Source of the DNA: Escherichia phage vB_EcoM-fFiEco06
Sequence record: NC_054914.1
Direction: 5' to 3' (one strand)
Length of the DNA stretch: 64,000 bases
Made by a program: the position numbers and the translations under genes. Of the stretch, positions 1 through 64,000 are shown piece by piece (positions within the stretch are counted from its first letter, which is position 1; each line of letters opens with the position of its first letter). Under the pieces are notes generated by a model, which had not been told where the DNA came from, did not search any database, and saw only the letters and a list, made by a program, of their open reading frames with translations.

Positions 1-1235
1 CTGCATTACTGCCAATTTATCCAGGTGGTGGTACTCGTGCATCTACTGCCAAGGCAGTATTTGGATATGGGCCGCAGACTGACTCACAGTACGCTATTAT
101 AGTTCGTCGAAATGATGCTATTGTTCAAAGCGTTGTTCTTTCAACTAAGTGTGGTGAAAAAGATATTTACGATAGTAACATCTATATCGATGACTTTTTC
201 GCAAAAGGTGGTTCAGAATATATTTTTGCAACTGCACAAAACTGGCCAGAAGGATTCTCTGGAATTTTAACTCTTTCTGGTGGATTATCATCAAATGCTG
301 AAGTTACAGCAGGAGATTTGATGGAAGCTTGGGACTTCTTTGCTGACCGTGAATCTGTTGACGTTCAACTGTTTATTGCGGGTTCTTGTGCCGGTGAATC
401 TTTAGAAACAGCATCTACTGTCCAAAAACACGTCGTTTCAATTGGAGATGCTCGCCAAGATTGCTTAGTATTGTGCTCACCACCGCGTGAAACTGTTGTT
501 GGAATTCCTGTAACTCGTGCAGTAGATAATTTAGTTAACTGGAGAACTGCGGCAGGTTCATATACTGATAATAACTTTAATATTAGTTCAACCTACGCAG
601 CAATTGATGGTAACTACAAATATCAGTATGACAAATATAATGATGTAAATCGTTGGGTTCCATTAGCAGCTGACATTGCTGGTTTATGCGCGAGAACTGA
701 TAACGTTTCTCAGACTTGGATGTCTCCAGCTGGTTATAATCGTGGTCAGATTCTTAACGTTATTAAACTTGCTATTGAAACTCGCCAAGCTCAGCGCGAC
801 CGTTTATATCAAGAAGCTATCAACCCAGTAACTGGTACAGGTGGTGATGGTTACGTATTGTATGGTGATAAAACAGCTACTTCTGTTCCTTCTCCATTTG
901 ATCGTATTAACGTTCGTCGTCTGTTTAATATGTTGAAAACGAATATCGGACGTAGTTCAAAATATCGTTTGTTCGAATTAAACAACGCGTTTACTCGTTC
1001 ATCATTCCGCACAGAAACTGCCCAATACTTACAGGGAATTAAAGCTCTCGGTGGAATTTATGAATATCGTGTAGTTTGCGATACAACAAATAACACTCCG
1101 TCAGTAATTGATAGAAATGAGTTTGTTGCAACATTCTACATTCAACCGGCTCGTAGTATAAATTATATCCAACTTAATTTCGTCGCAACTGCTACTGGTG
1201 CAGATTTTGATGAGTTAACTGGTCTTGCAGGTTAA
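1..1235 (+). CDS. 18: tail sheath protein gp18, C-terminal ~410 codons (5' end upstream of window; frame open from nt 3)
   Basis: Frame open from window edge to TAA 1233-1235; sits directly upstream of 19/20 in conserved T4 order. Confidence 0.85.
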   Translation, partial: ALLPIYPGGGTRASTAKAVFGYGPQTDSQYAIIVRRNDAIVQSVVLSTKCGEKDIYDSNIYIDDFFAKGGSEYIFATAQNWPEGFSGILTLSGGLSSNAEVTAGDLMEAWDFFADRESVDVQLFIAGSCAGESLETASTVQKHVVSIGDARQDCLVLCSPPRETVVGIPVTRAVDNLVNWRTAAGSYTDNNFNISSTYAAIDGNYKYQYDKYNDVNRWVPLAADIAGLCARTDNVSQTWMSPAGYNRGQILNVIKLAIETRQAQRDRLYQEAINPVTGTGGDGYVLYGDKTATSVPSPFDRINVRRLFNMLKTNIGRSSKYRLFELNNAFTRSSFRTETAQYLQGIKALGGIYEYRVVCDTTNNTPSVIDRNEFVATFYIQPARSINYIQLNFVATATGADFDELTGLAG

Positions 1236-1880
1236 TTGATTATGGGGCTTCGGCCCCTATTCTCGAGGAAACAAGTGATTATTTCTAAGTTTGTTACAAT
1301 AAAACCAAGAAATCATTCAAAAATGTGGTCGACAATTCTGGGATATAAAGTATCATATCATGATACAGTATCTGTTCCAATAGAATTAATGCCAAAGAAT
1401 AGTAATAAAATAGTTGACGCTAAATGTGATTTGTGTGGTATTAAATTTAGTAGAAGCATTCAGCTTTTAAATAGAACACCCACGCATGCATGTAGAAAAT
1501 GTAGCATTAAACAAGTTGCTATTAAAAATTCGGAAGTTCAATCTGGAATAAGTAGACCATGGCAAAGAGGTGATAAACATCCTCGATGGACTGGTAAAAG
1601 AAAAGAGTTTGCATTATATGCTAGTAGAGTTCATTCTATAACTAAGTCAGCTAAAATAAGAAAAATCTGGTCAAAATGGCCAAATGCTGATAAAATAGGA
1701 GTGTGTGGTGTAGAAGGTGCTTACCAGCTTGATCATAAGGTATCTATCAAATATGGATTTGATAATTTAATTCCGCCGGAAATTATAGCAAGCGTAAAAA
1801 ATTTAGAAATAATCACTTGGGAATCTAACCGAGAAAAGTCAAAAAGAAATAGCGTAGATCTTTGGGATTTACTAGAATGA
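1236..1880 (+). CDS. HNH-family endonuclease-like protein with N-terminal CxxC...CxxC zinc ribbon; probable free-standing homing endonuclease; start codon uncertain (TTG 1236, ATG 1242, GTG 1272 or ATG 1323)
   Basis: C-terminal motif YQLDHKVSIKYGFDNL...ITWESNREKSKRN (D-H...N...N) and CDLCG...CRKC seen in translation; ORF fills the gene 18/19 gap. Confidence 0.55.
   Translation: MIMGLRPLFSRKQVIISKFVTIKPRNHSKMWSTILGYKVSYHDTVSVPIELMPKNSNKIVDAKCDLCGIKFSRSIQLLNRTPTHACRKCSIKQVAIKNSEVQSGISRPWQRGDKHPRWTGKRKEFALYASRVHSITKSAKIRKIWSKWPNADKIGVCGVEGAYQLDHKVSIKYGFDNLIPPEIIASVKNLEIITWESNREKSKRNSVDLWDLLE
1244..1257 (+). terminator. GGGGC-UUCG-GCCCC tetraloop hairpin immediately after gene 18 stop
   Basis: Perfect 5-bp GC stem with UUCG loop read directly; weak U-tract. 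Confidence 0.6.
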
Positions 1881-1887
1881 TTCTAAA

Positions 1888-1905
1888 GGCCTGTTTCGGC
1901 AGGCC
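1888..1905 (+). terminator. hairpin GGCCTG-(TTTCGG)-CAGGCC downstream of HNH ORF
   Basis: 6-bp stem read directly; followed by AT-rich late promoter region. Confidence 0.45.
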
Positions 1906-1906
1906 A

Positions 1907-1914
1907 TATAAATA
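1907..1914 (+). promoter_or_regulatory. T4-type late promoter TATAAATA (distal copy upstream of gene 19)
   Basis: Exact TATAAATA match. Confidence 0.55.
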
Positions 1915-1965
1915 CACTATATCCTTAATTCTTTAATTCTATATGCCCTAGGTTAAACATAGGGA

Positions 1966-1973
1966 TATAAATA
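1966..1973 (+). promoter_or_regulatory. T4-type late promoter TATAAATA (proximal, 15 nt upstream of gene 19 ATG, SD GAGG)
   Basis: Exact TATAAATA followed by GAGG and ATG 1988. Confidence 0.7.
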
Positions 1974-1987
1974 CTACAGAGGCTAAT

Positions 1988-2479
1988 ATGTTTGTAGATG
2001 ATGTAACACGAGCGTTTGAATCTGGTGATTTTGCTCGACCTAACTTATTCCAAGTAGAAATTTCTTATCTTGGACAAAATTTTACATTCCAATGTAAAGC
2101 CACTGCTTTACCAGCTGGTATTGTAGAAAAAATTCCAGTCGGATTTATGAACCGTAAAATTAACGTAGCAGGCGATCGTACATTCGATGACTGGACTGTT
2201 ACAGTAATGAACGATGAAGCTCATGATGCTCGCCAGAAGTTTGTTGATTGGCAAAGCATTGCTGCTGGTCAAGGAAACGAAATTACTGGTGGAAAACCTG
2301 CAGAGTATAAAAAGAGCGCTATTGTTCGTCAATATGCTCGTGATGCTAAAACAGTAACAAAAGAAATTGAAATTAAAGGTCTGTGGCCTACTAACGTGGG
2401 TGAACTTCAATTAGATTGGGATTCAAACAATGAAATCCAAACCTTTGAAGTAACTCTTGCTCTCGATTATTGGGAATAA
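1988..2479 (+). CDS. 19: tail tube protein gp19 (163 aa)
   Basis: Length and position match T4 gp19; late promoter and RBS upstream. Confidence 0.9.
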   Translation: MFVDDVTRAFESGDFARPNLFQVEISYLGQNFTFQCKATALPAGIVEKIPVGFMNRKINVAGDRTFDDWTVTVMNDEAHDARQKFVDWQSIAAGQGNEITGGKPAEYKKSAIVRQYARDAKTVTKEIEIKGLWPTNVGELQLDWDSNNEIQTFEVTLALDYWE

Positions 2480-2485
2480 AATGAA

Positions 2486-2499
2486 TGGGGAGAAATCCC
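2486..2499 (+). terminator. GGGGA-GAAA-TCCCC hairpin after gene 19 (terminator or mRNA-stability hairpin)
   Basis: Stem-loop read directly; no strong U-tract. Confidence 0.4.
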
Positions 2500-2511
2500 C
2501 ATCCTGCTTAA

Positions 2512-4136
<1,625 letters not shown>

Positions 4137-4137
<1 letters not shown>

Positions 4138-4376
4138 TGGAAGGTTTAATTGAAGCTATTAAATCAAACGACCTCGTAGCCGCTCGTAAATTATTTGCTG
4201 AAGCCATGGCTGCAAGAACGACTGATTTAATTAAAGAAGAAAAAATCGCTATCGCTCGTAATTTCTTAATCGAAGGTGAAGAACCTGATGACGAGGATGA
4301 TGACGAAGACGAAGATAGTGATGATAAAGACGACAAAAAAGACAAAGACTCTGACGAAGACGAGGATGATGAATAA
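4137..4376 (+). CDS. 67: prohead core protein gp67 (acidic C-terminal tail)
   Basis: 79 aa, start overlaps gene 20 stop (TAATG); position and size as T4 gp67. Confidence 0.8.
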
Positions 4377-4801
4377 TGCTTCTGATCCCTGAAACTCATG
4401 AATTAGTTCTCGAGAATGTCGAAGCACTTATTCCTGAAGCACAGGGTCGCTTTGACGAATTGTCTTCTGCTTTAAATAAAGACGATATAAATACAATTGT
4501 CGAGAATATGCTTGATGATGAAACTGATTTAGCGGTTGCATTAGCTTCTATTAATGAAAATATGCCGTTAAATGAATTTATCGTTAAACATGTTTCTGCC
4601 CGTGGTGAAATTACTCGCACTAAAGATCGCAAAACCCGCGAACGTAATGCATTTCAAACTACCGGGTTGTCTAAAGCAAAACGTAGACAAATTGCTCGTA
4701 AAGCTACCAAAACGAAGATTGCCAATCCAGCAGGTCAATCTCGTGCTCAGCGTAAGCGTAAAAAAGCTCTTAAACGCCGTAAAGCATTAGGATTAAGCTA
4801 A
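4376..4801 (+). CDS. 68: prohead core protein gp68
   Basis: 141 aa, basic C-terminus; position between 67 and 21. Confidence 0.8.
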
Positions 4802-5439
4802 TGAATGAACCCCAATTACTAATTGAAACTTGGGGTCAACCTGGCGAAATTATTGATGGCGTACCAATGCTTGAATCTCATGATGGAAAAGACTTAGGTT
4901 TAAAACCGGGTTTATACATCGAAGGAATATTCATGCAAGCGGAAGTTGTCAATAGAAATAAACGTCTTTATCCAAAACGTATATTAGAAAAAGCGGTAAA
5001 AGACTATATTAATGAGCAAGTTTTAACTAAACAAGCTCTCGGAGAATTAAATCATCCTCCACGCGCTAATGTTGACCCGATGCAAGCCGCTATCATTATA
5101 GAAGATATGTGGTGGAAAGGAAATGACGTATACGGACGAGCTCGTGTTATTGAAGGTGACCACGGTCCTGGAGATAAATTAGCAGCTAATATTCGTGCCG
5201 GATGGATTCCAGGAGTTTCTTCTCGTGGATTAGGTTCATTGACTGACACAAATAAAGGTTATCGTATCGTAAACGAAGGATTCAAATTAACTGTAGGTGT
5301 TGATGCAGTATGGGGTCCAAGTGCTCCAGATGCATGGGTAACTCCTAAGGAAATTACCGAATCACAGACGGCTGAAGCCGATACAAGTGCCGATGACGCC
5401 TATATGGCTCTCGCAGAGGCCATGAAAAAAGCGTTATAA
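4801..5439 (+). CDS. 21: prohead core protease gp21
   Basis: 212 aa; length and position match T4 gp21. Confidence 0.9.
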   Translation: MNEPQLLIETWGQPGEIIDGVPMLESHDGKDLGLKPGLYIEGIFMQAEVVNRNKRLYPKRILEKAVKDYINEQVLTKQALGELNHPPRANVDPMQAAIIIEDMWWKGNDVYGRARVIEGDHGPGDKLAANIRAGWIPGVSSRGLGSLTDTNKGYRIVNEGFKLTVGVDAVWGPSAPDAWVTPKEITESQTAEADTSADDAYMALAEAMKKAL

Positions 5440-5442
5440 ATA
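5435..5442 (+). promoter_or_regulatory. late promoter TATAAATA for gene 22
   Basis: Exact match 28 nt upstream of ATG 5470. Confidence 0.65.
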
Positions 5443-5469
5443 TTATTATCTAAACAACAGGACTACAAA

Positions 5470-6279
5470 ATGCTTAAAGAACAACTGATTGCCGAAGCGC
5501 AGAAAATTGATGCTTCCGTTGCTCTTGATAGTATTTTCGAATCAGTTAATATTTCTCCGGAAGCAAAAGAAACTTTCGGCACTGTATTCGAAGCTACCGT
5601 CAAGCAGCACGCCGTTAAATTAGCTGAATCTCATATCGCTAAAATTGCTGAAAAAGCAGAAGAAGAAGTAGAAAAAAATAAAGAAGAAGCAGAAGAAAAA
5701 GCTGAGAAGAAAATCGCTGAGCAAGCTTCTAAATTCCTTGACCATCTTGCAAAAGAATGGCTCACTGAAAATAAATTAGCAGTAGATAAAGGTATCAAAG
5801 CCGAACTGTTTGAATCCATGCTTGGTGGATTGAAAGAGCTCTTCGTTGAACACAACGTTGTTGTTCCAGAAGAATCAGTTGATGTTGTAGCTGAAATGGA
5901 AGAAGAACTGCAAGAACATAAAGAAGAATCAGCTCGTCTGTTCGAAGAACTCAATAAGCGTGACGCATATATCAATTATGTGCAGCGTGAAGTGGCATTG
6001 AGCGAAAGTACTAAAGATCTGACTGAGTCTCAAAAAGAAAAAGTCTCTGCTCTGGTCGAAGGTATGGATTATTCAGATGCATTCTCAAGTAAATTGAGTG
6101 CAATCGTAGAAATGGTGAAGAAATCTAATAAAGATGAAAGCACTATTACTGAGAGTATAAATACTCCTGATACTGAAGCAGCCGGACTGAATTTCGTCAC
6201 TGAAGCTGTAGAAGATAAATCTGCACAAGGTGCAGAAGATATTGTAAGTGTATATGCGAAAGTCGCATCTCGTTTCTAA
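5470..6279 (+). CDS. 22: prohead core scaffold protein gp22
   Basis: 269 aa, Glu/Lys-rich coiled-coil-like protein; position upstream of 23. Confidence 0.85.
   Translation: MLKEQLIAEAQKIDASVALDSIFESVNISPEAKETFGTVFEATVKQHAVKLAESHIAKIAEKAEEEVEKNKEEAEEKAEKKIAEQASKFLDHLAKEWLTENKLAVDKGIKAELFESMLGGLKELFVEHNVVVPEESVDVVAEMEEELQEHKEESARLFEELNKRDAYINYVQREVALSESTKDLTESQKEKVSALVEGMDYSDAFSSKLSAIVEMVKKSNKDESTITESINTPDTEAAGLNFVTEAVEDKSAQGAEDIVSVYAKVASRF
6156..6163 (+). promoter_or_regulatory. late promoter TATAAATA inside 3' end of gene 22, candidate promoter for gene 23
   Basis: Exact TATAAATA ~135 nt upstream of gene 23 ATG. Confidence 0.55.
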
Positions 6280-6297
6280 TTTTAAAGGTTAACACAA

Positions 6298-7863
6298 ATG
6301 ACTATCAAAACTAAAGCTGAACTTTTGAACAAATGGAAGCCATTACTGGAAGGTGAAGGTTTACCGGAAATTGCTAATAGCAAACAAGCGATTATCGCTA
6401 AAATCTTTGAAAACCAGGAAAAAGATTTCCAGACAGCTCCGGAATATAAAGACGAAAAAATTGCTCAGGCATTCGGTTCTTTCTTAACAGAAGCTGAAAT
6501 CGGTGGTGACCACGGTTACAATGCTACCAACATCGCTGCAGGTCAGACTTCTGGAGCAGTAACTCAGATTGGCCCAGCTGTTATGGGTATGGTACGTCGT
6601 GCTATTCCTAACCTGATTGCTTTCGATATTTGTGGTGTTCAGCCAATGAACAGCCCGACTGGCCAGGTATTCGCACTGCGCGCAGTATATGGTAAAGACC
6701 CAATCGCTTCCGGTGCTAAAGAAGCATTCCACCCAATGTATGGTCCAGATGCAATGTTCTCTGGTCAGGGTGCTGCTAAGAAATTCGCTGCTTTGAAAGC
6801 AAGTGATACTCTTGAAGTCGGAACTATTTACACTCACTTCTTCCAGGAAACTGGTACAGTATATCTGCAAGCTACAGCAGCTAAACAAATTGATTCAGGC
6901 GCATCTGACGCAGACAAATTAGATGCTGAAATTAAGAAACAAATGGAAGCTGGTGTACTGGTAGAAATCGCTGAAGGTATGGCTACTTCTATCGCTGAAC
7001 TTCAAGAAGGTTTTAACGGTTCTACCGATAACCCGTGGAATGAAATGGGCTTCCGTATCGATAAACAAGTTATCGAAGCTAAATCTCGTCAGCTGAAAGC
7101 TGCTTACTCTATTGAATTAGCACAAGACCTCCGCGCTGTTCACGGTATGGATGCTGATGCTGAACTGTCTGGTATTCTGGCTACAGAAATTATGCTGGAA
7201 ATCAACCGTGAAGTTGTTGATTGGATTAACTACTCCGCTCAGGTTGGTAAATCTGGTATGACCCTGACTCCGGGTTCTAAAGCTGGTGTATTTGACTTCC
7301 AGGACCCAATCGATATTCGTGGTGCTCGCTGGGCAGGTGAATCCTTTAAAGCTCTGTTGTTCCAGATTGACAAAGAAGCAGTTGAAATTGCTCGTCAGAC
7401 TGGTCGCGGCGAAGGTAACTTCATTATCGCTTCCCGTAACGTAGTTAACGTTCTGGCTTCAGTTGATACCGGCATTTCTTATGCTGCACAAGGTCTGGCT
7501 ACTGGCTTTAACACTGATACTACCAAGTCAGTATTTGCTGGTGTTCTGGGTGGTAAATACCGTGTATATATCGACCAGTATGCTAAACAGGATTATTTCA
7601 CCGTAGGTTATAAAGGTCCGAACGAAATGGATGCTGGTATTTACTATGCTCCATATGTAGCTCTGACTCCGCTGCGTGGTTCTGATCCGAAGAACTTCCA
7701 ACCGGTAATGGGATTCAAAACTCGTTACGGTATCGGTATCAACCCATTTGCAGAATCCGCTGCTCAGGCTCCGGCTTCTCGCATCCAGAGCGGTATGCCT
7801 TCTATTCTGAATAGCCTTGGTAAAAACGCTTACTTTAGACGTGTATATGTTAAAGGTATCTAA
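6298..7863 (+). CDS. 23: major capsid protein gp23 (521 aa precursor)
   Basis: Sequence recognisable as T4 gp23 (MTIKTKAELLNKWKPLLEGEG...); length identical. Confidence 0.97.
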   Translation: MTIKTKAELLNKWKPLLEGEGLPEIANSKQAIIAKIFENQEKDFQTAPEYKDEKIAQAFGSFLTEAEIGGDHGYNATNIAAGQTSGAVTQIGPAVMGMVRRAIPNLIAFDICGVQPMNSPTGQVFALRAVYGKDPIASGAKEAFHPMYGPDAMFSGQGAAKKFAALKASDTLEVGTIYTHFFQETGTVYLQATAAKQIDSGASDADKLDAEIKKQMEAGVLVEIAEGMATSIAELQEGFNGSTDNPWNEMGFRIDKQVIEAKSRQLKAAYSIELAQDLRAVHGMDADAELSGILATEIMLEINREVVDWINYSAQVGKSGMTLTPGSKAGVFDFQDPIDIRGARWAGESFKALLFQIDKEAVEIARQTGRGEGNFIIASRNVVNVLASVDTGISYAAQGLATGFNTDTTKSVFAGVLGGKYRVYIDQYAKQDYFTVGYKGPNEMDAGIYYAPYVALTPLRGSDPKNFQPVMGFKTRYGIGINPFAESAAQAPASRIQSGMPSILNSLGKNAYFRRVYVKGI

Positions 7864-7877
7864 TCTTTGACGATTTA

Positions 7878-7895
7878 AGGGACCTTCGGGTCCCT
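7878..7895 (+). terminator. AGGGACC-UUCG-GGUCCCU hairpin with T-rich tail after gene 23
   Basis: 7-bp stem, UUCG loop, followed by TTAGTTGTTTTT. Confidence 0.75.
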
Positions 7896-7911
7896 TTAGT
7901 TGTTTTTATGG

Positions 7912-7919
7912 TATAAATA
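7912..7919 (+). promoter_or_regulatory. late promoter TATAAATA for gene 24
   Basis: Exact match ~28 nt upstream of ATG 7947. Confidence 0.7.
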
Positions 7920-7946
7920 AATCATATAAACCAAAAGGAAAGCGCA

Positions 7947-9230
7947 ATGGCTAAAATCAACGAACTTCTGCGCGAATCAACCACAACGAATAGCAACTCA
8001 ATCGGTCGCCCAAATCTCGTTGCTTTGACTCGCGCTACCACTAAATTAATATATTCTGACATTGTAGCAACGCAAAGAACTAATCAACCTGTTGCTGCTT
8101 TTTATGGTATCAAATACCTTAACCCGGATAACGAATTTACATTTAAAACTGGTGCTACTTACGCTGGCGAAGCTGGGTATGTAGACCGAGAACAAATCAC
8201 AGAATTAACAGAAGAGTCTAAATTAACTCTCAATAAAGGCGATTTATTCAAATATAATAATATCGTTTATAAAGTATTAGAAGATACACCATTTGCTGAT
8301 ATTGAAGAAAGCGATTTAGAATTAGCTCTTCAGATTGCAATCGTTCTTTTAAAGGTTCGTCTATTTTCTGATGCTGCAGTAACAAGCAAATTTGAAAACT
8401 CTGATAGCGAAATTGCGGATGCTAGATTCCAGATTAATAAATGGCAAACCGCAGTTAAATCTCGTAAACTTAAAACTGGTATCACAGTTGAATTAGCACA
8501 AGATTTAGAAGCAAATGGATTCGATGCTCCTAATTTCTTGGAAGATTTGCTTGCAACTGAAATGGCAGATGAAATCAATAAAGATATTCTGCAGTCTTTG
8601 ATTACAGTGTCAAAACGCTATAAAGTTACAGGAATTACTGATACTGGATTCATTGATTTGAGTTATGCATCTGCACCTGAAGCTGGTCGTTCATTATACC
8701 GAATGGTGTGTGAAATGGTTTCACATATCCAGAAAGAATCAACTTATACAGCAACGTTCTGTGTTGCTTCAGCTCGTGCCGCTGCGATTCTTGCTGCATC
8801 AGGTTGGTTAAAACATAAACCAGAAGATGACAAATATCTTTCACAAAATGCCTACGGGTTCTTAGCTAATGGTTTACCGCTTTATTGCGATACCAACAGT
8901 CCATTAGATTATGTAATCGTTGGCGTAGTAGAAAATATTGGTGAAAAAGAAATTGTTGGATCAATTTTCTATGCTCCGTATACAGAAGGTCTTGACTTAG
9001 ATGACCCTGAACATGTAGGTGCATTTAAAGTTGTAGTTGATCCAGAAAGTTTGCAGCCATCTATCGGTTTATTAGTTAGATATGCTTTATCTGCAAATCC
9101 TTACACTGTAGCAAAAGATGAAAAAGAAGCAAGAGTAATTGATGGTGGAGATATGGATAAAATGGCGGGTCGTTCAGATTTGTCTGTTTTATTAGGTGTT
9201 AAGCTACCAAAAATTATCATTGATGAATAA
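7947..9230 (+). CDS. 24: capsid vertex protein gp24 (427 aa)
   Basis: Length and position match T4 gp24. Confidence 0.9.
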   Translation: MAKINELLRESTTTNSNSIGRPNLVALTRATTKLIYSDIVATQRTNQPVAAFYGIKYLNPDNEFTFKTGATYAGEAGYVDREQITELTEESKLTLNKGDLFKYNNIVYKVLEDTPFADIEESDLELALQIAIVLLKVRLFSDAAVTSKFENSDSEIADARFQINKWQTAVKSRKLKTGITVELAQDLEANGFDAPNFLEDLLATEMADEINKDILQSLITVSKRYKVTGITDTGFIDLSYASAPEAGRSLYRMVCEMVSHIQKESTYTATFCVASARAAAILAASGWLKHKPEDDKYLSQNAYGFLANGLPLYCDTNSPLDYVIVGVVENIGEKEIVGSIFYAPYTEGLDLDDPEHVGAFKVVVDPESLQPSIGLLVRYALSANPYTVAKDEKEARVIDGGDMDKMAGRSDLSVLLGVKLPKIIIDE

Positions 9231-9233
9231 AAC

Positions 9234-9255
9234 AAAGGGACCGAAAGGTCCCTTT
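9234..9255. terminator. bidirectional hairpin AAAGGGACC-GAAA-GGTCCCTTT between convergent genes 24 and rnlB
   Basis: 9-bp stem flanked by A-tract and T-tract. Confidence 0.75.
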
Positions 9256-9259
9256 TTAT

Positions 9260-10264
9260 TTAACTTACCAATTCAATCCAAGCCGGACGAAGTACATCTT
9301 GTACCATTTTAACTAATTCCTTCTTAATCAAAGAAGGATTATCCGCTTGAGTTAGAGTAATACCTTCACGAGAAGTTTCTTCCAAAATATCTTGAACAGT
9401 TAGCCCCATCACCTTTCCAAAATCTTTTGGACCAATTTCACCAATTTTAGAAATAACGTTATTTACTCGGTTCAGTGTAACGTAACAAGCTAAAATTCCA
9501 ACCAATTTGTTATCAGCTTCTGACAGTTCAACTTTAGCTTTAATAGGCTTATCAGACTTTTTCTTTTCACTAAATTTAGAGTTCTTGCATTTGATAGCTA
9601 CGCGATTGCCATTAGGCATCCAAGAAGGATAACAAGGTTTCAATACATATCCTTCAGCGGTAAATACTTCGCCTTTTACTTCAGCATTCCAAACGCATTT
9701 ATTTGCATCAACTAATCCAGCATGGTCTACCGTAAAATTATAATCCTGGACGACAGAATCTAAATCATTTGGCAATTTAATAAGTTCTTCAAATTTACCG
9801 CGACCTAAAAGTGGAGCCATTTTAAATTTAAATGTATTGCAGAATGATTCCATCATATAATCATCGACATAAGTCACATCACCACTTTCTGTAGTAACAA
9901 TAATGTCAAATACATAAAAATCTTTATCGCCATAATCGACATTCTTCTGAATGCCAGATCCAGCGAATTCGCCAAAAACTTGATAAGATACAACCGCTGA
10001 AGTTTCCATAATATCTTGTACTGCTTTAATGGAATCAGAGTAATTCTTCAAAATAATTTCATACCCAAAGAAATCTTCAGCAGGAAGAATAGGACCAGTG
10101 CGTTTAGCGCAAGTTACTTTATCACGCTCAATAATCAATGAGAAATTTGTGCCGTGAATCTTTTCACGAGCTACCCACTCCCCACCAGTCAATCCCAAGC
10201 TATAAAGTTTTTCAATAAATTTAGAGTTGTAATGATTTTCAAGACTGCTATACTTTTTAAACAT
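9260..10264 (-). CDS. rnlB: RNA ligase 2 (334 aa)
   Basis: N-terminus [19 protein letters not shown] and KIHGTN nucleotidyl-transfer lysine motif; length matches T4 Rnl2. Confidence 0.9.
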
Positions 10265-10273
10265 AATTAATCC

Positions 10274-10552
10274 TCAAAATGTAATTTCTAACCAATCACC
10301 ATCACGCTGATCACTATTGACTTTAAAGCTAAATCCTTCTTTTCTCAGCCAATCACCAATTTCTTCAGTAATCAATTTATCGCGAGCAGTACAATAATAA
10401 CTAAAATATGTTTTACCTTGTTCAGCTGCTTTATTAGCAAGTTCCGAAAAATCTTTAATAAAACACTCTAGCTTAAACTGTTTACTTTTAAGTGCTTTTT
10501 CGCGTAATCGATTAGCAAAAGATTCATTTTCATAAAGATCATACTGTTCCAT
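10274..10552 (-). CDS. hypothetical protein (position of T4 24.2)
   Basis: 92-aa ORF in compact co-oriented array. Confidence 0.5.
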   Translation of the reverse strand: MEQYDLYENESFANRLREKALKSKQFKLECFIKDFSELANKAAEQGKTYFSYYCTARDKLITEEIGDWLRKEGFSFKVNSDQRDGDWLEITF

Positions 10553-10754
10553 TTTTCACCTTTTTATTGATATGTCTTTTTCTATAGACAACTTTTTCTC
10601 GAGTTTCAAATTTATTCTTAGCAGTCATAGCTCGAGCCCATAATACAGCCACTTCTTTCGCCTGTAAGTTTAATTCACGAGCAATTTCAATGAATGACTT
10701 TCCAGACTCATGAAGAGTAAACACCACAACCTCAGTTCTCATAATCAATCTCAT
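10539..10754 (-). CDS. hypothetical small protein with possible helix-turn-helix (position of T4 24.3)
   Basis: 71-aa ORF; segment GKSFIEIARELNLQAKEVAVLW looks HTH-like. Confidence 0.45.
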   Translation of the reverse strand: MRLIMRTEVVVFTLHESGKSFIEIARELNLQAKEVAVLWARAMTAKNKFETREKVVYRKRHINKKVKNGTV

Positions 10755-10822
10755 GTTATCGAGTTGATGCCATTATATACATCATTTTCTGAGTATGTTT
10801 TGTGTGCTTTCAAAATGAAGAA

Positions 10823-10836
10823 AGGGGCCGAAGCCC
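10823..10836 (-). terminator. GGGGC-UUCG-GCCCC hairpin plus U-tract downstream of hoc (minus strand)
   Basis: Reverse complement reads GGGGCTTCGGCCCCTTT. Confidence 0.7.
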
Positions 10837-10855
10837 CTTATGATTATGATTATGA

Positions 10856-11986
10856 TTATGGATAGGTATAGATGATACCAGTTTCTAAAGCAGTTTTATG
10901 AATGATGTATCCATTGCGTGATTCTTGAACATCAACTTCTGGATAGTCTTTCATCATCTTCTGAAGAGTGTAACGATGCAGGTAGTATTTACTGTCTGGA
11001 TCTTCAGTTTTCCAATCTTTACCTTCTTCGGTCATTTTTTGGATTTCATCCATAACCCACCAACCGCACCAGATATAAGCTGAAGTACGATGTGGAAGAG
11101 GATGAACATAAGGCAATTCACCTTCTGGTTCTGGAGCAACTTTATCAGTTACCTGAACTTGACCTTCTGCTGTAATAGTTTTGCTATCGTAATCAGTTGC
11201 AGTAACGACAGCAGTAACTTCAATAGTTTGACTTCCAACAGATGAGGTATCGACAGTATATACGTTAGTTGACCCTTCTACAGGAGAAGAATCTTTCTTC
11301 CATGAGTAAGTAATTTGTGCTTCTTCTGGAGCACCCGTAACATTAGCCGTAAATGTAGCCGAAGCATCTTGCTGAACGTTAATAGAAGGAGGAGTCAATG
11401 TAACCTGTAGATTCATTGTTTTCTTATTAACAGTCAATGATACTTCATTAGAAGTAACTTCCTTTTCATTGTAATTTTCTGCAGTTACTTGCGCTACACA
11501 CTTAACTGTTTTAGCTCCAACTGTGGTAGGAGTATAGTTAAATGTAGTAGTAGTTTCTCCATCGACCAGAGAACCGTCAACATACCACTGATACGTAGCA
11601 GACGCTCCTGGTGGCTGTGAATCCAAGGCAGCAGTAAATTGAACTGGGGTTCCAATTACTCCGGCAGCAGGATTAGCAGGAGTTACGGCTAAGGTGGTCG
11701 TTTGTGTCTTATTTTGAACTGTGATAGTTGTAGTAGCTTCTGCTGTTTCAGCATCAGTATCTGGAACTGTATTTGTTGCAACTACTTTAATAGTCTTTTG
11801 TCCAGCAGGTCCTTTTAATACATAATCAAAAGTTGCTTCAGCTCCATCTTGTGGAGCATCATCTACAGTCCAAGCATATGTAATAGTTCCGCCTCCAGTT
11901 TCACCACTGGGTGTAGCAGTAAACTGCTTAGTTTCATCAATAACCCCTGTCGGTGTTTTAGGAGTTATATCAACTGTAAAAGTCAT
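10856..11986 (-). CDS. hoc: highly immunogenic outer capsid protein Hoc (Ig-like domain repeats)
   Basis: 376 aa, Thr/Val-rich repeated Ig-like segments; size and position match T4 Hoc. Confidence 0.85.
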   Translation of the reverse strand: MTFTVDITPKTPTGVIDETKQFTATPSGETGGGTITYAWTVDDAPQDGAEATFDYVLKGPAGQKTIKVVATNTVPDTDAETAEATTTITVQNKTQTTTLAVTPANPAAGVIGTPVQFTAALDSQPPGASATYQWYVDGSLVDGETTTTFNYTPTTVGAKTVKCVAQVTAENYNEKEVTSNEVSLTVNKKTMNLQVTLTPPSINVQQDASATFTANVTGAPEEAQITYSWKKDSSPVEGSTNVYTVDTSSVGSQTIEVTAVVTATDYDSKTITAEGQVQVTDKVAPEPEGELPYVHPLPHRTSAYIWCGWWVMDEIQKMTEEGKDWKTEDPDSKYYLHRYTLQKMMKDYPEVDVQESRNGYIIHKTALETGIIYTYP

Positions 11987-11995
11987 AAGTTATCC

Positions 11996-12676
11996 TTATT
12001 TTAATGTTACGAAAGAAGAGTTGCGTGTTTCACGAATTAAAACTGATCCGTCACGGTTAATGTAATAAATTAAGCTAAATAAAGTTTGGTGTGCTGACGC
12101 ATGTTCAAAACTAGTTGGGTGAGATTTCCAATCAGGAGTTTCAGCAATCCATTGATAAATCCACCAAGGAACAGTACAGAATCCTGGATTTTTTCCAATC
12201 AACTGAAGATTCGGGCTAAAGTTTTCCGGAAGAGTAAATACAGACGGCTTTTCAGATTCAATAATCTCAGCTACAGCCTGTTCAAATTTTTCTTCAACAA
12301 ATGGAGTATCTTCAATCAAAACATCGGTATTTTCAGGAATTTTATCTGTTTCTACTACTTCAATTTTAATGTCAGATTTAACCGGAGAATCAATCAAAAG
12401 TGCTGCTTCTGGATTGACTTCTTCATCGTCATATTTTAACCCCTCTGCAGCATCAGCAGCATCAATTAAGTCTTTAATAGATAACCCATCAGTCTCCGGC
12501 ATAGGTTCACTAGCGAGCTTCTGGAGGGCTTCTTCAATATCAACAACGATATTATCAAAAGATTTATTCTTTTTGACCTTTATACCAAACTGTTCAGCAT
12601 ATTCAGCTAATTTAGCTTTAGCTTCTTTGTTATCATCAAGAGCCTTCAGCTCTGCAATATAATCTTTATCTATCAT
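11996..12676 (-). CDS. inh: inhibitor of prohead protease (Inh)
   Basis: 226 aa; position between hoc and uvsW. Confidence 0.75.
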   Translation of the reverse strand: MIDKDYIAELKALDDNKEAKAKLAEYAEQFGIKVKKNKSFDNIVVDIEEALQKLASEPMPETDGLSIKDLIDAADAAEGLKYDDEEVNPEAALLIDSPVKSDIKIEVVETDKIPENTDVLIEDTPFVEEKFEQAVAEIIESEKPSVFTLPENFSPNLQLIGKNPGFCTVPWWIYQWIAETPDWKSHPTSFEHASAHQTLFSLIYYINRDGSVLIRETRNSSFVTLK

Positions 12677-12689
12677 AATATTTCCTCAG

Positions 12690-12697
12690 TATAAATA
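12690..12697 (+). promoter_or_regulatory. late promoter TATAAATA for uvsW
   Basis: Exact match ~30 nt upstream of ATG 12727. Confidence 0.65.
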
Positions 12698-12726
12698 TAG
12701 ATATATTTATTACATGGTATTTAGAC

Positions 12727-14238
12727 ATGACTGACATTAAAGTACATTTTTATGATTTTAGTCACGTGAGAATTGATTGTGAAGAAAGTACATTTCATGA
12801 ACTCCGTGATTTCTTTAGCTTTGAAGCTGATGGGTATCGTTTTAATCCGAAGTACAAATATGGCCACTGGGATGGACGAATTCGTCTTTTAGATTATAAT
12901 CGCCTTCTTCCATTCGGTTTAGTCGGGCAAATTAAAAAGTTCTGCGATAACTTTGGCTATAAAGCCTGGATTGACCCACAGATTAACGAAAAAGAAGAAT
13001 TATCAAGAAAAGATTTTGATGAATGGCTTTCTAAATTAGAAATCTATTCAGGAAATAAAAGAATTGAACCGCATTGGTATCAAAAAGATGCAGTGTTCGA
13101 AGGATTAGTTAATCGTCGTAGAATTCTTAATCTTCCAACATCCGCAGGTAAATCTTTAATTCAAGCTTTGCTTGCTCGGTATTATTTGGAAAATTATGAA
13201 GGCAAAATTCTTATTATTGTTCCAACAACTGCTCTGACAACTCAGATGGCTGATGACTTTGTTGACTATCGTTTATTCAGTCATGCAATGATAAAGAAAA
13301 TCGGTGGTGGAGCATCAAAAGATGATAAATATAAAAATGATGCACCGGTCGTTGTTGGTACATGGCAAACTGTAGTAAAACAACCGAAAGAATGGTTCTC
13401 ACAGTTTGGAATGATGATGAATGATGAATGTCATCTTGCTACAGGAAAAAGTATTTCATCTATCATATCAGGTTTAAATAACTGCATGTTCAAATTCGGT
13501 TTGTCTGGTTCATTACGTGATGGCAAAGCCAATATCATGCAGTATGTTGGAATGTTCGGTGAAATATTTAAGCCAGTAACGACTTCTAAGTTAATGGAAG
13601 ATGGACAAGTAACTGAGCTAAAAATTAATAGTATTTTTCTTCGCTATCCCGATGAGTTCACTACTAAATTAAAGGGAAAAACTTATCAAGAAGAAATAAA
13701 AATTATTACGGGGCTTAGTAAAAGAAATAAATGGATCGCTAAATTGGCTATTAAGCTTGCACAAAAAGATGAAAACGCTTTTGTCATGTTTAAACATGTA
13801 TCGCATGGTAAAGCTATTTTCGATTTAATTAAAAATGAATACGATAAAGTTTATTACGTATCAGGGGAAGTTGATACCGAAACCCGCAATATAATGAAAA
13901 CCTTAGCTGAAAATGGTAAAGGAATAATTATAGTAGCTAGTTATGGTGTATTTTCTACTGGTATTTCAGTTAAAAATCTGCATCACGTTGTTTTAGCGCA
14001 CGGTGTTAAATCAAAAATCATTGTATTACAAACAATCGGTCGTGTATTACGTAAGCATGGTTCTAAGACAATAGCAACCGTCTGGGACCTCATAGATGAT
14101 TGTGGCGTTAAGCCAAAATCTGCTAATACGAAAAAGAAATACGTTCATTTGAACTATCTTTTAAAACACGGCATTGATCGTATTCAGCGCTACGCAGATG
14201 AAAAATTTAATTACGTAATGAAAACAGTTAATTTATAA
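12727..14238 (+). CDS. uvsW: UvsW SF2 DNA/RNA helicase (503 aa)
   Basis: Walker A LPTSAGKS, DEAH-like MNDECH; length matches T4 UvsW. Confidence 0.9.
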   Translation: MTDIKVHFYDFSHVRIDCEESTFHELRDFFSFEADGYRFNPKYKYGHWDGRIRLLDYNRLLPFGLVGQIKKFCDNFGYKAWIDPQINEKEELSRKDFDEWLSKLEIYSGNKRIEPHWYQKDAVFEGLVNRRRILNLPTSAGKSLIQALLARYYLENYEGKILIIVPTTALTTQMADDFVDYRLFSHAMIKKIGGGASKDDKYKNDAPVVVGTWQTVVKQPKEWFSQFGMMMNDECHLATGKSISSIISGLNNCMFKFGLSGSLRDGKANIMQYVGMFGEIFKPVTTSKLMEDGQVTELKINSIFLRYPDEFTTKLKGKTYQEEIKIITGLSKRNKWIAKLAIKLAQKDENAFVMFKHVSHGKAIFDLIKNEYDKVYYVSGEVDTETRNIMKTLAENGKGIIIVASYGVFSTGISVKNLHHVVLAHGVKSKIIVLQTIGRVLRKHGSKTIATVWDLIDDCGVKPKSANTKKKYVHLNYLLKHGIDRIQRYADEKFNYVMKTVNL

Positions 14239-14250
14239 GGGCTTCGGCCC
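14239..14250 (+). terminator. GGGC-UUCG-GCCC hairpin + UUU directly after uvsW stop
   Basis: Read directly; the downstream GGAG RBS follows the hairpin. Confidence 0.55.
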
Positions 14251-14263
14251 TTTGGAGAAAAAG

Positions 14264-14494
14264 ATGTTACTAGAATTTAAACAATTTCTTTATGAAGCTT
14301 CTATTGATGAATTTATGGGTAAAATTGCCTCTTGTCAAACATTAGAAGGTTTAGAAGAACTTGAAGCTTATTATAAGAAAAGAGTTAAAGAAACTGAATT
14401 AAAAGATACTGATGACATCTCAGTCAGAGATGCTTTGGCAGGAAAAAGAGCTGAATTAGAAGATTCAGACGATGAAGTAGAAGAAAGCTTTTAA
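14264..14494 (+). CDS. uvsW.1: UvsW.1 small acidic protein (76 aa; start ATG 14264 after GGAG)
   Basis: Size matches T4 UvsW.1; RBS spacing 6 nt. Confidence 0.7.
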   Translation: MLLEFKQFLYEASIDEFMGKIASCQTLEGLEELEAYYKKRVKETELKDTDDISVRDALAGKRAELEDSDDEVEESF

Positions 14495-14549
14495 ATTAAA
14501 AAAGGCCCAACCAAAAAGGAAGGGCCAAAACTATAGACTAAAGGTCACA

Positions 14550-14717
14550 CTATAGCAAAAGTTGCGTTTCATTTAATTGTTCTTCCGAACTTTCTGAAAC
14601 TGGTAGTTCTTTAATGTAATTATAGCAAGGCCCAGGATGTACAGGACCTTTGTCTGTTTCAACAACCAATGCAGAATCGATTGGAGTTTTACAGACAACA
14701 CAAATCTTATCTGACAT
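14550..14717 (-). CDS. small Cys-containing protein, 55 aa (position of T4 uvsY.-2); missing from the ORF track because <60 aa
   Basis: Hand translation MSDKICVVCKTPIDSALVVETDKGPVHPGPCYNYIKELPVSESSEEQLNETQLLL; GAGGAG RBS and late promoter upstream. Confidence 0.55.
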   Translation of the reverse strand: MSDKICVVCKTPIDSALVVETDKGPVHPGPCYNYIKELPVSESSEEQLNETQLLL

Positions 14718-14742
14718 GATTGTCTCCTCTGAATTATATATC

Positions 14743-14750
14743 TATTTATA
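14743..14750 (-). promoter_or_regulatory. late promoter TATAAATA (minus strand) upstream of the 55-aa ORF
   Basis: Exact TATTTATA on plus strand, 25 nt from ATG 14717. Confidence 0.5.
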
Positions 14751-14970
14751 CAACTCTCATATGCATATCAATGCCCATATCTTTAGAATAAAAATATTCA
14801 TCAAGATATCCGGCAAATTTTCCTTTAATATAAAGAACATCTTCACCGCACGGGTGGTCGGCCAGGATACGAATATCCTGACGCTTGAGATTATACTTTT
14901 TCATTAAGAATTGAATTTCCGTTTCGAATTCTTCTTCATAATTAAAAGCATCATCAATGCTATATCTCAT
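14746..14970 (-). CDS. hypothetical protein (position of T4 uvsY.-1), 74 aa
   Basis: ORF start overlaps uvsY stop (ATGA-type coupling). Confidence 0.6.
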   Translation of the reverse strand: MRYSIDDAFNYEEEFETEIQFLMKKYNLKRQDIRILADHPCGEDVLYIKGKFAGYLDEYFYSKDMGIDMHMRVV

Positions 14971-15383
14971 TATTTTCCAGCCTCAAATGCTCGCATGTCT
15001 TGAATATGCTTAATAGCAAATCCACGTGATTTAATAGCATCAAGAGCTCCGCTACAGAAATCTAATAAAATCCCCCAATACTGTAACGAGGTATCAACCT
15101 TTAAAACATCCTTATCAGCTGATAGAACTGTCTTCATTTCTGATTTCTCGTAACGATCCATACTAAATTCATCACCATCTCCTCGTCCCGAGTAGTAGTC
15201 TAATTTAGCTTTAAGAGCAACTTTTTTCTGTGCATCAATTCTAAGCATTTCCTTTTTAATACTTGAATGCTTATTAAGCCATTTACTATATAACATCACA
15301 TTATTAGCTGCTTCATACTGTAATTTAGTCGAATCTATAAATACATCTTTCTTCAATTCTTCTTGAAGATCTTCTAATCTCAT
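14970..15383 (-). CDS. uvsY: recombination mediator UvsY (137 aa)
   Basis: Sequence recognisable as T4 UvsY (MRLEDLQEELKKDVFIDSTKLQYEAANN...). Confidence 0.93.
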   Translation of the reverse strand: MRLEDLQEELKKDVFIDSTKLQYEAANNVMLYSKWLNKHSSIKKEMLRIDAQKKVALKAKLDYYSGRGDGDEFSMDRYEKSEMKTVLSADKDVLKVDTSLQYWGILLDFCSGALDAIKSRGFAIKHIQDMRAFEAGK

Positions 15384-15423
15384 ATTGTTCTCTATTCAAT
15401 TGTTATTGGATGGACTTAGATTC

Positions 15424-15452
15424 ATTATACCACGTTTATACGTGAAGCATTA
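15424..15452 (-). promoter_or_regulatory. MotA-dependent middle promoter for uvsY: MotA box TAATGCTTCA (15452-15443), 13-nt spacer, -10 TATAAT (15429-15424)
   Basis: Perfect match to (a/t)3TGCTT(t/c)A with correctly spaced TATAAT, read on minus strand. Confidence 0.7.
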
Positions 15453-15848
15453 TACTCTATTACTGGAAGCCAGTTGTAGTTTTATCTGCTCAATATCATC
15501 AGGGTTATCGATGACTGAAAAGCGTATTTCTACTATCAAAGTATAATCATCATAAACCGGTATTACATTAACTGCTAATTTATCAATACGTGGCTCATAG
15601 TTTCTTACTGCGCTTTCGATATTACGCTCAACCGTGTCAGCAGTAAGAGGAGTCATATTCTCAAAAAGTTGGTCAGATAAATCGCATCCAAATTCAGGGT
15701 CAAACGGTCTTGAACCTTTTCTTGTTGTAATAATTCCTAAAAGACTATTTTTAATTGACCTTAATCCAAGTGATCTTGAAACGTCTTTGTTCCAATCCAT
15801 TTTCATCTCTGGGTCAATATCAGAATAAAGCTTATTAATATTTGCCAT
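15450..15848 (-). CDS. 25: baseplate wedge protein gp25 (132 aa)
   Basis: Length and position match T4 gp25. Confidence 0.9.
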   Translation of the reverse strand: MANINKLYSDIDPEMKMDWNKDVSRSLGLRSIKNSLLGIITTRKGSRPFDPEFGCDLSDQLFENMTPLTADTVERNIESAVRNYEPRIDKLAVNVIPVYDDYTLIVEIRFSVIDNPDDIEQIKLQLASSNRV

Positions 15849-16474
15849 TACAATAGCTCAAAGAATTCTTTGAGTCCTCTTATTACATGAGCGTGAGTTT
15901 TTCCACACTCTGGACATTTAATTGGAACAGCCAAATAAACAGTAGGCTTTAAAAGCATATCTTTTATAGCTACAATATCTGACTCTGCGATGATAGAATA
16001 TAAATCTTCCAGTTCTTTTTCATTTAAGTCTTCAACTGGAATGCTTTCACCGTTAGCATGAATCGTTTCTATACATGATACTATCATGTGGGCTATATTT
16101 TTATCATCAAAAATTTTAGGGTAATGGAATTTAATTTTAATGTCACCCAGTGTATACCAGAGGTCTTCTGGTGCATCTATTTGTGTATGTAATAGATTTA
16201 TATGGGTTGGTATTTCAGTTCCACAGGTGCACTTCCAGGAGTTTTCGTGATTAACTTCTCCAAGAGAATGCGCCCATAAATGAATCAGTAATAGTTCTGA
16301 TTCTTGGCGGTTTAAATCTTTTGCATTTGTACAGTCTTTGATTAGCTTTTTAACAATCTCTTCTACTGAACCATTCTTTTTAGCAGTAATAAGTTCTAGA
16401 TATTCTTTAAGAGTAAATGCGCGACAGTTGATTATTTTAGAACCAACTCTCACATCAAATTTGTATTCATACAT
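15848..16474 (-). CDS. 26: baseplate hub protein gp26 (208 aa)
   Basis: Length/position; divergent from gene 51. Confidence 0.85.
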
Positions 16475-16495
16475 ATTTAGCTCCTTTATTTATCA

Positions 16496-16503
16496 TATTT
16501 ATA
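16496..16503 (-). promoter_or_regulatory. late promoter TATAAATA for gene 26 (minus strand), overlapping the divergent gene 51 promoter
   Basis: Plus-strand TATTTATAAATA contains both orientations. Confidence 0.6.
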
Positions 16504-16507
16504 AATA
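16500..16507 (+). promoter_or_regulatory. late promoter TATAAATA for gene 51
   Basis: Exact match 18 nt upstream of AGGAG-ATG 16525. Confidence 0.65.
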
Positions 16508-16524
16508 GAATAAAAGGAGCATCT

Positions 16525-17277
16525 ATGGCAAACATTATTCGTTGTAAATTACCAGATGGTGTTCATCGTTTTAAACCATTTACGGTAGAAGATTATCGAG
16601 ATTTTTTGTTAGTTCGAAACGATATAGAACATCGGTCACCACAAGAACAAAAAGAAGTAATTGCTGATTTAATTGCTGATTATTTTGGAGACTATCCAAA
16701 GACTTGGCAACCATTTATATTTTTGCAGGTATTTGTAGGTTCAATAGGTAAAACTAAAGTACCGGTCACATTTGTATGTCCAAAATGTAAAAAAGAAAAG
16801 ACAGTTCCATTTGAAATATATCAAAAAGAATTAAAGGAACCTGTTTTTGATGTAGCTAATGTTAAAATTAAATTAAAGTTTCCTTCTGAGTTTTATGAAA
16901 ATAAAGCAAAGATGATTACTGAAAATATTCATTCTGTTCAAGTAGATGAAATATGGTATGATTGGAAGGAAATTAGCGAGTCCAGTCAAATAGAACTAGT
17001 TGACGCCATCGAGATAGAAACATTAGAAAAAATTCTCGATGCAATGAATCCTATTAATTTAACATTGCACATGTCGTGTTGTGATAAGTACATTAAAAAA
17101 TACACTGATATAGTAGATGTGTTTAAGCTATTAGTTAATCCAGATGAGATATTTACTTTTTATCAAATTAATCACACGCTTGTAAAAAGTAATTATAGCT
17201 TAAATTCAATAATGAAAATGATTCCTGCCGAGCGCGGATTCGTATTAAAACTGATTGAGAAGGATAAACATCAATGA
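16525..17277 (+). CDS. 51: baseplate hub assembly catalyst gp51
   Basis: 250 aa; position between 26 and 27. Confidence 0.8.
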
Positions 17278-18446
17278 GTATGTTACAACGTCCTGGATAT
17301 CCAAATCTCAGCGTTAAATTATTTGAGAGTTATGACGCTTGGAGTAATAATAGATTTGTTGAATTAGCTGCTACTATTACCACATTAACTATGCGTGACT
17401 CTCTTTATGGTCGAAATGAAGGAATGCTACAATTTTATGATTCTAAAAACATCCATACAAAAATGGATGGAAATGAAATAATTCAGATTTCTGTAGCTAA
17501 TGCAAATGATATTAATAATGTTAAAACACGAATTTATGGATGTAAGCATTTTTCCGTGTCAGTAGATTCAAAAGGCGATAACATCATTGCTATTGAATTG
17601 GGAACTATTCATTCTATAGAAAATCTTAAATTTGGTAGACCATTTTTCCCTGATGCCGGTGAATCTATAAAAGAAATGCTTGGTGTCATTTATCAAGACC
17701 GTACATTATTAACTCCAGCAATAAATGCTATAAATGCTTATGTTCCTGATATTCCATGGACTAGCACATTTGAAAACTATTTGTCATATGTCAGAGAAGT
17801 TGCTCTAGCTGTAGGAAGTGACAAATTTGTATTTGTATGGCAAGACATCATGGGAGTTAACATGATGGACTATGATATGATGATAAATCAAGAACCATAT
17901 CCAATGATTGTAGGTGAGCCAACTTTAATAGGTCAATTCGTCCAAGAATTGAAATATCCATTAGCATATGATTTTGTTTGGTTGACTAAATCAAACCCGC
18001 ATAAACGTGATCCAATGAAAAATGCTACTATCTATGCTCATTCGTTTTTAGATTCTTCACTGCCAATGATTACTACAGGAAAGGGTGAAAACTCTATTGT
18101 AGTGTCAAGGTCAGGTGCTTATTCTGAAATGACTTATAGAAATGGCTATGAAGAAGCTATTCGTCTTCAAACTATGGCGCAATATGATGGCTATGCTAAA
18201 TGTTCTACTGTCGGTAATTTTAACTTGACTCCTGGTGTTAAAATTATTTTTAATGATAGTAAAAACCAATTTAAAACAGAATTTTACGTTGATGAAGTTA
18301 TCCATGAATTATCAAATAATAATTCAGTAACTCATCTATATATGTTCACTAATGCGACGAAACTGGAAACAATAGACCCAGTTAAGGTTAAAAATGAATT
18401 TAAATCTGATACTACCACTGAAGAAAGTAGTTCTTCCAATAAGTAA
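17274..18446 (+). CDS. 27: baseplate hub protein gp27
   Basis: 390 aa; ATGA overlap with gene 51. Confidence 0.85.
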
Positions 18447-18927
18447 TAAAGAAGTTTCTATTCCTAAGATGGGTCTTAAACATTATAACATTTTAAAAGA
18501 TGTTAAAGGTCCTGATGAAAATTTAAAACTTCTTATTGATTCTATTTGTCCGAATTTATCACCGGCAGAAGTTGATTTCGTTTCCATTCATTTATTGGAA
18601 TTTAATGGAAAGATTAAATCCCGTAAAGAAATAGATGGTTATACTTATGACATTAATGATGTTTATGTGTGCCAAAGATTAGAATTTCAATACCAAGGAA
18701 ATACATTTTATTTTAGACCTCCTGGAAAATTTGAGCAATTTTTGACAGTAAGCGATATGTTATCTAAATGCTTGCTTAAGGTCAATGATGAAGTTAAAGA
18801 AATTAATTTTCTTGAGATGCCAGCATTTGTTTTAAAATGGGCAAATGATATTTCTACAACTTTAGCAATTCCTGGCCCTAATGGTCCAATAACCGGAATT
18901 GGCAATATTATTGGATTATTTGAATGA
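18394..18927 (+). CDS. 28: baseplate hub distal subunit gp28 (177 aa)
   Basis: Length/position; overlaps 3' end of 27. Confidence 0.8.
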
Positions 18928-20696
18928 AAAAGCCACAAGAAATGCAAACGATGCGTAGAAAAGTTATTTCAGATAATAAACCAACACAGGAAGCGGCTAA
19001 ATCCGCTTCTAATACTTTATCTGGTCTTAATGACATTTCTACAAAATTAGATGATGCTCAAGCTGCCTCTGAATTAATAGCTCAGACTGTTGAAGAAAAA
19101 TCAAATGAAATAGTTGGAGCAATTGATAACGTTGAAAGCGCAGTGAGTGATACTACTGCCGGTTCTGAGTTAATTGCCGAGACTGTTGAAATTGGCAATA
19201 ATATCAATAAAGAAATAGGCGAATCACTCGGAAGCAAATTAGATAAATTAACGAGTTTATTAGAACAAAAAATTCAAACAGCTGGAATTCAACAGACTGG
19301 AACGAGTTTAGCAGTAGTCGAAAATGCTATTCCTGTTAAAGTCGTCGAGGATGATACAGCTGAATCTGTGGGTCCTTTATTACCGGCTCCTGAAGCAGTT
19401 AATAATGATCCTGATGCTGATTTTTTCCCTACTCCTCAGCCAATTGAACCAAAACAAGAGTCTCCAGAAGAGAAGCAAAAAAGAGACGCATTTAACTTAA
19501 AATTATCTCAAGCTTTAGATAAATTAACAAAGACAGTTGATTTCGGATTTAAGAAATCTATTTCAATTACTGATAAAATATCTAGCATGCTATTTAAGTA
19601 TACCGTCAGTGCTGCTATTGAAGCTGCTAAAATGGTTGCATTGATAATGGCTGTTGTTATTGGAATAGACCTGCTGATGGTTCATTTTAAATACTGGTCA
19701 GATAAATTTTCAAAAGCCTGGGATTTATTTAGCACTGATTTTAAAACTTTCTCAAGCGAAACAGGAACTTGGGGCCCTTTATTACAAAGCATCTTTGAAT
19801 CTATTGATGAAATTAAAAAGTTCTGGGAAGCTGGAGATTGGGGCGGATTAACAGTAGCTATTGTTGAAGGGCTTGGAAGTGTTCTTTATAATTTAGGAGA
19901 GCTTATTCAATTAGGTATGGCTAAATTATCTGCAGCAATTCTTCGAGTCATTCCTGGCATGAAGGATACTGCTGATGAAGTAGAAGGAAGAGCATTAGAA
20001 AATTTCCAAAATTCTACTGGAGCATCTCTTAATAAAGAAGACCAAGAAAAAGTAGCAAATTATCAAGATAAACGAATGAATGATGATCTTGGCCCAATAG
20101 CAAAAGGATTAGACAAAATTGCGAACTGGAAAACTCGTGCATCTAACTGGATTCGTGGTGTAGATAATAAAGAAGCATTGACTACTGACGAAGAACGTGC
20201 AGCAGAAGAAGAAAAATTAAAACAACTTTCACCGGAAGAAAGAAAAAATGCTTTAATGAAAGCTAATGAAGCTCGTGCTGCGATGATTCGTTTTGAAAAA
20301 TATGCTGATTCAGCTGATATGAGCAAAGACTCGACAGTTAAATCAATTGAAGCTGCTCATGAAGACCTTAAAAAACGAATGAATGATCCGGATTTAAATA
20401 ATTCACCAGCAGTTAAAAAAGAACTTGCTTCTAGATTTGCTAAAATTGATGCCACTTATCAAGAGCTCAAGAAAAATCAACCTGAAGCAAAACCTGAAAC
20501 TTCTGCTAAATCACCAGAAGCAAAACAGGTCCAGGTGATTGAAAAGAACAAAGCACAACAAGCTCCTGTTCAACAAGCATCTCCTTCAATCAATAATACT
20601 AATAATGTTATTAAGAAAAATACTGTCGTTCATAATATGACACCTGTCACAAGCACAACTGCTCCTGGTGTATTTGGTGCGACGGGAGTTAATTAA
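18924..20696 (+). CDS. 29: tail tape-measure / baseplate hub protein gp29 (590 aa)
   Basis: Length matches T4 gp29; internal hydrophobic segment. Confidence 0.85.
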   Translation: MKKPQEMQTMRRKVISDNKPTQEAAKSASNTLSGLNDISTKLDDAQAASELIAQTVEEKSNEIVGAIDNVESAVSDTTAGSELIAETVEIGNNINKEIGESLGSKLDKLTSLLEQKIQTAGIQQTGTSLAVVENAIPVKVVEDDTAESVGPLLPAPEAVNNDPDADFFPTPQPIEPKQESPEEKQKRDAFNLKLSQALDKLTKTVDFGFKKSISITDKISSMLFKYTVSAAIEAAKMVALIMAVVIGIDLLMVHFKYWSDKFSKAWDLFSTDFKTFSSETGTWGPLLQSIFESIDEIKKFWEAGDWGGLTVAIVEGLGSVLYNLGELIQLGMAKLSAAILRVIPGMKDTADEVEGRALENFQNSTGASLNKEDQEKVANYQDKRMNDDLGPIAKGLDKIANWKTRASNWIRGVDNKEALTTDEERAAEEEKLKQLSPEERKNALMKANEARAAMIRFEKYADSADMSKDSTVKSIEAAHEDLKKRMNDPDLNNSPAVKKELASRFAKIDATYQELKKNQPEAKPETSAKSPEAKQVQVIEKNKAQQAPVQQASPSINNTNNVIKKNTVVHNMTPVTSTTAPGVFGATGVN

Positions 20697-20704
20697 GGAA
20701 TAAT

Positions 20705-21799
20705 ATGGCAATTGTTAAAGAAATAACTGCTGATTTAATTAAAAAGTCCGGTGAAACAATTTCAGCCGGACAGAGTACTAAATCAGAAGTAGGAACTAAA
20801 ACATACACAGCCCAGTTTCCAACTGGGCGTGCTAGTGGTAATGACACTACAGGGGACTTCCAGGTAACAGATCTATATAAGAATGGATTATTATTTACTG
20901 CATACAATATGTCATCTAGGGATTCTGGAAGTCTTAGAACGATGAGATCTAACTACTCTTCTTCATCTTCGAGTATTTTACGTACAGCCAGAAACACTAT
21001 CAGTAATACAGTATCAAAACTATCAAATGGACTAATATCAGATAATAATTCAGGAACAATAAGTAAAGTTCCTGTTGCAAATATTCTTTTACCTAGATCT
21101 AAATCTGACGTCGATACGTCATCACATAGATTTAATGATGTTCAAGATAGTCTTATTACAAAAGGTGGAGGTACTGCTACTGGTGTGCTAAGCAATATGG
21201 CTTCAACCGCAGTATTTGGAGCGCTGGAAAGTATAACACAAGGTATAATGGCTGATAATAATGAACAGATTTATACGACAGCCAGAAGCATGTACGGCGG
21301 TGCTGAAAATAGAACTAAAGTGTTCACTTGGGATTTGACTCCGCGCTCAACAGAAGATTTAATGGCTATTATTAATATCTATCAGTATTTTAACTATTTT
21401 TCTTACGGTGAAACTGGTAAATCTCAATATGCTGCTGAAATAAAAGGATATTTAGATGAGTGGTACCGTTCTACTTTTATTGAGCCGTTAACTCCAGAAG
21501 ATGCAGTTAAAAATAAGACGTTATTTGAGAAAATGACATCGAGTTTAACTAACGTTCTTGTAGTTTCAAACCCGACAATTTGGATGGTGAAAAACTTTGG
21601 TGCAACATCTAAGTTTGATGGAAAAACGGAAATATTCGGTCCATGTCAAATCCAGAGTATCAGATTTGATAAAACACCTAATGGTAACTTTAACGGATTA
21701 GCTATTGCTCCAAATCTCCCTAGTACATTTACTCTCGAGATTACTATGAGAGAAATTATCACGTTAAACCGTGCTTCTTTATATGCGGGGACTTTTTAA
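20705..21799 (+). CDS. 48: baseplate tail-tube cap protein gp48 (364 aa)
   Basis: Length/position. Confidence 0.85.
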   Translation: MAIVKEITADLIKKSGETISAGQSTKSEVGTKTYTAQFPTGRASGNDTTGDFQVTDLYKNGLLFTAYNMSSRDSGSLRTMRSNYSSSSSSILRTARNTISNTVSKLSNGLISDNNSGTISKVPVANILLPRSKSDVDTSSHRFNDVQDSLITKGGGTATGVLSNMASTAVFGALESITQGIMADNNEQIYTTARSMYGGAENRTKVFTWDLTPRSTEDLMAIINIYQYFNYFSYGETGKSQYAAEIKGYLDEWYRSTFIEPLTPEDAVKNKTLFEKMTSSLTNVLVVSNPTIWMVKNFGATSKFDGKTEIFGPCQIQSIRFDKTPNGNFNGLAIAPNLPSTFTLEITMREIITLNRASLYAGTF

Positions 21800-22764
21800 T
21801 GTATTCTTTAGAGGAATTTAATAATCAAGCAATAAACGCAGATTTCCAACGTAATAATATGTTCAGCTGTGTTTTTGCTACAACTCCATCAACTAAAAGC
21901 TCTTCGTTGATAAGTTCAATTAGCAACTTTTCTTATAATAACTTGGGCCTAAATTCAGATTGGTTAGGATTAACTCAAGGCGATATTAATCAGGGAATTA
22001 CTACGCTAATTACAGCTGGCACACAAAAACTGATAAGAAAATCAGGGGTTAGTAAATATCTTATTGGTGCCATGAGTCAACGTACAGTTCAAAGTTTATT
22101 AGGCTCATTTACAGTTGGTACATATTTAATTGACTTCTTTAACGTGGCATATAACTCATCTGGATTGATGATATACTCTGTAAAAATGCCAGAGAATAGA
22201 TTATCCTATGAAACTGACTGGAACTATAATTCTCCTAATATTCGTATAACTGGGAGAGAATTAGACCCTTTGGTTATTTCATTCAGAATGGATTCAGAAG
22301 CTTGTAACTATCGTGCAATGCAAGACTGGGTTAACGCTGTTCAAGACCCAGTAACTGGATTGCGTGCTTTGCCGCAAGATGTCGAGGCAGATATTCAGGT
22401 TAATCTTCATTCTCGCAATGGATTACCACATACTGCGGTGATGTTCACTGGATGCATTCCAGTGTCCGTAAGCGCTCCTGAGTTATCATATGATGGAGAT
22501 AACCAAATAACTACATTTGATGTTACTTTTGCGTATAGAGTGATGCAGGCTGGAGCAGTTGATAGACAAGCTGCCCTTGAATGGCTTGAATCTGCTACTA
22601 TAAATGGTATTCAAAGCGTTCTCGGAAATAGTGGAGGTGTTACTGGACTATCTAATTCGCTTTCACGACTTAGTAGATTAGGGGGAACTGCAGGAAGCAT
22701 TTCAAATATTAATACTATGACAGGAATTGTCAATTCGCAGAGTAAAATATTAGGAGCAATATAA
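21799..22764 (+). CDS. 54: baseplate tail-tube initiator gp54
   Basis: 321 aa; position after 48. Confidence 0.85.
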   Translation: MYSLEEFNNQAINADFQRNNMFSCVFATTPSTKSSSLISSISNFSYNNLGLNSDWLGLTQGDINQGITTLITAGTQKLIRKSGVSKYLIGAMSQRTVQSLLGSFTVGTYLIDFFNVAYNSSGLMIYSVKMPENRLSYETDWNYNSPNIRITGRELDPLVISFRMDSEACNYRAMQDWVNAVQDPVTGLRALPQDVEADIQVNLHSRNGLPHTAVMFTGCIPVSVSAPELSYDGDNQITTFDVTFAYRVMQAGAVDRQAALEWLESATINGIQSVLGNSGGVTGLSNSLSRLSRLGGTAGSISNINTMTGIVNSQSKILGAI

Positions 22765-22768
22765 CAAT

Positions 22769-22786
22769 GGGGACCTTTCGGTCCCC
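22769..22786. terminator. bidirectional hairpin GGGGACC-UUUC-GGUCCCC after gene 54 and the convergent small ORF
   Basis: 7-bp GC-rich stem followed by ATATTTTTATTT. Confidence 0.75.
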
Positions 22787-22792
22787 ATATTT

Positions 22793-23083
22793 TTATTTAC
22801 GGAATGAAATGAAAGCAGAAACTGAAGCAACTAAACTGTCTTCAATATAAACTTCAATTTTTACCGGAGCTTCTGACTCAAATTTACCTGTTACTACACC
22901 TTGGAAAATACTTTCAGTCTGTTCTGGCTTTGAAAAATTTTCAGAAGGAAAAATTCCGAACTTTTTATCTGTTCCAAAAATTTTGATAAATTCATCGTAA
23001 ACTGCTTCATTAAAAGCATTATCAGCAGGAATAACTCCTTCAACTACAAGTTCTTGACCTAAAAAGCGCAAAGAAGATTTCAT
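22793..23083 (-). CDS. hypothetical protein, 96 aa (downstream of Alt paralogs; possibly alt.-3-like)
   Basis: ORF in co-oriented array. Confidence 0.45.
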   Translation of the reverse strand: MKSSLRFLGQELVVEGVIPADNAFNEAVYDEFIKIFGTDKKFGIFPSENFSKPEQTESIFQGVVTGKFESEAPVKIEVYIEDSLVASVSAFISFRK

Positions 23084-23143
23084 TTTGTGTTCCTCATGTT
23101 ATGTCAGTAAGACTACTATAACACAACACGAGGGACTTGTAAA

Positions 23144-25201
23144 CTACATTTTGAACTTTTTAGACATTCCGTTGATGTTAACCAAAGAAGTCAAGATTTG
23201 AGAAACTTCATTTTCCTCTTCTTTTGATTCTTCTACAAGGAATTGATTAAATCCAGCCATTGGACGAACTTCACCAGTTTCCATTAGATGGTCTCCATCA
23301 TATACTGATTCTTCTAATTGTTCAGAAGGAGGAACGATTGTACCTTCGATTAGATACTTGTTATAAGCAGTTTCTTTCATAAAGTACGTACTTACTTTAT
23401 TAATCTTCAGTAAAATTCCACGTGGTAGAATAACTTCAGCTTCTGATGGAAATCCTGATAAATGACCTGGAACGATAACTTTGATTCGCTCAGCTCCTTT
23501 AATTACCATACCCACGCTAGTTTCTGCATCTTCATTAGCATATGTAGAATGACTACCCATATGCATCAAATCTTCTGCATCAACGGAACCTTCTCCTTCA
23601 CCAGAAAATACTGCGCCGGAATCATCTAGAGCCATATAGTTTTTACCATGCTCACCGAAGATATTTGGTTTAAGCGATGTGGATACGAAGTTCTTGAAAT
23701 AGAACATTTTATTTTCAATGTTATGACGCAAAGTTTTAAAGGTAACTTCTTGCCCACGGTAAAGTGTAGTTCCTGGAGGAAGAACTGATCCTTTGGCAAA
23801 GGCAGAATCTAACGTCTCGATGTGCTTAATAGCTCGTTCCATGTATTCTTCACGGGTAGAATCTGGTTTACCCAAAAGGAACGAGTTCATTTCAACATAT
23901 GAATCTGCACAATAATCTTCAATTACATCAGATTCAGCCTGAGTCAGTCCTTTTGGAGCTACTTCGGTGCTTGCGTATTCATATGCCTGGGCAGCAGATT
24001 CATTAATCAATTTATAAATGCCATTCATTACAAATTGAATAATAGCTGTCTTTTCATCTGGTGTGGTTTTAGAACCTTTAACTAAATCATTAATAATTTT
24101 CTTAATAACATCAAAGCTATTAGAAATATTAATGTCAGCAAGATCGCTTAAAATTTTATCAGTTTTATAATCAAAGAATTCTTTATTCTTTAAATATTCT
24201 TGAGAACCTTGATATGTTATATCGCTCTGCAACTTGATAGATGGATCACGTAAACGTGCATGGGCCAATGCAATATGATTTCGGAAGCTTTCTAGTTCAT
24301 AATCGCTAGATTTAAAACGAGAAGCACTTCTCATACCACCGATAGCTCCTTTGCTGAAGTTTGAACCAATCTGGATAACGCCAGAGTTCATTGGTCCTTC
24401 TGCTTTATATACCGGAACTTTAGATTCAAACTCTTGATATTTCTTGGCAGCGAAGCTATCACCCTGTAGCGAAGCATCGACAGTAGAATATTGAGCTTGT
24501 GCTGCTAATCGACGACTAATTTTAGTTTTCTGAATAACAGCTTGGTCCGTGCGCTTATCATTTTCTAAAGCAATAGAAGCAGCAACAGCGACAGCTTTAG
24601 GAACAGCATTTCCTGTTTTAACGTCTACATAAACATCACCGACCTTTGATTCAACTTTTGTGAATAACTCAGTTGAAATGGGAGGTACACCTGGAATGTC
24701 TTCTAAATTGGCATTTTTACGGTAAACCATAATATATGCGTACTTTTTATCGTAATCCCAGATTTCCTTTAAAAGAACATATCGACCTGCTCCTTTAGTA
24801 CGTACTAAACGGTCAGCAATAACTTGCATTTGACGAGCTGCGCCATTTGTTTTACTCTTTAGTACACGGAATAAGCACGCGTCAATTTTATACTGCTTCA
24901 TTGTTTGAAGAGCAGTATCAAAAACGGCATTAATGACACCAATTGGATTTCCACCCAAGTTTTTAAGCTTAACTAATGATAGTTTCTCATTAACACCTAT
25001 CATTACGATATGCATCATTTTATCGCCTGGCTTAACGTTTTTATTCGTATCACCACCAGAGGTGTATGTACAAAATCTAAATCCAGGAAGCACGCTTTCT
25101 TCGCCGGCTTGAATAGCAAAAATTTGTGGTATTTTATGCTTAGGATTTAAGTTAACAACCGGCGCCGAAGCGCCGTCAAATAATTCTGTAATAAGTTCCA
25201 T
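23144..25201 (-). CDS. Alt-like ADP-ribosyltransferase paralog (685 aa), R-S-E motifs intact
   Basis: N-terminus MELITELFD shared with the upstream copy; TLYRGQ, NFVSTSL, EAEVILPRG motifs seen. Confidence 0.75.
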   Translation of the reverse strand: MELITELFDGASAPVVNLNPKHKIPQIFAIQAGEESVLPGFRFCTYTSGGDTNKNVKPGDKMMHIVMIGVNEKLSLVKLKNLGGNPIGVINAVFDTALQTMKQYKIDACLFRVLKSKTNGAARQMQVIADRLVRTKGAGRYVLLKEIWDYDKKYAYIMVYRKNANLEDIPGVPPISTELFTKVESKVGDVYVDVKTGNAVPKAVAVAASIALENDKRTDQAVIQKTKISRRLAAQAQYSTVDASLQGDSFAAKKYQEFESKVPVYKAEGPMNSGVIQIGSNFSKGAIGGMRSASRFKSSDYELESFRNHIALAHARLRDPSIKLQSDITYQGSQEYLKNKEFFDYKTDKILSDLADINISNSFDVIKKIINDLVKGSKTTPDEKTAIIQFVMNGIYKLINESAAQAYEYASTEVAPKGLTQAESDVIEDYCADSYVEMNSFLLGKPDSTREEYMERAIKHIETLDSAFAKGSVLPPGTTLYRGQEVTFKTLRHNIENKMFYFKNFVSTSLKPNIFGEHGKNYMALDDSGAVFSGEGEGSVDAEDLMHMGSHSTYANEDAETSVGMVIKGAERIKVIVPGHLSGFPSEAEVILPRGILLKINKVSTYFMKETAYNKYLIEGTIVPPSEQLEESVYDGDHLMETGEVRPMAGFNQFLVEESKEEENEVSQILTSLVNINGMSKKFKM

Positions 25202-25204
25202 GAT

Positions 25205-27259
25205 TTATCCTTGAACGAACTTGTAAGGCATGTTTGCAATATCTATACAAGACGCAATAATTCCAAGAGATGATTCTACTTTCTGTTTAACGTTTGATGA
25301 AACAAATGATGTAAAGTCAACTCTGTCTTCTATTTCAATATCACCTGTCATTGCAACTACTTCGCCGGTTTCCATTAGACGGTCACCGTCATAAATTACC
25401 GATTCGGTGAGTTCTTCTGTGGTCATAACTTCAGCTTGAATAAGCTTGTTGTTAGTTTTAACTGTTCCATCATTGTAAGATGCATCGGTTATTTTATTAA
25501 CTTTGACCATTAATCCACGTGGCAAAATGACTTCCATTTCATTTGAAGGTGCTAAACTTCCACCTGGTAAAACAACATTGACTTTATCAGCCCCAGTAAT
25601 AACCCATCCAATTCCAACTAAATTATCGCTAGAATTTACTAGTCCTTCATCAGTTTTATCAATAGAAACACTTAAACGCTTTTCGTCTGGTAAAACACCC
25701 ACAGATGAATCAGTCATCCAGGTACCAAAAATATTTGGATATAATGATGTTGACACAAAATTTCTAAAATAAAAAACTCGATTTTTTACCAGTGCTTCAT
25801 ATATTGAAGGTAACATTCGTTGTGAACGATACAAAGTAATACCTTTTGGTAATCGTTCACCATTTTTAAAGGCAGAATCTAAATTATCAATAGCTTTTTC
25901 TATATCAGATGCTGTCAAAATACTTGTACGCTCATCTGGATTATATAATCCCAAAAGAGCGTTATTTATGTCTACATATCCTGAACTTACGTATTCACGA
26001 ATTCCGCGTTTTTGTGCCGGTGTGTATTTAGATGAATCTTTATTTTCGACTATAGGATGTAGTGACCATCCAGCGGTAAGAGCATATCCACGCAATTCTC
26101 TTCGAATAATCTTTGTTTTTATTGCATTCCAAGAATTTTGTACTAACTCATTCGCAGCATCTTGATTTAAATGCGAATGCTTGTTAATGTTTCTTTCTAA
26201 CCAAGCACCTTTATATTTTTCTAAAGTATCATCAACTATAGAAGCAATAGTTTCTAAAGTTTTTATTGAAGTAATAGATTCTTTTCGTAATCTTTCTAAA
26301 GCTTTATTTTTTATTTCTGCATTAACATCAGATTCTTTATCTTCAGGAATTATAGAAGCTTCTCTGAATGCCATTCCAGCTGTAACACTACTAAGAGCAT
26401 TCTCTAATGCAAATCCTGAAGTAGAAATAACAGTTAATTCATTAGCGTCAGAAATTAAAGGAGCGTCAGCAGGTTTATTTAATTCTGCTGCTGAAGCCTC
26501 AAATTTTTGAAACATCGGCGTTTCAAATCTAGAAGATTCCAATGATTGACTTTGCGCAATTGCTCTACGGGAAATTTTAACTTTAACGATTACAGCTTGG
26601 TCAGAACGTTTATCATTTTCTTGCGCAATAGATGCTGCAATTGCCTCATTTTTAGTTACTTGAGCTCCAGTATCTTTATTGATATAAACATCACCGACCT
26701 TCGATTCAACTTTAGTAAAGAGCTCAGTACTAATTTCCGGAACTCCCGGAATGTCTTCTAGTGATACATTTTTGCGATGTATAAGAATATATGCATACTT
26801 TTTATCGTAATCCCAGAGTTCCTTAAGAAGGACATATCTGCCACCTGAACGACTACGGATAAGTCTATCAGCAATAACTTGAATTTGTCGAGCTTGACCA
26901 GCGGTTTTAGACTTAAGAATACGAAGCATACAGGCATCAATTTTATACTGACGCATTGTTTGCATCGCAACAGTAAAAACTGAATTGATATAATTAATTG
27001 GGCTTGGACCAAGACCTTTTAATTTAGCAATTGAACCTTTAGCAGTTAATGTAAAAGGAACAATATGCATCATTTTATCGCCCATCTTTAAATCGCGATT
27101 AGTATCACCTCCAGATGTATAGGTACATAAACGAAAGCCTGGTTGTTCAATTGCATCATCAACATGAACTGAAAAAATTTGCGGTATTTTCTTCTTTGGA
27201 TTTAAGTTTGTAATCGGAAGAGTAGTATCTTCGTCAAATAATTCTGTAATAAGTTCCAT
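25205..27259 (-). CDS. alt: ADP-ribosyltransferase Alt (virion-packaged); start taken as second ATG (MELITELFDEDTT...)
   Basis: LYRSQ, FVSTSL, EMEVILPRG (R-S-E ART motifs); late promoter and RBS upstream; ~684 aa. Confidence 0.8.
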   Translation of the reverse strand: MELITELFDEDTTLPITNLNPKKKIPQIFSVHVDDAIEQPGFRLCTYTSGGDTNRDLKMGDKMMHIVPFTLTAKGSIAKLKGLGPSPINYINSVFTVAMQTMRQYKIDACMLRILKSKTAGQARQIQVIADRLIRSRSGGRYVLLKELWDYDKKYAYILIHRKNVSLEDIPGVPEISTELFTKVESKVGDVYINKDTGAQVTKNEAIAASIAQENDKRSDQAVIVKVKISRRAIAQSQSLESSRFETPMFQKFEASAAELNKPADAPLISDANELTVISTSGFALENALSSVTAGMAFREASIIPEDKESDVNAEIKNKALERLRKESITSIKTLETIASIVDDTLEKYKGAWLERNINKHSHLNQDAANELVQNSWNAIKTKIIRRELRGYALTAGWSLHPIVENKDSSKYTPAQKRGIREYVSSGYVDINNALLGLYNPDERTSILTASDIEKAIDNLDSAFKNGERLPKGITLYRSQRMLPSIYEALVKNRVFYFRNFVSTSLYPNIFGTWMTDSSVGVLPDEKRLSVSIDKTDEGLVNSSDNLVGIGWVITGADKVNVVLPGGSLAPSNEMEVILPRGLMVKVNKITDASYNDGTVKTNNKLIQAEVMTTEELTESVIYDGDRLMETGEVVAMTGDIEIEDRVDFTSFVSSNVKQKVESSLGIIASCIDIANMPYKFVQG

Positions 27260-27282
27260 CATAGCCTCTCTAGTGTTTATTC

Positions 27283-27290
27283 TATTTATA
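27283..27290 (-). promoter_or_regulatory. late promoter TATAAATA (minus strand) for alt
   Basis: Plus-strand TATTTATA ~20 nt upstream of GAGAGG-ATG. Confidence 0.6.
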
Positions 27291-27295
27291 AAATT

Positions 27296-27313
27296 AAAGG
27301 CCCGAAGGCCTTT
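27296..27313 (-). terminator. AAAGGCC-CGAA-GGCCTTT hairpin downstream of the 62-aa ORF
   Basis: 7-bp stem read directly; overlaps the ORF stop. Confidence 0.5.
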
Positions 27314-27500
27314 AATAATCTAGTGGTAAGAGAGTACGGTATATTTCAAACTTTGGACCTTTTTCATAGGCATCAAATGTTTCTGTGAATTTATTATAAG
27401 CGTATGCATCTACAAATTCGAGAATGACTTGTGATACAGAAGTAGAAACATCTCCACCTTCTTTTTGAGCAATGACAATTGTTTCTAAGTAAGCTTTCAT
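27312..27500 (-). CDS. hypothetical small protein, 62 aa, between gene 30 and alt
   Basis: Start overlaps ligase stop (ATGA). Confidence 0.4.
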   Translation of the reverse strand: MKAYLETIVIAQKEGGDVSTSVSQVILEFVDAYAYNKFTETFDAYEKGPKFEIYRTLLPLDY

Positions 27501-28960
27501 AAACCAGTTACCTCATGAAAATCACCAAATACATCCTCGAATGTATTAGCTTTAGTTTTATCTTCACGCAAACGAATCGCAATCGGAAGAAATAATTTAA
27601 CGTAATCAGTGCGGCCATCAGATTTTAACCAACCGTTGCATTCGCACTCTAGAATTTTTCCAATATAATAATTTTGGTTTTCCATAATGCGAGTACGGTC
27701 AAGTTCATGCGATTTTACACCGGCTTTATCTTTTAAGCCTGAACCAGCATTTACTTTAATTTTTCCACACTCTGACTCAAGAATAAATCCACCTGCTTTA
27801 GTAGGGTCTTTACGGTGAGGATAAATTCCTACAATTTTTAAATCAACATCAATTACTTCTTTAAATTTATAGAGATTTTTTGAACGAGCATTTTCCCATA
27901 ATCCATCGATATTTTTGAGAATAATACCTTCAAGACCTTGGTCAATATACTTTTTATAAATTACCTTGGCTTCGTCTAGGTTATTTACTACCTGGTTTTC
28001 AATTAAAATTACTTTATCATAGCCTGATGTCATTTGTTCTAGTTTAGAAAAACGTACATCATATTTCAAACGAAATGCAGGAAGACCGTATATTTCTACC
28101 AACGGTACATAATCCCAGACCTGAAACTTCATGCATTGTGCTTCTTTTTCAGAAATGGTTCCCTTTAAAGATTTATTGGCGATGCCATTAGATGCAGTAC
28201 GTGATTCAGCTACTTCGGCGAATTCTTTAGCTTTACTGTTTTCAGGATAAGCATCAAAAAGAAAATCTAGGCCTTCTGGCTCCTTTTCAACTTGCTCATG
28301 GTATACCAATTCGCCATCAATTAACACACCTTCTGGATGAATCTGGCGAGCTTCTGCAGTCATTTTGATTAACTCTTCTTTGAGAAGATCTAATCCTAGA
28401 TATTCATTACCAGCTCGTGATAAAAGACGAACATCATCTAATTCATCACCTCTGACTTCAGCAAAGCACCGAGCTCCATCAGCTTTTAATTGGGCAAAGG
28501 CTGGAAATTTGATATTCTTGCTAATGCCTTTTTCATCATAAGAACTTGCCAGCATTTGAGGTTGTTCAGGAATTAAACCTGGCCAAACTTTGTTTGCAAT
28601 AGATACTGATGCACCGCATTCAAGGTCTCGCATCATCACCCGACGCAAAACTTCAACATCATCTTTTTTACCGTCAGCAATATATCCAGTCAATTCCTCA
28701 ATTGCCGCATTTCCAGTCAATTTCCGAGTAGCTAATGTGAATTCAATGAAGTCAAGCATATCGGTAAGAGTCAACATTCCAAAACTCTGGGTAGCAATAC
28801 CAGGTTTAGGCCATTTCTTGATATAATACTGTAACCCACGAGAATAAGTTAGACGATATACTCGTTTAAGCAATTCATTATCTTTATTCTTTTCAAGAAT
28901 TGCTTGCTTCTGCTTAGTTGAACCAATAGATGCTATTTTGTTCAGAATTTTAAGAATCAT
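27497..28960 (-). CDS. 30: ATP-dependent DNA ligase gp30 (487 aa)
   Basis: Sequence recognisable as T4 DNA ligase (MILKILN...; adenylation lysine in KADGARC). Confidence 0.97.
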   Translation of the reverse strand: MILKILNKIASIGSTKQKQAILEKNKDNELLKRVYRLTYSRGLQYYIKKWPKPGIATQSFGMLTLTDMLDFIEFTLATRKLTGNAAIEELTGYIADGKKDDVEVLRRVMMRDLECGASVSIANKVWPGLIPEQPQMLASSYDEKGISKNIKFPAFAQLKADGARCFAEVRGDELDDVRLLSRAGNEYLGLDLLKEELIKMTAEARQIHPEGVLIDGELVYHEQVEKEPEGLDFLFDAYPENSKAKEFAEVAESRTASNGIANKSLKGTISEKEAQCMKFQVWDYVPLVEIYGLPAFRLKYDVRFSKLEQMTSGYDKVILIENQVVNNLDEAKVIYKKYIDQGLEGIILKNIDGLWENARSKNLYKFKEVIDVDLKIVGIYPHRKDPTKAGGFILESECGKIKVNAGSGLKDKAGVKSHELDRTRIMENQNYYIGKILECECNGWLKSDGRTDYVKLFLPIAIRLREDKTKANTFEDVFGDFHEVTGL

Positions 28961-29226
28961 TGTTCATCCTTTAGAGTTTGGTTTACAGCTCTATTATAAA
29001 TCAATTCATCATTAAGCTCAGTCAAAGACTTGTGGTACGTGGTTCTAACTTTATTTCCTTGCATCCAGTGCTTGACGTAAATGAAACCTTGCTCTACACA
29101 TTTTTTAAAAATTCGTTCGTCTTTTTGAGCTCGGAATTCTGGATTGCATCTAAAAAATTGATTTACGTGACCGTAATCACGTGTAGTATTACCTTCATTT
29201 TCATAAATAGTGTGAACGACAAACAT
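28957..29226 (-). CDS. hypothetical early protein, 89 aa (positional equivalent of T4 30.1)
   Basis: ATGA overlap with gene 30. Confidence 0.5.
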   Translation of the reverse strand: MFVVHTIYENEGNTTRDYGHVNQFFRCNPEFRAQKDERIFKKCVEQGFIYVKHWMQGNKVRTTYHKSLTELNDELIYNRAVNQTLKDEQ

Positions 29227-30062
29227 TAGAATGCTCCTTGAAAAATATTATCACCACTAGTAGGTCTATTATACAAATACTCTATGCCACCGGGTTTAAT
29301 ATAGTTCCATGTCTGAAACGGATGCGTCTGATATGGATGATATAGATTATAAGGATTAAATCCAGGAGTTCTCCAGGTAGTGTTCCAAGGAAAAGAATCG
29401 TTTTTAATCATCTTTTCAATTACATCTTTTATAGCTTTTTCACTATCAAAACTTTCTTTATTTTCATTCGATGGAAAAAGCTTATTCTCTACATCATTCC
29501 ATGTATAAACTCGCTGTGCAGTTTTTGGAATACTGTCACGCTCCCCTCGAGCCATCCAATAAACAGGAACATTTAATATTTCACTCGCATGATCGCAGTG
29601 GTGAGCGAGATCGTCAATATAACAAATTACGTTATATTTCTCTTTTGCCTTTTTGAACAACTCTTCTTTTGAAGAATCATGACCACACATCAATACTTCT
29701 GAGAAGGCACCAGGAAAAAGAGCATTCAAATTAAATTGACGATTCAGCAGAGCGTCAATAGAATCACCCAGTGCTGTAACAGCTACAAAATTATAATCTT
29801 CTTTTAATTTGTTAATTACACACAGGGCATCTTTATATGGAGACAAATAGCGAATAAAATCTGAACGATTATACTTTTCGATTAATTTAACACCAAGTTC
29901 TTCATCGCAATTAAAGAGCTTACCAGGAGAAATAAATTTTTCGTCCTGAATCATTTTTAAAATATGTTCCAACGGAAGATTATATTTTTGGGCAAAATAA
30001 GGAAGGCCCGATTGCCAGCTTAAACACACCCCGTCAATATCAGTCAAAATAGTAGGCTTCAT
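29226..30062 (-). CDS. HAD-superfamily-like hydrolase/phosphatase candidate, 278 aa (position of T4 30.2)
   Basis: N-terminal ILTDIDGV (DxDG[VT]) and later YIDD motif; aromatic/Pro-rich C-terminal tail. Confidence 0.5.
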   Translation of the reverse strand: MKPTILTDIDGVCLSWQSGLPYFAQKYNLPLEHILKMIQDEKFISPGKLFNCDEELGVKLIEKYNRSDFIRYLSPYKDALCVINKLKEDYNFVAVTALGDSIDALLNRQFNLNALFPGAFSEVLMCGHDSSKEELFKKAKEKYNVICYIDDLAHHCDHASEILNVPVYWMARGERDSIPKTAQRVYTWNDVENKLFPSNENKESFDSEKAIKDVIEKMIKNDSFPWNTTWRTPGFNPYNLYHPYQTHPFQTWNYIKPGGIEYLYNRPTSGDNIFQGAF

Positions 30063-30523
30063 AGAGAGTCTCTTAATAGGTTTAACACATCAATAAATTC
30101 AGCTTCGGTTAGTATTGTATCATCTTTTGTTAGACCACTAGCCATGCTATGCTTCAAAATTTTTCCTTTAGAGGCTTGTAAGGCATCACGAAACCCCTTG
30201 TTTTGAATCGCTGCTTCAAAATATGCATTTGTATACAACTCTTTCCATGCTGCAGAGTATCTTGAAAAGGGAATTCCAAGCCAGAAAAGCGTCCCACGGT
30301 CCGCAGCTCTTGCATAAGCTCTTCCACTTTGCTGGGCGGCCAAGCCGGAGAGCCCAAATATACGTTTTTGTTGTTCAACATTTTTCACCTTGCATCCTTG
30401 GAGGAATCCTTCAAGACCTCCGAATTGAATACCATCCATGACGAAAGGCCATTGGGCGAAATTACTTAATGCACACGATGGCCATCTAAAATTGCTTCTA
30501 ATCTCTAACTCAGACATTTTCAA
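30059..30523 (-). CDS. NADAR (YbiA/DUF1768)-like domain protein candidate, 154 aa (position of T4 30.3)
   Basis: Motif ALSNFAQWPF-x2-DG-x-FGGLEGFLQG-x-K resembles the NADAR core as I recall it. Confidence 0.45.
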   Translation of the reverse strand: MKMSELEIRSNFRWPSCALSNFAQWPFVMDGIQFGGLEGFLQGCKVKNVEQQKRIFGLSGLAAQQSGRAYARAADRGTLFWLGIPFSRYSAAWKELYTNAYFEAAIQNKGFRDALQASKGKILKHSMASGLTKDDTILTEAEFIDVLNLLRDSL

Positions 30524-30716
30524 TACTTATAATTTCAACATCAGCCCAATGACCATAGCAAGGAAGACGAAATTCAACTGGCCAGTTAGGGTCCTTTTCT
30601 AATATAATAGACTTAACTTGTGGTTCTTCATGTTCATCAGTATACGGATTTTTATCTGTTACTTTATATGTGACCTTAATGTACTGAATTCCAAAAATCT
30701 TATTAATTATATTCAT
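30510..30716 (-). CDS. hypothetical early protein, 68 aa
   Basis: ORF in overlapping array. Confidence 0.45.
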   Translation of the reverse strand: MNIINKIFGIQYIKVTYKVTDKNPYTDEHEEPQVKSIILEKDPNWPVEFRLPCYGHWADVEIISIENV

Positions 30717-30910
30717 ACTAATTCCTTTAATCCGTAAATAGGAGACAATTCATCACCCATACGAAGGTCTTCATTTCCATCTACCCAGGAAACAATATAA
30801 GCCTCTTTTATTTGAATACCACTCCATTTAAATGGAGGTAGAACCTTAGAAATTAATCCAGGTATACCAACTCCCTTTAATTCAACAGTTTGACCTAAAA
30901 AGAATTTCAT
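30713..30910 (-). CDS. hypothetical early protein, 65 aa
   Basis: ATGA-coupled ORF. Confidence 0.45.
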   Translation of the reverse strand: MKFFLGQTVELKGVGIPGLISKVLPPFKWSGIQIKEAYIVSWVDGNEDLRMGDELSPIYGLKELV

Positions 30911-31197
30911 TAGAACCTCATCTGAAAGCCATGCGATTTAACATTACCGCCGCCAATATCAGAAATATTAATTTCACGCGCAATTGAAGGGTCAATGTCA
31001 ATTTCACGATTGAGTTTAGTGATAGCTAAAGTATCGCGCCCATTTACTGTACGGAACTCTAGAGGACAAACCACATTAACGTAGTTTTTAATCGATTCAC
31101 TGGTAGGTTGCAAATGAGCAGGAAGATCTTTAGGCGCCTTAGAGAAAACTACTTCGCAGAAGTTTTTACGAGTATCAAAATAAGTAGTCATAAACAT
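30910..31197 (-). CDS. hypothetical early protein, 95 aa
   Basis: ORF with GAGG RBS after hairpin. Confidence 0.5.
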   Translation of the reverse strand: MFMTTYFDTRKNFCEVVFSKAPKDLPAHLQPTSESIKNYVNVVCPLEFRTVNGRDTLAITKLNREIDIDPSIAREINISDIGGGNVKSHGFQMRF

Positions 31198-31214
31198 AGT
31201 ATTTTCCTCAGTAA

Positions 31215-31228
31215 GGGGCCGAAGCCCC
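31215..31228 (-). terminator. GGGGC-UUCG-GCCCC hairpin between two early ORFs (stability/processing hairpin or terminator)
   Basis: Same hairpin sequence as the hoc terminator. Confidence 0.4.
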
Positions 31229-31238
31229 TCATTTTATT

Positions 31239-31616
31239 TTAAATATCAAATTCGTTAAGAACTACATCAAAGATTGCTTCAAGATGCTCAGGTTTAGCTC
31301 TGTTACTCAGAATATGACGAATCCAAGTTTTAACCAAAAGCTTGCGATTAGCGCCATTCCAGCAAGGATGAGTCCCTAAATCGCGTTGACGGAAATCATC
31401 ATCCAGAGCGATTTTAAAGTTGGAACCTTCCATTGTGATTGAAACCGTGATACCGTTTTCAAATCGCATATAAACGTAATTAGGAGTCATATACTGTTCA
31501 ATTTCGCATACTGAACCATTTTGATGTTTCCAAAGGCAGATGGTATCAATAGAACCTGTAATACCATTAGAAACATATTTACGTTCAAAGTTAATGTAGT
31601 TCATTTTATTCTCCAA
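31239..31616 (-). CDS. hypothetical early protein, 125 aa
   Basis: ORF preceded by early promoter cassette. Confidence 0.5.
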   Translation of the reverse strand: MENKMNYINFERKYVSNGITGSIDTICLWKHQNGSVCEIEQYMTPNYVYMRFENGITVSITMEGSNFKIALDDDFRQRDLGTHPCWNGANRKLLVKTWIRHILSNRAKPEHLEAIFDVVLNEFDI

Positions 31617-31629
31617 GATGTTTAATTGC

Positions 31630-31669
31630 GGTACAGGTATATAATATCATGTCCTGTACCAAAGTAAAC
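31630..31669 (-). promoter_or_regulatory. early promoter/stem-loop cassette (PeSL-like): -35 GTTTAC (31669-31664), 17-nt spacer, -10 TATTAT (31646-31641), inside inverted repeat GGTACAGG/CCTGTACC
   Basis: Sigma70-like hexamers with 17-nt spacing and 8-bp inverted repeat read directly. Confidence 0.55.
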
Positions 31670-31673
31670 TATT

Positions 31674-32042
31674 TTATGCAACTTTAATCCAATTATCTAA
31701 ATTTAATTCACCTTTGGCTTTCATTTTTTCAATCAAGAGGTCAGCGGTAATACGACCATTTTGATACCACGTAACATCTTCAGAGTAACCAGTTTCTTTA
31801 TCTTCATAAGTCTCACAGCGAATTTTACCAAGAATCAAAGTTTTTAATTCGTATGTATCTCCAGTAAAAAAGTTAGTTAACATTATTTTCCAAGAGAAAT
31901 CATCAGAAGGACCTTCAGGAGTCATACAATCTACAAATTCAAATTGTTCTTTATATAAATGCCACTGAAGTTCTTTAGTTTCGATAGCTTTATAGCCGTC
32001 GTGATCTTTACCTTTGATGTATGAGTTAAGATTGATTTTCAT
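31674..32042 (-). CDS. hypothetical early protein, 122 aa
   Basis: ORF in array. Confidence 0.5.
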   Translation of the reverse strand: MKINLNSYIKGKDHDGYKAIETKELQWHLYKEQFEFVDCMTPEGPSDDFSWKIMLTNFFTGDTYELKTLILGKIRCETYEDKETGYSEDVTWYQNGRITADLLIEKMKAKGELNLDNWIKVA

Positions 32043-32069
32043 TTTATTCTCCTTTGTTTGTGTAAGATA

Positions 32070-32099
32070 ATACTATCACAAAGGAACCATACTGTAAAC
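32070..32099 (-). promoter_or_regulatory. candidate early promoter: -35 GTTTAC (32099-32094), -10 TAGTAT, 18-nt spacer
   Basis: Hexamers read on minus strand; -10 is weak. Confidence 0.35.
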
Positions 32100-32128
32100 A
32101 ACTTTGTGCAATCTTTGGAAAATAAAAA

Positions 32129-32148
32129 AGGACTCCCGAAGGAGTCCT
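32129..32148 (-). terminator. AGGACUCC-UUCG-GGAGUCCU hairpin + U-tract downstream of the lysine-rich ORF
   Basis: 8-bp stem; minus strand reads hairpin then TTTTTATTTTCC. Confidence 0.7.
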
Positions 32149-32152
32149 CAAC

Positions 32153-32329
32153 TTATGCTTTCTGCTTACCAAAACGAGAAGCATCATCTCGAAGAACCGC
32201 ACGTGCTCGGCGCATGATCTTCTCAACAGTTTGATTGATACGAGAGTTCGACCCACGCTTGTAGCCAGCGCGTTTAGAATCACCAACTTTCTTTTCAACT
32301 GCTTTCTTTGCTTTAACTTGTTTTGCCAT
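32153..32329 (-). CDS. small lysine-rich basic protein, 58 aa (MAKQVKAKKAVEKK...; position of T4 30.9)
   Basis: Start chosen at ATG 32329; highly basic composition. Confidence 0.5.
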   Translation of the reverse strand: MAKQVKAKKAVEKKVGDSKRAGYKRGSNSRINQTVEKIMRRARAVLRDDASRFGKQKA

Positions 32330-32574
32330 TATAAATTCTCTTTTAAATGAAAATGCAGGACTTATTGACATTGCCTGCGCAAGCCCTCAAGGGGAACATA
32401 GGTTTTTGGATATTTAACGACCAGGATAACCATAAACCCGTCATCATTCACATTCAAGAGGTACACCGTAAAACTGCCGGGGTCTTAAAACTATAATGAT
32501 TCGCAAATCATTAATCAGACAGTTCGACGGCTCCTCGATTTTAGCTCACACTAAGGCAGTGAATCTCCAATAAA

Positions 32575-32823
32575 TTACTTCAATGTTACCACAAAGTGAC
32601 GAACTGCTTTTCGTGCAGCAGAAGCCAGAGGCTTAGCATATTTAAGTTCATCTTTTTCCTGAAGCTCAGCAGCTAATGCAGTTTGAGCAGGATTCAGATG
32701 TTTGAAATAACGCAGGATTTCAAGAGCTTCGGCTTCAACATCAATAGATGCGCCATAGTTTTCGTGACCATTATTCCATGCGTTTCGTTGCAGTTCAAGA
32801 GCGTGTTGTAATTGTTTAATCAT
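32575..32823 (-). CDS. rIII: lysis-inhibition accessory protein rIII (82 aa)
   Basis: Length and position match T4 rIII. Confidence 0.85.
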   Translation of the reverse strand: MIKQLQHALELQRNAWNNGHENYGASIDVEAEALEILRYFKHLNPAQTALAAELQEKDELKYAKPLASAARKAVRHFVVTLK

Positions 32824-32970
32824 TTAAAAATTCTCGTTAGAGATTAAAACTCGGTAGTCACGTTCTTCTGAATTTCATCTTCTTTCGACAGATCTCTCAG
32901 TTGTAGACTACCACATAGAATTGTTCGGTTAACTTATTATTCCGACACCCAATTCATATTATTATTTATA

Positions 32971-33306
32971 TCACTTATAAAGACACGGAATAGCTTTATA
33001 GTGACAAGTAACGAATTTTTGTTTAATTTCTTTTGGCTGCTTAAGACCCAGAGCTACAAAAGGATGCGGAACATTTCGAATTTGACCAACTGGAAGAGAA
33101 GTCAAATCACCAACTTCGCAGAAACCTTCAGGAACATCAGGACCAACAGAGTGAACTACACACAGTTCAGGAACTTCACCTTGGACACGTTTACCAATAA
33201 TAAGTCCTGATTCTGTAACTTCTTCATCACCGGCTTGTGCAGGTTCAGAAACTAAAATAACATATTCACCGACAGCACGAATTGGTAGCTGTTGTACTTC
33301 AGACAT
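32971..33306 (-). CDS. 31: co-chaperonin gp31 (GroES-like, 111 aa)
   Basis: Sequence recognisable as T4 gp31 ([21 protein letters not shown]...). Confidence 0.92.
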
Positions 33307-33362
33307 CGTTTTTCCTTTTTGTTAACAGATGAATTAATAATAACAAATAGTTCTTAAAGCAT

Positions 33363-33671
33363 TTATTTACCAATAAATTGAAGCAAATGCTCAACTTTCA
33401 TACCATTAACGGAAATCAATTTGTCAATAGAAAAACCTCGCCACGCACCAAGCTCAACATCAAATACTGGAATCATGTCAGTAGATTCTTTCCGAGTAGA
33501 TTCAGTCAATTTGCCAGTTTGCATGGTTGGCATAAAGTCCGCGTCGCGAGTACCTTTCATAACACGAATAGTACCGTCAGACTTTTCAAAAACTACGTTT
33601 GAAACACCCATGGACAATTTAGTTTTCAAAATTTCACGAATTGCTACTTTTTGTTCAGTCGTCAGTTTCAT
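33363..33671 (-). CDS. hypothetical protein, 102 aa (position of T4 31.1)
   Basis: ORF in array. Confidence 0.5.
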   Translation of the reverse strand: MKLTTEQKVAIREILKTKLSMGVSNVVFEKSDGTIRVMKGTRDADFMPTMQTGKLTESTRKESTDMIPVFDVELGAWRGFSIDKLISVNGMKVEHLLQFIGK

Positions 33672-33908
33672 TTATTTACCTATTACAGTTTTAATATGAG
33701 TTGTTCCACGTTCTTTAAGAGTGGAAAGTAATTTTTGGCATTTTTCTAAATCAGATTTCCAACTATATGGTCTATCAATACAAACCCATTCTGACTTATA
33801 ATACTGCTTCCATTTAGAGAAAAAATATTTCTTATACTCTACAGCAAATGAAATATTCTCATTAGAATAAGAACTAATTGCTGTGAGCTGTACCAAACGA
33901 AATTTCAT
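33672..33908 (-). CDS. hypothetical protein, 78 aa (position of T4 31.2)
   Basis: ORF in array. Confidence 0.5.
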   Translation of the reverse strand: MKFRLVQLTAISSYSNENISFAVEYKKYFFSKWKQYYKSEWVCIDRPYSWKSDLEKCQKLLSTLKERGTTHIKTVIGK

Positions 33909-34489
33909 TATTCACCACAGAATTCGTTGATATTTTCCCAGTTTAACTTATTCAAGTTTTTCTTAGGAACATTAAACACTTCAATACCTGCATTTCGCAG
34001 AATATCATCCCAGCCAGGTTTATTTTTATCGTATGTTTCACAATAAACCAGCTTTTTAATTCCAGATTGAGCTATTGCTTTTGCACAATCTGGGCAAGGA
34101 GAAAGTGTTACATACATAGTAGCACCTTCAATTGAAGAACCGTTTCGTGCAGCAAACAAAATCGCATTTAGTTCAGCATGAATTTCATTTTTAGACGACC
34201 ATTCAGAGTGCGCGCTACGATGTTCTTTCGCCAATACAAAACGATCAGTTGAACCAAACGATACACATTCAGGCTTATGACCTTGAATGATAGTATGTTT
34301 AGGTTTATTCAGCAACCAACCTTGCTCAGCAGCATAATCACAACAGTTCACACCACCTGCAGGTGAACCATTATATCCAGTAGAAATAATACGTCCATTC
34401 TTTTCAATTACTGCTCCTACTTTCCAGGAGCAACATTTTGATTCTTGTGATACTAAATATGCAATTTGAAGTACTGTACTCGCTTTCAT
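33908..34489 (-). CDS. cd: dCMP deaminase (193 aa)
   Basis: Zinc-binding deaminase motifs HAELNAI and PCPDCAKAI; length matches T4 Cd. Confidence 0.92.
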   Translation of the reverse strand: MKASTVLQIAYLVSQESKCCSWKVGAVIEKNGRIISTGYNGSPAGGVNCCDYAAEQGWLLNKPKHTIIQGHKPECVSFGSTDRFVLAKEHRSAHSEWSSKNEIHAELNAILFAARNGSSIEGATMYVTLSPCPDCAKAIAQSGIKKLVYCETYDKNKPGWDDILRNAGIEVFNVPKKNLNKLNWENINEFCGE

Positions 34490-34824
34490 TTCATAATCAC
34501 CAGATAAGCAGATTTAGCAGTTTCAACACGATAAATTTCGTGACGAAGTTTAGTTATACTTTTAATAACAGAACTAATTATATTCTGCCCATCTTTAAAG
34601 CGGTTTTTCTTATCAATAAAAATTGCGCCAACCATCTTTTTGTGAAGCTCAACCGGATACTTCGTCACAATAATAGCATCATACACAGAAGGATGAATAC
34701 TATTCACCAAAGTATCATTCATTAAAGTTATTCTAATGAACTTTGCTGTTTCAGAGTCAAGCGCTCTATGATCGCCAGTATCATTTTCAAGACAATTATC
34801 AATTATATCAGTTAAATTCATCAT
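34486..34824 (-). CDS. hypothetical protein, 112 aa (cd.1 position)
   Basis: ATGA-coupled ORF. Confidence 0.5.
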   Translation of the reverse strand: MMNLTDIIDNCLENDTGDHRALDSETAKFIRITLMNDTLVNSIHPSVYDAIIVTKYPVELHKKMVGAIFIDKKNRFKDGQNIISSVIKSITKLRHEIYRVETAKSAYLVIMK

Positions 34825-35057
34825 AGTACGCCATACACCCTTTGTGCTTCAACTAATCCATCAAAATCCAATTTGAGATGTGTTATTTGGTCACCATCAC
34901 CTGGATTCACAATTACTAATACTGAACGAGGAGTTTCGGTAATAACACGAACCGATGTTTCGGGAAATCGTTCAGAAACCTTATTTACTAATTCCTGCGC
35001 AAATAGTTTAACTTTTTCTTGGAATTCTTTAACAGTAATTGGTTTTTCACTTAGCAT
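34821..35057 (-). CDS. hypothetical protein, 78 aa (cd.2 position)
   Basis: ATGA-coupled ORF. Confidence 0.5.
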   Translation of the reverse strand: MLSEKPITVKEFQEKVKLFAQELVNKVSERFPETSVRVITETPRSVLVIVNPGDGDQITHLKLDFDGLVEAQRVYGVL

Positions 35058-35578
35058 GTTGATCCCAGCTCCTTACTTTCAACGTTTTTAACTAATTTGA
35101 CAGAAACTAATTCAGCATCTTGGGTAATCATTACCGGGCCTTCTTCATGCTCTTCAAGATATTCTAGAGCTTTCTTTTTAGCTTCTTCCTTCGTATCAGT
35201 TTGAGCATAGATATAGAACATACAACCAGTAATACCTACTACTTTCCACTTAATTTCTTTATCAGTTTTAATTTCAAATTTACTTACAGAATCATCTTTT
35301 TGAACTTCTTCGAAAAAAGAATATTCTAACATATAAGCAATTGAAAATAACGGGCTAACTTTATAGGATTCACCCATTACATCAACAGCTTTATACCAAC
35401 AATCATCAATTTCGCGTTTAATGCTAATAACATTTTTCGCAGGATCTATTTTTACTTTAAATGAATTTTCCCCAATAAACTGGGCAATTCGTTTATTAGC
35501 CCCGCAAGTTTCATTAAAAATATCTTTATACCCAGTTTTAAAGCGATAAACCTTATCTTCTTCAAACCATTCGCTCAT
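35051..35578 (-). CDS. hypothetical protein, 175 aa (cd.3 position)
   Basis: ORF preceded by promoter cassette. Confidence 0.5.
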   Translation of the reverse strand: MSEWFEEDKVYRFKTGYKDIFNETCGANKRIAQFIGENSFKVKIDPAKNVISIKREIDDCWYKAVDVMGESYKVSPLFSIAYMLEYSFFEEVQKDDSVSKFEIKTDKEIKWKVVGITGCMFYIYAQTDTKEEAKKKALEYLEEHEEGPVMITQDAELVSVKLVKNVESKELGSTC

Positions 35579-35599
35579 TTCAATTTCCTCGTTTGTTTT

Positions 35600-35638
35600 G
35601 GTAGAGCTATAATATCACAACTCTACCGTAAAGTAAAC
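35600..35638 (-). promoter_or_regulatory. early promoter/stem-loop cassette: -35 GTTTAC (35638-35633), 18-nt spacer, -10 TATTAT (35614-35609), inverted repeat GGTAGAG/CTCTACC
   Basis: Same architecture as the 31630-31669 element. Confidence 0.5.
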
Positions 35639-35639
35639 T

Positions 35640-35945
35640 TTAAATTGCTTTGAATTCTGATGTCTGTGATTTAAAGCGAATATCGCCTTTGATGACTAGC
35701 TCAGCATCAAGACCGAATACGACAATGATATGCGCGGAACCTGGATACAACGTGATGGCAACAGAATCCACCTGGTCTGGAAGCAAAGTGTTCAATACAT
35801 GAGTCACTTGAGCATGGATTCGAAGCTCAGCTGCGTTATCAAGTTTTTCAAACATATTATTAGCGATAATTTGGCTAAACACTACTTCTACGATTTTAGA
35901 GTAAGTCGGAAACATATTTACCTCACATAATTTTCTTCGAGCCAA
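35640..35945 (-). CDS. hypothetical protein, 101 aa (cd.4 position)
   Basis: ORF in array. Confidence 0.5.
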   Translation of the reverse strand: MARRKLCEVNMFPTYSKIVEVVFSQIIANNMFEKLDNAAELRIHAQVTHVLNTLLPDQVDSVAITLYPGSAHIIVVFGLDAELVIKGDIRFKSQTSEFKAI

Positions 35946-36110
35946 TCAATAACATCCAAAGCGTTATCAAAAGTTGCGCCATCTACTTTGTCTTCTGTTT
36001 CATAATCAAGAACATCTAGGCCTACTCTTCCGTCAACAATAGGCCATAGACAAAATAGATATTTCTTTTCTTTTTCAATTTTATCACAAAGACGATAAAT
36101 CTTTTCTAGG

Positions 36111-36118
<8 letters not shown>
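35918..36118 (-). CDS. hypothetical protein, 66 aa (cd.5 position)
   Basis: ORF in array. Confidence 0.45.
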
Positions 36119-37526
<1,408 letters not shown>

Positions 37527-37530
<4 letters not shown>

Positions 37531-37757
37531 TTATTTTTCTCAACCAATGATTGAATATAATCATGCAGGTCTTTAGATGCTTTGCCCCACTTATTTTGGT
37601 ATTCATTTTTAAGATTAGCACGTGATTGAGCTAATAAAACATCATTAGTTGGAGGTAAAGATTCTAATCGCTGAATCTGGCGTCCATAAATCATTGCAGC
37701 CATCTCGGATTCATAAATCAATCCTTTGAGATGTTCAAATTGATGCCATGAAATCAT
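37527..37757 (-). CDS. hypothetical protein, 76 aa
   Basis: ATGA-coupled ORF. Confidence 0.45.
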
Positions 37758-38053
37758 TTACATTTATCCTCTTTTAACTCTTGACGATAATAACATATCA
37801 TAGTTTTCTGGTCGTGTACATATCGTTTTACATCATTAAGCCAAATACGAAATTCCTGAGAATCTTCAAATGGCATACCGACCCAAGCTTTACCATCAAT
37901 AACTTTAACTTGCCAAGATAATTTAGCTTCGTCATATGACTTTATTTGTACAGGCCAATTAGGATGAACTGTTTCTTTCTTTACTTCTAGAGGCTTTGTC
38001 GAACAACCAACTAGAAGACCAATAGATAATATTACTGCTGATAGTTTAATCAT
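37754..38053 (-). CDS. outer-membrane spanin (o-spanin) lipoprotein, 99 aa; probably the T4 pseT.2 equivalent
   Basis: Signal peptide with lipobox LLVGC (MIKLSAVILSIGLLVGCS). Confidence 0.7.
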   Translation of the reverse strand: MIKLSAVILSIGLLVGCSTKPLEVKKETVHPNWPVQIKSYDEAKLSWQVKVIDGKAWVGMPFEDSQEFRIWLNDVKRYVHDQKTMICYYRQELKEDKCK

Positions 38054-38403
38054 TTAGAAAGGTCCTGGATGTCTTCTGCGAACTTGTTGAAGGAGTTGTT
38101 GATTTGTTTTTCAACCAATCCTGGCTTACGAGCCACCACATCCGCCTTCTTTGCATCTTTGCGCAGTTTTTCATTTTCACGCTCAATAGCAGCAATCGCC
38201 TCACGATTTTTATTATTCATCGCATCAATATAATTATACTGAATTCGCAAATTATTTAATGCTAAGGCGTTTTCATTGGCCGTTTTTGTAATTTCTACAA
38301 CAGACGTTTCTAATCTTTCAATTTTATTTTTTAAAATTAAAGAAGTTCCGCCTAATGCAATTACAATTAATAGCAAACCTGCTGTCGTATTACTTAATTG
38401 CAT
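38050..38403 (-). CDS. inner-membrane spanin (i-spanin), 117 aa; probably the T4 pseT.3 equivalent
   Basis: N-terminal transmembrane helix (AGLLLIVIALGGTSLIL) then coiled-coil-like periplasmic domain; directly upstream of the lipoprotein gene. Confidence 0.7.
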   Translation of the reverse strand: MQLSNTTAGLLLIVIALGGTSLILKNKIERLETSVVEITKTANENALALNNLRIQYNYIDAMNNKNREAIAAIERENEKLRKDAKKADVVARKPGLVEKQINNSFNKFAEDIQDLSK

Positions 38404-38900
38404 AAAGTTTTAATAACCTCTATAATATCGTCTTGAGAAAGACCGTTAATTAAAATATGATGTTCAGCCGGAGATTTAGAAATTTTAAAGCACGCCGCAA
38501 CATCTTCTGCCATATCCGATGCGCTACGATTTGGATTACTAATTCCAAGACGATGTTTTCCCGTTAAAGGATTAACGATGATATAGCATTTACAGTTGTT
38601 AATATGAACATTAGGTTGAGTCTGATTAATGAACACATCGCAATCATATTTCGCAAGCTGATTTTCTAAAAAGACTTTCATCTCCTCAACCGCATCAGGA
38701 AGCATATCACGGGCTTGCTCAAGACGACGATTTCGATATTCTTTAATGGTCGTTTTCCGCTTGACTTGCTTAGCTAAATCTTTCTTAAGATCGGTGATAT
38801 ATCCAACTCGACGATTTCCTTTAAATACAGAAATCCCATCTGTAGTATCACCGTATGCTTCAACGACCATTTCAGTAGTAATAAGCTGCAAATCCATCAT
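38394..38900 (-). CDS. alc: Alc transcription-termination protein candidate (168 aa)
   Basis: Assigned by size and position next to rnlA. Confidence 0.55.
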   Translation of the reverse strand: MMDLQLITTEMVVEAYGDTTDGISVFKGNRRVGYITDLKKDLAKQVKRKTTIKEYRNRRLEQARDMLPDAVEEMKVFLENQLAKYDCDVFINQTQPNVHINNCKCYIIVNPLTGKHRLGISNPNRSASDMAEDVAACFKISKSPAEHHILINGLSQDDIIEVIKTLCN

Positions 38901-38961
38901 AAAGTCCTCATGTTATGTCAGTAAGACTACTATAACACAACACGAGGGACTTGTAAACAGC

Positions 38962-40549
<1,588 letters not shown>

Positions 40550-40557
40550 AATAAAAT

Positions 40558-40571
40558 GGGCCTTGCGGCCC
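40558..40571 (-). terminator. GGGCC-GCAA-GGCCC hairpin between nrdB stop and denA start
   Basis: 5-bp GC stem read on minus strand, followed by AUUUUAUU. Confidence 0.5.
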
Positions 40572-40576
40572 ACTCC

Positions 40577-41755
40577 TTAAAAGTATTTTTTAAAACTCAT
40601 CATAACTTTATCATCAACATCATTATCAATCTGTGCAACAAGGTAAGATGACAATTCTACTTCTTGTGGCGCAGATTGAACATTATCAGAATTAAGATAT
40701 TCACGAATCCAAGGATATGGATGTTTAACCGGAGCATCGGTAATTGGGCATGGAAGACCACACTGCTTCATACGAGATACAGTTAAGTAATCAATAAAGC
40801 TCCACATGCTATTTGTATTTAATCCAGGAACATCTCCATCTTTAAATAAATGAACTGCCCAATCTTTTTCTTGGCGGTTAACTTCCATGAAAATATCAAC
40901 TGCTTCTTGTTCACACTCTTGAGCAATTTTAACCCATTGATCGCCATCAGTACCAGATTGAAGTTGACGAATAATATATTGGGTGCCTTTAAGGTGAAGC
41001 TGTTCATCGCGTGCAATGAACTTCATAATCTTGGCATTACCTTCCATGATTTCCATGTTCTTATGGAAGTTAAAGGTACATGCAAAAGATACATAAAAAC
41101 GAATAGCTTCCAATGCGTTGATTACATGCAAACAGAGGTAAAGAGATTTCATTAGCTCACGCTTCCAATATGTCTCATGCTCAATAGCATCTTCAATAAC
41201 GTCTTCGTCTGCATTAATTTCTTTTTGGTATTCGATATCAGCTTTAGCGTTTTCCCAATAACGAGTTTTAATCAGAACATCATCATAATAACGTCCAATG
41301 GATTCAGCACGTTTCATAATAGCTTCATCTAATACAATCTCATCAAATACCTTCGATGGATCAGTATAAAGATTTCGCATGATATGAGTATATGAACGAC
41401 TGTGAATAGTTTCACTAAAAGTCCATGTAGCAACCCATGTATCAAGACTTGGGTCTGAAATTAATGACATAAGTACAGCAGACGGCGCACGACCCTGAAT
41501 GCTATCTAAAAGTGATTGATACTTCAGGTTGTTAGTAAAAATATTTTGCTGGTACTGAGGAAGCTTATTAAACTGTGCAGCATCCATCATCAAGTTTACT
41601 TCTTCAGGACGCCAGAAAAATGATAATTGCTTTTCGGTTAAATCTTCAAAAACTTTATGACGTTGAATATCATAACGCGCAATACCAAGACCTGAACCAA
41701 AAAACATAGGTTCTTTTAAAACATCAACTGGATTTGTATTAAAAACTGTGCTCAT
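40577..41755 (-). CDS. nrdB: ribonucleotide reductase small subunit NrdB, uninterrupted
   Basis: Continuous 392-aa ORF recognisable as R2. Confidence 0.9.
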   Translation of the reverse strand: MSTVFNTNPVDVLKEPMFFGSGLGIARYDIQRHKVFEDLTEKQLSFFWRPEEVNLMMDAAQFNKLPQYQQNIFTNNLKYQSLLDSIQGRAPSAVLMSLISDPSLDTWVATWTFSETIHSRSYTHIMRNLYTDPSKVFDEIVLDEAIMKRAESIGRYYDDVLIKTRYWENAKADIEYQKEINADEDVIEDAIEHETYWKRELMKSLYLCLHVINALEAIRFYVSFACTFNFHKNMEIMEGNAKIMKFIARDEQLHLKGTQYIIRQLQSGTDGDQWVKIAQECEQEAVDIFMEVNRQEKDWAVHLFKDGDVPGLNTNSMWSFIDYLTVSRMKQCGLPCPITDAPVKHPYPWIREYLNSDNVQSAPQEVELSSYLVAQIDNDVDDKVMMSFKKYF

Positions 41756-41806
41756 AAATTTTCCGCTTAGTTAATAGTTGGTGACTCGTCCGTGAGTCAA
41801 ATTATA

Positions 41807-44071
41807 TCATAATTTACAGGATGAACAATCTTCAGCTTTTGGAGTTTCTATTTCATAATCATCAGTACCAGAACCATCGCGGGTATTATGATAATAGAAA
41901 TTTTTTCCGCCAAAATACCAAAAATACAAAAGGTCATCAATCATTATTGACATTGGAACCTTGCCTTTAGGGAAGATTTGGGGGTCATAGTATGTATTCG
42001 CCGAAGCTGATTGACAAACCCATTTCAGCATAATAGCTACCTGCGTAAGATAAGGTTTATTACCTTTCTTAGCTAATTTCCATGTATAGTCGTAAAGGTC
42101 TATGTTATGCTCAATATTGGGCACGACTTGATTAAAGGAACCCTCTTTTGATTCTTTAACAGAGACTGGTCCACGTGGAGGCTCGATACCGTTTGTACTG
42201 TTAGAAACTTGGGAAGATGACTCACATGGCATAAGTGCTGATAATGTGCTATTACGGATGCCAAAGAGCTTAAGGTCTTCCCGCAGCGCCGACCAGTCAC
42301 AAACGTATTTTGGAGCTGCGATTTGGTCAATCTTTTTATTGTACCAGTCGATAGGTAATTCGCCTCGAGACCAACGAGTGTCTGAATAATATTCGCAAGG
42401 TCCTTTTTCTTTGGCGAGCTTAATGGATGCTTTAATGAGTCCATACTGTAATCTCTCAAATAGTTCATGTGTTAAATCATTAGCATCTTCATAAGAAGCA
42501 AAGTTACTTGCCAGCCAAGCTGCATAGTTGGTAACACCTACACCGAGGTTACGACGCTTTTTAGCTTTTTCTGCTTCAGGAACTGGATATCCTTGGTAAT
42601 CCAACAGATTATCAAGAGCACGAACTTGAACTTCTGCCAATTCATTAATTTTATCTTGGTCTTGCCAGTCAAAATTATCTAGTACGAATGCAGAGAGAGT
42701 ACACAATCCAATTTCAGCATCAGGACTATTCACATCATTTGTTGGAATAGCAATTTCACAGCACAAGTTACTCTGACGAATAGGTGCCTTTTCACGAATA
42801 AACGGAGTATAGTTATTCGTATTATCAATGAACTGTACATAAATTCTTGCTGTTCCTGAGCGTTCAGTCATGAGCAATTCAAATAGTTCACGGGCTTTAA
42901 TACGCTTTTTACGAATATTAGGGTCTTTTTCTGCTGCTTCGTATAATTCACGGAAACGGTCTTGGTCTTTAAAATAAGAATAATAAAGCTCTCCGCCCAT
43001 TTCATGGGGACTGAACAAAGTAATGTAATCGTTCTTTCCAAAACGTTCCATCATCAAATCATTCAGTTGAACACCATAATCCATATGACGAATGCGGTTT
43101 TCTTCTACGCCTTTGTTATTTTTCAAAACAAGAAGATTTTCAACTTCCAAATGCCAAATAGGATAATAAGCAGTAGCAGCGCCGCCACGAATTCCACCCT
43201 GTGAGCATGATTTAACAGCAGTCTGAAAATGTTTCCAAAAAGGAATAACACCAGTATGGCGTACTTCACCCATGCCAATCTTAGAACCTTCAGCACGAAT
43301 CATACCAACGTTAATACCAATTCCAGCGCGTTTAGAGATATATTCAACAATTGAAGCAGAAGCCTTATTGATAGACTTCAGTGAATCGCCTGCCTCAATA
43401 ACAACGCATGAACTAAACTGCCGAGTTGGAGTACGGCAACCAGCCATAATAGGAGTTGGTAATGAAATCTGTCGAGTAGATACCGCTTCATAAAAACGGA
43501 TAACATGTTTTAATCTATCAACAGGTTCATCTTGATGCAAGGCCATTCCAATAGTCATAAATGCAAACTGTGGAGTTTCATAAATTTGACCAGTGGTTTT
43601 ATCTTTAACTAGATATTTTTCTTTTAATTGCATCGCCCCGGAATAAGTAAATTCCATATCCCGTTCGTGCTTAATTTTTGATTCTAAAAATGTAATTTCT
43701 TCTGCTGAATATTTTGACAACAGTTCAGGGTCGTATTTACCTTCATTTACACAGTAAGAAATATGGTCAATAAATGAACGCGGTTCATACTGCCCATAAA
43801 CATGCTTACGAAGAGCGAACATTAGACAACGTGCAGCTACATATTGATAATCAGGCTCTTCGACCGAAATAGAATTCGCAGCGGCCTTAATGACAATAGT
43901 CTGAATATCATCAGTTGTCATTCCATCACGGAGATAAGATTTAATATTTTCATATAATTCATAAGGATCTACTGATGTTCCCTCAGATGCCCAAGATAAA
44001 ACTTTAATAATTTTTTGCGGGTCAAAGCTCTGAGAAACACCACTACTTTTGATAACATTAATTAATTGCAT
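41807..44071 (-). CDS. nrdA: ribonucleotide reductase large subunit NrdA (754 aa)
   Basis: Length matches T4 NrdA; class I RNR large subunit. Confidence 0.93.
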   Translation of the reverse strand: MQLINVIKSSGVSQSFDPQKIIKVLSWASEGTSVDPYELYENIKSYLRDGMTTDDIQTIVIKAAANSISVEEPDYQYVAARCLMFALRKHVYGQYEPRSFIDHISYCVNEGKYDPELLSKYSAEEITFLESKIKHERDMEFTYSGAMQLKEKYLVKDKTTGQIYETPQFAFMTIGMALHQDEPVDRLKHVIRFYEAVSTRQISLPTPIMAGCRTPTRQFSSCVVIEAGDSLKSINKASASIVEYISKRAGIGINVGMIRAEGSKIGMGEVRHTGVIPFWKHFQTAVKSCSQGGIRGGAATAYYPIWHLEVENLLVLKNNKGVEENRIRHMDYGVQLNDLMMERFGKNDYITLFSPHEMGGELYYSYFKDQDRFRELYEAAEKDPNIRKKRIKARELFELLMTERSGTARIYVQFIDNTNNYTPFIREKAPIRQSNLCCEIAIPTNDVNSPDAEIGLCTLSAFVLDNFDWQDQDKINELAEVQVRALDNLLDYQGYPVPEAEKAKKRRNLGVGVTNYAAWLASNFASYEDANDLTHELFERLQYGLIKASIKLAKEKGPCEYYSDTRWSRGELPIDWYNKKIDQIAAPKYVCDWSALREDLKLFGIRNSTLSALMPCESSSQVSNSTNGIEPPRGPVSVKESKEGSFNQVVPNIEHNIDLYDYTWKLAKKGNKPYLTQVAIMLKWVCQSASANTYYDPQIFPKGKVPMSIMIDDLLYFWYFGGKNFYYHNTRDGSGTDDYEIETPKAEDCSSCKL

Positions 44072-44388
44072 AAGTCCTCAACTTGAAAATCGTCTTTAAA
44101 CAGTCGGTTAACTATATGAGCTATTATATCACCATGACACGGCTTTGGTTTACATGTGCATCCTAGCCTCATTCCACGTAAAGGCTCTAAATGTGCTTTA
44201 GTTATTTCTCCGGATTTAATTCGACGTATAAAATCTTTTTTGAATAATTCAATGGCAGCCTCCCGGCTGCCAGCATCTTTACCGACGTAATTTCCCCAAA
44301 ATGTACCACGGTGAATATTCACATCAAAGTCGGATTTGTATTTATTCACTACCCGACATAGACGGCCCGCGCGGTGATAATTCGGCAT
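44062..44388 (-). CDS. hypothetical protein, 108 aa (nrdA.1 position)
   Basis: ORF overlapping nrdA start. Confidence 0.5.
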
Positions 44389-44605
44389 ATTGTTTTTCCG
44401 TTAAAACAGTAATATCGTAGTAACAGTCAGAAGAAGTTTTAACTGTGGAAATTTTATTATCAAAATACTCACGAGTCATTTTATGAGTATAATATTTTTT
44501 GCCATAAATGATAATAGGCTGATTTGGTCCTGGAACTTCTAACTCACTTGGGTTAGGAAGTGTAAAAAGAACTACACCAGAAGTATCTTTAAATCGTAAA
44601 ATCAT
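44342..44605 (-). CDS. hypothetical protein, 87 aa (nrdA.2 position)
   Basis: ORF in array. Confidence 0.5.
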
Positions 44606-44628
44606 AAATCCTCACAATTAAATTAAAA

Positions 44629-44940
44629 TTACACCGCCATTTTTCCTTTCAAGACGCCGTGGGACTGATAATCTTTGAGAACGAAATCTTTAGGCCTGAG
44701 TTTAAGAATGTATTCCAATTGTTCTTTAGTAGAAAGATAGCGGAATTTATAAGGCAATCCGCCTATTACCAGTTCACAAAGCTCTTTAGGTTCACGACGC
44801 AAAATTTCTTTACATTGTTCTACGTGATTCATATAGATATGAGTATTACCACCGGAAAATATCAAATCTCCCGGAATAAGATTACACATCTTAGCTACAA
44901 TATGAACTAACGTAGCATATGATGCAATATTAAATGGAAG
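44629..44940 (-). CDS. td: thymidylate synthase exon 2 (103 codons, begins LPFNIASYA...)
   Basis: TS C-terminal sequence; exon junction deduced from reading frame. Confidence 0.92.
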   Translation of the reverse strand, partial: LPFNIASYATLVHIVAKMCNLIPGDLIFSGGNTHIYMNHVEQCKEILRREPKELCELVIGGLPYKFRYLSTKEQLEYILKLRPKDFVLKDYQSHGVLKGKMAV

Positions 44941-45956
44941 CATTATGTTCAGATAAGGTCGTTAATCTTACCCCGGAATTATATCCAGCTGCATGTCACC
45001 ATGCAGATCAGACTATATCTCCAACTTGTTAAAGCAAGTTGTCTATCGTTTCGAGTCACTTGACCCTACTCCCCAAAGGGATAGTCGTTAGGCATTTATG
45101 TAGAACCAATTCCATTTATCAGATTTTACACGATAAGTAACTAATCCAGACGAAATTTTAAAATGTCTAGCTGCATCTGCTGCACAATCAAAAATAACCC
45201 CATCACATGAAATCTTTTTAATATTACTAGGCTTTTTACCTTTCATCTTTTCTGATATTTTAGATTTAGTTATGTCTGAATGCTTATGATTAAAGAATGA
45301 ATTATTTTCACCTGAACGATTTCTGCATTTACTACAAGTATAAGCAGAAGTTTGTATGCGAACACCGCACTTACAAAACTTATGGGTTTCTGGATTCAAA
45401 CGCCCGTTTTTACTTCCGGGTTTACTGTAAAGAGCTTTCCGACCATCAGGTCCAAGTTTAAGCATCTTAGCTTTAACAGTTTCAGAACGTTTCTTAATAA
45501 TTTCTTCTTTTAATGGATGCGTAGAACATGTATCACCAAACGTTGCATCAGCAATATTGTATCCATTAATTTTAGAATTAAGCTCTTTAATCCAAAAATT
45601 TTCTCGTTCAATAATCAAATCTTTCTCATATGGAATTTCTTCCAAAATAGAACATTCAAACACATTACCATGTTTGTTAAAAGACCTCTGAAGCTTTATA
45701 GAAGAATGGCATCCTTTTTCTAAATCTTTAAAATGCCTCTTCCATCTCTTTTCAAAATCTTTAGCACTTCCTACATATACTTTATTGTTTAAAGTATTTT
45801 TAATCTGATAAATTCCGCTTTTCATAAATACCTCTTTAAATATAGAAGTATTTATTAAAGGGCAGTCCTACAATTTAGCACGGGATTGTCTACTAGAGAG
45901 GTTCCCCGTTTAGATAGATTACAAGTATAAGTCACCTTATACTCAGGCCTCAATTA
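44941..45956 (-). mobile_element. td group I self-splicing intron (1016 nt) carrying I-TevI
   Basis: Intron 5' sequence TAATTGAGGCCTGAGTATAAGGTGACTTATACTTGTAATC... recognised; length equals T4 td intron. Confidence 0.92.
45088..45825 (-). CDS. I-TevI: GIY-YIG homing endonuclease I-TevI (245 aa), intron-encoded
   Basis: N-terminus MKSGIYQIKNTLNNKVYVGSAKDFEKRWKRH (GIY...YVG) and zinc finger; length matches. Confidence 0.93.
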   Translation of the reverse strand: MKSGIYQIKNTLNNKVYVGSAKDFEKRWKRHFKDLEKGCHSSIKLQRSFNKHGNVFECSILEEIPYEKDLIIERENFWIKELNSKINGYNIADATFGDTCSTHPLKEEIIKKRSETVKAKMLKLGPDGRKALYSKPGSKNGRLNPETHKFCKCGVRIQTSAYTCSKCRNRSGENNSFFNHKHSDITKSKISEKMKGKKPSNIKKISCDGVIFDCAADAARHFKISSGLVTYRVKSDKWNWFYINA

Positions 45957-46504
45957 ACCCAAGAAAACATCTACTGATCGTTGATACCACTGCAAATCCA
46001 AATAGCCATTACGCACATTAAACTGATAGAACATATGACAAGGCGGTAATGCCATCTGCTTGAGTTCAGCTGGATTCCATGCTGAAACAATTTGACGCCT
46101 ATCATTTGGCAATTTTTTAATACGATCAATAACTTCTATAATTTGGTCTACACCACCAAAATCACGCCACTGTTTTCCATAAATTGGACCAAGTTCACCG
46201 CTATGGTATCCTAAATCTTTTGCTTGATTTTCGTAATTTTCATCCCAAACTGTTTTGCCTTGGATTAACGAATCATGTTGAATTAATCGCAAATCATTGA
46301 CATTTGTGCTTCCCGATAAAAACCAAAGCAGCTCAGCAATGCAAGCTTTCCAGGCGAGCTTCTTAGTTGTTACTGCAGGAAAACCTTTAGTTAAATCCCA
46401 GCGTAATTTAGTACCGAACAAAGCAATTGTTCCTGTGCCTGTTCGGTCATCGGTTTCGTAGCCATTTTCCAGGATATCTTTAATTAAAAATTGGTATTGT
46501 TTCA

Positions 46505-46505
<1 letters not shown>
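45957..46505 (-). CDS. td: thymidylate synthase exon 1 (183 codons, MKQYQ...VDVFLG)
   Basis: TS N-terminal sequence; exons 1+2 give 286 aa as in T4. Confidence 0.92.
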
Positions 46506-47534
<1,029 letters not shown>

Positions 47535-47544
47535 ATTATTTTCC

Positions 47545-47787
47545 TTAAACAGACTTTTTCACAATTTTCCAATCAGCTTTAAACTGCTCGACGTCAGAAT
47601 GGTAAATCCAGAATCCTGCGCTTTCACCGTCTTCATAAAGCGGACACCCATCACATTCATCTTCCCATCCCATGCCACGTAAAAGGTGTTCAGCTTTTTC
47701 AACAAGTTCAGAATCTTTACCGATGATATTAAAATACCATTTACCTCTAACTTCTGAATCTTTGATGCTCTGGCGTTGTAATCTCAT
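47545..47787 (-). CDS. hypothetical protein, 80 aa
   Basis: ORF in array. Confidence 0.5.
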   Translation of the reverse strand: MRLQRQSIKDSEVRGKWYFNIIGKDSELVEKAEHLLRGMGWEDECDGCPLYEDGESAGFWIYHSDVEQFKADWKIVKKSV

Positions 47788-47925
47788 TTTATTCTCCTTA
47801 GCAAGCTTTAATCAAAAGATATAAACAGACCAACATAACTGCTGCCATAATATAAGGTGCGAACATTTTCTTTTCTCCATTAGTTTTGATAGGGTAATAG
47901 TATCACACTACTACCCTTCTGTAAA

Positions 47926-48291
47926 CTACTTTTTGAAAGTTTTTCGCAAAAGTTCAATGATTTCATCTACATTGTTTTCGTCAACAATGCAGTGAATTTT
48001 TGTTACGCCAGAAACTTTGTCTTTGACTTCATCTTCTTCAGAAGTCGGTTCTTTATACTCACGAAAACAATGAAATTCGTCTTCACAAACGTTAAAGTAA
48101 AAATGCTTTCCATTTGCGCATTCAATGTGTTTTATTACTCTAAATCCATCAACAAAGAAAGCTTCTTTAACTTCAAACCATCCGCCATTTTCTTGAATAA
48201 TTTTAACTATTGCTGAATTAGAACGTGGGCGATAATTAATAAATGTATCAATAAGTCTTGGAACAAGTTCATACTTTTTACCGATATACAT
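47926..48291 (-). CDS. hypothetical protein, 121 aa
   Basis: ORF with GAGG RBS after hairpin. Confidence 0.5.
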   Translation of the reverse strand: MYIGKKYELVPRLIDTFINYRPRSNSAIVKIIQENGGWFEVKEAFFVDGFRVIKHIECANGKHFYFNVCEDEFHCFREYKEPTSEEDEVKDKVSGVTKIHCIVDENNVDEIIELLRKTFKK

Positions 48292-48312
48292 TATGTTTTC
48301 CTCATTTTAACG

Positions 48313-48329
48313 GGGCTGTAATAGCCCCT
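48313..48329 (-). terminator. GGGGCT-(5 nt)-AGCCCC hairpin between early ORFs
   Basis: 6-bp stem read directly. Confidence 0.4.
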
Positions 48330-48335
48330 TGATAA

Positions 48336-48563
48336 TTATTGTTCAATCAATCCCATGTAAAATTCTGCGTCTTCAGAATCCATACCATCACAATATTCAT
48401 TAGCCATAAAGCGGGTGAGGTCTTCAAGAGGACCTTCAATAACGATTTGAATACTCCAAAACTTAGAATCTTGCACGCTTGTGATACTAAGTTCAGGATA
48501 ACGATTACGAATAATTTCTTCGATATATTCAAAATCAACGATGTCAATATCAACTTTAGCCAT
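48336..48563 (-). CDS. hypothetical acidic protein, 75 aa (start ATG 48563 with GAGGA RBS rather than the upstream in-frame ATG)
   Basis: Strong RBS TTAAAGAGGAAAATAAT-ATG. Confidence 0.5.
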
Positions 48564-48666
48564 ATTATTTTCCTCTTTAATCATCAGCAGTATTGCCGAT
48601 AGTTGTATAGTACCATGGAAGGACAAGGATGTAAACCGTTTTGTGAAAAAATTTTTGAAATAAAAA

Positions 48667-48685
48667 GGGGACCTCTAGGGTCCCC
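48667..48685 (-). terminator. GGGGACC-(5 nt)-GGTCCCC hairpin + U-tract downstream of gene 32
   Basis: 7-bp stem followed by TTTTTA on minus strand. Confidence 0.75.
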
Positions 48686-48707
48686 AATTAATTAGTAATA
48701 TAATCTA

Positions 48708-49616
48708 TTAAAGGTCATTCAAAAGGTCATCTAGGTCCGTGTCATCAGCACTAGATGAACTGCCAGAGCTTGAGCTCATAAAATCATCTTCAGTTTTTGT
48801 ATTGAAGTCATCAACATTGAATGCATCCAAATCATCAGCAACTTTATCAGCTTTCTTAGCAGCAGTTGCAGCAGCACCGCCCATCACAGCAGTTCCCATA
48901 ACTTGACCGAATTTAGTGCTCAGTTCTTCAAACGATTTGAATTTATCTTTAGAAGTCATTTCAGAAAGGTCAACCATTTGTTCGAACAGTTCTTTCTGGA
49001 AAGATTCATCGTCAATGTTTGGAATCGCAGATTGATTCAGGAATTTAGATTCGTCGTAGTTACTAAATCCAGAAACCTGTTTAACTTTCAGTACAAAGTT
49101 AGCACCTTCCCACGGACAAGTTACATCAACCGGAGTTTCACCCATTTCAACATCAACCGCAATCATCGCGTTGATTTTATCCCAGATTTTCTTACCGAAA
49201 CGATATTTAAATACTTTACCTTCATTTTCTGGAGCAGCTGGGTCTTTTACAACAAGAATATTAGCCCAGTAAGAAGTTTTACGTTTAACAAGACTGTACT
49301 CTTTATTGTCAGTGTTGTACAGATCATTTTTACTGATGTACTGACATACTGGACAAGAATCGTAATCACCGTGGGTAGATGAACAGTTTTCAATATACCA
49401 TTTACCATTTTTCTTGAAACCGTGATTTACAAGAATTGCGAACGGTGCTTGTTCATCATTTTTAGACGGAAGAAAACGAATTACTGCTTGACCGTTACCC
49501 GCATTGTCGAGTTTCAGTTTCCACTCGCCTTTATCTTCAGAAGAAAAACCACCTTTATTTCCAGCCAGTTTAGCCATTTGTGCAGCGAGTTCAGCAGTAG
49601 ATTTACGTTTAAACAT
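48708..49616 (-). CDS. 32: single-stranded DNA-binding protein gp32
   Basis: Sequence recognisable as T4 gp32 ([17 protein letters not shown]...; acidic Ser-rich C-terminus). Confidence 0.95.
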
Positions 49617-49682
49617 TTTTATTTCCTTTTTAATTTAATTAACAGTTGGTGCTATGACGATGTATGACCTCATAGCTGGTCA
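49617..49682 (-). promoter_or_regulatory. gene 32 autoregulatory translational operator: A/U-rich leader (UUAAUUAAAUUAAAAAGGAAAUAAAAAUG) preceded by an RNA pseudoknot
   Basis: Minus-strand leader read directly; pseudoknot stems UGACC/GGUCA and GCUAUGA/UCAUAGC. Confidence 0.75.
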
Positions 49683-49699
49683 GTGAGATAATTATAATC

Positions 49700-49707
49700 T
49701 ATTTATA
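49700..49707 (-). promoter_or_regulatory. late promoter TATAAATA (minus strand) upstream of gene 32 leader
   Basis: Exact TATTTATA on plus strand. Confidence 0.55.
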
Positions 49708-49715
49708 ATAAGCAA

Positions 49716-50369
49716 TTAATACTTGCAAGATTTCACAGTTTCAATGAAAACATTTTTAGCTTTCTGTGAATCAATATTTAAAATTTTTCTATAAGCCTTT
49801 AACTTTATAGAATAATTATTCCAGACTAAATTATCAGTCTGTTCATCATGTTTATCAATTATATTTAAAAACGAATCAAGCAAGATAAACGTTTCAAACG
49901 AAATTATATTCGATTGAAGTAGTTTAAAAATATAACTTGATTGAACTTTTGGATTATACTCAAAGATTTCTTTAAAAGCAGAAACTTCAACTTTCTTACT
50001 AAAATAATAAATGTTGCGAATATCTTCTTCAAACTTAAATTTAATTTGCTTTAAGCGTCCGATATATTCACGATAAAACACAAGTGCATCAGCGTCAGAG
50101 ATGTCGCCAATCCAAGCATCCTGGTTAGCAACAAGATTGCTTATAAAGATTAAAGCAAGTTCCTTTAATTTATATTTTTCTGATAACTTCTGGAAAAAAT
50201 ACTTATCCCTTCGCTTTTGATAAGCGGCATCAGACACCCGCATGCACCAATTATACTTAATAACATCATACTTTCCATTCATATGTTGTTTTATCATTAA
50301 GTATAATTTATAAACTGATTTACCATCAATGTATCTTTCACCACCAGCAGGCATGCGGAGTTTAATCAT
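49716..50369 (-). CDS. 59: helicase loader gp59 (217 aa)
   Basis: Sequence recognisable as T4 gp59 (MIKLRMPAGGERYIDGKSVYKLY...). Confidence 0.92.
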   Translation of the reverse strand: MIKLRMPAGGERYIDGKSVYKLYLMIKQHMNGKYDVIKYNWCMRVSDAAYQKRRDKYFFQKLSEKYKLKELALIFISNLVANQDAWIGDISDADALVFYREYIGRLKQIKFKFEEDIRNIYYFSKKVEVSAFKEIFEYNPKVQSSYIFKLLQSNIISFETFILLDSFLNIIDKHDEQTDNLVWNNYSIKLKAYRKILNIDSQKAKNVFIETVKSCKY

Positions 50370-50704
50370 AGTAGAAAATCTAATGTATTAGTTTTTTCAC
50401 AACGAACAACAGAAGGACGTAAAAGATTTTCGTCAATGGCTTCTGACTGAATTTTTTCAATTATACCCGAAGGAATAAATTTAGCAAATTGAGTTTCAGG
50501 AATAGAGTTTTCTTCTAAGAATGCTGTTGTAGCTTCAAGATAACTCATTCCAAACTCTTCTACCATTTTTTCAATAATAAATCCATTTTCTTGACGATCA
50601 AGAAGCTTTGCTATTTCATCCTTTTCTTTCTTGATTGAAAGTTCTTTTTCTGAAAGACCGGTCTCATCGACCGGACGAATGTCATTTAGAGAAAACTGTG
50701 TCAT
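50366..50704 (-). CDS. 33: late transcription co-activator gp33 (112 aa; start ATG 50704)
   Basis: N-terminus MTQFSLNDIRPVDE...; length matches T4 gp33. Confidence 0.85.
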   Translation of the reverse strand: MTQFSLNDIRPVDETGLSEKELSIKKEKDEIAKLLDRQENGFIIEKMVEEFGMSYLEATTAFLEENSIPETQFAKFIPSGIIEKIQSEAIDENLLRPSVVRCEKTNTLDFLL

Positions 50705-50951
50705 AAAGTTCAACTACCTCTTCAGTTTCAGCTTCAAACACATCACGGTTATCTTTATGATACAAAGCTAATAGACGATTAAACATCTTACCATCAACGC
50801 CAAGTTCATCTTTGGCACGAATTCGAATATCTTTAATCAGTTCATTATAACCGGAAATTTTCAGTTTATGATCAGATGCTTCTTTAATAAATTTAGCCAA
50901 GTCTTCGCCATGGATAGCTTCATCAAATTCAACCATTTCTTTTTTAGCCAT
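50682..50951 (-). CDS. dsbA: dsDNA-binding protein DsbA (89 aa)
   Basis: Size/position; overlaps gene 33 start. Confidence 0.75.
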   Translation of the reverse strand: MAKKEMVEFDEAIHGEDLAKFIKEASDHKLKISGYNELIKDIRIRAKDELGVDGKMFNRLLALYHKDNRDVFEAETEEVVELYDTVFSK

Positions 50952-50959
50952 TATTCACC

Positions 50960-51877
50960 TCAAAATTCATTAATGCTATTAGTTAATTTAGAAAGACCCG
51001 CTTTTACAAAATATGAATAAATTTTGCCACGCGGTGGTAATTTATATGAATTATAGTAATTCACAATGTTTGAAGCAATATTATCAGGAATATAATCAAA
51101 ATCAATTAGAACTAAATTTTCTTTATAACGATTATACTCAGATTCTGAGAGAAGCACCTTAGCTTGCTCACGGTCATTAGCAATAGCTTCAACGATTGAA
51201 GTTTTCATTGAAGGAGTTCGTTCACCTTCAACTCTGGTAAACCAAAAGTCAGATCGTACTTTAACTGAAGCAACGTTATCCTTTTTGTCGCCTTTAAGGA
51301 TTTTAGTCATACAGTCAATTTCAGCAGAACCGCTTTTAATTTTAACCCATTTCTTATGCATCGGTGACCATTGCTTAACATTTGGATATTTGTGAAGCTG
51401 TGTAAAGTCACCATCCGACGAAATGATTAAAATCTTGTGTCCTTCTAAAGAGAACTTTTTAACAAGAACAGCAATATGGTCATCTGCTTCATACTTATCA
51501 ATATCCATAACAATGTATGGCATATAAGCTTTCAATTCATCTATAACTTTATGGCTGGATTCAAAATAACCTTCCCAGTCCCAAGTAGATTCTTCTCGTG
51601 CTTTTCCACGGTTTTTCTTATAATAATAAGCAAAATCACGACGCCAGTATCCAGATTTCGCGTTATCAATACACAGCACAATTTTAGTGTATCCAAGCGT
51701 TTTTGCTTTTTTGACATTAAACTTAATTGAGTTCAATATCAAATGACGAACCATTGATAAATTAATTTTTTCTTTATCTGGGAAGTTTACCAGAGCAGTT
51801 GAAAGAGCAATTTGACTAAAGTCAATAAAGCAAATTCCTTCTTTGTAATCTTCATCCAGCATCATTTCTAAATCCAT
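50960..51877 (-). CDS. rnh: RNase H / 5'-3' exonuclease (305 aa; start ATG 51877 with GAGG RBS)
   Basis: N-terminus MDLEMMLDEDYKEGI...; FEN-family acidic residues. Confidence 0.9.
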   Translation of the reverse strand: MDLEMMLDEDYKEGICFIDFSQIALSTALVNFPDKEKINLSMVRHLILNSIKFNVKKAKTLGYTKIVLCIDNAKSGYWRRDFAYYYKKNRGKAREESTWDWEGYFESSHKVIDELKAYMPYIVMDIDKYEADDHIAVLVKKFSLEGHKILIISSDGDFTQLHKYPNVKQWSPMHKKWVKIKSGSAEIDCMTKILKGDKKDNVASVKVRSDFWFTRVEGERTPSMKTSIVEAIANDREQAKVLLSESEYNRYKENLVLIDFDYIPDNIASNIVNYYNSYKLPPRGKIYSYFVKAGLSKLTNSINEF

Positions 51878-51939
51878 ATGAACCTCGTTCAATTAGTGAG
51901 ATTTCTATTATATACTATCTAAATCTTAAAGTAAACAGG

Positions 51940-51947
51940 TATAAATA
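51940..51947 (+). promoter_or_regulatory. late promoter TATAAATA for gene 34
   Basis: Exact match ~35 nt upstream of ATG 51982. Confidence 0.65.
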
Positions 51948-51981
51948 CTTATTATTGAAAACACAATAGGAGCCCGGGAGA

Positions 51982-54900
51982 ATGGCCGAGATTAAAAGAA
52001 AGTTCAGAGCAGAAGATGGTCTGGACGCAGGTGGCGATAAAATAATCAACGTAGCTTTAGCTGATCGTACCGTAGGAACTGACGGTGTTAACGTTGATTA
52101 CTTAATTCAAGAAAACACAGTTCAGCAATATGACCCAACTCGTGGATATTTAAAAGATTTTGTAATCATTTATAATAATCGTTTTTGGGCAGCAACGGAT
52201 AATATTCCAAAACCTGCTGGAAATTTTAATAGAATTCGTTGGAAAGCATTACGTACTGATGCCGTATATACAACCGTATCATCTGGACCATATCAATTAA
52301 AATCCGGAGAAGCAATTTCAGTAGATACATCAGTTGGCAATGACATTGAGTTTACTTTACCACCTTCTCCGCTTGATGGAGAAACCGTAATAATTCAAGA
52401 TATCGGTGGAAAACCTGGCATAAATCAGGTTAAAATAAATTCTTCAAATCAGAGTATTGTCAATTTTAGAGGTGAACAGGTACGTTCAGTTTTAATGACT
52501 CATCCAAAGTCACAGATGGTATTCATTTTTAATAATCGTTTGTGGCAAATGTATATTGCTGATTATAGCAGAGAAGCTGCGATTGTTACTCCATCGACTG
52601 CATATCAAGCACAATCTAATGATTTTATCGTACGTAGATTTACTTCTGCTGCACCAATTAATGTTAAACTTCCGAGATTTGCTAATCATGGCGATATTAT
52701 TAATTTCGTTGATTTAGATAAACTGAATCCACTTTATCATACAATTGTTACTACATACGATGAAACGACTTCAGTACAAGAAGTTGGAACTCATTCCATT
52801 GAAGGCCGTACATCGATTGACGGTTTCTTGATGTTTGACGATAATGAGAAATTGTGGAGATTGTTTGACGGGGATAGTAAAGCACGTTTACGCATTATAA
52901 CAACTAATTCAAATATTCGTCCAAATGAAGAAGTCATGGTATTTGGCGCGAATAATGGAACAACCCAAACAATTGAACTTCAGCTTCCGACTGATATTTC
53001 TGTTGGTGATACTGTTAAAATTTCCATGAATTACATGAGAAAAGGACAAACAGTTAAAATCAAAGCTGCTGGTGAAGATAAAATTGCTTCTTCAGTTCAA
53101 TTGCTGCAATTCCCAAAACGTTCAGAATATCCGCCTGAAGCTGAATGGGTAACAGTTCAAGAATTAGTTTTTAACGGTGAAACTAATTATGTACCAGTTT
53201 TGCAACTTGCTTATATAGAAGATTCTGATGGAAAATACTGGGTTGTACAGCAAAACGTTCCAACAGTTGAAAGAGTCGATTCTTTAAATAATTCTACTAG
53301 AGCAAGATTAGGCGTAATTGCTTTAGCTACACAAGCTCAAGCAAATGCTGATTTAGAAAATTCTCCGCAAAAAGAATTGGCAATTACTCCAGAAACGTTA
53401 GCTAATCGTACTGCTACAGAAACTCGCAGAGGTATTGCAAGAATAGCAACTACTGCTCAAGTGAATCAGAACACCACATTCTCTTTTGCAGATGACCTTA
53501 TCATCACTCCTAAAAAGCTGAATGAAAGAACTGCTACAGAAACTCGCAGAGGTGTCGCTGAAATTGCTACGCAGCAGGAAACTAATACAGGTACTGATGA
53601 TACTACAATCATTACTCCTAAAAAGCTTCAAGCTCGCCAAGGTTCTGAATCATTATCTGGTATTGTAACTTTTGTATCTACCGCAGGAGCTACTCCAGCT
53701 TCTAGTCGTGAATTAAATGGTACGAATGTTTATAATAAAAACACTAATAATTTAGTTGTTTCACCTAAAGCTTTGGATCAGTATAAAGCTACTCCAACGC
53801 AACAAGGCGCAGTAATTTTAGCAGTTGAAAGTGAAGTAATTGCTGGACAAAGCCAAGAAGGATGGGCAAATGCGGTTGTAACGCCAGAAACGTTACATAA
53901 AAAGACATCAACTGATGGAAGAATTGGTTTAATTGAAATTGCTACGCAAAGTGAAGTTAATACAGGAACTGACTATACTCGTGCAGTCACTCCTAAAACT
54001 TTAAATGACCGTAGAGCAACTGAAAGTTTAAGTGGTATAGCTGAAATTGCTACGCAAGTTGAATTCGACGCAGGCGTCGACGATACTCGTATCTCTACAC
54101 CATTAAAAATTAAAACCAGATTTAATAGTACTGATCGTACTTCTGTTGTTGCTCTATCTGGATTAGTTGAATCAGGAACTCTCTGGGACCATTATACCCT
54201 TAATATTCTTGAAGCAAATGAGACACAGCGTGGTACACTTCGTGTAGCTACACAAGTTGAAGCTGCTGCAGGAACATTGGATAATGTTCTAATAACTCCT
54301 AAAAAGCTTTTAGGTACTAAATCTACTGAAGCGCAGGAAGGCGTTATTAAAGTTGCAACTCGGTCTGAAACTGTAGCTGGAACGTCAGCAAATACTGCTG
54401 TATCTCCAAAAAATTTAAAATGGATTGTGCAGAGTGAACCTACTTGGGCAGCGACTACTGCGATAAGAGGTTTTGTTAAAACTTCGTCTGGTTCAATTAC
54501 ATTCGTTGGTAATGATACAGCTGGTTCAACACAGCCATTAGAATCATATGAGAAAAATGGTTATGCAGTATCACCATATGAATTAAATCGCGTATTAGCA
54601 AATTATTTGCCGTTAAAAGCAAAAGCCGTAGATAGTAATTTATTAGATGGTCTAGATTCGCTCCAGTTCATTCGTAGGGACATTGCACAAACAGTTAATG
54701 GTTCACTAACCTTAACCCAACAAACGAATCTGAGTGCCCCTCTTGTATCATCTAGTACTGCTACATTCGGTGGATCAGTTTCAGCAAATAGTACATTAAC
54801 TATTTCTAATACTGGAACGGCAACTCGTCTGATTTTTGAGAAAGGACCTCAAACTGGAACAAACCCGGCTCAAACGATGACAGTCAGAGTGTGGGGAAAT

Positions 54901-55851
54901 CAATTTAGCGGGGAATCAGACACAACACGTTCTACCGTATTTGAAGTTAGTGATGAAACGTCTAGTCATTTTTATTCTCAGCGTAATAAAGCTGGAAATA
55001 TAACATTTAATATCAACGGTACAGTAACACCGATAAATGTTAATGCTTCAGGAACATTGAATGCAAATGGTGTAGCAACATTTGGTAATTCAGTCACTGC
55101 AACTGGTGAAATTATTTCTCGAAGCGCAAATGCTTTCCGTGCTATTAACGGAAATTATGGTTTCATTGTTCGCAATGATGGGTCAGTAACGAATTTTATG
55201 CTTACTGCATCGGGTGATCAAACTGGCGGATTTAATGGATTGCGTCCTTTAGCTATTAATAATGCATCTGGCCAAGTAACGATTGGTGAAAGCTTAATCA
55301 TTGCAAAAGGTGCTACTATAAGTTCGGGTGGTTTGACTGTTAACTCGAGAATTCGTTCTCAGGGTACTAAAACCTCTGATTTATATACCCGTGCGCCAAC
55401 ATCTGATACAGTAGGATTCTGGTCAATCGATATTAATGATTCAGCCACTTATAACCAGTTCCCGGGTTATTTTAAAATGGTTGAAAAAACTAATGAAGTG
55501 ACTGGACTTCCATACTTAGAACGTGGTGAAGAAGTTAAATCTCCTGGTACATTGACTCAGTTTGGTAACACACTTGATTCACTTTACCAAGATTGGATTA
55601 CTTATCCAACGACCCCAGAAGCACGTACCACTCGCTGGACACGTACATGGCAGAAAACCAAAAACTCTTGGTCAAGTTTTGTTCAGGTATTTGACGGAGG
55701 TAACCCTCCTCAACCTTCAGATATAGGAGCGATCCCATCTGATAATGGAATAATAGGTAATCTTACTATTCGCGATTTCTTGCGAATTGGTAATGTTCGC
55801 ATTATTCCTGACCCAGTGAATAAAACTGTTAAATTTGAGTGGATTGAATAA
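51982..55851 (+). CDS. 34: long tail fibre proximal subunit gp34 (1289 aa)
   Basis: Length identical to T4 gp34; internal tandem repeats. Confidence 0.9.
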   Translation: MAEIKRKFRAEDGLDAGGDKIINVALADRTVGTDGVNVDYLIQENTVQQYDPTRGYLKDFVIIYNNRFWAATDNIPKPAGNFNRIRWKALRTDAVYTTVSSGPYQLKSGEAISVDTSVGNDIEFTLPPSPLDGETVIIQDIGGKPGINQVKINSSNQSIVNFRGEQVRSVLMTHPKSQMVFIFNNRLWQMYIADYSREAAIVTPSTAYQAQSNDFIVRRFTSAAPINVKLPRFANHGDIINFVDLDKLNPLYHTIVTTYDETTSVQEVGTHSIEGRTSIDGFLMFDDNEKLWRLFDGDSKARLRIITTNSNIRPNEEVMVFGANNGTTQTIELQLPTDISVGDTVKISMNYMRKGQTVKIKAAGEDKIASSVQLLQFPKRSEYPPEAEWVTVQELVFNGETNYVPVLQLAYIEDSDGKYWVVQQNVPTVERVDSLNNSTRARLGVIALATQAQANADLENSPQKELAITPETLANRTATETRRGIARIATTAQVNQNTTFSFADDLIITPKKLNERTATETRRGVAEIATQQETNTGTDDTTIITPKKLQARQGSESLSGIVTFVSTAGATPASSRELNGTNVYNKNTNNLVVSPKALDQYKATPTQQGAVILAVESEVIAGQSQEGWANAVVTPETLHKKTSTDGRIGLIEIATQSEVNTGTDYTRAVTPKTLNDRRATESLSGIAEIATQVEFDAGVDDTRISTPLKIKTRFNSTDRTSVVALSGLVESGTLWDHYTLNILEANETQRGTLRVATQVEAAAGTLDNVLITPKKLLGTKSTEAQEGVIKVATRSETVAGTSANTAVSPKNLKWIVQSEPTWAATTAIRGFVKTSSGSITFVGNDTAGSTQPLESYEKNGYAVSPYELNRVLANYLPLKAKAVDSNLLDGLDSLQFIRRDIAQTVNGSLTLTQQTNLSAPLVSSSTATFGGSVSANSTLTISNTGTATRLIFEKGPQTGTNPAQTMTVRVWGNQFSGESDTTRSTVFEVSDETSSHFYSQRNKAGNITFNINGTVTPINVNASGTLNANGVATFGNSVTATGEIISRSANAFRAINGNYGFIVRNDGSVTNFMLTASGDQTGGFNGLRPLAINNASGQVTIGESLIIAKGATISSGGLTVNSRIRSQGTKTSDLYTRAPTSDTVGFWSIDINDSATYNQFPGYFKMVEKTNEVTGLPYLERGEEVKSPGTLTQFGNTLDSLYQDWITYPTTPEARTTRWTRTWQKTKNSWSSFVQVFDGGNPPQPSDIGAIPSDNGIIGNLTIRDFLRIGNVRIIPDPVNKTVKFEWIE
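53299..54427 (+). repeat. tandem ~40-residue repeats within gp34 (motif ...TE.RRG.A.IAT..E.N.GTDDT..ITP.KL...), with DNA-level repeats such as ACTGCTACAGAAACTCGCAGAGGT
   Basis: Repeated peptide motif seen at least six times; near-identical 24-nt DNA segment twice. Confidence 0.7.
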
Positions 55852-55859
55852 GAGGTATT

Positions 55860-56975
55860 ATGGAAAAATTTATGGCAGAGTTTGGACAAGGATATGTCCA
55901 AACGCCATTTTTATCGGAAAGCAATTCAGTAAGATATAAAATAAGCATAGCGGGTTCTTGCCCGCTTTCTACTGCGGGGCCATATGTTAAATTTCAGGAT
56001 AATCCCGTTGGAAATCAAACATTTAGTGCAGGTCTTCATTTAAGAGTTTTTGACCCTTCTACAGGAGCATTAGTTGATAGTAAGTCATATGCTTTTTCTA
56101 CTTCAAATAATACTACATCAGCTGCTTTTGTTAGTTTCATGAATTCTTTGTCAAACAATAGACTTGTTGCTATATTAACTAGCGGAAAGGTTAATTTTCC
56201 TCCTGAAGTGGTATCTTGGTTAAGGGGAGCAGGAACTTCAGTTTTTCCATCAGATTCAGTATTGTCAAGATTTGACGTATCATATGCTGCTTTTTATACT
56301 TCTTCTAAAAGAGCTATTGCATTAGAGCATGTTAAACTAAGTAATAGAAAAAGCACAGATGATTATCAAACTATTTTAGATGTTGTATTTGATAGTTTAG
56401 AAGACGTCGGAGCGACAGGATTTCCAAAAAGAACTTATGAAAGTGTCGAGCAATTCATGTCAGCAGTTGGTGGAACTAATAACGAAATTGCGCGATTGCC
56501 AACTTCAGCTGCTATAAGTAAACTTTCTGACTATAATTTAATTCCTGGTGATGTTCTTTATCTTAAAGCACAGTTATATGCTGATGCTGATTTACTTGAT
56601 CTTGGAACTACAAACATATCCATTCGTTTTTATGATGCATCAAATGGATATATTTCCTCGACCCAAGCTGAGTTTACTGGGCAAGCTGGGTCTTGGGAAT
56701 TAAAAGAAGACTATGTAGTTGTTCCAGAAAACGCCGTAGGATTTACGATATATGCGCAAAGAACTGCTCAAGCAGGTCAAGGCGGCATGAGAAATTTAAG
56801 TTTTTCTGAAGTATCAAGAAATGGCGGCATTTCAAAACCTGCCGAATTTGGCGTCAACGGTATTCGCGTTAATTATGTCTGTGAATCGGCTTCACCTCCA
56901 GATATAATGGTACTTCCTACACAAGCCTCTTCTAAAACTGGCAAAGTGTTTGGACAGGAATTTAGAGAAGTTTAA
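55860..56975 (+). CDS. 35: long tail fibre hinge protein gp35
   Basis: 371 aa; position between 34 and 36. Confidence 0.85.
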   Translation: MEKFMAEFGQGYVQTPFLSESNSVRYKISIAGSCPLSTAGPYVKFQDNPVGNQTFSAGLHLRVFDPSTGALVDSKSYAFSTSNNTTSAAFVSFMNSLSNNRLVAILTSGKVNFPPEVVSWLRGAGTSVFPSDSVLSRFDVSYAAFYTSSKRAIALEHVKLSNRKSTDDYQTILDVVFDSLEDVGATGFPKRTYESVEQFMSAVGGTNNEIARLPTSAAISKLSDYNLIPGDVLYLKAQLYADADLLDLGTTNISIRFYDASNGYISSTQAEFTGQAGSWELKEDYVVVPENAVGFTIYAQRTAQAGQGGMRNLSFSEVSRNGGISKPAEFGVNGIRVNYVCESASPPDIMVLPTQASSKTGKVFGQEFREV

Positions 56976-56980
56976 ACTGA

Positions 56981-56998
56981 GGGAGCCTTCGGGTTCCC
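56981..56998 (+). terminator. GGGAGCC-UUCG-GGUUCCC hairpin + U-tract after gene 35
   Basis: 7-bp stem (one G-U pair), UUCG loop, followed by TTTTTC. Confidence 0.7.
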
Positions 56999-57006
56999 TT
57001 TTTCTT

Positions 57007-57014
57007 TATAAATA
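57007..57014 (+). promoter_or_regulatory. late promoter TATAAATA for gene 36
   Basis: Exact match 24 nt upstream of ATG 57038. Confidence 0.7.
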
Positions 57015-57037
57015 ATATTAAAATAAAGGGGCATATA

Positions 57038-57688
57038 ATGGCTGATTTAAAAGTAGGTTCAACTGTGGGTGGATCTGTCATTTGGCATCAAGGAAATTTT
57101 CCATTGAATTCAGCCGGTGACGATGTACTCTACAAATCATTTAAAATATATTCAGAATATAATAAACCGCAGGCAGCTGATAACGATTTCGTTTCTAAAG
57201 CTAATGGTGGTACTTACGCCGGTCCAATTACTATTAATTACGGGGTAAATAGTTATCTTCAATTAAGTAATAATGAAACCCCTATCCGAATTCGTTCTGG
57301 TGGCGGCACTGGTAATACTCTTGTAGTTGGTGGCTCTTCTGGCGGTATTAGTTTTAGACCAGCAGGTAGTGAAATCACTACTGGACAAATTACTATTACG
57401 CCAGAAGGTTTGACAACATTTACCAAAGCTGTAACGGCTCCATCTGTAACTGTTACATCTACTCCTTCCGCAGCATCTGATGTTACTCGCAAAGATTATG
57501 TTGATGGAGCAATAAATACTGTTACAGCAAATGCAAACTCTAGGGTATTACGCTCTGGAGACACTATGACAGGAAATTTAACTGCGCCAAACCTTTTTTC
57601 ACAGAATCCTGCATCTCAACCTTCACACGTTCCACGATTTGACCAAATCGTAATTAAGGATTCTGTTCAAGATTTCGGCTATTATTAA
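57038..57688 (+). CDS. 36: long tail fibre distal connector gp36
   Basis: 216 aa; position. Confidence 0.85.
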
Positions 57689-57696
57689 GAGGACTT

Positions 57697-60681
57697 ATGG
57701 CTACTTTAAAACAAATACAATTTAAAAGAAGCAAAACTGCAGGTCAACGTCCTGCTGCTTCAGTATTAGCCGAAGGTGAATTGGCTATAAACTTAAAAGA
57801 TAAAACAATTTTCACAAAAGATGACTCAGGTAGTGTTATAGAATTAGGTTTAAAATATGGAGGAACAATTGATGGTTCTTTAACTGTTAATGGAAATATA
57901 ATTGGAAATTTAACAGGTAACGCTGCAACTGCAACGAAATTAAAAACAGCACGAAAAATTAATGGTATATCCTTTGATGGGTCAAAAGATATCACGCTAA
58001 CTCCATCTGACATAAATGTCAATAGCACAACGTTTATAAAAAATAATGGCGAATTACCTGTTGATGCTAATTTAGATACGTATGGGCCTGTTGAAGAATG
58101 TCTTGGAGTTTGGTCGAAAGCAACTTCAACCAACGCTCAACCAGCAAATAAATTTCCAGAAGAAAATGCTGTAGGTGTGCTAGAAGTATTTGTGGCCGGT
58201 CAATTTGCTGGTACTCAGAGATATACAACTAGATACGGAAATGTTTATATTCGTTCCTTGACTGCTACATGGAACGGAGTAAATGGTCCGTGGAGTGTGT
58301 GGCGAAATATTCAATCTGGTACTCGTCCACTGTCAACAACAATTGATCTTAATGATCTAGGAGGCGCTGAACACTTTGGTTTGTGGCGAAATAGTTCAAA
58401 TTCCATTGCTACCTTTGACAGAAATTTCCCAGAAGAAGGATCGTCCGCTCAAGGACTTTTAGAAGTATATGAAGGTGGAAACTATTCTCGCACACAGAGA
58501 TATACGACCAGATTTGGTGTTGTTTATACTCGTTGTCTTACTGCTGCGTGGGATGCTTCTGCGCCTAAATGGGGACCTTGGCAACAAGTCGGTAATGTCA
58601 CACCGGCGACTTTCTATGACGGAGATCTGAATGATTTTAAAACTCCTGGGTTATATAATATTTTAGGCACTGATGCCGTTATTAACTGTCCTACCGGTGA
58701 AGGTTTGCCGACTGTTATTGTTGGTTTGCTGGAAGTTAAACAGCGTGCTTCTGGCGGTGCTATTTTCCAAAAATTTACTACTGCCGGAACGGGTGCAACT
58801 ACTCGCGATCGTATTTTTGAGCGTGCATATACTGGTGGTGTGTGGGGTGCATGGAACGAAGTATATACATCTTATTCTCTTCCAATTACTTTGGGTATGG
58901 GTGGTATTAAAGCTCAATTAGCGGAGTTAGATTGGCAAACCTTTGATTTTGTTCCTGGTAGTATGTTTAGCGTTCCTTTGAACAAAATAAAGAACATGCC
59001 AGCAAATATGGATTGGGGGACGATTGACGGAAACCTGGTTATGTTTTCCGTTGGTCCTAGCGAACACACTAGCACAGGGCGTACTGTTCAGGTTTGGCGC
59101 GGTACTGTATCCCAGACAAACTACCGTTATTTTGTCGTTCGTGTGTTCGGTAATTCTGGAAATAGAACTTGCACAGTCCGCCGTGTTGTTCTTGAAGATG
59201 GTCGCCACACATGGACAGCTCAACAAGATTTTAATGGTGCTGTTAACTTCGGTGCTCCTACCAATTTTAACTCTACTGTTAACCTTAATAACACTACCAC
59301 ATTTAAAACAGAAGTTAAATTCCGCTCATCTAATGCATTCCGTATGTATGGCGGAAAATTTGGTACAATTTTCCGTAATGATGGAGAGAGTCTTTATATT
59401 CTTTCCACCGACGAAAATGATCAAGATGGAAACTTTAATACAAATAGACCTTTCCGTTATGAATTAAGAACTGGTGATGTTACTTTGGGTGGTACTAGTG
59501 GTGCTAACGTTTTAAAATTAAAACGCGATTCTCTCACCGCATTTTTTGGTGGTGATATTAATATAAAAGGCTTGATGACTTTTGATGCCGGACGTTTAGG
59601 ATCACGAGATTATTTTAAATTTAACCATTGGGGTGATAGTAATAATGCGCGCGATAACATTATTCAGTTAGAAGACAGCAAAGGCGTTCATTTTTCCACT
59701 GAACGTACTTTAGCGACTGGTGCAATTAAAACTAAATTCTTTGGTGAAGTTGAATCCGAAGGTAGATTGATTATTAAACGTCCGGGTGATTCTATTGTAT
59801 TATCAACAACTGCTGGTAATGCTTTGCATATTCGTGGTGACGTAGACGGGAGTGGTAACTGGTATATTGGTAAGGGTGGTGCTGATAATTCGCTAGCATT
59901 TTATAGCTATGCTACTCAGGCGGCAGTACATATCACAAACAATGGTGAGATTTCGCTAAATCCACAAAATATCGCAATGGTTAACGTTAACCGCGATCGT
60001 GTACACATTAACGGTTCTGGATGGATTGCTAGACAACCGGGTGATTGGGGCAACCAATGGCGAGTAGAAGCTCCATTATTCGTCGATCATGGTTATGTTT
60101 CACAGGATTGTTATTATCCAATTATTAAAGGAAGAAGTGTAATCACCAATCAAGGGTTTGTAACTGCCGTCGATCTTGGTATTCGTCGTGTCCCTAACAA
60201 TTGGGGGCAAGCAATTATTCGTGTTGGATCTGCAGAGGCATCGCCAGCGGCTGGACACCCTAACGCGGTATTTGAATTTCATTACGACGGTACTTTCTAT
60301 TCTCCTGGTAATGGTAACTTTAACGATGTGTATATTCGTTCCGATGGTCGTCTTAAGATTAATAAAAAAGAGCTAGAAAACGGAGCACTTGAAAAAGTAT
60401 GTCGACTGAAAGTTTATATTTACGATAAAGTTAAGTCTATTAAAGACCGTAGTGTTATTAAACGTGAAGTTGGTATTATTGCTCAGGACCTTGAAAAGGA
60501 ATTACCGGAAGCTGTATCTAAAGTTGAAGTTGATGGATCTGATGTTCTGACAATTTCTAACTCTGCTGTGAATGCTCTTTTAATTAAGGCTATTCAGGAA
60601 ATGAGTGAAGAAATTAAAGAATTGAAAACGCCTCTCTTTACTAAAATTGCTCGCAAAATTAGTAAATATTTTAAATTCTAA
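57697..60681 (+). CDS. 37: long tail fibre distal subunit gp37 (994 aa), T2-type with C-terminal intramolecular chaperone-like domain
   Basis: Position/size; N-terminus conserved with T4 gp37; C-terminal SDGRLK motif. Confidence 0.9.
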
Positions 60682-60687
60682 CAACAA

Positions 60688-60702
60688 GGGGGAAATGCCC
60701 CC
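60688..60702 (+). terminator. GGGGG-AAAUG-CCCCC hairpin + UUU after gene 37
   Basis: 5-bp G/C stem read directly. Confidence 0.55.
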
Positions 60703-60716
60703 TTTGGAGTATAATT

Positions 60717-61517
60717 ATGGCAGTAGTTGGTGTTCCTGGTTGGATTGGAAGTTCAGCCGCAAATGAAACAGGACAGCGCTGGATGAGTCAAGCGGCTGGT
60801 CAATTAAGATTGGGTGTTCCTTGCTGGATGAGTCAATTTGCAGGTCGCTCACGAGAAATTATTCACACCCTTGGAGCGGACCATAACTTCAATGGTCAAT
60901 GGTTCCGAGATAGATGTTTTGAGGCAGGTAGTGCACCTATAGTGTTTAATATTACCGGAAATTTGGTATCATATTCTAGAGACGTTCCTTTATTCTTCAT
61001 GTATGGAGATACACCTAATGAATATGTTCAGTTGAATATTGGTGGCGGCGTCCATATGTGGGGTAGAGGTGGACAAGGTGGATGGACCCATTCCGGCGGA
61101 GATGGTAATGGTCAACAAGGTGGTCATTGTATTCAAAATGACATCGGTGGACGATTAAGAATTAATAACGGTGGAGTAATTTGTGGTGGAGGTGGAGGTG
61201 GAGGTGGTATCGCTTATCGTCCTCACTCTGGTGCAAATTGGCAAGATATTGGTGGTGGTGGAGGAAGACCATTTGGCCCAGGAGGAGGCGGAGGTTATTC
61301 CGGCGGCGCAGCTTCTTATGATGGCCCAGGAGGTGGTTATAATTATGGTAATGCTCACTCTGGCCAGGGTGGTGATGCTGGCGCAAATGGACAAAATGCC
61401 TGGTATGATGGCGGTAAAGTTCTAAAAGTTGGAGCTGGTGGCGCTGCCGGATATGCTGTTATAGGATCAGCTCCAACATGGCAAAATGTTGGAGTAATAT
61501 ATGGTCCAAGGGTATAA
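60717..61517 (+). CDS. 38: gp38 receptor-binding adhesin (T2/T6 type, glycine-rich motifs), 266 aa
   Basis: Conserved N-terminal domain followed by Gly-rich motifs and variable segments; between 37 and t. Confidence 0.8.
61035..61451 (+). repeat. glycine-rich motif region of gp38 (GGG.., GGGGGGGG, GGGGG, GGGGG runs separated by variable segments)
   Basis: Poly-Gly runs in translation; GGT/GGA/GGC codon runs in DNA. Confidence 0.8.
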
Positions 61518-61548
61518 TTTTGAATAAATATCCTTAAAAGGAGGGTCT

Positions 61549-62205
61549 ATGGCAGCACCTAGAATATCATTTTCGCCCTCTGATATTCTATTTGGTGTTC
61601 TAGATCGCTTGTTCAAAGATAACGCTACCGGGAAAGTTCTTGCTTCTCGGGTAGCTGTCGTAATTCTTTTGTTTATGATGGCGATTGTTTGGTATAGGGG
61701 AGATAGTTTCTTTGAGTACTATAAGCAATCAAAGTATGAAACATACAGTGAAATTATTGAAAAGGAAAGAAATGCACGCTTTGAATCTGTCGCCCTGGAA
61801 CAACTCCAGATAGTTCACATATCATCTGAGGCAGACTTTAGTGCGGTGTATTCTTTCCGCCCTAAAAACTTAAACTATTTTGTTGATATTATAGCATATG
61901 AAGGAAAATTACCTTCAACAATAAGTGAAAAATCACTTGGAGGATATCCTGTTGATAAAACTATGGATGAATATACAGTTCATTTAAATGGACGTCATTA
62001 TTATTCCGACTCAAAATTTGCTTTTTTACCAACTAAAAAGCCTACTCCCGAAATAAACTACATGTACAGTTGTCCATATTTTAATTTGGATAATATCTAT
62101 GCTGGAACGATAACCATGTACTGGTATAGAAATGATCATATAAGTAATGACCGCCTTGAATCAATATGTGCTCAGGCGGCCAGAATATTAGGAAGGGCTA
62201 AATAA
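61549..62205 (+). CDS. t: holin T (218 aa)
   Basis: Sequence recognisable as T4 T holin (MAAPRISFSPSDILFGVLDRLFKDN...; single TMD, large periplasmic domain). Confidence 0.93.
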   Translation: MAAPRISFSPSDILFGVLDRLFKDNATGKVLASRVAVVILLFMMAIVWYRGDSFFEYYKQSKYETYSEIIEKERNARFESVALEQLQIVHISSEADFSAVYSFRPKNLNYFVDIIAYEGKLPSTISEKSLGGYPVDKTMDEYTVHLNGRHYYSDSKFAFLPTKKPTPEINYMYSCPYFNLDNIYAGTITMYWYRNDHISNDRLESICAQAARILGRAK

Positions 62206-62478
62206 TTATTTGTTCGTATACATTTCTAGATATCGATATACACCCTCAAAACCCTCGTTGAATTCATCGATGAGGGTTTTCTTATCTTCTTGAGTTAATT
62301 CAGAAACAATTTTACGAAATGAATTCTGATTTAACTTTCTACCTTCATGCGTTACTCCAATCTCATTAAGAAATGCAATAAAATTAGCACGATTCTCAAC
62401 AATATCTTCTCTGGAAAATTTAATCAAAATAGATGCAACAGTAATAATTTCACGAACTGTATCAATGTTTTTATTCAT
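62206..62478 (-). CDS. asiA: anti-sigma70 factor AsiA (90 aa)
   Basis: Sequence recognisable as T4 AsiA (MNKNIDTVREIITVASILIKFSRED...). Confidence 0.93.
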   Translation of the reverse strand: MNKNIDTVREIITVASILIKFSREDIVENRANFIAFLNEIGVTHEGRKLNQNSFRKIVSELTQEDKKTLIDEFNEGFEGVYRYLEMYTNK

Positions 62479-62490
62479 TAACTATACCAC

Positions 62491-62643
62491 TCAATTAGTT
62501 GACTTTGTTATAATATCATCAGACGCTTGATTTGTAAACTGGTCTGTGTTATTTTCTTCAAAAATTTTTTCTACGAATTCCTTGAACGACTCGCGTTCCT
62601 GAGCTACATTATGCTCGATTACCTTTTCAAGATTATGACTCAT
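62491..62643 (-). CDS. candidate small ORF, 50 aa (MSHNLEKVIEHNVAQERESFKEF...), ATGA-coupled to upstream arn-like gene; not in ORF track
   Basis: Hand translation; start overlaps upstream stop. Confidence 0.3.
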   Translation of the reverse strand: MSHNLEKVIEHNVAQERESFKEFVEKIFEENNTDQFTNQASDDIITKSTN

Positions 62644-62918
62644 TCGAAATAATCTTCAATTTCGTAATCATAGACATAAATCATTATAGTTTTTAATACA
62701 TCATCAATACTTTTTCCTGGAGCTGGAATTACGTAAAAATATCCTGCTTTTGAGAGGTCTTTATAAGTTCCAATCAAGAAATCATTATTCTCAAGATGTA
62801 ACTCTTCAACTAATTCATTGACAATTGAATGGTATAGGTTTGGTAGAAACTTATATAGCTTTTCTAGAATATCAATTTTGATTGTGTATTGAACCACGGA
62901 CTGAGAATCAATAATCAT
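62640..62918 (-). CDS. arn: acidic 92-aa protein, probable Arn (anti-restriction, McrBC inhibitor)
   Basis: Size equals T4 Arn, acidic composition, position after asiA. Confidence 0.5.
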   Translation of the reverse strand: MIIDSQSVVQYTIKIDILEKLYKFLPNLYHSIVNELVEELHLENNDFLIGTYKDLSKAGYFYVIPAPGKSIDDVLKTIMIYVYDYEIEDYFE

Positions 62919-62995
62919 AGACCTTCCCCTTATGTTTCTGTTTGCGATTAGATTCTTTAAACGCTTTCTTCTTATCCTTATGGACAGAAGCTTTA

Positions 62996-63220
62996 TTAAA
63001 ATTGTGTTTTGCGACTAAATTGTTCATAGTGCTGAATTACCTCTCTCAAACACTTGCATGTGAATGAAAACTTTTTAGCTACACCACATTCAAATATATG
63101 TTCTCTTAAATCACGTGTGTCAGTATATCCCATCTCAACAATAAAATGTCTTATTAGATTTTTATCTTTATCATTGAGAGAATTAAAATAATCGGATTTT
63201 GAATTAATTTCCCTGGCCAA
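62996..63220 (-). CDS. hypothetical protein, 74 aa
   Basis: ORF in early array. Confidence 0.4.
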   Translation of the reverse strand: MAREINSKSDYFNSLNDKDKNLIRHFIVEMGYTDTRDLREHIFECGVAKKFSFTCKCLREVIQHYEQFSRKTQF

Positions 63221-63500
63221 ATTGAATCACCTTCAGTTGACGTTTTAGTTCTTTTATCATTTCTTCGTTCATCGCAATATAAAGATCGCGTAAAGCAGGT
63301 TTTAACATTCCATTTACTGGAGAACTAAATGGACATACATAATCTTTTCCTACGAGCTTTTTGGTGAATTCCATATCACAGAACTGAAATGCCGGTTCAT
63401 TGGCATAAATTCCCCAATTAGTTGACATCATTTTATTGGCATATTCCAACGCCTGGATTTGATTCTTAATTCCATCAATTTGAAACTTTTTAATATTCAT
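63204..63500 (-). CDS. hypothetical protein, 98 aa
   Basis: ORF in early array. Confidence 0.4.
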   Translation of the reverse strand: MNIKKFQIDGIKNQIQALEYANKMMSTNWGIYANEPAFQFCDMEFTKKLVGKDYVCPFSSPVNGMLKPALRDLYIAMNEEMIKELKRQLKVIQFGQGN

Positions 63501-63961
63501 TAGTAAAGGTCCTCAGAGTAAAGTTCTTTTTCACTACCACCGCGTTCAATACGTACTTGTCCGGCGTAAGTTGCAATAATCATTGCTTCTTCACGTGTCC
63601 AGTAATTGCTATACTGATCAATAAACCCTTGGTCATCATCACAAACTTGCTGAGTAACTAATTGGGGTTTAACTGCATCTAAAACTTCTGCCATATCTTT
63701 AGAATAATGACGAGCACCTGGAATAACAAGAGTTCGTCCATCTTTTAATTTAAAACGGTTGGCGGCACAAACAATTCGTCGTTGATACTTTTGGTTTTCA
63801 TCCCAGTATGCGGTCTGCCAACAGATTTCAGGAACTTCTTTTAGAATATCTTCTTCTGTGCATTTATAACCATGCGCTTTAAATTTTTCAACAAGACTTT
63901 CTGGAGTTTCACGACATAAAGGAACATTCAGCATTTTTAAACGATTAATAAATGGGTTCAT
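63500..63961 (-). CDS. hypothetical protein, 153 aa
   Basis: ORF with start overlap to the downstream gene. Confidence 0.45.
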
Positions 63962-64000
63962 TTAAACCATCCTTTAATACGCTGCCACAAAGTTTTCTGT

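Follow-up and report, generated by a model that had tools for sequence, protein, structure and literature searches.

It has been on record since the late 1980s that T-even phages vary in whether they carry the nrdB intron and the mobE gene. In phage T4 (NC_000866) all three of the sites considered here are occupied: td contains its intron, nrdB is joined from two exons separated by a 598-nt intron that follows nt 664 and holds a defective I-TevIII ORF, and the 696-bp spacer between nrdA and nrdB carries mobE (annotated in RefSeq as mobE plus nrdB.1), together with an internal terminator and the middle promoter of nrdB (PMC2790892). Phage T2 (AP018813.1; T2H AY262132.2) is empty at all three, with an uninterrupted td of 861 nt, an uninterrupted 392-codon nrdB of 1179 nt and an empty 51-bp spacer. 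Its nrd allele was the recipient in the work of Wilson & Edgell 2009 (PMC2790892), where mobE was found to move from T4 into T2. A strand-specific nick that depends on MobE is made in T2 nrdB at nt 122–126, in codon 42 and just upstream of the FFWRPEE-coding block, and repair then brings mobE, and in trans also the defective intron, into the T2 genome; the catalytic domain of MobE has been proposed to read the polymorphic region nt 114–131, and codon 42 is AAG in all mobE-less phages (PMC2790892). When T4 and T2 were crossed, T2 was likewise the recipient of I-TevI (PMC2790892), in agreement with its intron-less td. Cleavage by I-TevIII, the RB3 enzyme, takes place at positions -14 and -16 from the intron insertion site (PMC1865063). 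In phage T6 (MH550421.1) the td intron with I-TevI is present, nrdB is an uninterrupted 388-aa allele, and a 637-bp spacer between nrdB and nrdA harbours an intact mobE encoding 213 aa (HNH plus NUMOD3). The nrd region as a whole is a hotspot of endonuclease insertion (PMC2790892).

The window analysed here is a stretch of 64,000 nucleotides from Escherichia phage vB_EcoM-fFiEco06 (NC_054914.1), and the nrd and td features given below lie on its minus strand. We read its nrdB-nrdA region, with a probability of about 0.88, as an ordinary unoccupied allele of the known homing-element presence/absence polymorphism of the genus Tequatrovirus, in which the individual sites assort independently, and as a predicted target of MobE and I-TevIII. 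The nrdB gene (40577–41755; ORF list, Pfam and annotation of MG781191.1) consists of a single 392-codon ORF starting with ATG. Its product is a class Ia ribonucleotide reductase small subunit: this one ORF holds a full-length Ribonuc_red_sm domain (PF00268, E=5.7e-37, 128 bits, residues 33–335), and residues 46–52 form the FFWRPEE block with the radical-transfer tryptophan. The large subunit gene nrdA (41807–44071, identified from the same three sources) is likewise uninterrupted and encodes 754 aa with the ATP-cone, Ribonuc_red_lgN and Ribonuc_red_lgC domains (the last with E=5.5e-135), the all-alpha and barrel parts being complete in the Pfam search; it shares 96–97% identity with nrdA of T2, T4 and T6. 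The original prediction that nrdB is one continuous 392-codon ORF, separated from nrdA by only 51 bp, was borne out by these coordinates, which leave a gap at 41756–41806, and by the intact small-subunit domain. Positions 38500–44500 matched Escherichia phage vB_EcoM-fHoEco02 (MG781191.1) at 100% by megablast. That record is annotated with the identical arrangement, namely nrdB, nrdA, td joined from two pieces, and I-TevI, and a 1-nt indel near window position 30638 distinguishes it from the window.

Gene order in this part of the genome is that of T4 (td, nrdA.2, nrdA.1, nrdA, nrdB, denA, rnlA), and the two phages share about 96% identity from nrdA through td and from nrdB exon 2 through alc. 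Both T4 insertions, the nrdB intron and mobE, were skipped in the alignment (BLASTN and MAFFT). Window positions 38001–41079 aligned with T4 135379–138457 at 96.3%, and 41082–41755 aligned with T4 139058–139719 at 85.8%, with indels (BLASTN). T4 is thus interrupted at both sites where the window is not. When the T4 pre-mRNA and the intron-containing alleles of phages AV121, RB7 and fPS-2 were aligned with the window in MAFFT, the empty insertion site fell between nt 676 and 677 of nrdB (...TTTTGCAT^GTACC..., 41079–41080). The T4/RB3 nrdB group I intron, which measures 598 or about 1090 nt, encodes an HNH/zinc-finger ORF and follows ...TTTTGCGT, was absent here, the window aligning ungapped across the site, and neither T4 nor RB7 I-TevIII gave a tblastn match anywhere in the 64 kb. 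The absence of intron and I-TevIII relative to T4, as originally proposed, is therefore confirmed. A search of positions 38000–48000 with the Rfam group I intron models at the gathering threshold returned no hits; T4, whose td and nrdB introns are established, was run as a positive control and likewise returned none. ORF-containing introns escape the model, so the search is uninformative.

The predicted I-TevIII homing site with its flank markers (TGTAATCAACGCATTGG...GCAT, 41060–41125; from comparison with T2 and T4 and from PMC1865063) matches T2 without a difference from 46 nt upstream to 20 nt downstream of the insertion site. Compared with the exon flanks of T4, position -2 is A instead of G, and the markers at -30, -33, -36, -39, -43 and -47 also differ; against the intron-deleted T4 substrate used in experiments, the 29 nt that precede the insertion contain only the difference at -2. 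The exon-1 end CGTTATTAATGCCTTAG...GCGT was common to the four intron-containing alleles examined (T4, AV121, RB7 and fPS-2), and TGTAATCAACGCATTGG...GC(A/T)T to the intron-less alleles of the window, T2 and T6. On this basis the window allele is inferred to be a competent recipient for I-TevIII. The markers also bear on whether the ancestor was T4-like and occupied, with both elements later removed by precise deletion or by exchange for an empty allele through recombination. Models of the homing endonuclease life cycle do predict degeneration and loss, and the I-TevIII of T4 is already defective (PMC2790892). In addition, phage N2 is intron-less yet has the upstream flank markers of intron-containing alleles, so reshuffling of alleles around the intron site does occur. 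However, all polymorphic positions in the 47 nt that precede the insertion carry the intron-minus marker in the window, which argues against simple precise excision from an occupied allele, and relic fragments of the intron or of mobE were not found by tblastn in the 64 kb. Secondary loss is for these reasons, and for those found in the spacer, unlikely. Replacement by a whole empty allele is indistinguishable from a site that was never invaded.

The 51-bp spacer (41756–41806) occupies the site of mobE in T4 and T6 and of other endonuclease genes elsewhere. The T4 spacer is absent from the window, where positions 41811–46506 aligned with T4 140420–145113 (96.4%, BLASTN). The same 51-bp spacer was present in T2, AV121 and fPS-2, with 0–5 substitutions relative to the window (4 in T2). 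The final ~30 nt of nrdA, which adjoin the mobE site, are of T2 type (nt 2251–2265 are 100% identical to T2 and 73% to T4/T6). The last ~150 nt of nrdA are identical to those of T2, and a stretch of identity to T2 that reaches from 90 nt ahead of the nrdB start into the stem of a hairpin in the spacer includes the last 39 nt of nrdA. Sixteen endonuclease and insert proteins, including MobE, I-TevIII, Hef-like, SegD, SegE and SegG, were compared with the window by tblastn, and the only matches were I-TevI and a T6ORF160-like ORF. The latter was located at window positions 1275–1877. The MobE proteins of T4 and T6, the mobE-like protein of RB7 and the Hef-like protein of N2 had no tblastn match in the 64 kb; this, together with the 51 bp available, supports the earlier statement that no mobE lies between nrdB and nrdA. 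That the mobE site is flanked on either side by T2-type sequence makes precise excision from a T4-like allele unlikely, and deletion of mobE would remove the nrdB middle promoter and be counter-selected (PMC2790892). As to an error of assembly or annotation, in which the insertions would have collapsed out of the assembly, the same contiguous junctions were found in hundreds of independent records, including the Sanger-era T2H sequence (AY262132.2) and three T2 genomes, and the ORFs are intact and in frame. The chance of such an artefact is negligible.

Scanning of the spacer and its surroundings revealed no terminator-like site, in line with what has been reported for mobE-less phages (PMC2790892) although weak evidence taken alone, and within the spacer the best match to a sigma-70 promoter was 9/12, none being convincing. 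Only 51 bp and no terminator separate the two genes, so that nrdA transcripts can also cover nrdB. A -10-like TATGAT plus TATAAT overlaps the nrdA stop codon (41801–41811) and is a candidate -10 of an nrdB middle promoter. TATGAT is also the annotated -10 of the T4 nrdB promoter, inside mobE, and mobE-less phages have been reported to have an nrdB middle promoter at this position (PMC2790892). Ten nt upstream of TATGAT, the MotA-box candidate GATTGTTCA (compared with AATGCTTTA) is weak, with 3/5 core bases of TGCTT. There is probably an nrdB promoter at the very end of nrdA.

The sequence that corresponds in the window to the T2 nrdB target of MobE was located at 41604–41642 from the published mapping (PMC2790892) and the T2 alignment. 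The T2 nick sites at nt 122–126 correspond to 41630–41634, codon 42 is AAG (41630–41632), and the FFWRPEE block lies downstream. From nt 100 to 128, including AAG42, window nrdB is the same as that of T2, whereas T4 and T6 differ at many positions. The allele is thus inferred from its sequence to be a competent MobE recipient as well. Synonymous differences from T2, shared by the window and AV121, were present at nt 129 and 132, both 3' of the mapped nicks; nt 129 is within the polymorphic region nt 114–131, and nt 132 is just 3' of it. Resistance of the allele to MobE is therefore conceivable, perhaps through these two changes.

Under the reading of the region as an unoccupied allele, nrdB would never have received, or would not have retained, the I-TevIII-carrying group I intron, and the nrdA-nrdB spacer is without the free-standing HNH endonuclease gene mobE. 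The nrdB gene could be read as part of nrdA transcripts and, probably, from a promoter at the end of nrdA as well. Since the allele keeps the T2-type target sequences, both the MobE nick and the I-TevIII cut are expected: a co-infecting T4 or T6 carrying mobE would nick near nrdB nt 122–126, an I-TevIII of RB3 type would cut 14 and 16 bp upstream of nt 676/677, and repair from the donor genome would copy in the element along with flanking markers. The elements of td, nrdB and the spacer would then assort by separate homing and recombination events.

A further part of the original prediction was that the td intron is present and that the whole pattern of occupancy points to a T2/T6-like lineage. 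The first of these points was verified. The td group I intron (44941–45958, boundaries +/-2 nt, from alignment with the intron-less td of T2 and with T4) is the same as that of T4 and lies inside the single HSP that joins window positions 41811–46506 to T4 140420–145113. It contains an intact I-TevI gene (45088–45825) encoding 245 aa with the GIY-YIG, zinc-finger and DNA-binding domains (Pfam), 99.6% identical to T4 I-TevI at the amino acid level (tblastn).

The lineage claim fared differently. The nrdB-nrdA arrangement is indeed that of T2. However, T2 lacks a td intron, in contrast to the window with its td intron and I-TevI, and T6 has a 642-nt mobE, of which there is none in the window. 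In the order td intron, nrdB intron, mobE, the patterns are - - - for T2, + - + for T6 and + + + for T4, so that the window, which has the td intron but neither the nrdB intron nor mobE, matches none of them. Where the 64 kb could be aligned, identity was nearly the same for the three phages (T4 95.15%, T2 95.24%, T6 95.35%), the aligned fraction being 88% for T4, 88% for T2 and 97.5% for T6; the extra T6 coverage is due mostly to the tail-fibre genes. Within nrdB the nearest relative changes from segment to segment. Identity over nt 1–135 was 98.5% to T2, 77% to T4 and 75.6% to T6; over nt 136–470 it was 94.6%, 96.4% and 90.7%, respectively; over the hypervariable segment nt 471–640 (41116–41285) it was 82% to T2 and 67–70% to T4/T6, with a 12-nt indel; and over exon 2 it was 95.8% to T2, 97.4% to T4 and 98.0% to T6. 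The indel accounts for the length of NrdB, 392 aa here as against 388 aa in T4 and T6. Relative to T2, nrdB is 94.0% identical overall and the protein 96.7%. The gene is a mosaic of T2-like, T4-like and T6-like segments, and the phage itself is a mosaic member of Tequatrovirus, at much the same distance from T2, T4 and T6.

In the NCBI taxonomy the fHoEco02 record, the 100% match, is Tequatrovirus ecombl75, distinct from the species of T2, T4 and T6, and membership in the T2 or T6 species of Tequatrovirus was not found over the 64 kb compared at the ~95% species threshold. Descent within a T2/T6-like lineage, with occupancy inherited vertically, would be consistent with the T2-type arrangement, spacer and nrdB nt 1–135, with the T6 aligned fraction, the highest of the three, and with the tail-fibre genes. 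Gp37 showed 89.7% amino acid identity to T6 over its full length, and the adhesin gp38 is of T2/T6 type, T6 gp38 matching window positions 60717–61514 (82% in the N-terminal part) and T2 gp38 matching at 46%; T4 gp38, the T4-type assembly chaperone, had no match in the window. A T2/T6-type tail-fibre module is present, and it is a different, highly exchangeable module. Five ORFs absent from T4 gave no Pfam domains. Against vertical inheritance stand the mobE of T6, the intron-less td of T2, the near-equal identities, the mosaic nrdB (nt 136–470 nearest T4, exon 2 nearest T6/T4), the separate species of the matching record and, as described below, the frequency of the empty states in the genus and the case of AV121. 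This explanation is accordingly improbable. Occupancy does not track relatedness, and the lineage inference fails.

The frequency of the empty states was estimated with junction probes. A 171-bp probe running from the nrdB start through the spacer to the nrdA end aligned without interruption in 375 of the 496 phage records that it matched, and a 121-bp probe across the intron site in 571 of 685, counts that include RefSeq/GenBank twins and many laboratory T4 isolates and in which coverage below 80% stands for diverged sequences or insertions. For td, the intron junction was found in 232 records and the intron-less junction in 199. This indicates that most sequenced relatives are empty at the nrdB intron site and at the spacer. 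In an evenly spaced sample of the matches listed for the nrdB-to-td stretch, five records were window-like and ten T2-like. The sample also contained RB59, which is T4-like; RB7 (KM606997.1), with the full intron and an RB3-type mobE-like gene; ECO07P1, with the intron only; vB_Eco_CP and KAW1E185, with mobE and without the td intron; and N2, with a hef-like gene. The eight genomes that were fetched had eight different occupancy patterns. The td, nrdB and spacer elements assort independently, and hence their combination is no lineage marker. Other insertions of the region are also missing from the window: its spacer has neither the Hef-like endonuclease of N2 nor the RB3-type 'mobE/nrdB.2' of RB7, and the endonuclease gene that splits nrdA in fPS-2 (compare Aeh1 mobE) had no match. 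The sources for Hef and for the history of intron distribution are database records, PMC2790892 and PMC2988022.

Phage AV121 (OR352951.1) provides a comparison within nearly the same genome. It shares with the window the backbone, the 51-bp spacer and the sequence of the MobE site, yet its nrdB, like that of RB7 and unlike that of the window, carries an RB3-type intron of ~1.09 kb with a 269-aa I-TevIII, with co-conversion of ~0.45 kb on each side. Over 6 kb, 90 differences separated AV121 from the window, of which 84 fell within ~475 nt of the intron site and 6 in the remaining ~5 kb; most of them were in the hypervariable nrdB segment 41116–41285. As judged from the sequences, this is the signature of intron homing with ~0.9 kb of co-conversion into a window-like genome.

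The phenomenon belongs to textbook T-even biology, and a public record already contains the annotated region. Apart from correct annotation it is of little consequence, the mechanism having been worked out in T2, which has the same nrdB-nrdA arrangement. Because homing elements assort independently and differ between near-identical genomes, their presence or absence should not be used for inferring phage lineage. In mixed infections the phage is also predicted to receive mobE and the nrdB intron, which would be of relevance to cocktails with T4-like phages, since marker exclusion and gene conversion around nrdB are expected.

Within the spacer, RNA folding revealed a 6-bp hairpin (TGACTC-ACGGAC-GAGTCA, 41782–41799) with no U-tract, which is not a terminator. 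The fold of its 96-nt context was not significant (z-score -1.1). It is very unlikely, though conceivable, that the synonymous changes at nt 129 and 132, or this hairpin with its conserved stem, partly protect the allele from MobE, or serve as a regulatory or processing element by which the NrdA:NrdB ratio is set where the terminator and promoter of mobE are missing. The stem is kept in T2 and fPS-2, where the sole change falls in the loop.

Downstream of the MobE nick site and upstream of the point of intron insertion, nrdB has a hypervariable segment (nrdB nt 471-640, window 41116-41285), in which identity was 82% to T2 and fell to 67-70%, with a 12-nt indel, in the comparison with T4 and T6. 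At least three allele types were distinguished in this segment, and it also contains the majority of the differences between the window and AV121 (OR352951.1), a related phage that carries the nrdB intron with I-TevIII. This variability may reflect either a relaxed surface loop of the protein or repeated co-conversion from diverged donors.

Over the whole window (1-64000) homing endonuclease genes were fewer than in the corresponding T4 stretch. None of segD, segE, segG, mobE and I-TevIII was found there, and I-TevI was the sole one present among these genes. In T4 segG sits after gene 32, whereas in the window gene 32 is followed directly by gp59. In the T4 reference (NC_000866) the stretch at positions 139716-140416 (9717-10417 of our extract L002) has mobE divided into 'mobE', with the HNH part, and 'nrdB.1', with the NUMOD3 part, whereas in T6 a single 213-aa ORF carries both. 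The nrdB-nrdA spacer there measures 696 nt in the reference versus 694 nt in other T4 records, and it seems that the reference differs by a frameshift or in its sequencing, rather than that two genes exist.

The nrd region of other phages has received different insertions. In the Yersinia phage fPS-2 (LR215722.1; L014 2322-5490) the 236-aa homing-endonuclease gene g225c breaks nrdA into two ORFs, which is reminiscent of the Aeromonas phage Aeh1, where nrdA is split by insertion of mobE; the nrdB intron is present in fPS-2 and the 51-bp spacer is empty. In the Escherichia phage N2 (ON645936.1; L013 1179-2771 and 5108-5839) the nrdA-nrdB spacer is filled by a gene for a 530-aa Hef-like endonuclease, and nrdA is adjoined on the opposite strand by a gene resembling I-TevI, with 46% identity to that of the window. 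The N2 nrdB gene lacks the intron, yet its flank markers on the upstream side are of the kind typically found in alleles with the intron.

Introns were also sought with Rfam at the gathering threshold, and no group I intron was reported in window 38000-48000 or in T4 (L002 7000-16000). The scan missed the window's td intron as well as the known td and nrdB introns of T4, and a negative Rfam scan is therefore uninformative for ORF-containing phage introns.

Along 22 kb around nrdB the window equals MG781191.1, the annotated phage vB_EcoM-fHoEco02, apart from one nucleotide missing from a C run at 30638 (TCATCAG in the window versus TCATCCAG in MG781191.1); the window is thus not letter-for-letter MG781191.1. 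This deletion falls between the homologues of genes 30.3 and 30.5, the place of gene 30.4 in T4, a gene that is not annotated in MG781191.1. Four small minus-strand ORFs annotated in MG781191.1 (35051-35578, 37210-37530, 46505-46711 and 47289-47534) have no counterparts at these positions in T4, and none of the four gave a Pfam match. Pairing by position matched the first, second and fourth to T6 ORFs labelled in the T6 record RB32ORF214c, RB32ORF217c and RB32ORF231c, respectively, whereas no counterpart of 46505-46711 was found. If a GTG codon is taken as its start, in agreement with T4 RefSeq, the minus-strand denA ORF (40139-40573) can be read as a protein of 144 aa, whereas in MG781191.1 and T6 the annotated form begins with ATG and has 136 aa; the ambiguity concerns the start codon only.

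A plus-strand ORF of 201 aa (1275-1877), located between the genes for the tail sheath and the tail tube and without any Pfam domain, is 99.5% identical to T6ORF160, whereas T4 and T2 have no such ORF at this position. The tail-fibre genes (57697-61514) are of T6 type. The gp37 of T6 showed 89.7% amino-acid identity to the window gp37 over its full length, and the window gp38 is a T2/T6-type adhesin (82% to the N-terminal part of T6 gp38, 46% to T2), with no match to T4 gp38 in the window. When DNA was aligned with T4, T2 and T6, window positions 58001-60000 matched T6 only.

Follow-up and report, generated by a model that had tools for sequence, protein, structure and literature searches.

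The interrupted td gene and its surroundings

On the minus strand of the 64,000-nt window (the whole stretch of DNA analysed, from vB_EcoM-fFiEco06, NC_054914.1), the thymidylate synthase gene td is divided into two exons by an insert that carries an open reading frame (ORF) for the homing endonuclease I-TevI (Table 1). Exon 1 closes with the codons GTA GAT GTT TTC TTG GGT (VDVFLG), its last U lying at 45957; the insert starts with TAATTGAGGCCTGAGTATAAGG at 45956 and finishes with ...ACATAATG at 44941; exon 2 opens at 44940 with CTT CCA TTT AAT ATT GCA TCA TAT GCT (LPFNIASYA). Read straight on, the frame of exon 1 meets TAA as the first codon of the intron, and taking out the 1016 nt leaves an 861-nt ORF encoding a thymidylate synthase of 286 residues. 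The Pfam model Thymidylat_synt (PF00303, 266 positions) is shared between the exons, with positions 1-175 matched by exon 1 (216.5 bits) and positions 176-266 by exon 2 (83.9 bits), so that the two matches abut exactly. The spliced protein aligns over residues 1-286 with the same residues of the T4 enzyme (PDB 1TIS; E=1.7e-191) with a gap-free junction, and both the catalytic cysteine motif PPCH and the motif DVFLGLPFNIASY are intact. A preliminary description of this DNA had the td frame split after VDVFLG and resuming at LPFNIASYA; this division is exact and its excision gives a full-length enzyme by Pfam and by comparison with 1TIS. The length of 1016 nt and the boundaries at 44941 and 45956 given there are likewise exact and need only be completed by the strand (minus), which had been left out. 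Such a feature lies well beyond what chance would give.

Table 1. Coordinates of the td locus, of other features in the window and of shortened introns in related phages (the latter numbered within each retrieved locus).
Feature	Coordinates	Strand	Details
td exon 1	45957..46505	-	ATG at 46505; 549 nt, codons 1-183, C-terminus ...VDVFLG; from the ORF list
Group I (td) intron	44941..45956	-	1016 nt; first nucleotide U, last nucleotide G
td exon 2	44629..44940	-	312 nt with stop; codons 184-286; N-terminal LPFNIASYA
Ribozyme core, 5' half	45866..45956	-	Guide, P2, P3 5' strand, P4, P5, 5' strands of P6 and P6a; pairing check
Ribozyme core, 3' half	44941..45105	-	3' strands of P6a and P6, P7, P7.1, P7.2, P3 3' strand, P8, P7 3' strand, P9, P9.1, P9.2, terminal G
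I-TevI ORF	45088..45825	-	245 codons and stop, looped out of P6a
W143L codon of I-TevI	45397..45399	-	TTG (Leu); TGG (Trp) in T4 and 1I3J
RBS hairpin	45824..45855	-	12-bp stem pairing the I-TevI Shine-Dalgarno sequence AGAGG and AUG start with upstream sequence
Late-promoter-like octamer AATAAATA	45849..45856	-	Intron 101-108; overlaps the operator-like copy
Operator-like copy of the homing-site binding region	45840..45871	-	18/32 identity to the reconstructed homing site; common CC-TTTAAT core
CAACG (CNNNG), putative I-TevI cleavage motif in exon 1	45979..45983	-	-27..-23 from the insertion site; motif scan of the reconstructed intronless site
nrdB	40577..41755	-	Single uninterrupted ORF
68-aa ORF	46505..46711	-	Between frd and td; stop overlaps the td ATG
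81-aa ORF	47289..47534	-	Upstream of frd
212-aa ORF	1242..1880	+	Between the genes for tail sheath (gp18) and tail tube (gp19); annotated hypothetical
Tandem alt-like genes	~23144..25201, 25205..27259	-	RNA polymerase ADP-ribosyltransferase; as annotated in the identical record
Shortened td intron, GRNsp7	1504..1751		
Shortened td intron, ESh30	1504..1817		
Shortened td intron, vB_EcoM_F1	1504..~1950		

The surroundings of td differ from those in T4 in several respects. In T4, frd overlaps td directly, whereas here the 68-aa ORF is interposed and the 81-aa ORF precedes frd; both are absent from these positions in T4. They belong to PHROG families 9550 and 3183, for which no function is assigned, and neither matches Pfam. 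In all, five small ORFs that are unannotated and lie nearby gave no matches in a Pfam scan and fall into PHROG families of unknown function, save for the ORF at 1242..1880: besides its assignment to PHROG 5104 (unknown function), this one shows a weak match to a homing-endonuclease PHROG (E=7.8e-4) with no Pfam match, and it may be a free-standing homing endonuclease. Two alt-like genes lie in tandem elsewhere in the window. The nrdB gene follows directly downstream of nrdA (the gap spans 41756..41806), and the nrdB intron, I-TevIII, mobE and nrdB.1, all present at this place in T4, are absent; since nrdB is uninterrupted, this is a phage with the td intron and without the nrdB intron. The nrdD gene lies outside the window. 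The T4 introns in nrdB (I-TevIII) and nrdD (I-TevII) are further phage group I introns with a homing endonuclease gene (PMC2988022), elements of the same kind as that in td with other host genes and other endonucleases.

The ribozyme core

The helices of a td-type intron (P1, P2-P6, P6a, P7, P7.1, P7.2, P8, P9, P9.1 and P9.2) were written out from the window sequence and each pair was checked: all 74 of 74 pairs are standard across 14 helices (P1 and 13 intron helices), the P3/P7 pseudoknot included. In P1, the exon segment UUGGGU pairs with the internal guide GCCUGA (intron 9-14), which places a U·G wobble at the 5' splice site between exon U(-1) and guide G9, while the other boundary is formed by the G that ends the intron. 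Between P7 and the 3' strand of P3, two additional hairpins can form according to the pairing check, P7.1 (45078-80 with 45072-74) and P7.2 (45062-66 with 45053-57); such extra hairpins are typical of subgroup IA2 in the classification of Michel and Westhof. The last five sense codons and the stop of the I-TevI ORF double as the 3' strands of P6a and P6, just as the end of the ORF supplies these strands in T4 (PMC2988022).

Unconstrained folding with ViennaRNA of the intron in which the P6a loop had been replaced by GAAA returns, as minimum free energy structure, all the nested core helices (P2-P6a, P7.1, P7.2, P8 and P9). This ORF-deleted intron folds at -74.2 kcal/mol, whereas mononucleotide shuffles of it give -57.9 ± 4.6 kcal/mol (z=-3.5). 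In an alignment of seven natural variants, pairing is retained in 99.6% of 511 pair cells, compared with 30-44% when the partners are slid by 1-3 columns, a contrast inflated by the derivation of the helices from the window sequence itself. The U·G pair at the splice site is invariant in all seven. P1 varies with its pairing kept, exon G(-4) changing to A and the guide GA to AG or GG, and P8 contains one compensatory change from A-U to U-A, in GRNsp7. With so nearly invariant a core, this single compensatory pair is not a significant covariation signal among the seven variants (a score as high as the observed one arises in 78 of 500 shuffles); the result is compatible with a group I structure and does not amount to proof of it.

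The general covariance model for group I introns behaves differently on this element and on its shorter relatives. Whole-window scans with Rfam RF00028 gave no match at the gathering score (50 bits) and none at E<=0.01, and a scan of 1.5 kb gave a partial match at 44989..45219(-) scoring 42.5 bits, below the gathering score of 50, with E=4e-9. In that match the model places the 3' strand of P3, P8, the GAUAUAGUC element and P9 correctly, but its 5' half ends up misaligned on the last part of the I-TevI ORF. ORF-less td introns pass, with 77.1 bits in GRNsp7 and 70.3 bits in ESh30 and P1-P9 aligned; that of phage vB_EcoM_F1, whose core is 100% identical to the one in the window and whose intron measures 446 nt, also stays below the gathering score. 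The miss is thus to be attributed to the insertion of 760 nt in P6a and not to the core, since ORF-less homologues pass and vB_EcoM_F1 fails. Routine Rfam scans can therefore overlook a genuine group I intron that carries a long ORF in a peripheral loop.

I-TevI, its putative control elements and the homing site

The I-TevI ORF was described beforehand as intact over 245 codons, and it is indeed uninterrupted; its product matches three Pfam domains, the GIY-YIG catalytic domain (PF01541, 66.8 bits), a zinc finger (PF22635, 73.4 bits) and a DNA-binding domain (PF20987, 110.5 bits). Residues 1-97 are identical to the crystallised catalytic domains 1MK0 and 1LN0 except for the engineered E75A and R27A, for which the window has the wild-type E75 and R27; over residues 130-245, W143L is the sole difference from 1I3J. 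This substitution sits in the interdomain linker, just ahead of the zinc finger. Leu143 is a minority natural allele: the exact 61-mer that contains it occurs in 16 phage records, as against 126 with the Trp version.

In T4, I-TevI has a late promoter within the intron; its expression is regulated by a hairpin over the ribosome-binding site (RBS) and is autorepressed by binding of the protein to an operator (PMC2988022). Counterparts of these elements are present in the window. The RBS hairpin is predicted at -13.0 kcal/mol (ViennaRNA fold of intron 93-140), and the octamer AATAAATA, which resembles a late promoter, carries a promoter annotation in phage Lutter. The reconstructed intronless td homing site reads TATCAACGATCAGTAGATGTTTTCTTGGGTCTTCCATTTAATATTGCATCATATGC. 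For cleavage, I-TevI requires the motif CNNNG at a distance of 23-25 nt on the upstream side of the point of intron insertion (PMC2988022), and exon 1 offers the putative motif CAACG at this place. In the operator-like copy, CNNNG is absent at -27..-23 and the nearest one is found at -18..-14; by comparison, the T4 operator has a sub-optimal CNNNG at -19..-15 (PMC2988022). The motif is one base closer here because of a missing T: the T4 intron has an extra T (GGACTTGCCC) that is absent between intron nucleotides 92 and 93 (window 45864/45865, -). Among eight aligned phages T4 alone has this base and six are without it; the ORF deletion of GRNsp7 takes in the position.

Splicing, regulation and homing have all been demonstrated for the td element of T4 (PMC2988022). 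All the sequence elements for these activities are present in the window, and from the 99.6% identity with the T4 element we infer the activities themselves. The following course of events would result. The td gene would be transcribed from the minus strand of the window; as long as the RNA remained unspliced, translation would end at the UAA that opens the intron and give a fragment of 183 residues. The intron RNA would fold into the group I core, with P1 and its U·G pair at the splice site, P2-P9.2 and the P3/P7 pseudoknot; a free guanosine bound at P7 would attack the 5' splice site, after which the terminal G1016 would replace the guanosine and the 3'-OH of exon 1 would attack the 3' splice site. 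Ligation at GGU|CUU would restore the conserved ...DVFLG-LPFNIASY... of thymidylate synthase. I-TevI would be silent early in infection, when the hairpin would hide its ribosome-binding site, and expressed later from the late promoter within the intron; it would limit its own production by binding the operator, which mimics the homing site and is without a correctly spaced CNNNG. Should an intronless relative infect the same cell, I-TevI would bind around the insertion site through its C-terminal domain, and the zinc-finger linker would bring the GIY-YIG domain to CAACG, which lies 23-27 nt upstream. The resulting double-strand break, 23-25 nt ahead of the insertion site, would be repaired from the intron-plus allele, so that the intron and adjacent exon sequence would be copied.

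Relatives, alternative readings and mobility

Alignment to the td intron of T4 had been proposed as a check of the preliminary description; it gives four differing positions over the whole intron, or ~99.6% identity (T4, NC_000866.4). The host gene and the insertion point, after Gly183 at GGU|CUx, are common to both phages (T4 td spans 143235..145112), and so is the architecture, with the ORF in the P6a loop, the late promoter and operator and the RBS hairpin. The 5' half of the core is 100% identical, and over the 5' core and leader every aligned base is the same, the deletion of the T being the sole difference; the claim that the insert opens with the td intron 5' sequence thus holds for its first 131 nt, this T apart. 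The T4 intron is accordingly 1017 nt long, with its one extra T, and that of the window 1016 nt. The ORF is 99.7% identical, with only two nucleotide differences, a synonymous one in codon K44 and the TGG to TTG change that yields W143L; the 3' core is 99.3% identical, with A here for C at intron position 949, in unpaired sequence that joins P7 to P9. The td exons are more diverged from T4 than the intron, with 94.9% identity in exon 1 and 88.1% in exon 2. Synonymous changes fall at -22 (C to A), beside the cleavage motif, and at +3, +6 and +18 in the binding site. A near-identical intron inside more diverged exons is what one would expect of an element that passes from one td allele to another.

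The nearest record is that of phage vB_EcoM-fHoEco02 (MG781191.1), in which the td region (140620..142496) is 100% identical to that of the window and the rest of the window 99.9-100% identical. With identity at this level throughout, the window is essentially that of phage fHoEco02, a Tequatrovirus, whose record annotates td as a two-piece joined coding sequence together with I-TevI. At least 80% of the length of the td region is matched by 195 phage records (E=0), and at least 80% of the intron is found in ~199, of which 173 are at least 99% identical. The spliced 300-nt junction matches 574 records, of which 403 have it contiguous or with a short insert only; most T4-like td genes are thus without the full intron.

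Among the Tequatrovirus relatives, GRNsp7, ESh30 and vB_EcoM_F1 have the insertion site of the window and ribozyme cores that are 95-100% identical to it. Whereas the ORF is complete in the window, I-TevI is deleted in GRNsp7 (intron of ~254 nt) and ESh30 (~320 nt), and in vB_EcoM_F1 it is truncated to 55 codons within the 446-nt intron. Six records have junction exons that are 100% identical to those of the window but an ORF-less intron of ~320 nt, which suggests loss of the endonuclease within the same exon haplotype. The Mosigvirus phages vB_Eco_F27 and LF82-4 share with the window the site, the architecture and an intact endonuclease ORF of 245 codons; relative to the window, their ORFs are 86-88% identical and their exons 68-78%, whereas their ribozyme halves are 96-98% identical. 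In both phages the exon side of P1 and the guide have changed and every P1 pair is kept. Conservation of the ribozyme halves while ORF and exons diverge points to selection on the RNA core.

Taken together, the locus is, with a probability of about 0.97, the self-splicing td group I intron of T4-type phages with its endonuclease I-TevI, in a phage essentially identical to vB_EcoM-fHoEco02. Many related records list 'thymidylate synthase (x2)' and a homing endonuclease without a join, and these annotations would suit a different reading, namely that there is no intron and that a free-standing homing endonuclease cassette has broken td in two. Such a reading is almost certainly wrong: the non-coding flanks of the ORF form a complete group I core and stay 98-100% conserved in phages whose ORF is no more than 86-88% identical, ORF-less versions exceed the gathering score of RF00028, a U·G pair and a terminal G mark the boundaries, and excision restores the frame exactly. 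The reading of td as broken by a free-standing endonuclease was thus rejected on the group I core, the boundaries and the restored frame. An assembly artefact was rejected as well, the region being identical in an independent complete genome and nearly so in ~200 others.

A second question concerns the present state of the endonuclease. The intron could splice and be no longer, or only poorly, mobile, with the enzyme impaired by W143L in its distance-determining linker and the element just entering the phase of the homing cycle in which the endonuclease decays. Leu143 is indeed the rarer allele (16 records against 126), relatives with deleted or truncated I-TevI in td introns of 254, 320 and 446 nt exist, and six of the shortened-intron records have the very junction exons of the window. 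Against impairment, the ORF is full length with two nucleotide differences from T4; no change affects the catalytic R27 and E75, the CxC...CxxC zinc finger or any part of the DNA-binding domain; the W143L allele persists in at least 16 deposited genomes; and a literature search found no published role for W143 and gave no evidence that this residue is critical. Impairment is on this evidence very improbable. A related and improbable idea is that W143L and the spacing upstream of the operator, shorter here by one base, might jointly characterise a naturally occurring variant of I-TevI. If this were true, the variant could differ in its preference for cleavage distance or in autorepression, and it could mark a lineage whose endonuclease is either adapting to the td exon haplotype of this phage group or starting to decay.

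The td intron is among the first introns described in bacterial viruses and among the best studied. The presence of this intron with I-TevI in the window is a correct finding, and an ordinary one because the textbook element is already known and annotated in GenBank. Three points depart mildly from the standard picture: the W143L allele, the single-base difference upstream of the operator, and the absence of the intron from the results of routine Rfam scans. Its practical use is that of a positive control, in which a split gene and its nested endonuclease can be recognised from raw sequence. For the phage itself, we infer from the near-identity to the T4 element that the intron would be mobile.

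Follow-up and report, generated by a model that had tools for sequence, protein, structure and literature searches.

The window analysed here is a stretch of 64,000 bp from Escherichia phage vB_EcoM-fFiEco06 (accession no.: NC_054914.1), in which genes 59 and 32 lie next to each other on the minus strand. Gene 59 (49716..50369), which encodes the helicase loader (217 aa), was identified by its ORF, by the annotation of record MG781191.1 and by its 3' end, which equals that of T4 through the stop codon. Gene 32 (48708..49616), encoding the single-stranded DNA-binding protein gp32 as an allele of T2 length (302 aa), was assigned by its ORF, by the gp32 annotation in MG781191.1 and by alignment with gene 32 of T4 and T2. 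MG781191.1 is the record of Escherichia phage vB_EcoM-fHoEco02 (Tequatrovirus), which is 100% identical to the window over 2.7 kb around the gap and carries the same annotation of both genes and of the 99-bp gap between them. Upstream of gene 59 are located genes 33, dsbA and rnh and downstream of gene 32 frd.3, frd.2, frd.1 and frd, all on the minus strand. Two small minus-strand ORFs, one of 81 aa between frd and frd.1 (47289..47534) and one of about 68 aa between td and frd (approximately 46505..46711), are not matched by any gene annotated in the corresponding interval of T4; both are annotated as hypothetical in fHoEco02 and in phage PYps5T, and the 81-aa ORF also in T2 (AP018813). Just 3' of the stop codon of gene 32, a terminator-like hairpin of 7 pairs, 6 of them G-C, is followed by a T run (TTTTTATTTC; 48667..48685, minus strand).

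The intercistronic stretch between genes 59 and 32 (49617..49715, minus strand) was delimited by the ORF coordinates and by alignments. A previous sequence-only reading had described a gap of about 100 bp at 49617-49715 with no room for segG, and indeed the gap amounts to exactly 99 bp and the ORF list of the window contains no ORF of ≥40 aa wholly inside it. Two antisense ORFs on the plus strand, 49422..49667 (81 aa) and 49504..49638 (44 aa), lie mostly over gene 32 and extend into the gap. A SegG homologue was searched for in the whole 64-kb window, by tblastn with T4 SegG (best E = 2.9) and by blastn with T4 segG, and no significant match was obtained.

The same reading had assigned to the gap only the gene 32 operator, a pseudoknot and a late promoter. 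An operator, a pseudoknot and a late-promoter consensus were all found, but they are not the only elements, since a middle-promoter-like motif is present as well. The T4-type late-promoter consensus TATAAATA was matched at 49707..49700 (minus strand), 84-91 nt upstream of the ATG of gene 32; the pattern occurs 18 times in the whole window, with 7.95 matches expected from shuffled sequences, so that a single match is only suggestive. It is nested in the middle-promoter-like motif TGCTT-N13-TATAAT (49714..49691, minus strand), also found by pattern matching, in which TGCTT resembles a MotA box; a relaxed version of this pattern gave 30 matches in the window with 19.9 expected. In the record of SA21RB (OL960580.1), a phage without segG, an independent annotation marks both motifs at the corresponding position, the second one as a T4-like middle promoter, and, as judged from these patterns, both may be used as promoters. 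A scan of the region for sigma-70 promoters, whose model does not cover the T4 middle and late promoters, gave matches no more frequent than chance (9, with 8.0 expected). Slightly further downstream, GAUUA and AAUUA (49699..49689, minus strand) fit RAUUW, the motif of RNase E sites, and are putative sites of this kind.

The leader continues with an H-type pseudoknot of the T2 type, the gene 32 autoregulatory element, at 49682..49651 on the minus strand (-67..-36 from the AUG). All 12 of its 12 pairs are standard: stem 1 has 5 pairs (UGACC/GGUCA, 49682-49678 with 49669-49665) and stem 2 has 7 (GCUAUGA/UCAUAGC, 49676-49670 with 49657-49651), loop 1 is a single A and loop 2 comprises the 7 nt UACAUCG. 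Its sequence, CUGACCAGCUAUGAGGUCAUACAUCGUCAUAGC, is identical to that of T2. The minimum free energy (MFE) fold contains stem 2, pseudoknots as such being outside the prediction of the folding tool, and in an Rfam scan of 49300..50000 the gene 32 pseudoknot was not represented by any family. In record OL960580.1 of SA21RB, positions 1315..1350, which correspond approximately to 49675..49640 of the window and thus to the pseudoknot region, are labelled "rho-independent terminator", probably a mis-annotation by hairpin-finding software. The pseudoknot is followed by the A/U-rich translational operator (49650..49617, minus strand), which contains UUAAAUUAAA with its UUAAA repeats, is predicted to be unpaired in the MFE fold and includes the Shine-Dalgarno sequence AAGGAAA at 49628-49622; in the alignment, the window has one UUAAA repeat fewer than T4. 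The arrangement is that of a gene 32 translational operator, an H-type pseudoknot with two stems and then an unstructured A/U-rich tract reaching to the start codon. Repression of translation by cooperative gp32 binding is established for T4 and was tested for RB69 (PMC535899).

In T4 (NC_000866), gene 59 (148543..149196) and gene 32 (146948..147853) are separated by the gene for the GIY-YIG homing endonuclease SegG (147909..148541, 633 bp). Between the stop codon of gene 59 and the ATG of gene 32 there are 689-690 bp in T4 and 99 bp in the window, so that the T4 alignment, which had been proposed as a check of the sequence-only reading, does not show the same short gap (689 bp against 99 bp). 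The claim that T4 has segG at the 32/59 junction was likewise confirmed, by the NC_000866 annotation, by the alignment and by the literature: segG is listed by Edgell, Gibb and Belfort as a free-standing GIY-YIG gene inserted at 32/59 whose target is gene 32 (PMC2988022), and Borjac-Natour et al. mention it as a gene of T4 that T2 (AY310907) and RB69 lack (PMC535899). The further claim that SegG causes the exclusion of T2 gene 32 alleles is stated in two papers, each citing Liu et al. 2003 (PMC2330249, PMC535899); Brok-Volchanskaya et al. hold SegG responsible for exclusion of gene 32 of T2L (PMC2330249).

The homology of the window to T4 runs through the stop codon of gene 59, breaks off and resumes at CCAGCTATGAGG (49679) within the pseudoknot. 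Between these points the window has 36 nt (49680..49715, minus strand), where T4 has about 625 nt that are nearly all segG ORF. Alignments with T4 and PYps5T define this 36-nt segment as specific to segG-less phages: it was present in 7/7 segG-less loci and absent from 14/14 segG-positive ones. The stop codon (TGA) of T4 segG falls in stem 2 of the pseudoknot, and T4 carries a TATAAATA of its own within segG. The middle and late promoters of gene 32 sit within T4 segG (PMC2988022), and the segG reading frame extends into the 5' part of the pseudoknot in T4 (PMC535899). Stem 1 of the T4-type pseudoknot reads UGCC/GGUA and is still paired, and its loop 2 is shorter than that of the window.

Compared with T2, 251 bp across the junction are 100% identical to records PV958097.1 and AP018813.1 and 99.6% identical to the partial T2 record AY310907.2, in which the gap also has 99 bp. 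We are highly confident that the gene 59-32 junction of the window is uninvaded and its allele of the T2 type; T4 and some of its relatives have segG at this site. Within gene 32, at +52..+66 (49551..49565), window and T2 have a 3-nt insertion and three substitutions relative to T4, by which gp32 has 302 instead of 301 aa.

To see how common each state is, 50,697 phage records were searched; these GenBank records were used instead of IMG/VR, where a search with SegG yielded 2 loci only. The junction was matched in some form in 499 records, segG was present in 142, about a quarter of the T4 relatives, and the T2-type empty leader was found in about 355 (derived as 477 - 161 + 39). Absence of segG is thus the majority state (about 71%). 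The empty junction as such is a known and well described polymorphism and, being the majority state of the genus, not an unusual arrangement; as 355 records have the same short junction, an error of assembly is a very unlikely cause. In three of 14 segG-positive loci segG is frameshifted or truncated, with the first stop after 27 codons in AugustSocin, 178 in a51 and 64 in IMG/VR 3300045988_128797; these copies look like decaying endonuclease genes, and the ACA codon of gene 32 described below is kept in all three.

Gene 32 itself was compared in 22 sequences, the window and 21 fetched loci, of which 15 were segG-positive and seven segG-negative. The codon at +229..231 was the sole polymorphism that tracked segG perfectly: it was ACA (Thr) in 15/15 segG-positive sequences, and AAC or AAT (Asn) in six and ACG in one of the seven segG-negative ones. 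The window has AAC (49388..49386, minus strand). This codon presumably adjoins that for the zinc-ligand Cys77 of gp32. The block at +52..66 lies nearer to segG but assorts independently of it among the segG-positive phages, five of which (AugustSocin, HY01, SH-2, JK38 and a51) have T2-like alleles there and ACA at +229..231.

The linkage was then determined in the record set with queries in which a 3' segment of segG or a segment of the T2-type leader was joined to the exact 30-mer of each allele. By itself, the AAC 30-mer of the window was found in 218 records and is the commonest allele overall, followed by ACA in the T4 haplotype (161 records), AAT in the T2 haplotype (35) and ACA in the HY01 haplotype (30). 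The union of segG and AAC amounted to 360 records (142 + 218), with both present in none: the AAC allele of the window is absent from the 142 segG-positive records and all 218 AAC records lack segG. ACA, on the other hand, was found together with segG in 122 records in the T4 haplotype and in 15 in the HY01 haplotype, that is, in at least 137 of the 142 segG-positive records. The union of T2-type leader and AAC was 355 records, which means that the junction is empty in all AAC records; this union was used because the count of 314 records with both at "80% coverage" is inflated by gapped extension of the AAC 30-mer into the similar A/U-rich operator. The T2-type leader was joined to ACA of the T4 haplotype in 39 records, namely phage T6 (MH550421.1, AP018814.1) and 37 others, one of them named T4_ev151 (LR597660.1), and the donor-type codon is thus already present in about 15% of the empty-site phages. 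This combination fits either conversion of gene 32 without co-inheritance of segG or a later loss of segG.

The association of ACA with segG could in part be due to their physical linkage, at a distance of 285 bp, and to common descent of the records rather than to selection for self-immunity. The nearer markers at +52..66, which are unlinked from segG, argue for such selection. The original SegG paper probably already implies a linkage of codon and segG at the population level.

Whether gene 32 of the window would be a substrate of SegG depends on where the enzyme cuts. SegG reportedly cuts unusually far from its insertion site, at a distance of 332 bp (attributed to Liu et al. 2003). Counted from the stop codon of gene 59, 332 bp lead to position 49384 (+233), and from this figure together with indirect comparative evidence we infer a cut at about +233 of gene 32, within a predicted SegG target region at 49372..49397 (minus strand) that has the AAC codon as its key codon. 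Around this position (+213..+242), 27 of 30 nt are identical between window and T2. The differences are located at +225, +231 and +234; the window matches T4 at +225 and +234, is unique at +231 and shares the T2 base at +230 as well as, further off, at +246. Because the window differs at three positions from the T2 sequence that SegG cleaves, its sensitivity cannot be read from T2 identity.

As regards SegG homing, the window phage is most likely naive and invadable as a recipient, and from the comparison of alleles we consider it probable that its gene 32 would be cut. The strongest competitor of this interpretation is a junction that is empty but immune: the AAC allele would not be cut by SegG, there would be no exclusion of gene 32 markers and the lack of AAC in segG-positive phages would reflect linkage or history. 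Some substitutions in their targets are tolerated by GIY-YIG enzymes and others are not, and the two T4 bases at +225 and +234 together with the unique base at +231 would fit such a resistance. Yet AAC, although the commonest allele with 218 records, occurs in 0/142 segG-positive records, and the markers at +52..66 were unlinked from segG in 5/15 segG-positive phages but the codon at +230/231 never was. Furthermore, only +230/231 set the HY01 haplotype apart from the T2 30-mer, which is cleavable, and at +230 the window has the T2 base. With the window-like backbone of the phages described next added to this, we regard immunity of the AAC allele as unlikely, albeit as an explanation of some weight.

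Seven phages, a15, PYps5T, ES12, ES26, JK08, PYps35T and ASO78A, have segG inserted but otherwise agree with the window at approximately 99% identity. PYps5T was scored at the sites where window and T4 differ. It was window-like at 24/26 informative sites upstream, in genes 59, 33 and dsbA (51476..49893), and, downstream of +264 (49353..48121), at an unbroken series of 109 informative sites. T4-like bases were confined to segG itself and to the tract from the junction to +246 (49710..49371, 18 sites), which ends between +246 and +264. By this pattern, phages of the PYps5T type look like products of homing, with a T4-like patch in a window-like backbone. Such a tract would result from a double-strand break by SegG near +233, repair from a donor of the T4 type and resection back through segG.

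Secondary loss was considered as another origin of the short gap. Here, an ancestor would have had segG, and the gap would be a deletion scar or a reversion instead of a site that was never invaded. Homing endonuclease genes do decay, segG is frameshifted in 3/14 segG-positive loci, and the 39 segG-less records with the donor-type ACA, T6 included, would fit a loss as well as conversion without co-inheritance of segG. In the window, however, the T2-specific promoter segment of 36 nt is complete and the pseudoknot is of the T2 type, and both are missing from T4-type genomes; a deletion could not recreate them, and only recombination with an empty-site phage could. In addition, its codon is AAC and not the ACA expected of a former carrier of segG, and it is T2-like at +52..66, +230 and +246. 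Taken together, this makes secondary loss improbable. That another small gene or a non-coding RNA gene is hidden in the gap in place of segG is least probable of all, and we give it hardly any weight: the two plus-strand ORFs that extend into the gap and a weak, sub-threshold Rfam match are met by the facts that gene 32 with its leader is encoded on the strand opposite to both ORFs, that a gap ORF is annotated in 0/4 records of segG-less phages and that the known control elements of gene 32 explain the whole 99 nt. The Rfam match, to DUF2815 RNA, was rejected as spurious, as it is far below threshold (19.1 bits, where the gathering score is 41.2; E = 0.81) and was aligned mainly to the Shine-Dalgarno/AUG region.

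With the uninvaded T2-type junction as the preferred reading, the workings of the locus may be pictured as follows. In the empty allele, the putative expression signals of gene 32 lie in the gap itself, namely the overlapping middle-like and late promoter motifs, the RNase E-like AUU motifs, the pseudoknot and the operator, and gp32 would repress its own translation via pseudoknot and operator. In T4, segG has taken the place of the 36-nt promoter segment; the substitute promoters are inside the segG ORF, whose last codons extend into the variant pseudoknot. The window phage would make no SegG. Upon co-infection with a segG-positive phage, a cut in its gene 32 near +233 would be followed by repair from the donor, by which the 5' part of gene 32 would be converted and segG would sometimes be brought in.

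The empty junction alone is of little import: that this selfish gene is present in some T-even phages and absent from others is textbook knowledge, and the junction is identical to that of T2. The counts of segG and of codon +230/231 over about 500 genomes offer a simple, testable picture of invadable natural alleles. We tentatively suggest, with somewhat less than even confidence, that +230/231 (Asn AAY versus Thr ACA) is a natural on/off switch of SegG cleavage and that T4-like genomes represent three stages of the life cycle of a homing endonuclease. If so, the first stage would comprise about 300 records with an empty junction and a codon other than ACA, presumed sensitive where it encodes Asn (218 with AAC alone, the window phage included), the second about 53 records, T6 among them, that are empty and immune, and the third the 142 records that are filled and immune, some of them with a decayed segG. 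Phages of the fHoEco02 type would then be the main reservoir that is now being invaded by segG, and PYps5T-like phages would be fresh products with a minimal conversion tract. For crosses and the design of phage cocktails, the practical expectation is that co-infection with a phage of the T4 type would cost a phage that has neither segG nor an immune gene 32 allele its gene 32 region and would sometimes give it segG.

Among the known systems close to the window is the gene 59-32 region of T2, the segG-less recipient of the marker-exclusion work with T4 x T2, which agrees with the window in pseudoknot, operator and promoter motifs. Within gene 32 the window is a mosaic; it departs from T2 near the putative SegG target at +225, +231 and +234, and the target codon is AAT in T2 and AAC in the window, both encoding Asn. 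A second difference lies in td (approximately 44629..46505), which is uninterrupted in T2 (861 bp) but in the window contains a group I intron with I-TevI (45091..45825, minus strand), the latter being 99.6% identical to I-TevI of T4 over 245 aa. Because the td intron is present and segG is absent, the window phage is T4-like for I-TevI and T2-like for segG.

The segG locus of T4 (segG was formerly named 32.1) shares with the window the collinear genes 59 and 32, stem 2 of the pseudoknot, the operator and the Shine-Dalgarno sequence. Unlike the window, which has 99 bp and no segG, it has the segG ORF in a 689-bp gap; the promoter motifs, intergenic in the window, are inside segG in T4, stem 1 of the window (UGACC/GGUCA) and its longer loop 2 differ from T4, and the target codon is AAC in the window but ACA in T4. 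Like the window, the IC59-32 region of RB69 is without segG and has the translational control elements of gene 32 directly between genes 59 and 32 (PMC535899). RB69, which is considered here from that paper alone, is more distant and its leader has diverged, with approximately 83% identity to T4 in the 5' segment of the pseudoknot (PMC535899). The empty homing sites of other free-standing T-even endonucleases, SegF (gene 56), SegE (hoc.1-uvsW) and SegB (tRNA cluster), follow the same logic of presence and absence among close relatives (PMC2988022, PMC2330249): as for SegG, the cut is made in a gene next to the endonuclease gene, with co-conversion of flanking markers, but locus and target differ.

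Follow-up and report, generated by a model that had tools for sequence, protein, structure and literature searches.

The closest described systems are the gene 32 leaders of phages T4, T2/T6 and RB69. Binding of gp32 to a pseudoknot in the leader and repression of its own mRNA have been demonstrated experimentally in T4 and RB69 (PMC535899; PMC3014915), the experiments on autogenous repression of RB69 gene 32 being described in PMC535899. The leaders of T4, T2 and RB69 combine this pseudoknot with an A/U-rich tract that extends over the ribosome binding site (PMC3014915, PMC535899). In T4, repression needs both the knot and the UUAAA/UAAA repeats of the tract, and the gp32 footprints begin at the knot (PMC535899). 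RNase E cleaves every gene 32 mRNA species at -71, immediately 5' to the knot (PMC3014915). Both PMC3014915 and PMC5684407 credit the structure of the T2/T6 pseudoknot to Holland et al. 1999. The T2 RNA was solved by NMR (PDB 2TPK), and its sequence, its 12-bp joint helix and its loop L2, uacaucg, are given in PMC5684407. An autoregulatory 5'-leader pseudoknot governing translation initiation is also known from E. coli rpsO, the gene for ribosomal protein S15 (PMC3014915), which is unrelated to gene 32 in sequence and protein; according to a reference cited in PMC3014915, S15 traps the ribosome, whereas gp32 cooperatively coats the ribosome binding site.

We analyzed a stretch of 64,000 nt (the window) from Escherichia phage vB_EcoM-fFiEco06 (NC_054914.1). 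Gene 32, which encodes both the repressor and the regulated product, lies on the minus strand at 48708..49616. The 302-aa gp32 was identified by Pfam PF08804 (E=3e-67), and 298 of its 302 residues (99%) are identical to T4 gp32; compared with T2 gp32, the identity is 99.5% over the first 200 residues. The determinants of cooperative nucleic-acid binding are kept, with the KRKST motif at residues 3-7, the zinc ligands His65, Cys78, Cys88 and Cys91 (window numbering) and the acidic C-terminal tail all intact. The differences from T4 gp32 are N18A, an extra Gly after G22 (at 23), T76N and N232S (T4 numbering). T76N adjoins the zinc ligand Cys77 (T4 numbering), and two of the four differences lie near residues 18-23, where the N-terminal segment ends. 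This segment (residues 1-21) has been linked to cooperative gp32-gp32 interactions (PMC535899).

The surroundings of gene 32 follow the canonical T4-type gene order. Directly upstream lies gene 59 for the helicase loader (49716..50369, minus strand; Pfam PF08993 and PF08994), and there is no segG between genes 59 and 32, where T4 has it. Further upstream follow gene 33, an 89-aa ORF in the place of dsbA in T4 and RB69, and a 310-aa ORF in the place of rnh in T4; frd.3 is located downstream of gene 32. A terminator-like hairpin, GGGGACC-CTAGA-GGTCCCC with a T run, was found 23 nt past the gene 32 stop (48667..48685, minus strand). It has seven pairs, six of them G-C, and continues into TTTTTATTT.

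The leader of gene 32 had been read in the first-pass annotation as the known gp32 autoregulatory operator. Indeed, the minus strand from 49682 to 49614 reads UGACCAGCUAUGAGGUCAUACAUCGUCAUAGCACCAACUGUUAAUUAAAUUAAAAAGGAAAUAAAAAUG, every letter as quoted there, and ends at the gp32 AUG. Counted from the A of this AUG (49616-49614), the operator as a whole (49617..49682; all its parts are on the minus strand) extends from -66 to -1 and fits the operator description in PMC3014915. As expected for a T4-like gene 32 operator, it is the 5' leader immediately before the gp32 gene and begins with an H-type knot at its 5' edge, which has no junction between the stems and a loop 1 of one nucleotide. The knot spans -66 to -35, with a geometry (stem 1/loop 1/stem 2/junction/loop 2) of 5/1/7/0/7. 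Its stem 1 is formed by UGACC (49678..49682; -66..-62) and GGUCA (49665..49669; -53..-49), and two-sided changes occur at all five stem 1 pairs across the leaders compared below. Loop 1 is a single A (49677; -61); this base is invariant in all nine of the compact knots, and Acinetobacter phage ZZ1 has it as well. Stem 2 pairs GCUAUGA (49670..49676; -60..-54) with UCAUAGC (49651..49657; -41..-35); the 3' strands of both stems were identified by the knot finder and by covariation. Loop 2 (49658..49664; -48..-42) is the 7-nt UACAUCG, the T2-type loop.

The 34-nt tract 3' of the knot consists of 82% A+U. It contains the spacer ACCAACUGUU, which includes a conserved AACUGU unit (49642..49647; -31..-26), two tandem UUAAA units (49629..49638; -22..-13) and a further UAAA (-5..-2). 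The Shine-Dalgarno sequence AAGGA (49624..49628; -12..-8), which we assigned from the sequence with a spacing of 7 nt to the AUG, sits within the tract, directly 3' of the second UUAAA. As in the T4-like operator, the tract extends over the Shine-Dalgarno sequence and the AUG, and it is predicted to be unpaired.

The knot has the same sequence as nt 2-36 of the T2 construct 2TPK, which is 36 nt long, so that the two are identical over 35 of 36 nucleotides. The only difference is the first base, G in the construct and A in the window; we assume that this G was added for in vitro transcription. A stem 1 of six pairs in T2 is not supported, since C and U face each other beyond the fifth pair and the 12-bp joint helix described in PMC5684407 corresponds to 5+7 pairs. 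The position of the leader, the match of its knot to the solved T2 RNA and its fit to the literature bear out the earlier identification. We conclude with high confidence that the element represents the T2/T6-type version of the gene 32 autogenous translational operator, which would act by gp32 binding and spreading. As such, it is already known and of textbook status.

By analogy with the work on T4 and RB69, the gp32 of the window phage would bind the knot and repress its own mRNA in the following way. When gp32 is in excess over single-stranded DNA, it would bind the H-type knot with which the leader begins (-66..-35), and the knot would thereby serve as the nucleation site. Further gp32 monomers would then load cooperatively in the 3' direction from the knot along the unstructured tract ACCAACUGUUAAUUAAAUUAAAAAGGAAAUAAAA, and the resulting gp32 coat over the Shine-Dalgarno sequence and the AUG would block ribosome binding.

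The mRNA on which gp32 would act appears to be generated by promoters and RNase E-type processing in the spacer between genes 59 and 32, which is 99 nt long. A T4-type late promoter consensus, TATAAATA, is present at 49700..49707 (minus strand; -91..-84). This octamer occurs 18 times in the window versus eight expected copies, and its promoter function here is putative; it was also found just upstream of the knot in RB69 and in the loci L019, L021 and L025 of our leader set. It is overlapped by a candidate MotA-type middle promoter (49691..49714, minus strand) consisting of a TGCTTA box, a 12-nt spacer and a perfect TATAAT; transcription from it would begin 2-3 nt before the knot. Since the window contains 28 matches to this pattern versus 14.3 expected, one match is weak evidence for a middle promoter. 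The spacer between the genes also holds AAUUAU (49688..49693, minus strand; -77..-72), a hexamer within which the RNase E site of T4 has been mapped, at -71. In T4, AAUUAU is located at -72..-67 and the knot starts at -67 (hand count). By comparison with T4, RNase E would cut in the AAUUAU of the window as well. Late and possibly middle transcription together with this motif would yield a monocistronic mRNA with its 5' end just upstream of the knot.

Alternatively, the knot could mainly stabilise the unusually long-lived mRNA, as a compact fold that follows within a few nucleotides of the 5' end left by the upstream RNase E cut and protects it, with repression being exerted chiefly by the A/U tract. 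Among T4 mRNAs, that of gene 32 is the most stable, and its cleavage site borders the knot (PMC3014915); the AAUUAU context of this site is retained in the window. Furthermore, several lineages without the knot retain an A/U-rich tract with AACUGU units, which indicates that the knot is dispensable in evolution. Many T4-like lineages are without the knot, among them CC31-like phages, several Klebsiella-type loci, Proteus phiP4-3-like phages, Krischvirus, Aeh1 and Aes012, in agreement with published remarks on RB49 (PMC3014915, PMC535899), and none of 33 distinct leaders from distant loci (gp32 ~40% identical) contains a compact knot. A scan of viral contigs for the exact 15-mer ATGTTTAAACGTAAA gave mostly chance matches and 13 true gp32 starts; most of these were already in the leader set, and the scan contributed five more knot-less leaders. 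However, the knot and the UUAAA units are both essential for repression in T4, where the footprints begin at the knot (PMC535899). Besides, the stabilising and the repressing roles are compatible, so that stabilisation is more likely to be an added function than a replacement. We therefore regard a mainly stabilising knot as improbable and retain the operator that is nucleated at the knot as the preferred reading.

The first-pass annotation had described the leader as a two-stem pseudoknot followed by an unstructured A/U-rich tract and had proposed RNA structure prediction as a check. We found both elements. A finder that makes no requirement on the sequence returned as the best H-type knot UGACC/GGUCA and GCUAUGA/UCAUAGC with the single A, no junction and UACAUCG. 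ViennaRNA, which predicts nested structures only, recovered stem 2 and left -34..-1 unpaired in the minimum-free-energy and centroid folds. When the intergenic region was shuffled with its dinucleotides preserved, 70 of 2000 shuffles (3.5%) reached an equal score under lax loop limits, and the single leader sequence by itself is thus only moderately unusual under this geometry. With the compact geometry of the literature, 5+7 bp were reached by 12 of 5000 shuffles, although this geometry, which replaced the too permissive lax test, was picked with the answer known. These single-sequence statistics are modest. The decisive support for the knot comes from comparative evidence and from the identity to the solved T2 RNA.

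A search of the region against Rfam 15 gave no family at or above the gathering threshold. Since Rfam 15 has no family for the gp32 operator, no curated model could confirm the element. The best match was DUF2815 RNA with 19.1 bits versus a threshold of 41.2 (E=0.81). This sub-threshold match covers 49670-49614 (minus strand) and is driven by UUAAAAAGGAAAUAA..AUG. DUF2815 is a different family of phage single-stranded-DNA-binding proteins (PMC5686142), and the resemblance could reflect a parallel autoregulatory leader or merely an A-rich ribosome binding site.

For the comparative analysis, gene 32 leaders were gathered via the gp32 protein and not via the RNA. The compact knot exists in at least eight distinct sequence versions, found in the T2-type and T4-type leaders, in RB69/Mosigvirus, in Dhakavirus and in the loci L019, L030, L021, L022 and L025. 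RB69 resembles the window in its compact knot geometry, in the late-promoter octamer just upstream and in the lack of segG, but its stem 1 is AUACC/GGUAU and its stem 2 GCUACGA/UCGUAGC, with a compensatory change from U-A to C-G, and its A/U tract is longer and of other sequence. In a plain MAFFT alignment of nine distinct leaders, all 81 of 81 cells were paired and five pairs showed two-sided changes, whereas slid controls were paired to 25-53%; as gaps broke the 3' strand of stem 1, the countable pairs in this alignment are those of stem 2 and the two inner pairs of stem 1. In an alignment of 12 leaders that included Acinetobacter phages, two-sided changes were present in 10 of 12 pairs, the covariation score was 0.884 compared with 0.26 in shuffles, and slid controls fell to 25-52% paired. 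The proportion of paired cells in this alignment, 96.5%, is biased upward by its N-padded, structure-guided construction, and the alignment is informative through its two-sided changes and its slid controls. Stem 2 was 100% paired in the 12 distinct leaders, with two-sided changes in five of its seven pairs. The leader set shows the knot to be kept by compensatory change across several genera.

Extended H-type knots were found in the Acinetobacter phages ZZ1 (L207) and Stupor (L210) and in L028/L029. Their stem 1 has 7-8 bp and their loop 2 is long, while stem 2 again has 7 bp and starts with GG; the knots of Stupor and L028 have a 5-nt loop 1 and a 4-nt junction. In ZZ1 and Stupor, AUCACCAACUGUUA follows stem 2, as in the window leader. 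Through these Acinetobacter phage knots, the operator architecture extends to Twarogvirinae.

The covariation also decides on the possibility that the pairing arose by chance in A/T-rich intergenic DNA and is shared through close kinship only. Most Tequatrovirus leaders are indeed nearly identical among themselves, and equally good knots were not rare among the shuffles with lax loop limits. Nevertheless, the two-sided compensatory changes across genera, the pairing of stem 2 in every sequence, the loss of pairing in the slid controls and the NMR evidence that the T2 RNA is a pseudoknot speak against it, and chance pairing is ruled out in practice by the covariation in both alignments and the 2TPK structure. 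It is hardly credible, too, that the sequence acts as DNA and not as RNA, e.g., as a promoter element or a segG homing-linked recognition sequence: in T4, the insertion point of segG coincides with the 5' edge of the knot, and the segG stop codon falls within stem 2 (PMC535899), but the covariation preserves Watson-Crick and G-U pairing, which is a signature of RNA structure as G-U is meaningful only in RNA, and the promoters lie upstream of the knot, none inside.

It had been suggested in the first-pass annotation that a comparison with the published T4 and T2 gene 32 leaders could place the phage as T2-like or T4-like. The window leader aligns with both and is the T2 version, not the T4 version: over 201 nt, it is 100% identical to two T2 records, which like the window have no segG. 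All characteristics of the T2/T6 subtype were found, i.e., the 5-bp stem 1 UGACC/GGUCA, the loop 1 A, the 7-bp stem 2, the loop 2 UACAUCG, and gene 59 abutting the leader without an intervening segG. T4 shares with the window the architecture and position of the element (the knot starts at -67 in T4 and at -66 here), and the two do not differ in stem 2, in loop 1, in the spacer ACCAACUGUU, in the Shine-Dalgarno sequence or in the first codons. The differences lie in stem 1, loop 2, the repeats and segG. The T4 leader consists of UGCC, A, GCUAUGA, GGUA, AAGUG and UCAUAGC followed by three UUAAA units, whereas the window has two units. Stem 1 of T4 (UGCC/GGUA) has 4 bp with one G-U pair; in the window, each strand has one additional base, the helix remains in register, and the G-U pair of T4 is replaced by G-C plus A-U. 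Evaluated as a nested hairpin, stem 1 has -6.1 kcal/mol in the window versus -3.1 in T4. Loop 2 has 7 nt in the window and 5 nt (AAGUG) in T4. Finally, the segG frame of T4 overlaps the 5' part of the knot and ends at the UGA within stem 2 (GCUAUGA), whereas the window has no segG. When T4 (L001 2910-2928) and the window (49670-49690) were compared, homology started only at CCAGCUAUGAGG.

Thus, the elements of gene 32 autoregulation are intact in the window, and the 59-32 junction has the segG-free T2 form, the allele targeted by SegG-driven marker exclusion when T4 is crossed with T2 (PMC535899). The leader separates the two types, as the earlier reading had anticipated, and it types the 59-32 locus; it does not place the phage itself, since the T2-type knot is present in 355 phage records. 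The T4-type knot is present in 141, and T2-type leaders predominate among sequenced Tequatrovirus. A T2-type leader therefore does not identify T2, and the marker types the locus and not the phage. In its 6-kb neighbourhood, the window matches Escherichia phage vB_EcoM-fHoEco02 with 100% identity and the other records listed with 98.6-99.2%; the 15 best-matching records listed for this neighbourhood do not include T2. The record LR597657.1, named 'Escherichia phage T4_ev240', has a T2-type knot, so that phage names are an unreliable guide to the allele here. Among the T2-type matches listed, no annotated feature covers the knot, and most of the T4-type matches listed lie under segG or a homing-endonuclease gene.

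The leaders differ in their number of UUAAA copies. The window and T2 have two, and W143 and L007 likewise have two, together with a T4-type knot; T4 has three and Yersinia phage PYPS2T has four. Since phages with a T4-type knot have two, three or four copies, the shorter A/U tract is not T2-specific. Mosigvirus mogra has one more AAUUAAAUA-type unit than RB69. This variation resembles that of short tandem repeats, so that the distance between the knot and the AUG shifts in steps of ~5 nt. The leader set thus provides useful annotations rather than a discovery, including an operator length that steps by the 5-nt UUAAA.

The AACUGU unit in the spacer just 3' of the knot is the sole point possibly worth an experiment. 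Of 43 distinct gp32 leaders, 37 contain it within -60..-1, with a density of 21.7 per kb compared with 0.52 per kb in the window background (~42x). These leaders belong to Tequatrovirus, Mosigvirus, Dhakavirus, Acinetobacter and Aeromonas phages, and the unit is also present in L009-L018, L023, L025, L026, L196 and L212. It was absent from the 33 distant leaders (gp32 ~40% identical). No description of it was found in the text of PMC535899 or in the searchable text of the literature covered, and the observation may be new. It is conceivable, though unlikely, that AACUGU is an undescribed core recognition element of the gp32 operator that replaces the knot as the nucleation site in knot-less lineages or binds another factor. 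AACUGU is more widely kept than the knot. The knot-less lineages have two or three copies of it, some of them within the 3' end of gene 59, and the copies in the gene 59 end are in three different codon phases (read by eye), suggesting selection at the nucleotide level.

Follow-up and report, generated by a model that had tools for sequence, protein, structure and literature searches.

The distal tail fiber protein gp37 of Escherichia phage vB_EcoM-fFiEco06 ends in a Peptidase_S74 intramolecular chaperone that is probably cut off just before its catalytic serine

Does the distal subunit of the long tail fiber, gp37, carry its own folding chaperone at its C-terminal end, and, if so, at which bond would the chaperone be released? 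The question arises in a 64,000-nucleotide stretch of Escherichia phage vB_EcoM-fFiEco06 (sequence record NC_054914.1), all of which we refer to as the window. The window contains a T-even long tail fiber operon made up of gp34 (51982-55851), gp35, gp36, gp37, gp38 and holin t. Genes 37 and 38 are 99.9% identical to those of Escherichia phage vB_EcoM-fHoEco02, a Tequatrovirus (MG781191), whose record labels gene 37 only as 'long tail fiber, distal subunit' and leaves its S74 domain unannotated. An initial annotation of the locus, made from the sequence, had proposed that roughly the last 112 residues of gp37 form a self-cleaving chaperone that follows a serine encoded at 60340-60342. These positions are right: in the gp37 translation this is the codon of Ser882, and 112 codons separate it from the stop, beginning with Asp883 (60343-60345), extending over 60343-60678 and followed by the stop codon at 60679-60681. 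Around the predicted junction the protein reads NDVYIR-S882-D-G-R-L-K887. The features on which our analysis bears are listed below, all on the plus strand, with their basis in parentheses where one applies.

57697..60681, plus strand: gene 37, long tail fiber distal subunit, a 994-residue precursor (open reading frame list; PHROG 1699 'long tail fiber protein distal subunit'; DNA 99.9% identical to fHoEco02 HE2_254).
57697..60339, plus strand: predicted mature gp37, residues 1-881 (cleavage position in homologues).
60322..60339, plus strand: segment N876-D-V-Y-I-R881, predicted to become the C-terminus after cleavage and to serve as the docking tip for gp38 (junctions of relatives; S16 structure as described in PMC7917993).
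60340..60342, plus strand: Ser882, predicted catalytic nucleophile; the bond before it (60339|60340) is the predicted site of cleavage (Pfam S74 position 1; conservation).
60355..60357, plus strand: Lys887, at Ser +5, predicted to act as general base in the Ser-Lys dyad (conservation; spacing in homologues).
60340..60678, plus strand: intramolecular chaperone (Peptidase_S74) domain, residues 882-994, 113 residues, predicted to be released.
60559..60669, plus strand: long C-terminal helix of the chaperone domain, residues 955-991, a probable trimeric coiled coil (AlphaFold model helix 104-140; coiled-coil role by analogy with MyRF and endoNF).
60717..61517, plus strand: gene 38, T2-type tail fiber adhesin, predicted to cap the processed gp37 tip (Pfam; PDB; tryptophans).

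Profile comparison, predicted fold and conserved catalytic residues identify the C-terminus of gp37 as a true Peptidase_S74 intramolecular chaperone (IMC) domain. The HMM search suggested as a check in the initial annotation finds Pfam Peptidase_S74 (PF13884, 'chaperone of endosialidase') at residues 882-940 (E 5.3e-11), with a score of 43.1 bits against a gathering cut-off of 22; the match spans profile positions 1-57 of 58 and places Ser882 at position 1. When a profile of gp37 relatives was compared with the PDB, it matched gp37 of phage S16 (6F45_A, E 4.7e-11), the tail fiber 8JOV and the ICA domain of eukaryotic MyRF (7DC3, 2e-4), with the GA-1 neck-appendage chaperone 3GUD as a marginal match (E 0.29). 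In an AlphaFold monomer model of residues 852-994 (model residue 1 corresponds to gp37 residue 852), the domain forms a small core of helix and beta-sheet followed by one long helix, with a mean pLDDT of 78 that rises to 85-93 across the domain core. The part of the fiber upstream of Ser882 is poorly modeled in the monomer (pLDDT 50-58), and its beta-helix context is putative. The 12 best Foldseek matches of this model in the PDB are all IMC or ICA domains, namely chains of MyRF (7DC3), GA-1 (3GUD), endoNF (3GW6) and T5 pb1 (4UW8); the best, 7DC3, has an E-value of 1.3e-5 and a TM score of 0.64 for the monomer model.

Relatives of the domain are numerous. When 1.84 billion representative proteins were searched exhaustively, 3259 came up at E <= 0.001, and tblastn located the domain in 1341 phage records, including those of T5-like L-shaped fibers, KVP40, cyanophages and pneumococcal hyaluronidase/PblB proteins. 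A word-indexed protein search gave 23 rather closely related proteins, most of them labeled as partial or as short, a set that serves for a shallow alignment and does not capture diversity. We assessed conservation in a 173-row alignment of these 23 and the best 150 representatives of the 3259. The serine is present in 163 of 164 aligned relatives, the following aspartate in all 164 and the lysine at +5 in 164 of 165, while arginine occupies Ser +3 in 148. The relatives are 86 to 2682 residues long; in them, the median distance from this serine to the C-terminus is 99 residues, with a 5-95% range of 93-117, and S74 matches lie near the C-terminal end in almost all of the 25 PHROG profiles listed. 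At 113 residues from Ser882 to its end, the gp37 chaperone falls inside the range of about 95-135 for IMC domains. By itself, the short motif is weak evidence, because translating the window in six frames yields 21 instances of S-D-x3-K, one of them in gp37; the profile match is decisive. The signature to which the initial annotation had pointed, S-D-x-R-x-K, is indeed present in gp37, its single occurrence in the whole window, although S-D-x-R-L-K is the better form of it.

The window thus holds the domain itself, its catalytic residues, its predicted fold, its C-terminal position, its gp38 neighbor and its homology to processed fibers. We place the probability that residues 882-994 are the C-terminal IMC of the Peptidase_S74 family, a self-cleaving chaperone for fiber folding, at roughly 0.9. 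The proposal of a chaperone-like domain at the end of gp37 is therefore borne out by Pfam, PDB profile, Foldseek and conservation alike, with the adjustment that the domain most likely begins one codon earlier than had been noted, at 60340, so that Ser882 is included.

This adjustment bears on the bond that is cut. The initial annotation had placed the cut after Ser882, with about 112 residues set free, and this is probably wrong, since the evidence from MyRF, T5, K1F, S16 and GA-1 favors a cut before the serine. On this evidence, the cut in gp37 is most likely R881|S882 (60339|60340), which would release a chaperone of 113 residues and not 112. In MyRF, mass spectrometry places the cut at P586|S587, where S587 is the equivalent of endoNF S911. 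The serine departs with the chaperone in T5 and K1F and is missing from the mature fiber, and the GA-1 chaperone chain (3GUD_A) begins with SDERHK. The Pfam S74 model likewise begins at the serine. A cut on the other side, S882|D883, would involve the same domain and mechanism but would free 112 residues and leave a tip ending in VYIRS. The literature does not agree throughout on which side of the serine is cut: in phi29 gp12 the serine is modeled as the last mature residue, which is the sole opposite case and one with weaker density. The abstract of Schwarzer et al. 2007 is also said to describe the domain as cleaved off 'after' a conserved serine. Against this stand the mass spectrometry of MyRF, the fate of the serine in T5 and K1F, the start of the GA-1 chain and of the Pfam model, and the S16 gp37 site, which is given as DLNVS^SDRRIKK in PMC7917993. 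For Yersinia fPS phages, Salem et al. 2021 give the cut at DVYIR^SDGRLKI, by the same mechanism (PMC7917993). We therefore consider cleavage after the serine unlikely and retain R881|S882.

How would such a domain act? We propose that three precursor chaperone domains would trimerize through the small beta-sheet and helix core and the long C-terminal helix, and that the resulting trimer would nucleate folding of the intertwined distal fiber from its C-terminal end. Once the fiber had folded, the Ser882-Lys887 dyad would cleave the polypeptide, R881|S882 being the most probable bond, and the 113-residue chaperone would then dissociate. The homologues follow this course: their chaperone domains trimerize and nucleate fiber folding, a Ser-Lys dyad then cuts, and the chaperone leaves. 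The equivalent dyads are S911/K916 in endoNF, S1264/K1269 in T5 and S587/K592 in MyRF, with identical +5 spacing. It is from homologues that we infer cleavage of gp37 in this phage, the bond cut and the docking of gp38 on the exposed tip, the binding of gp38 in particular from the S16 structure and T2 genetics.

In two of the homologues, cleavage is tied to folding through a sensor arginine (endoNF R897, T5 R1250), which lies 14 residues before the serine, comes from the neighboring chain and senses correct folding of the beta-helix. We looked for an arginine at -14 from Ser882 in the gp37 translation and found none, this position being Tyr868; the nearest upstream arginines are R881 (-1), whose position holds arginine in 122 of 161 aligned relatives, and R842 (-40). 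Because gp37 has no arginine at -14, its cleavage trigger may differ from that of endoNF and T5. MyRF is also without the sensor arginine, and the coupling of folding to cleavage is not universal. The same departure from the canonical spacing could be taken to mean that the domain is present but uncleaved in this phage and is kept on the virion fiber as a structural cap. Several observations make this very improbable: the motif as a whole, with its Ser-Lys dyad, is intact and varies hardly at all, the homologous T2 and S16 fibers are processed (PMC3157838, PMC7917993), and gp38 needs an exposed tip, as the S16 structure is described in PMC7917993. Self-cleavage thus remains the preferred reading for gp37.

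The family name has encouraged a different idea, in which the S74 domain would make gp37 a peptidase or a capsule depolymerase that acts on the host. Related records carry names such as 'tail protein and peptidase', and, among several genome papers that already note S74 on T-even distal fibers, one misreads it and names an S74-bearing long tail fiber a 'putative depolymerase' (PMC8022965). In every characterized case, however, the S74 domain cuts only its own chain, it is discarded before infection, and a Pfam search of gp37 turns up neither a glycosidase nor a lyase domain. We rejected the idea of a host-acting enzyme, to which we attach next to no probability.

The predicted tip is followed directly by the gene for its expected partner. 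Gene 38, immediately downstream of gene 37, encodes a protein that contains the glycine-rich GP38 domain (PF05268, 8e-69) and Gp38_N (PF21721, 1.5e-19), and its residues W9, W22 and W37 line up with S16 gp38 tryptophans, which, according to PMC7917993, insert into pockets on the gp37 tip. The suggestion that gp38 is the partner of gp37 accordingly fits a T2-type adhesin directly downstream, with a Gp38_N domain and three aligned tryptophans. Its closest solved relatives are PDB 9V85 and S16 gp38 (6F45_D). The former, a GFP-gp38 fusion (2.4e-72), is nearer than S16 gp38 and provides the structure of a near-homologous adhesin for receptor modeling. A GGGGG-AAATG-CCCCC hairpin (60688-60702) is situated after the stop codon of gene 37 and before the Shine-Dalgarno sequence of gene 38 (GGAG, 60706-60709). 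With a z of -1.4, its fold energy is unremarkable, a terminator scan at this site matches the opposite strand only, and one related phage record annotates a terminator at the same position.

Across 59 IMG/VR loci that code for relatives, the junction could be read in 57, and VYIR directly precedes the serine in 53 of these (VYIR^SD); the VYIR residues are also common in the 173-row alignment. A downstream open reading frame with the gp38 N-terminal domain is found at 40 of the 53 VYIR^SD loci, and gp38 was not detectable at the other 13, so a VYIR tip does not always mean gp38.

Part of the gp37 sequence is shared with fibers outside this operon type. Its distal half (residues 536-980, 59302-60636) is 55% identical to the fiber encoded in one IMG/VR contig (UViG_2548876867_000017, here L007), and the N-terminal halves are unrelated, which marks a clear mosaic joint inside gene 37. 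Within gp37, residues ~140-400 (58100-58900) comprise two or three repeated knob-like segments, the third weaker, and residues 106-325 are matched by the PHROG family 'tail collar fiber protein'. One of the repeats holds a second, unrelated VYIRS, at gp37 residue 183; considered as a cleavage site, it was rejected, as no D-x3-K follows it and it sits in a repeated segment. At the other end of the protein, a basic tail (residues 978-994, 60628-60678) extends beyond the chaperone helix. Only the closest relatives (P0001 and P0002) have this tail, which T2 and most homologues lack; two small L007 open reading frames also end in YFKF-containing tails, which is probably coincidence.

In the place of gp38, L007 encodes three tandem paralogous proteins of ~100 residues (2965-3261, 3264-3569 and 3569-3871), and L008 and L009 are likely to be arranged in this way too. 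The three have in common M-x-x-W at the N-terminus and an FDIPNG[WY] motif, and they directly follow a fiber nearly identical to gp37 over the last ~110 residues before the cut. We found no Pfam or PHROG match for them and no convincing alignment to gp38_N; they may be alternative tip proteins. A T-even-like distal fiber with an NDVYIR^SD junction and an S74 chaperone is also encoded in L012 and in 23 more contigs of ~5-45 kb among L015-L038. A lambda-like tail tube protein accompanies it in small contigs (checked in L012 and L007), which makes them candidate siphovirus-type prophages, and the fibers of ~35 kb contigs with such a tail tube protein are nearly identical to gp37 over the ~110 residues before the cut. 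In L012 (3613-4119) and other small contigs, a protein of 168-178 residues is encoded ~670 nt downstream of the fiber, behind the tail tube gene, and contains a Gp38_N domain only (PF21721, 1.9e-15; PHROG 1121 'tail fiber adhesin'). A similar open frame of 178 residues directly follows the fiber in contigs of ~176-180 kb (L043, L044, L049 and L052). Because the tips are near-identical and the downstream open reading frames in small contigs differ, movement of the tip together with its chaperone, and a choice of caps, are suggested. We speculate, as a rather doubtful but possible extension, that NDVYIR, the S74 chaperone and a Gp38_N protein make up a portable tip cassette exchanged between T4-like myoviruses and ~20-38 kb contigs with a lambda-like tail tube protein, and that the VYIR tip may also accept other, undescribed caps such as the L007 proteins (2965-3871).

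The finding of a chaperone in gp37 is correct but already known, and the exact junction was published by Salem 2021 (PMC7917993). That T2 gp37 is processed at its C-terminus was already known in 1986 (Drexler, Riede and Henning, as cited in PMC3157838). What our analysis contributes is a clean annotation and a one-residue correction of the cut. An annotation of the domain and of its likely cut at R881|S882 indicates the true C-terminus of the virion fiber and the surface where gp38 would sit, which is relevant to engineering the host range of T2-type phages and to modeling of the fiber tip. It also corrects the labels 'tail protein and peptidase' or 'depolymerase' on S74-bearing fibers. The domain family itself was reportedly published by Schwarzer 2007 and Schulz 2010.

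Comparison with known systems places gp37 among closely and more distantly related fibers. The nearest counterparts are gp37 of the Yersinia fPS phages (PMC7917993) and of fHoEco02, which have an identical DVYIR^SDGRLKI junction, the same predicted IMC and a downstream gp38 adhesin; between fHoEco02 and the window there is essentially no difference. T2 gp37 shares the junction in the form NVYIRSDIRLK, with 46% identity over 125 residues. It differs in its length of 1341 residues and in its serine, which lies 99 residues from the end, without the extra C-terminal tail of the window protein. The initial annotation had cited C-terminal processing of T2 gp37 in its favor, and both this homologous junction and the literature agree with it: according to Trojet 2011 (PMC3157838), which cites Drexler 1986, T2 and T6 gp37 are cleaved at the C-terminus and then capped by gp38.

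The S16 gp37-gp38 tip (PDB 6F45, Dunne et al. 2018) is alike in its S74 IMC at the gp37 C-terminus, the match already noted at 4.7e-11, and in a gp38 that combines a polyglycine adhesin with a tryptophan-bearing N-terminal attachment domain. Autocleavage in S16 exposes the docking tip, as stated in PMC7917993. The S16 tip before the cut is DLNVS and that of the window DVYIR; the upstream fiber domain also differs (PMC7917993), and when the two IMC regions are aligned pairwise, they have only about one aligned residue in three in common. At a greater distance, K1F endoNF, the T5 pb1 L-shaped fiber, GA-1/phi29 gp12 and MyRF have the same fold, a Ser-Lys dyad at +5, a C-terminal position and, as is known in these homologues, self-release after trimerization, whereas their upstream proteins are unrelated to gp37. 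gp37 also differs from endoNF and T5 in not having their sensor arginine at -14. In T5, moreover, receptor binding falls to the fiber tip itself, which carries no further adhesin, whereas the processed tip of gp37 is predicted to receive gp38.

Follow-up and report, generated by a model that had tools for sequence, protein, structure and literature searches.

The long tail fibre of Escherichia phage vB_EcoM-fFiEco06, a T-even, T6-like phage of the genus Tequatrovirus, is encoded in the window analysed here (the whole stretch of 64,000 nucleotides) by a block at 51982-62205, which comprises gp34, gp35, gp36, gp37, a gp38 adhesin of the T2/T6 type and the holin t. In nucleotides the gp37 gene matches the 'long tail fiber, distal subunit' of Escherichia phage vB_EcoM-fHoEco02 at 99.9% identity, and its product shares 89.7% amino acid identity with gp37 of T6. 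A conserved N-terminus is followed in this protein by three repeated units, discussed below as knobs, then by a fourth domain, a Gp34_trimer-like segment (Pfam Gp34_trimer, aa 522-587) and a C-terminal intramolecular chaperone (Peptidase_S74, aa 882-940); the downstream ORF matches GP38 (PF05268, E = 8e-69). Comparison of the gene order against the T4 and T6 maps gave 34-35-36-37-38-t, and this order, the conserved gp36-binding N-terminus, the C-terminal S74 chaperone and the separate glycine-rich gp38 adhesin place gp37 in the T2/T6/S16 subtype, the S16 gp37 structure 6f45 being a weak match in the PDB sequence search. Coordinates of the features are collected in the table, together with the divergence of the segments from T6.

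Features of the gp37 gene of vB_EcoM-fFiEco06 and the divergence of its segments from T6 gp37
Feature	gp37 residues	Position	Strand	Basis	aa identity to T6	dS to T6
gp37, long tail fibre distal subunit, T2/T6/S16 type	994 aa	57697..60681	+	ORF		
N-terminus					99%	0.18
Knob unit 1 (predicted)	120-207	58054..58317	+	HMM bounds; five AF2 strands	86%	0.50
Knob unit 2 (predicted)	209-300	58321..58596	+	HMM bounds	75%	1.25
Knob unit 3 (predicted), diverged copy	302-392	58600..58872	+	HMM bounds; profile, hhalign, single-domain AF2	98%	0.03
Fourth domain	~393-520				98%	0.09
Cassette common to P2-like (Peduovirus) fibre H	105-562	58009..59382	+	blastp		

In T4 the N-terminal region of gp37 is bound by gp36, its C-terminal region forms the receptor tip, and under EM the distal half-fibre looks like a chain of globular domains (PMC3004832). 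The gene order of T4 is identical to the one found here and the N-terminal 66 aa of gp37 are common to both phages at 79% identity, whereas T4 has a needle tip and a gp38 chaperone where vB_EcoM-fFiEco06 has the S74 chaperone domain and the gp38 adhesin. The two gp37 proteins match at aa 1-66 and aa 544-598 only (vB_EcoM-fFiEco06 numbering), and no knob unit was detected in T4 gp37 by sequence, so that the comparison of the repeats with T4 gp37 structures, which had been proposed by the first-pass annotation, is uninformative.

The same annotation had described three tandem repeats in the N-terminal third of gp37, at 58069-58866 (aa 125-390). This interval lies inside the gp37 ORF and essentially coincides with the bounds which we obtained by HMMs for three units of 88, 92 and 91 aa, arranged head to tail at 58054-58872, and the repeats are real. 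Units 1 and 2 are 38% identical over their full length and reach a Smith-Waterman score of 161, where shuffles average 27.9 (sd 5.1; z = 25.9) and 0 of 2000 attain it; with hhalign E = 7.7e-26 between them, they are, as judged from their sequences, clearly paralogous. These values come from segment-wise alignment with shuffles, which was used in place of a whole-protein self-BLAST of gp37, where the identity match only was returned. Neither TRF nor the repeat finder detected a DNA-level repeat at the units, and the repeat is thus detectable at the protein level only. The consensus pattern initially given for all three segments is complete in units 1 and 2 but holds only partially for unit 3, which retains DLND, G.LEV, Q[RK][YF]TT and W..W..V and lacks G.W and R.G.VY.R.LTA.W. 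In an alignment of 17 sequences covering all three unit types, the P, the TT and both W residues are invariant. No further knob copies were found in the ORFs of the window of at least 60 aa. As a separate observation, the C-terminal domain of gp34 gives a weak in-register signal for the knob unit.

Taken pairwise, unit 3 is a marginal member of this array: its identity to the other two is 21-25%, its scores scarcely exceed those of shuffles (z = 1.7 with unit 1, 2.7 with unit 2), and from HMMs made with the close homologues of units 1 and 2 it receives a non-significant iE of 7.7. It would be possible on these values to consider it an unrelated beta-rich segment with a few residues alike by chance, and units 1 and 2 as the only true repeats, but we find this hardly credible in view of the more sensitive comparisons. 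Profile-profile alignment by hhalign gives E = 5.7e-6 for unit 1 against unit 3 and E = 1.7e-3 for unit 2 against unit 3, and units 2 and 3 match the same positions of phrog_6614. A profile seeded with units 1 and 2 only and iterated by hand (Z = 1e6) reaches the whole of unit 3 (aa 310-389, in register) by round 3 with iE 2.6e-5, when unit 3 itself had not yet been included, and gives iE 2.4e-10 in round 4. The predicted structure agrees: the five-strand pattern of the other units recurs in unit 3, which, when modelled alone from a family alignment of 60 sequences (pLDDT 82, pTM 0.75), was aligned by Foldseek to the R1 pyocin fibre 6cl5_A with TMq 0.66 and rmsd 2.8 Å over 83 columns, and to phi11 gp45 with TMq 0.65, the E-values for this single domain being modest (6e-3). 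Unit 3 belongs to the same family as units 1 and 2.

According to our analysis, the three segments are very probably tandem pyocin knob domains, of the kind first described from the fibres of R-type pyocins. In R1 and R2 pyocin fibres two such knobs of 83-84 aa stand in tandem, joined by a helix-plus-turn; each chain contributes a small antiparallel sheet of five or six strands, the three sheets are buried about the axis of the trimer while their loops point outward, and a knob makes one bead of the fibre (Buth et al. 2018, PMC6116203). In an AF2 model covering aa 105-400 (pLDDT 74.7), every unit has five strands at identical offsets and, near its start, a short turn of helix at the conserved L[DN][DT], the core of the DLN motif. 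Searched against the PDB by Foldseek, this model gave nine matches at E <= 0.001 to five structures, all of them phage or pyocin fibre or receptor-binding proteins, namely the phi812 baseplate protein, the P68 fibre, the R1 pyocin fibre 6cl5_A (E = 5.7e-6, 198 columns), phi11 gp45 and the 80alpha RBP, and the next match was AS12 gp42 (6eu4_A) at E = 0.01. The list of knob-like proteins compiled by Buth et al. includes phi11 gp45, phage K gp144, T4 gp34, several tailspikes and AS12 gp42 (PMC6116203). The lengths of our units accord with the roughly 80-90 residues of a knob, and in the predicted structures their five-stranded antiparallel sheets are superposable on the 6CL5 knobs. The description of the array as a triplicated structural module of the distal fibre is borne out in this respect, with homologous units, a predicted five-stranded beta domain in each and knob-like matches.

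The assignment rests on the predicted fold and on the names given by NCBI to the homologues, because no sequence profile links the units to a pyocin fibre. Pfam and NCBIfam have no model matching aa 120-392. When PDB sequences were searched with gp37 and with a profile of the region, no structure matched these residues and the matches were confined to the flanks (Mu fibre S, gp34, S16 gp37); at E <= 10 no chain of a pyocin fibre was among those of the region profile. Among cellular proteins, the nearest homologues of aa 105-400 are tail fibres of E. coli prophages, many of which bear the NCBI name 'pyocin knob domain-containing protein'. Both AF2 models are of monomers, so the packing of three chains around a common axis and the bead geometry would follow from the likeness to the pyocin knobs; adjacent units are separated by 1-residue gaps between their HMM bounds, and the linker geometry of a monomer model is unreliable.

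The gp37 array resembles Knob1 and Knob2 of the R1 and R2 pyocins (6CL5 being that of R1) in unit length, in head-to-tail arrangement and in the antiparallel beta sheet, but differs from them in having three knobs where the pyocin fibre has two, in the sequence, where profile similarity is not detectable, and in position, since the gp37 knobs lie near the N-terminal attachment end of a longer composite fibre, whereas those of the pyocin adjoin the receptor-binding foot. The 'tower' domains of the staphylococcal receptor-binding proteins (phi11 gp45, 5EFV; 80alpha, 6V8I) and the P68 fibre (6IAB) are likewise tandem and knob-like, and they are among the top Foldseek matches, but these are baseplate proteins of Gram-positive siphoviruses or podoviruses whose likeness to gp37 is at the level of fold only, with 12-24% identity.

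The family to which the units belong is large. At E <= 1e-3 the unit profile matches 1,526 clusters (representatives at 50% identity) in a set of 1.84 billion proteins, and in the 150 matches listed together with gp37 the number of copies per protein ranges from 1 to 7, mostly 2 or 3: one copy is found in 14 proteins, two in 47, three in 53, four in 21, five in 11, six in 3 and seven in 2. Among the matches listed the median start-to-start spacing is 95 aa and the median aligned domain is 78 aa. One protein, P0032, has two three-knob arrays. Searched against phages, the three-unit query matches 226 records, among them T6, RB6, RB10, RB33, many T-even phages of Escherichia, Shigella and Yersinia, and P2-like Peduovirus; two units are found in Citrobacter phage Tr1 and a single one in Pantoea phage MED16. 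Pyocin knobs have been noted also in the L-shaped fibre of T5 (PMC13611949), and the RBPseg study counts 'Pyocin knob' among the pseudo-domains that are mobile in fibres of E. coli phages (PMC12143355).

The likeness to the P2-like fibres extends beyond the knobs. By blastp, gp37 aa 105-562 align with aa 226-688 of the tail fibre of NC_070906 at 54% identity over 458 aa. The fibres of E. coli prophages align along this stretch as well; it covers the three knobs, the fourth, non-repeat domain and the start of the Gp34_trimer-like segment. The P2-like fibre H (NC_070906, 919 aa) and the prophage fibres hold three knobs and the fourth domain as one cassette, like gp37, but they have another N-terminal region, for baseplate attachment, and another C-terminal receptor part. 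This distribution points to a horizontal movement of the block, which may have passed as a single cassette between T-even gp37 and the otherwise unrelated P2-like fibres.

Within the T-even phages, gp37 of T6, RB6, RB33 and ESh30 is the same gene with the same architecture and has three knobs at the same residues, but the individual knobs come from different allelic lineages. As the table shows for T6, identity and dS change from segment to segment, and the relatives give other combinations: for units 1, 2 and 3 respectively, identity to vB_EcoM-fFiEco06 is 87.5%, 73.9% and 100% in RB33, 86%, 79% and 77% in RB6, and 88%, 94% and 95% in ESh30. Counted in bins of 15 codons, nucleotide identity with T6, RB33 and ESh30 changes abruptly at aa ~210 and ~300, which are unit borders, and entire knobs are thus exchanged from allele to allele. 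Variation is greatest in unit 2 (mean pairwise identity 81%, minimum 71%, among 8 T-even alleles), the means for units 1 and 3 being 92% and 87%. With a dN/dS of 0.16 in units 1 and 2, these are old alleles under purifying selection and not sites of ongoing diversification. From these comparisons of sequences, an exchange of whole knobs between T-even phages is evident, with breakpoints at the knob borders, between alleles and not between the repeats.

The first-pass annotation had seen in the triplication a possible substrate for recombination, and on this reading unequal homologous crossing-over between the three repeats would alter the copy number and, with it, the length or specificity of the fibre on short time scales. 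The spread of copy numbers in the wider family may be quoted in its favour, as may the doubled array of P0032 and the tandem duplications that are present in deposited gp37 sequences. The DNA itself, however, does not have the nucleotide similarity sufficient for homologous pairing that would mark a tandem repeat or a recombination hot spot. In register, the units are 52%, 38% and 43% identical in nucleotides and have no exact match longer than 11 nt. A word of 12 nt, the longest in common, lies off-register in units 1 and 2 and is within chance, since shuffles reach 14; the absence of a repeat by both repeat searches agrees with it. At least 80% of the three-unit query is moreover covered in 221 of the 226 phage records, and three units are present in every T-even gp37 inspected and in the P2-like fibre (T6 and one P2-like fibre being counted directly). 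For recent time scales the proposal is largely refuted, and we hold it to be very improbable. The duplications of UPWr_E4, UPWr_E2 and G3G7 were considered separately as knob-knob recombinants and rejected, their end points not being at equivalent knob positions.

A further reading concerns what the exchange of knobs may serve. The knobs, and knob 2 especially, could be secondary sites at which the host surface is bound, through LPS or another glycan, and swapping them could tune host range without involving gp38, the adhesin of the tip. T-even alleles vary more in knob 2 than in either of the other knobs, and this knob is exchanged as a whole; Knob2 of R-type pyocins has the most diverse surface and was proposed as an LPS binder, and a knob-like beta-prism domain of the K1F endosialidase binds sialic acid (PMC6116203). 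On the other side, no binding site was identified in the knobs, and a glycan role for knob 2 is made less likely by its place far from the tip formed by gp38 and by the low dN/dS in units 1 and 2. We would call such secondary sites, which are proposed by analogy with the pyocins and the K1F beta-prism, unlikely. The stricter version, by which knob 2 (aa 209-300) would be a tip-independent contact with the host surface and its border-exact exchange would tune host range alongside gp38 swapping, is quite unlikely in our opinion, although the two-site binding proposed for R-type pyocin fibres offers a parallel to it.

The most likely role of the knobs is structural, or architectural, and we assume it to be purely so. 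We propose that ancient duplications produced the array, that it is now passed on as a fixed set of three knobs, and that this cassette, together with the fourth domain, has been transferred horizontally between gp37 of T-even phages and the fibre genes of P2-like phages. On this view variation comes from homologous exchange of whole knobs between the alleles of co-infecting relatives and not from unequal crossing-over between the repeats. Each knob would lengthen the trimer by a set amount of stiff, self-registering structure, and knobs may help three chains to fold in register, acting as folding nuclei; a role in trimer length and folding has been suggested by Buth et al. for knobs in general (PMC6116203).

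The module is already known, and the repeat, though real, is ordinary annotation, of little import beyond the fact that aa 120-392 of T6-type gp37, blank in Pfam, can be labelled as three predicted knobs. The analysis also provides domain borders for the engineering of chimeric fibres, at aa 119/120, 208/209, 300/301 and 392/393, and the natural T-even breakpoints at the knob borders suggest that unit-wise swaps of knobs leave the trimer unbroken. The cassette in common with the P2-like fibres is a further case of module exchange between unrelated groups of phages.

According to our analysis, every knob of the gp37 distal tail fibre subunit, that is, each of its three consecutive pyocin-knob-type domains (units 1 to 3), has a separate allelic history among T-even phages. 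In the T-even phage comparison the identity to the window gp37 shifts sharply at the knob borders, being 86%, 75% and 98% for units 1, 2 and 3 in T6 and 87.5%, 73.9% and 100% in RB33, and knob 2 is the most variable of the three.

Coordinates of fibre features and window equivalents of duplications found in other phage records
Feature	Protein residues	Window position	Remark
gp34 segment	1187-1233	55540-55680	inside Pfam Gp34_2nd
gp35 (knee-cap protein), Pfam ILEI match	58-112	56031-56195	Interleukin-like EMT inducer
gp37 motif	63-106	57883-58014	just N-terminal of knobs
Equivalent of vB_EcoM-G3G7 duplication		~58306-58434	spans knob 1/knob 2 border
gp37 knob 2	209-300	58321-58596	borders at residues ~208/209 and 300/301
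Equivalent of UPWr_E4 duplication	gp37 ~392-442	58872-59025	directly adjoins knob 3 end
Equivalent of UPWr_E2 duplication		~59445-59791	
Peptidase_S74 intramolecular chaperone		60340-60681	C-terminal end of gp37
gp38 adhesin, glycine-rich		60717-61517	PF05268; next after gp37

Tandem duplications occur in other gp37 records. That of Escherichia phage UPWr_E4 is perfect and in-frame (153 nt, or 51 residues, YSLPITLG...DWGTI) and gives a protein of 1045 residues; because its copies are 100% identical to each other, it either arose very recently or is an artefact of assembly. A perfect duplication of 127 nt in vB_EcoM-G3G7 and one of ~347 nt in UPWr_E2 break the frame, so that gp37 is annotated there as two CDS; both records probably reflect an artefact of assembly or a defective variant.

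The window gp37 has a Peptidase_S74 chaperone at its C-terminus, and the next protein encoded is a glycine-rich gp38 adhesin; the tip of this fibre is therefore of the T2/T6/S16 type, unlike the needle-type tip of T4. Against the knob family profile, the globular domain at the C-terminus of gp34 scores weakly, in register but without significance (iE 0.006 in a single-sequence search, hhalign P = 0.011), and unit 3 has a weak Foldseek match to T4 gp34 (TM ~0.43). A knob-like domain in gp34 was noted by Buth et al. (PMC6116203), and our signal, though non-significant, agrees with it. The ILEI match in gp35 (E = 5.4e-8) exceeds the gathering score.

The gp37 motif is of the type INGxxFDGSxDIxL, preceded by 13 further protein letters (not shown), and the segment is 66% identical to residues 630-673 of a P2-like (Peduovirus) tail fibre, where the counterpart comes after the knob cassette and not, as in the window gp37, before the knobs. 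Motifs of this type recur several times in a 1494-residue fibre (P0037), and the gp37 segment looks like another mobile fibre motif. A fibre-like protein of 1300 residues from the representative library (P0032) carries two distinct three-knob arrays (residues 216-480 and 722-982), with one more domain after each array, and therefore whole knob cassettes can be duplicated inside a single fibre.
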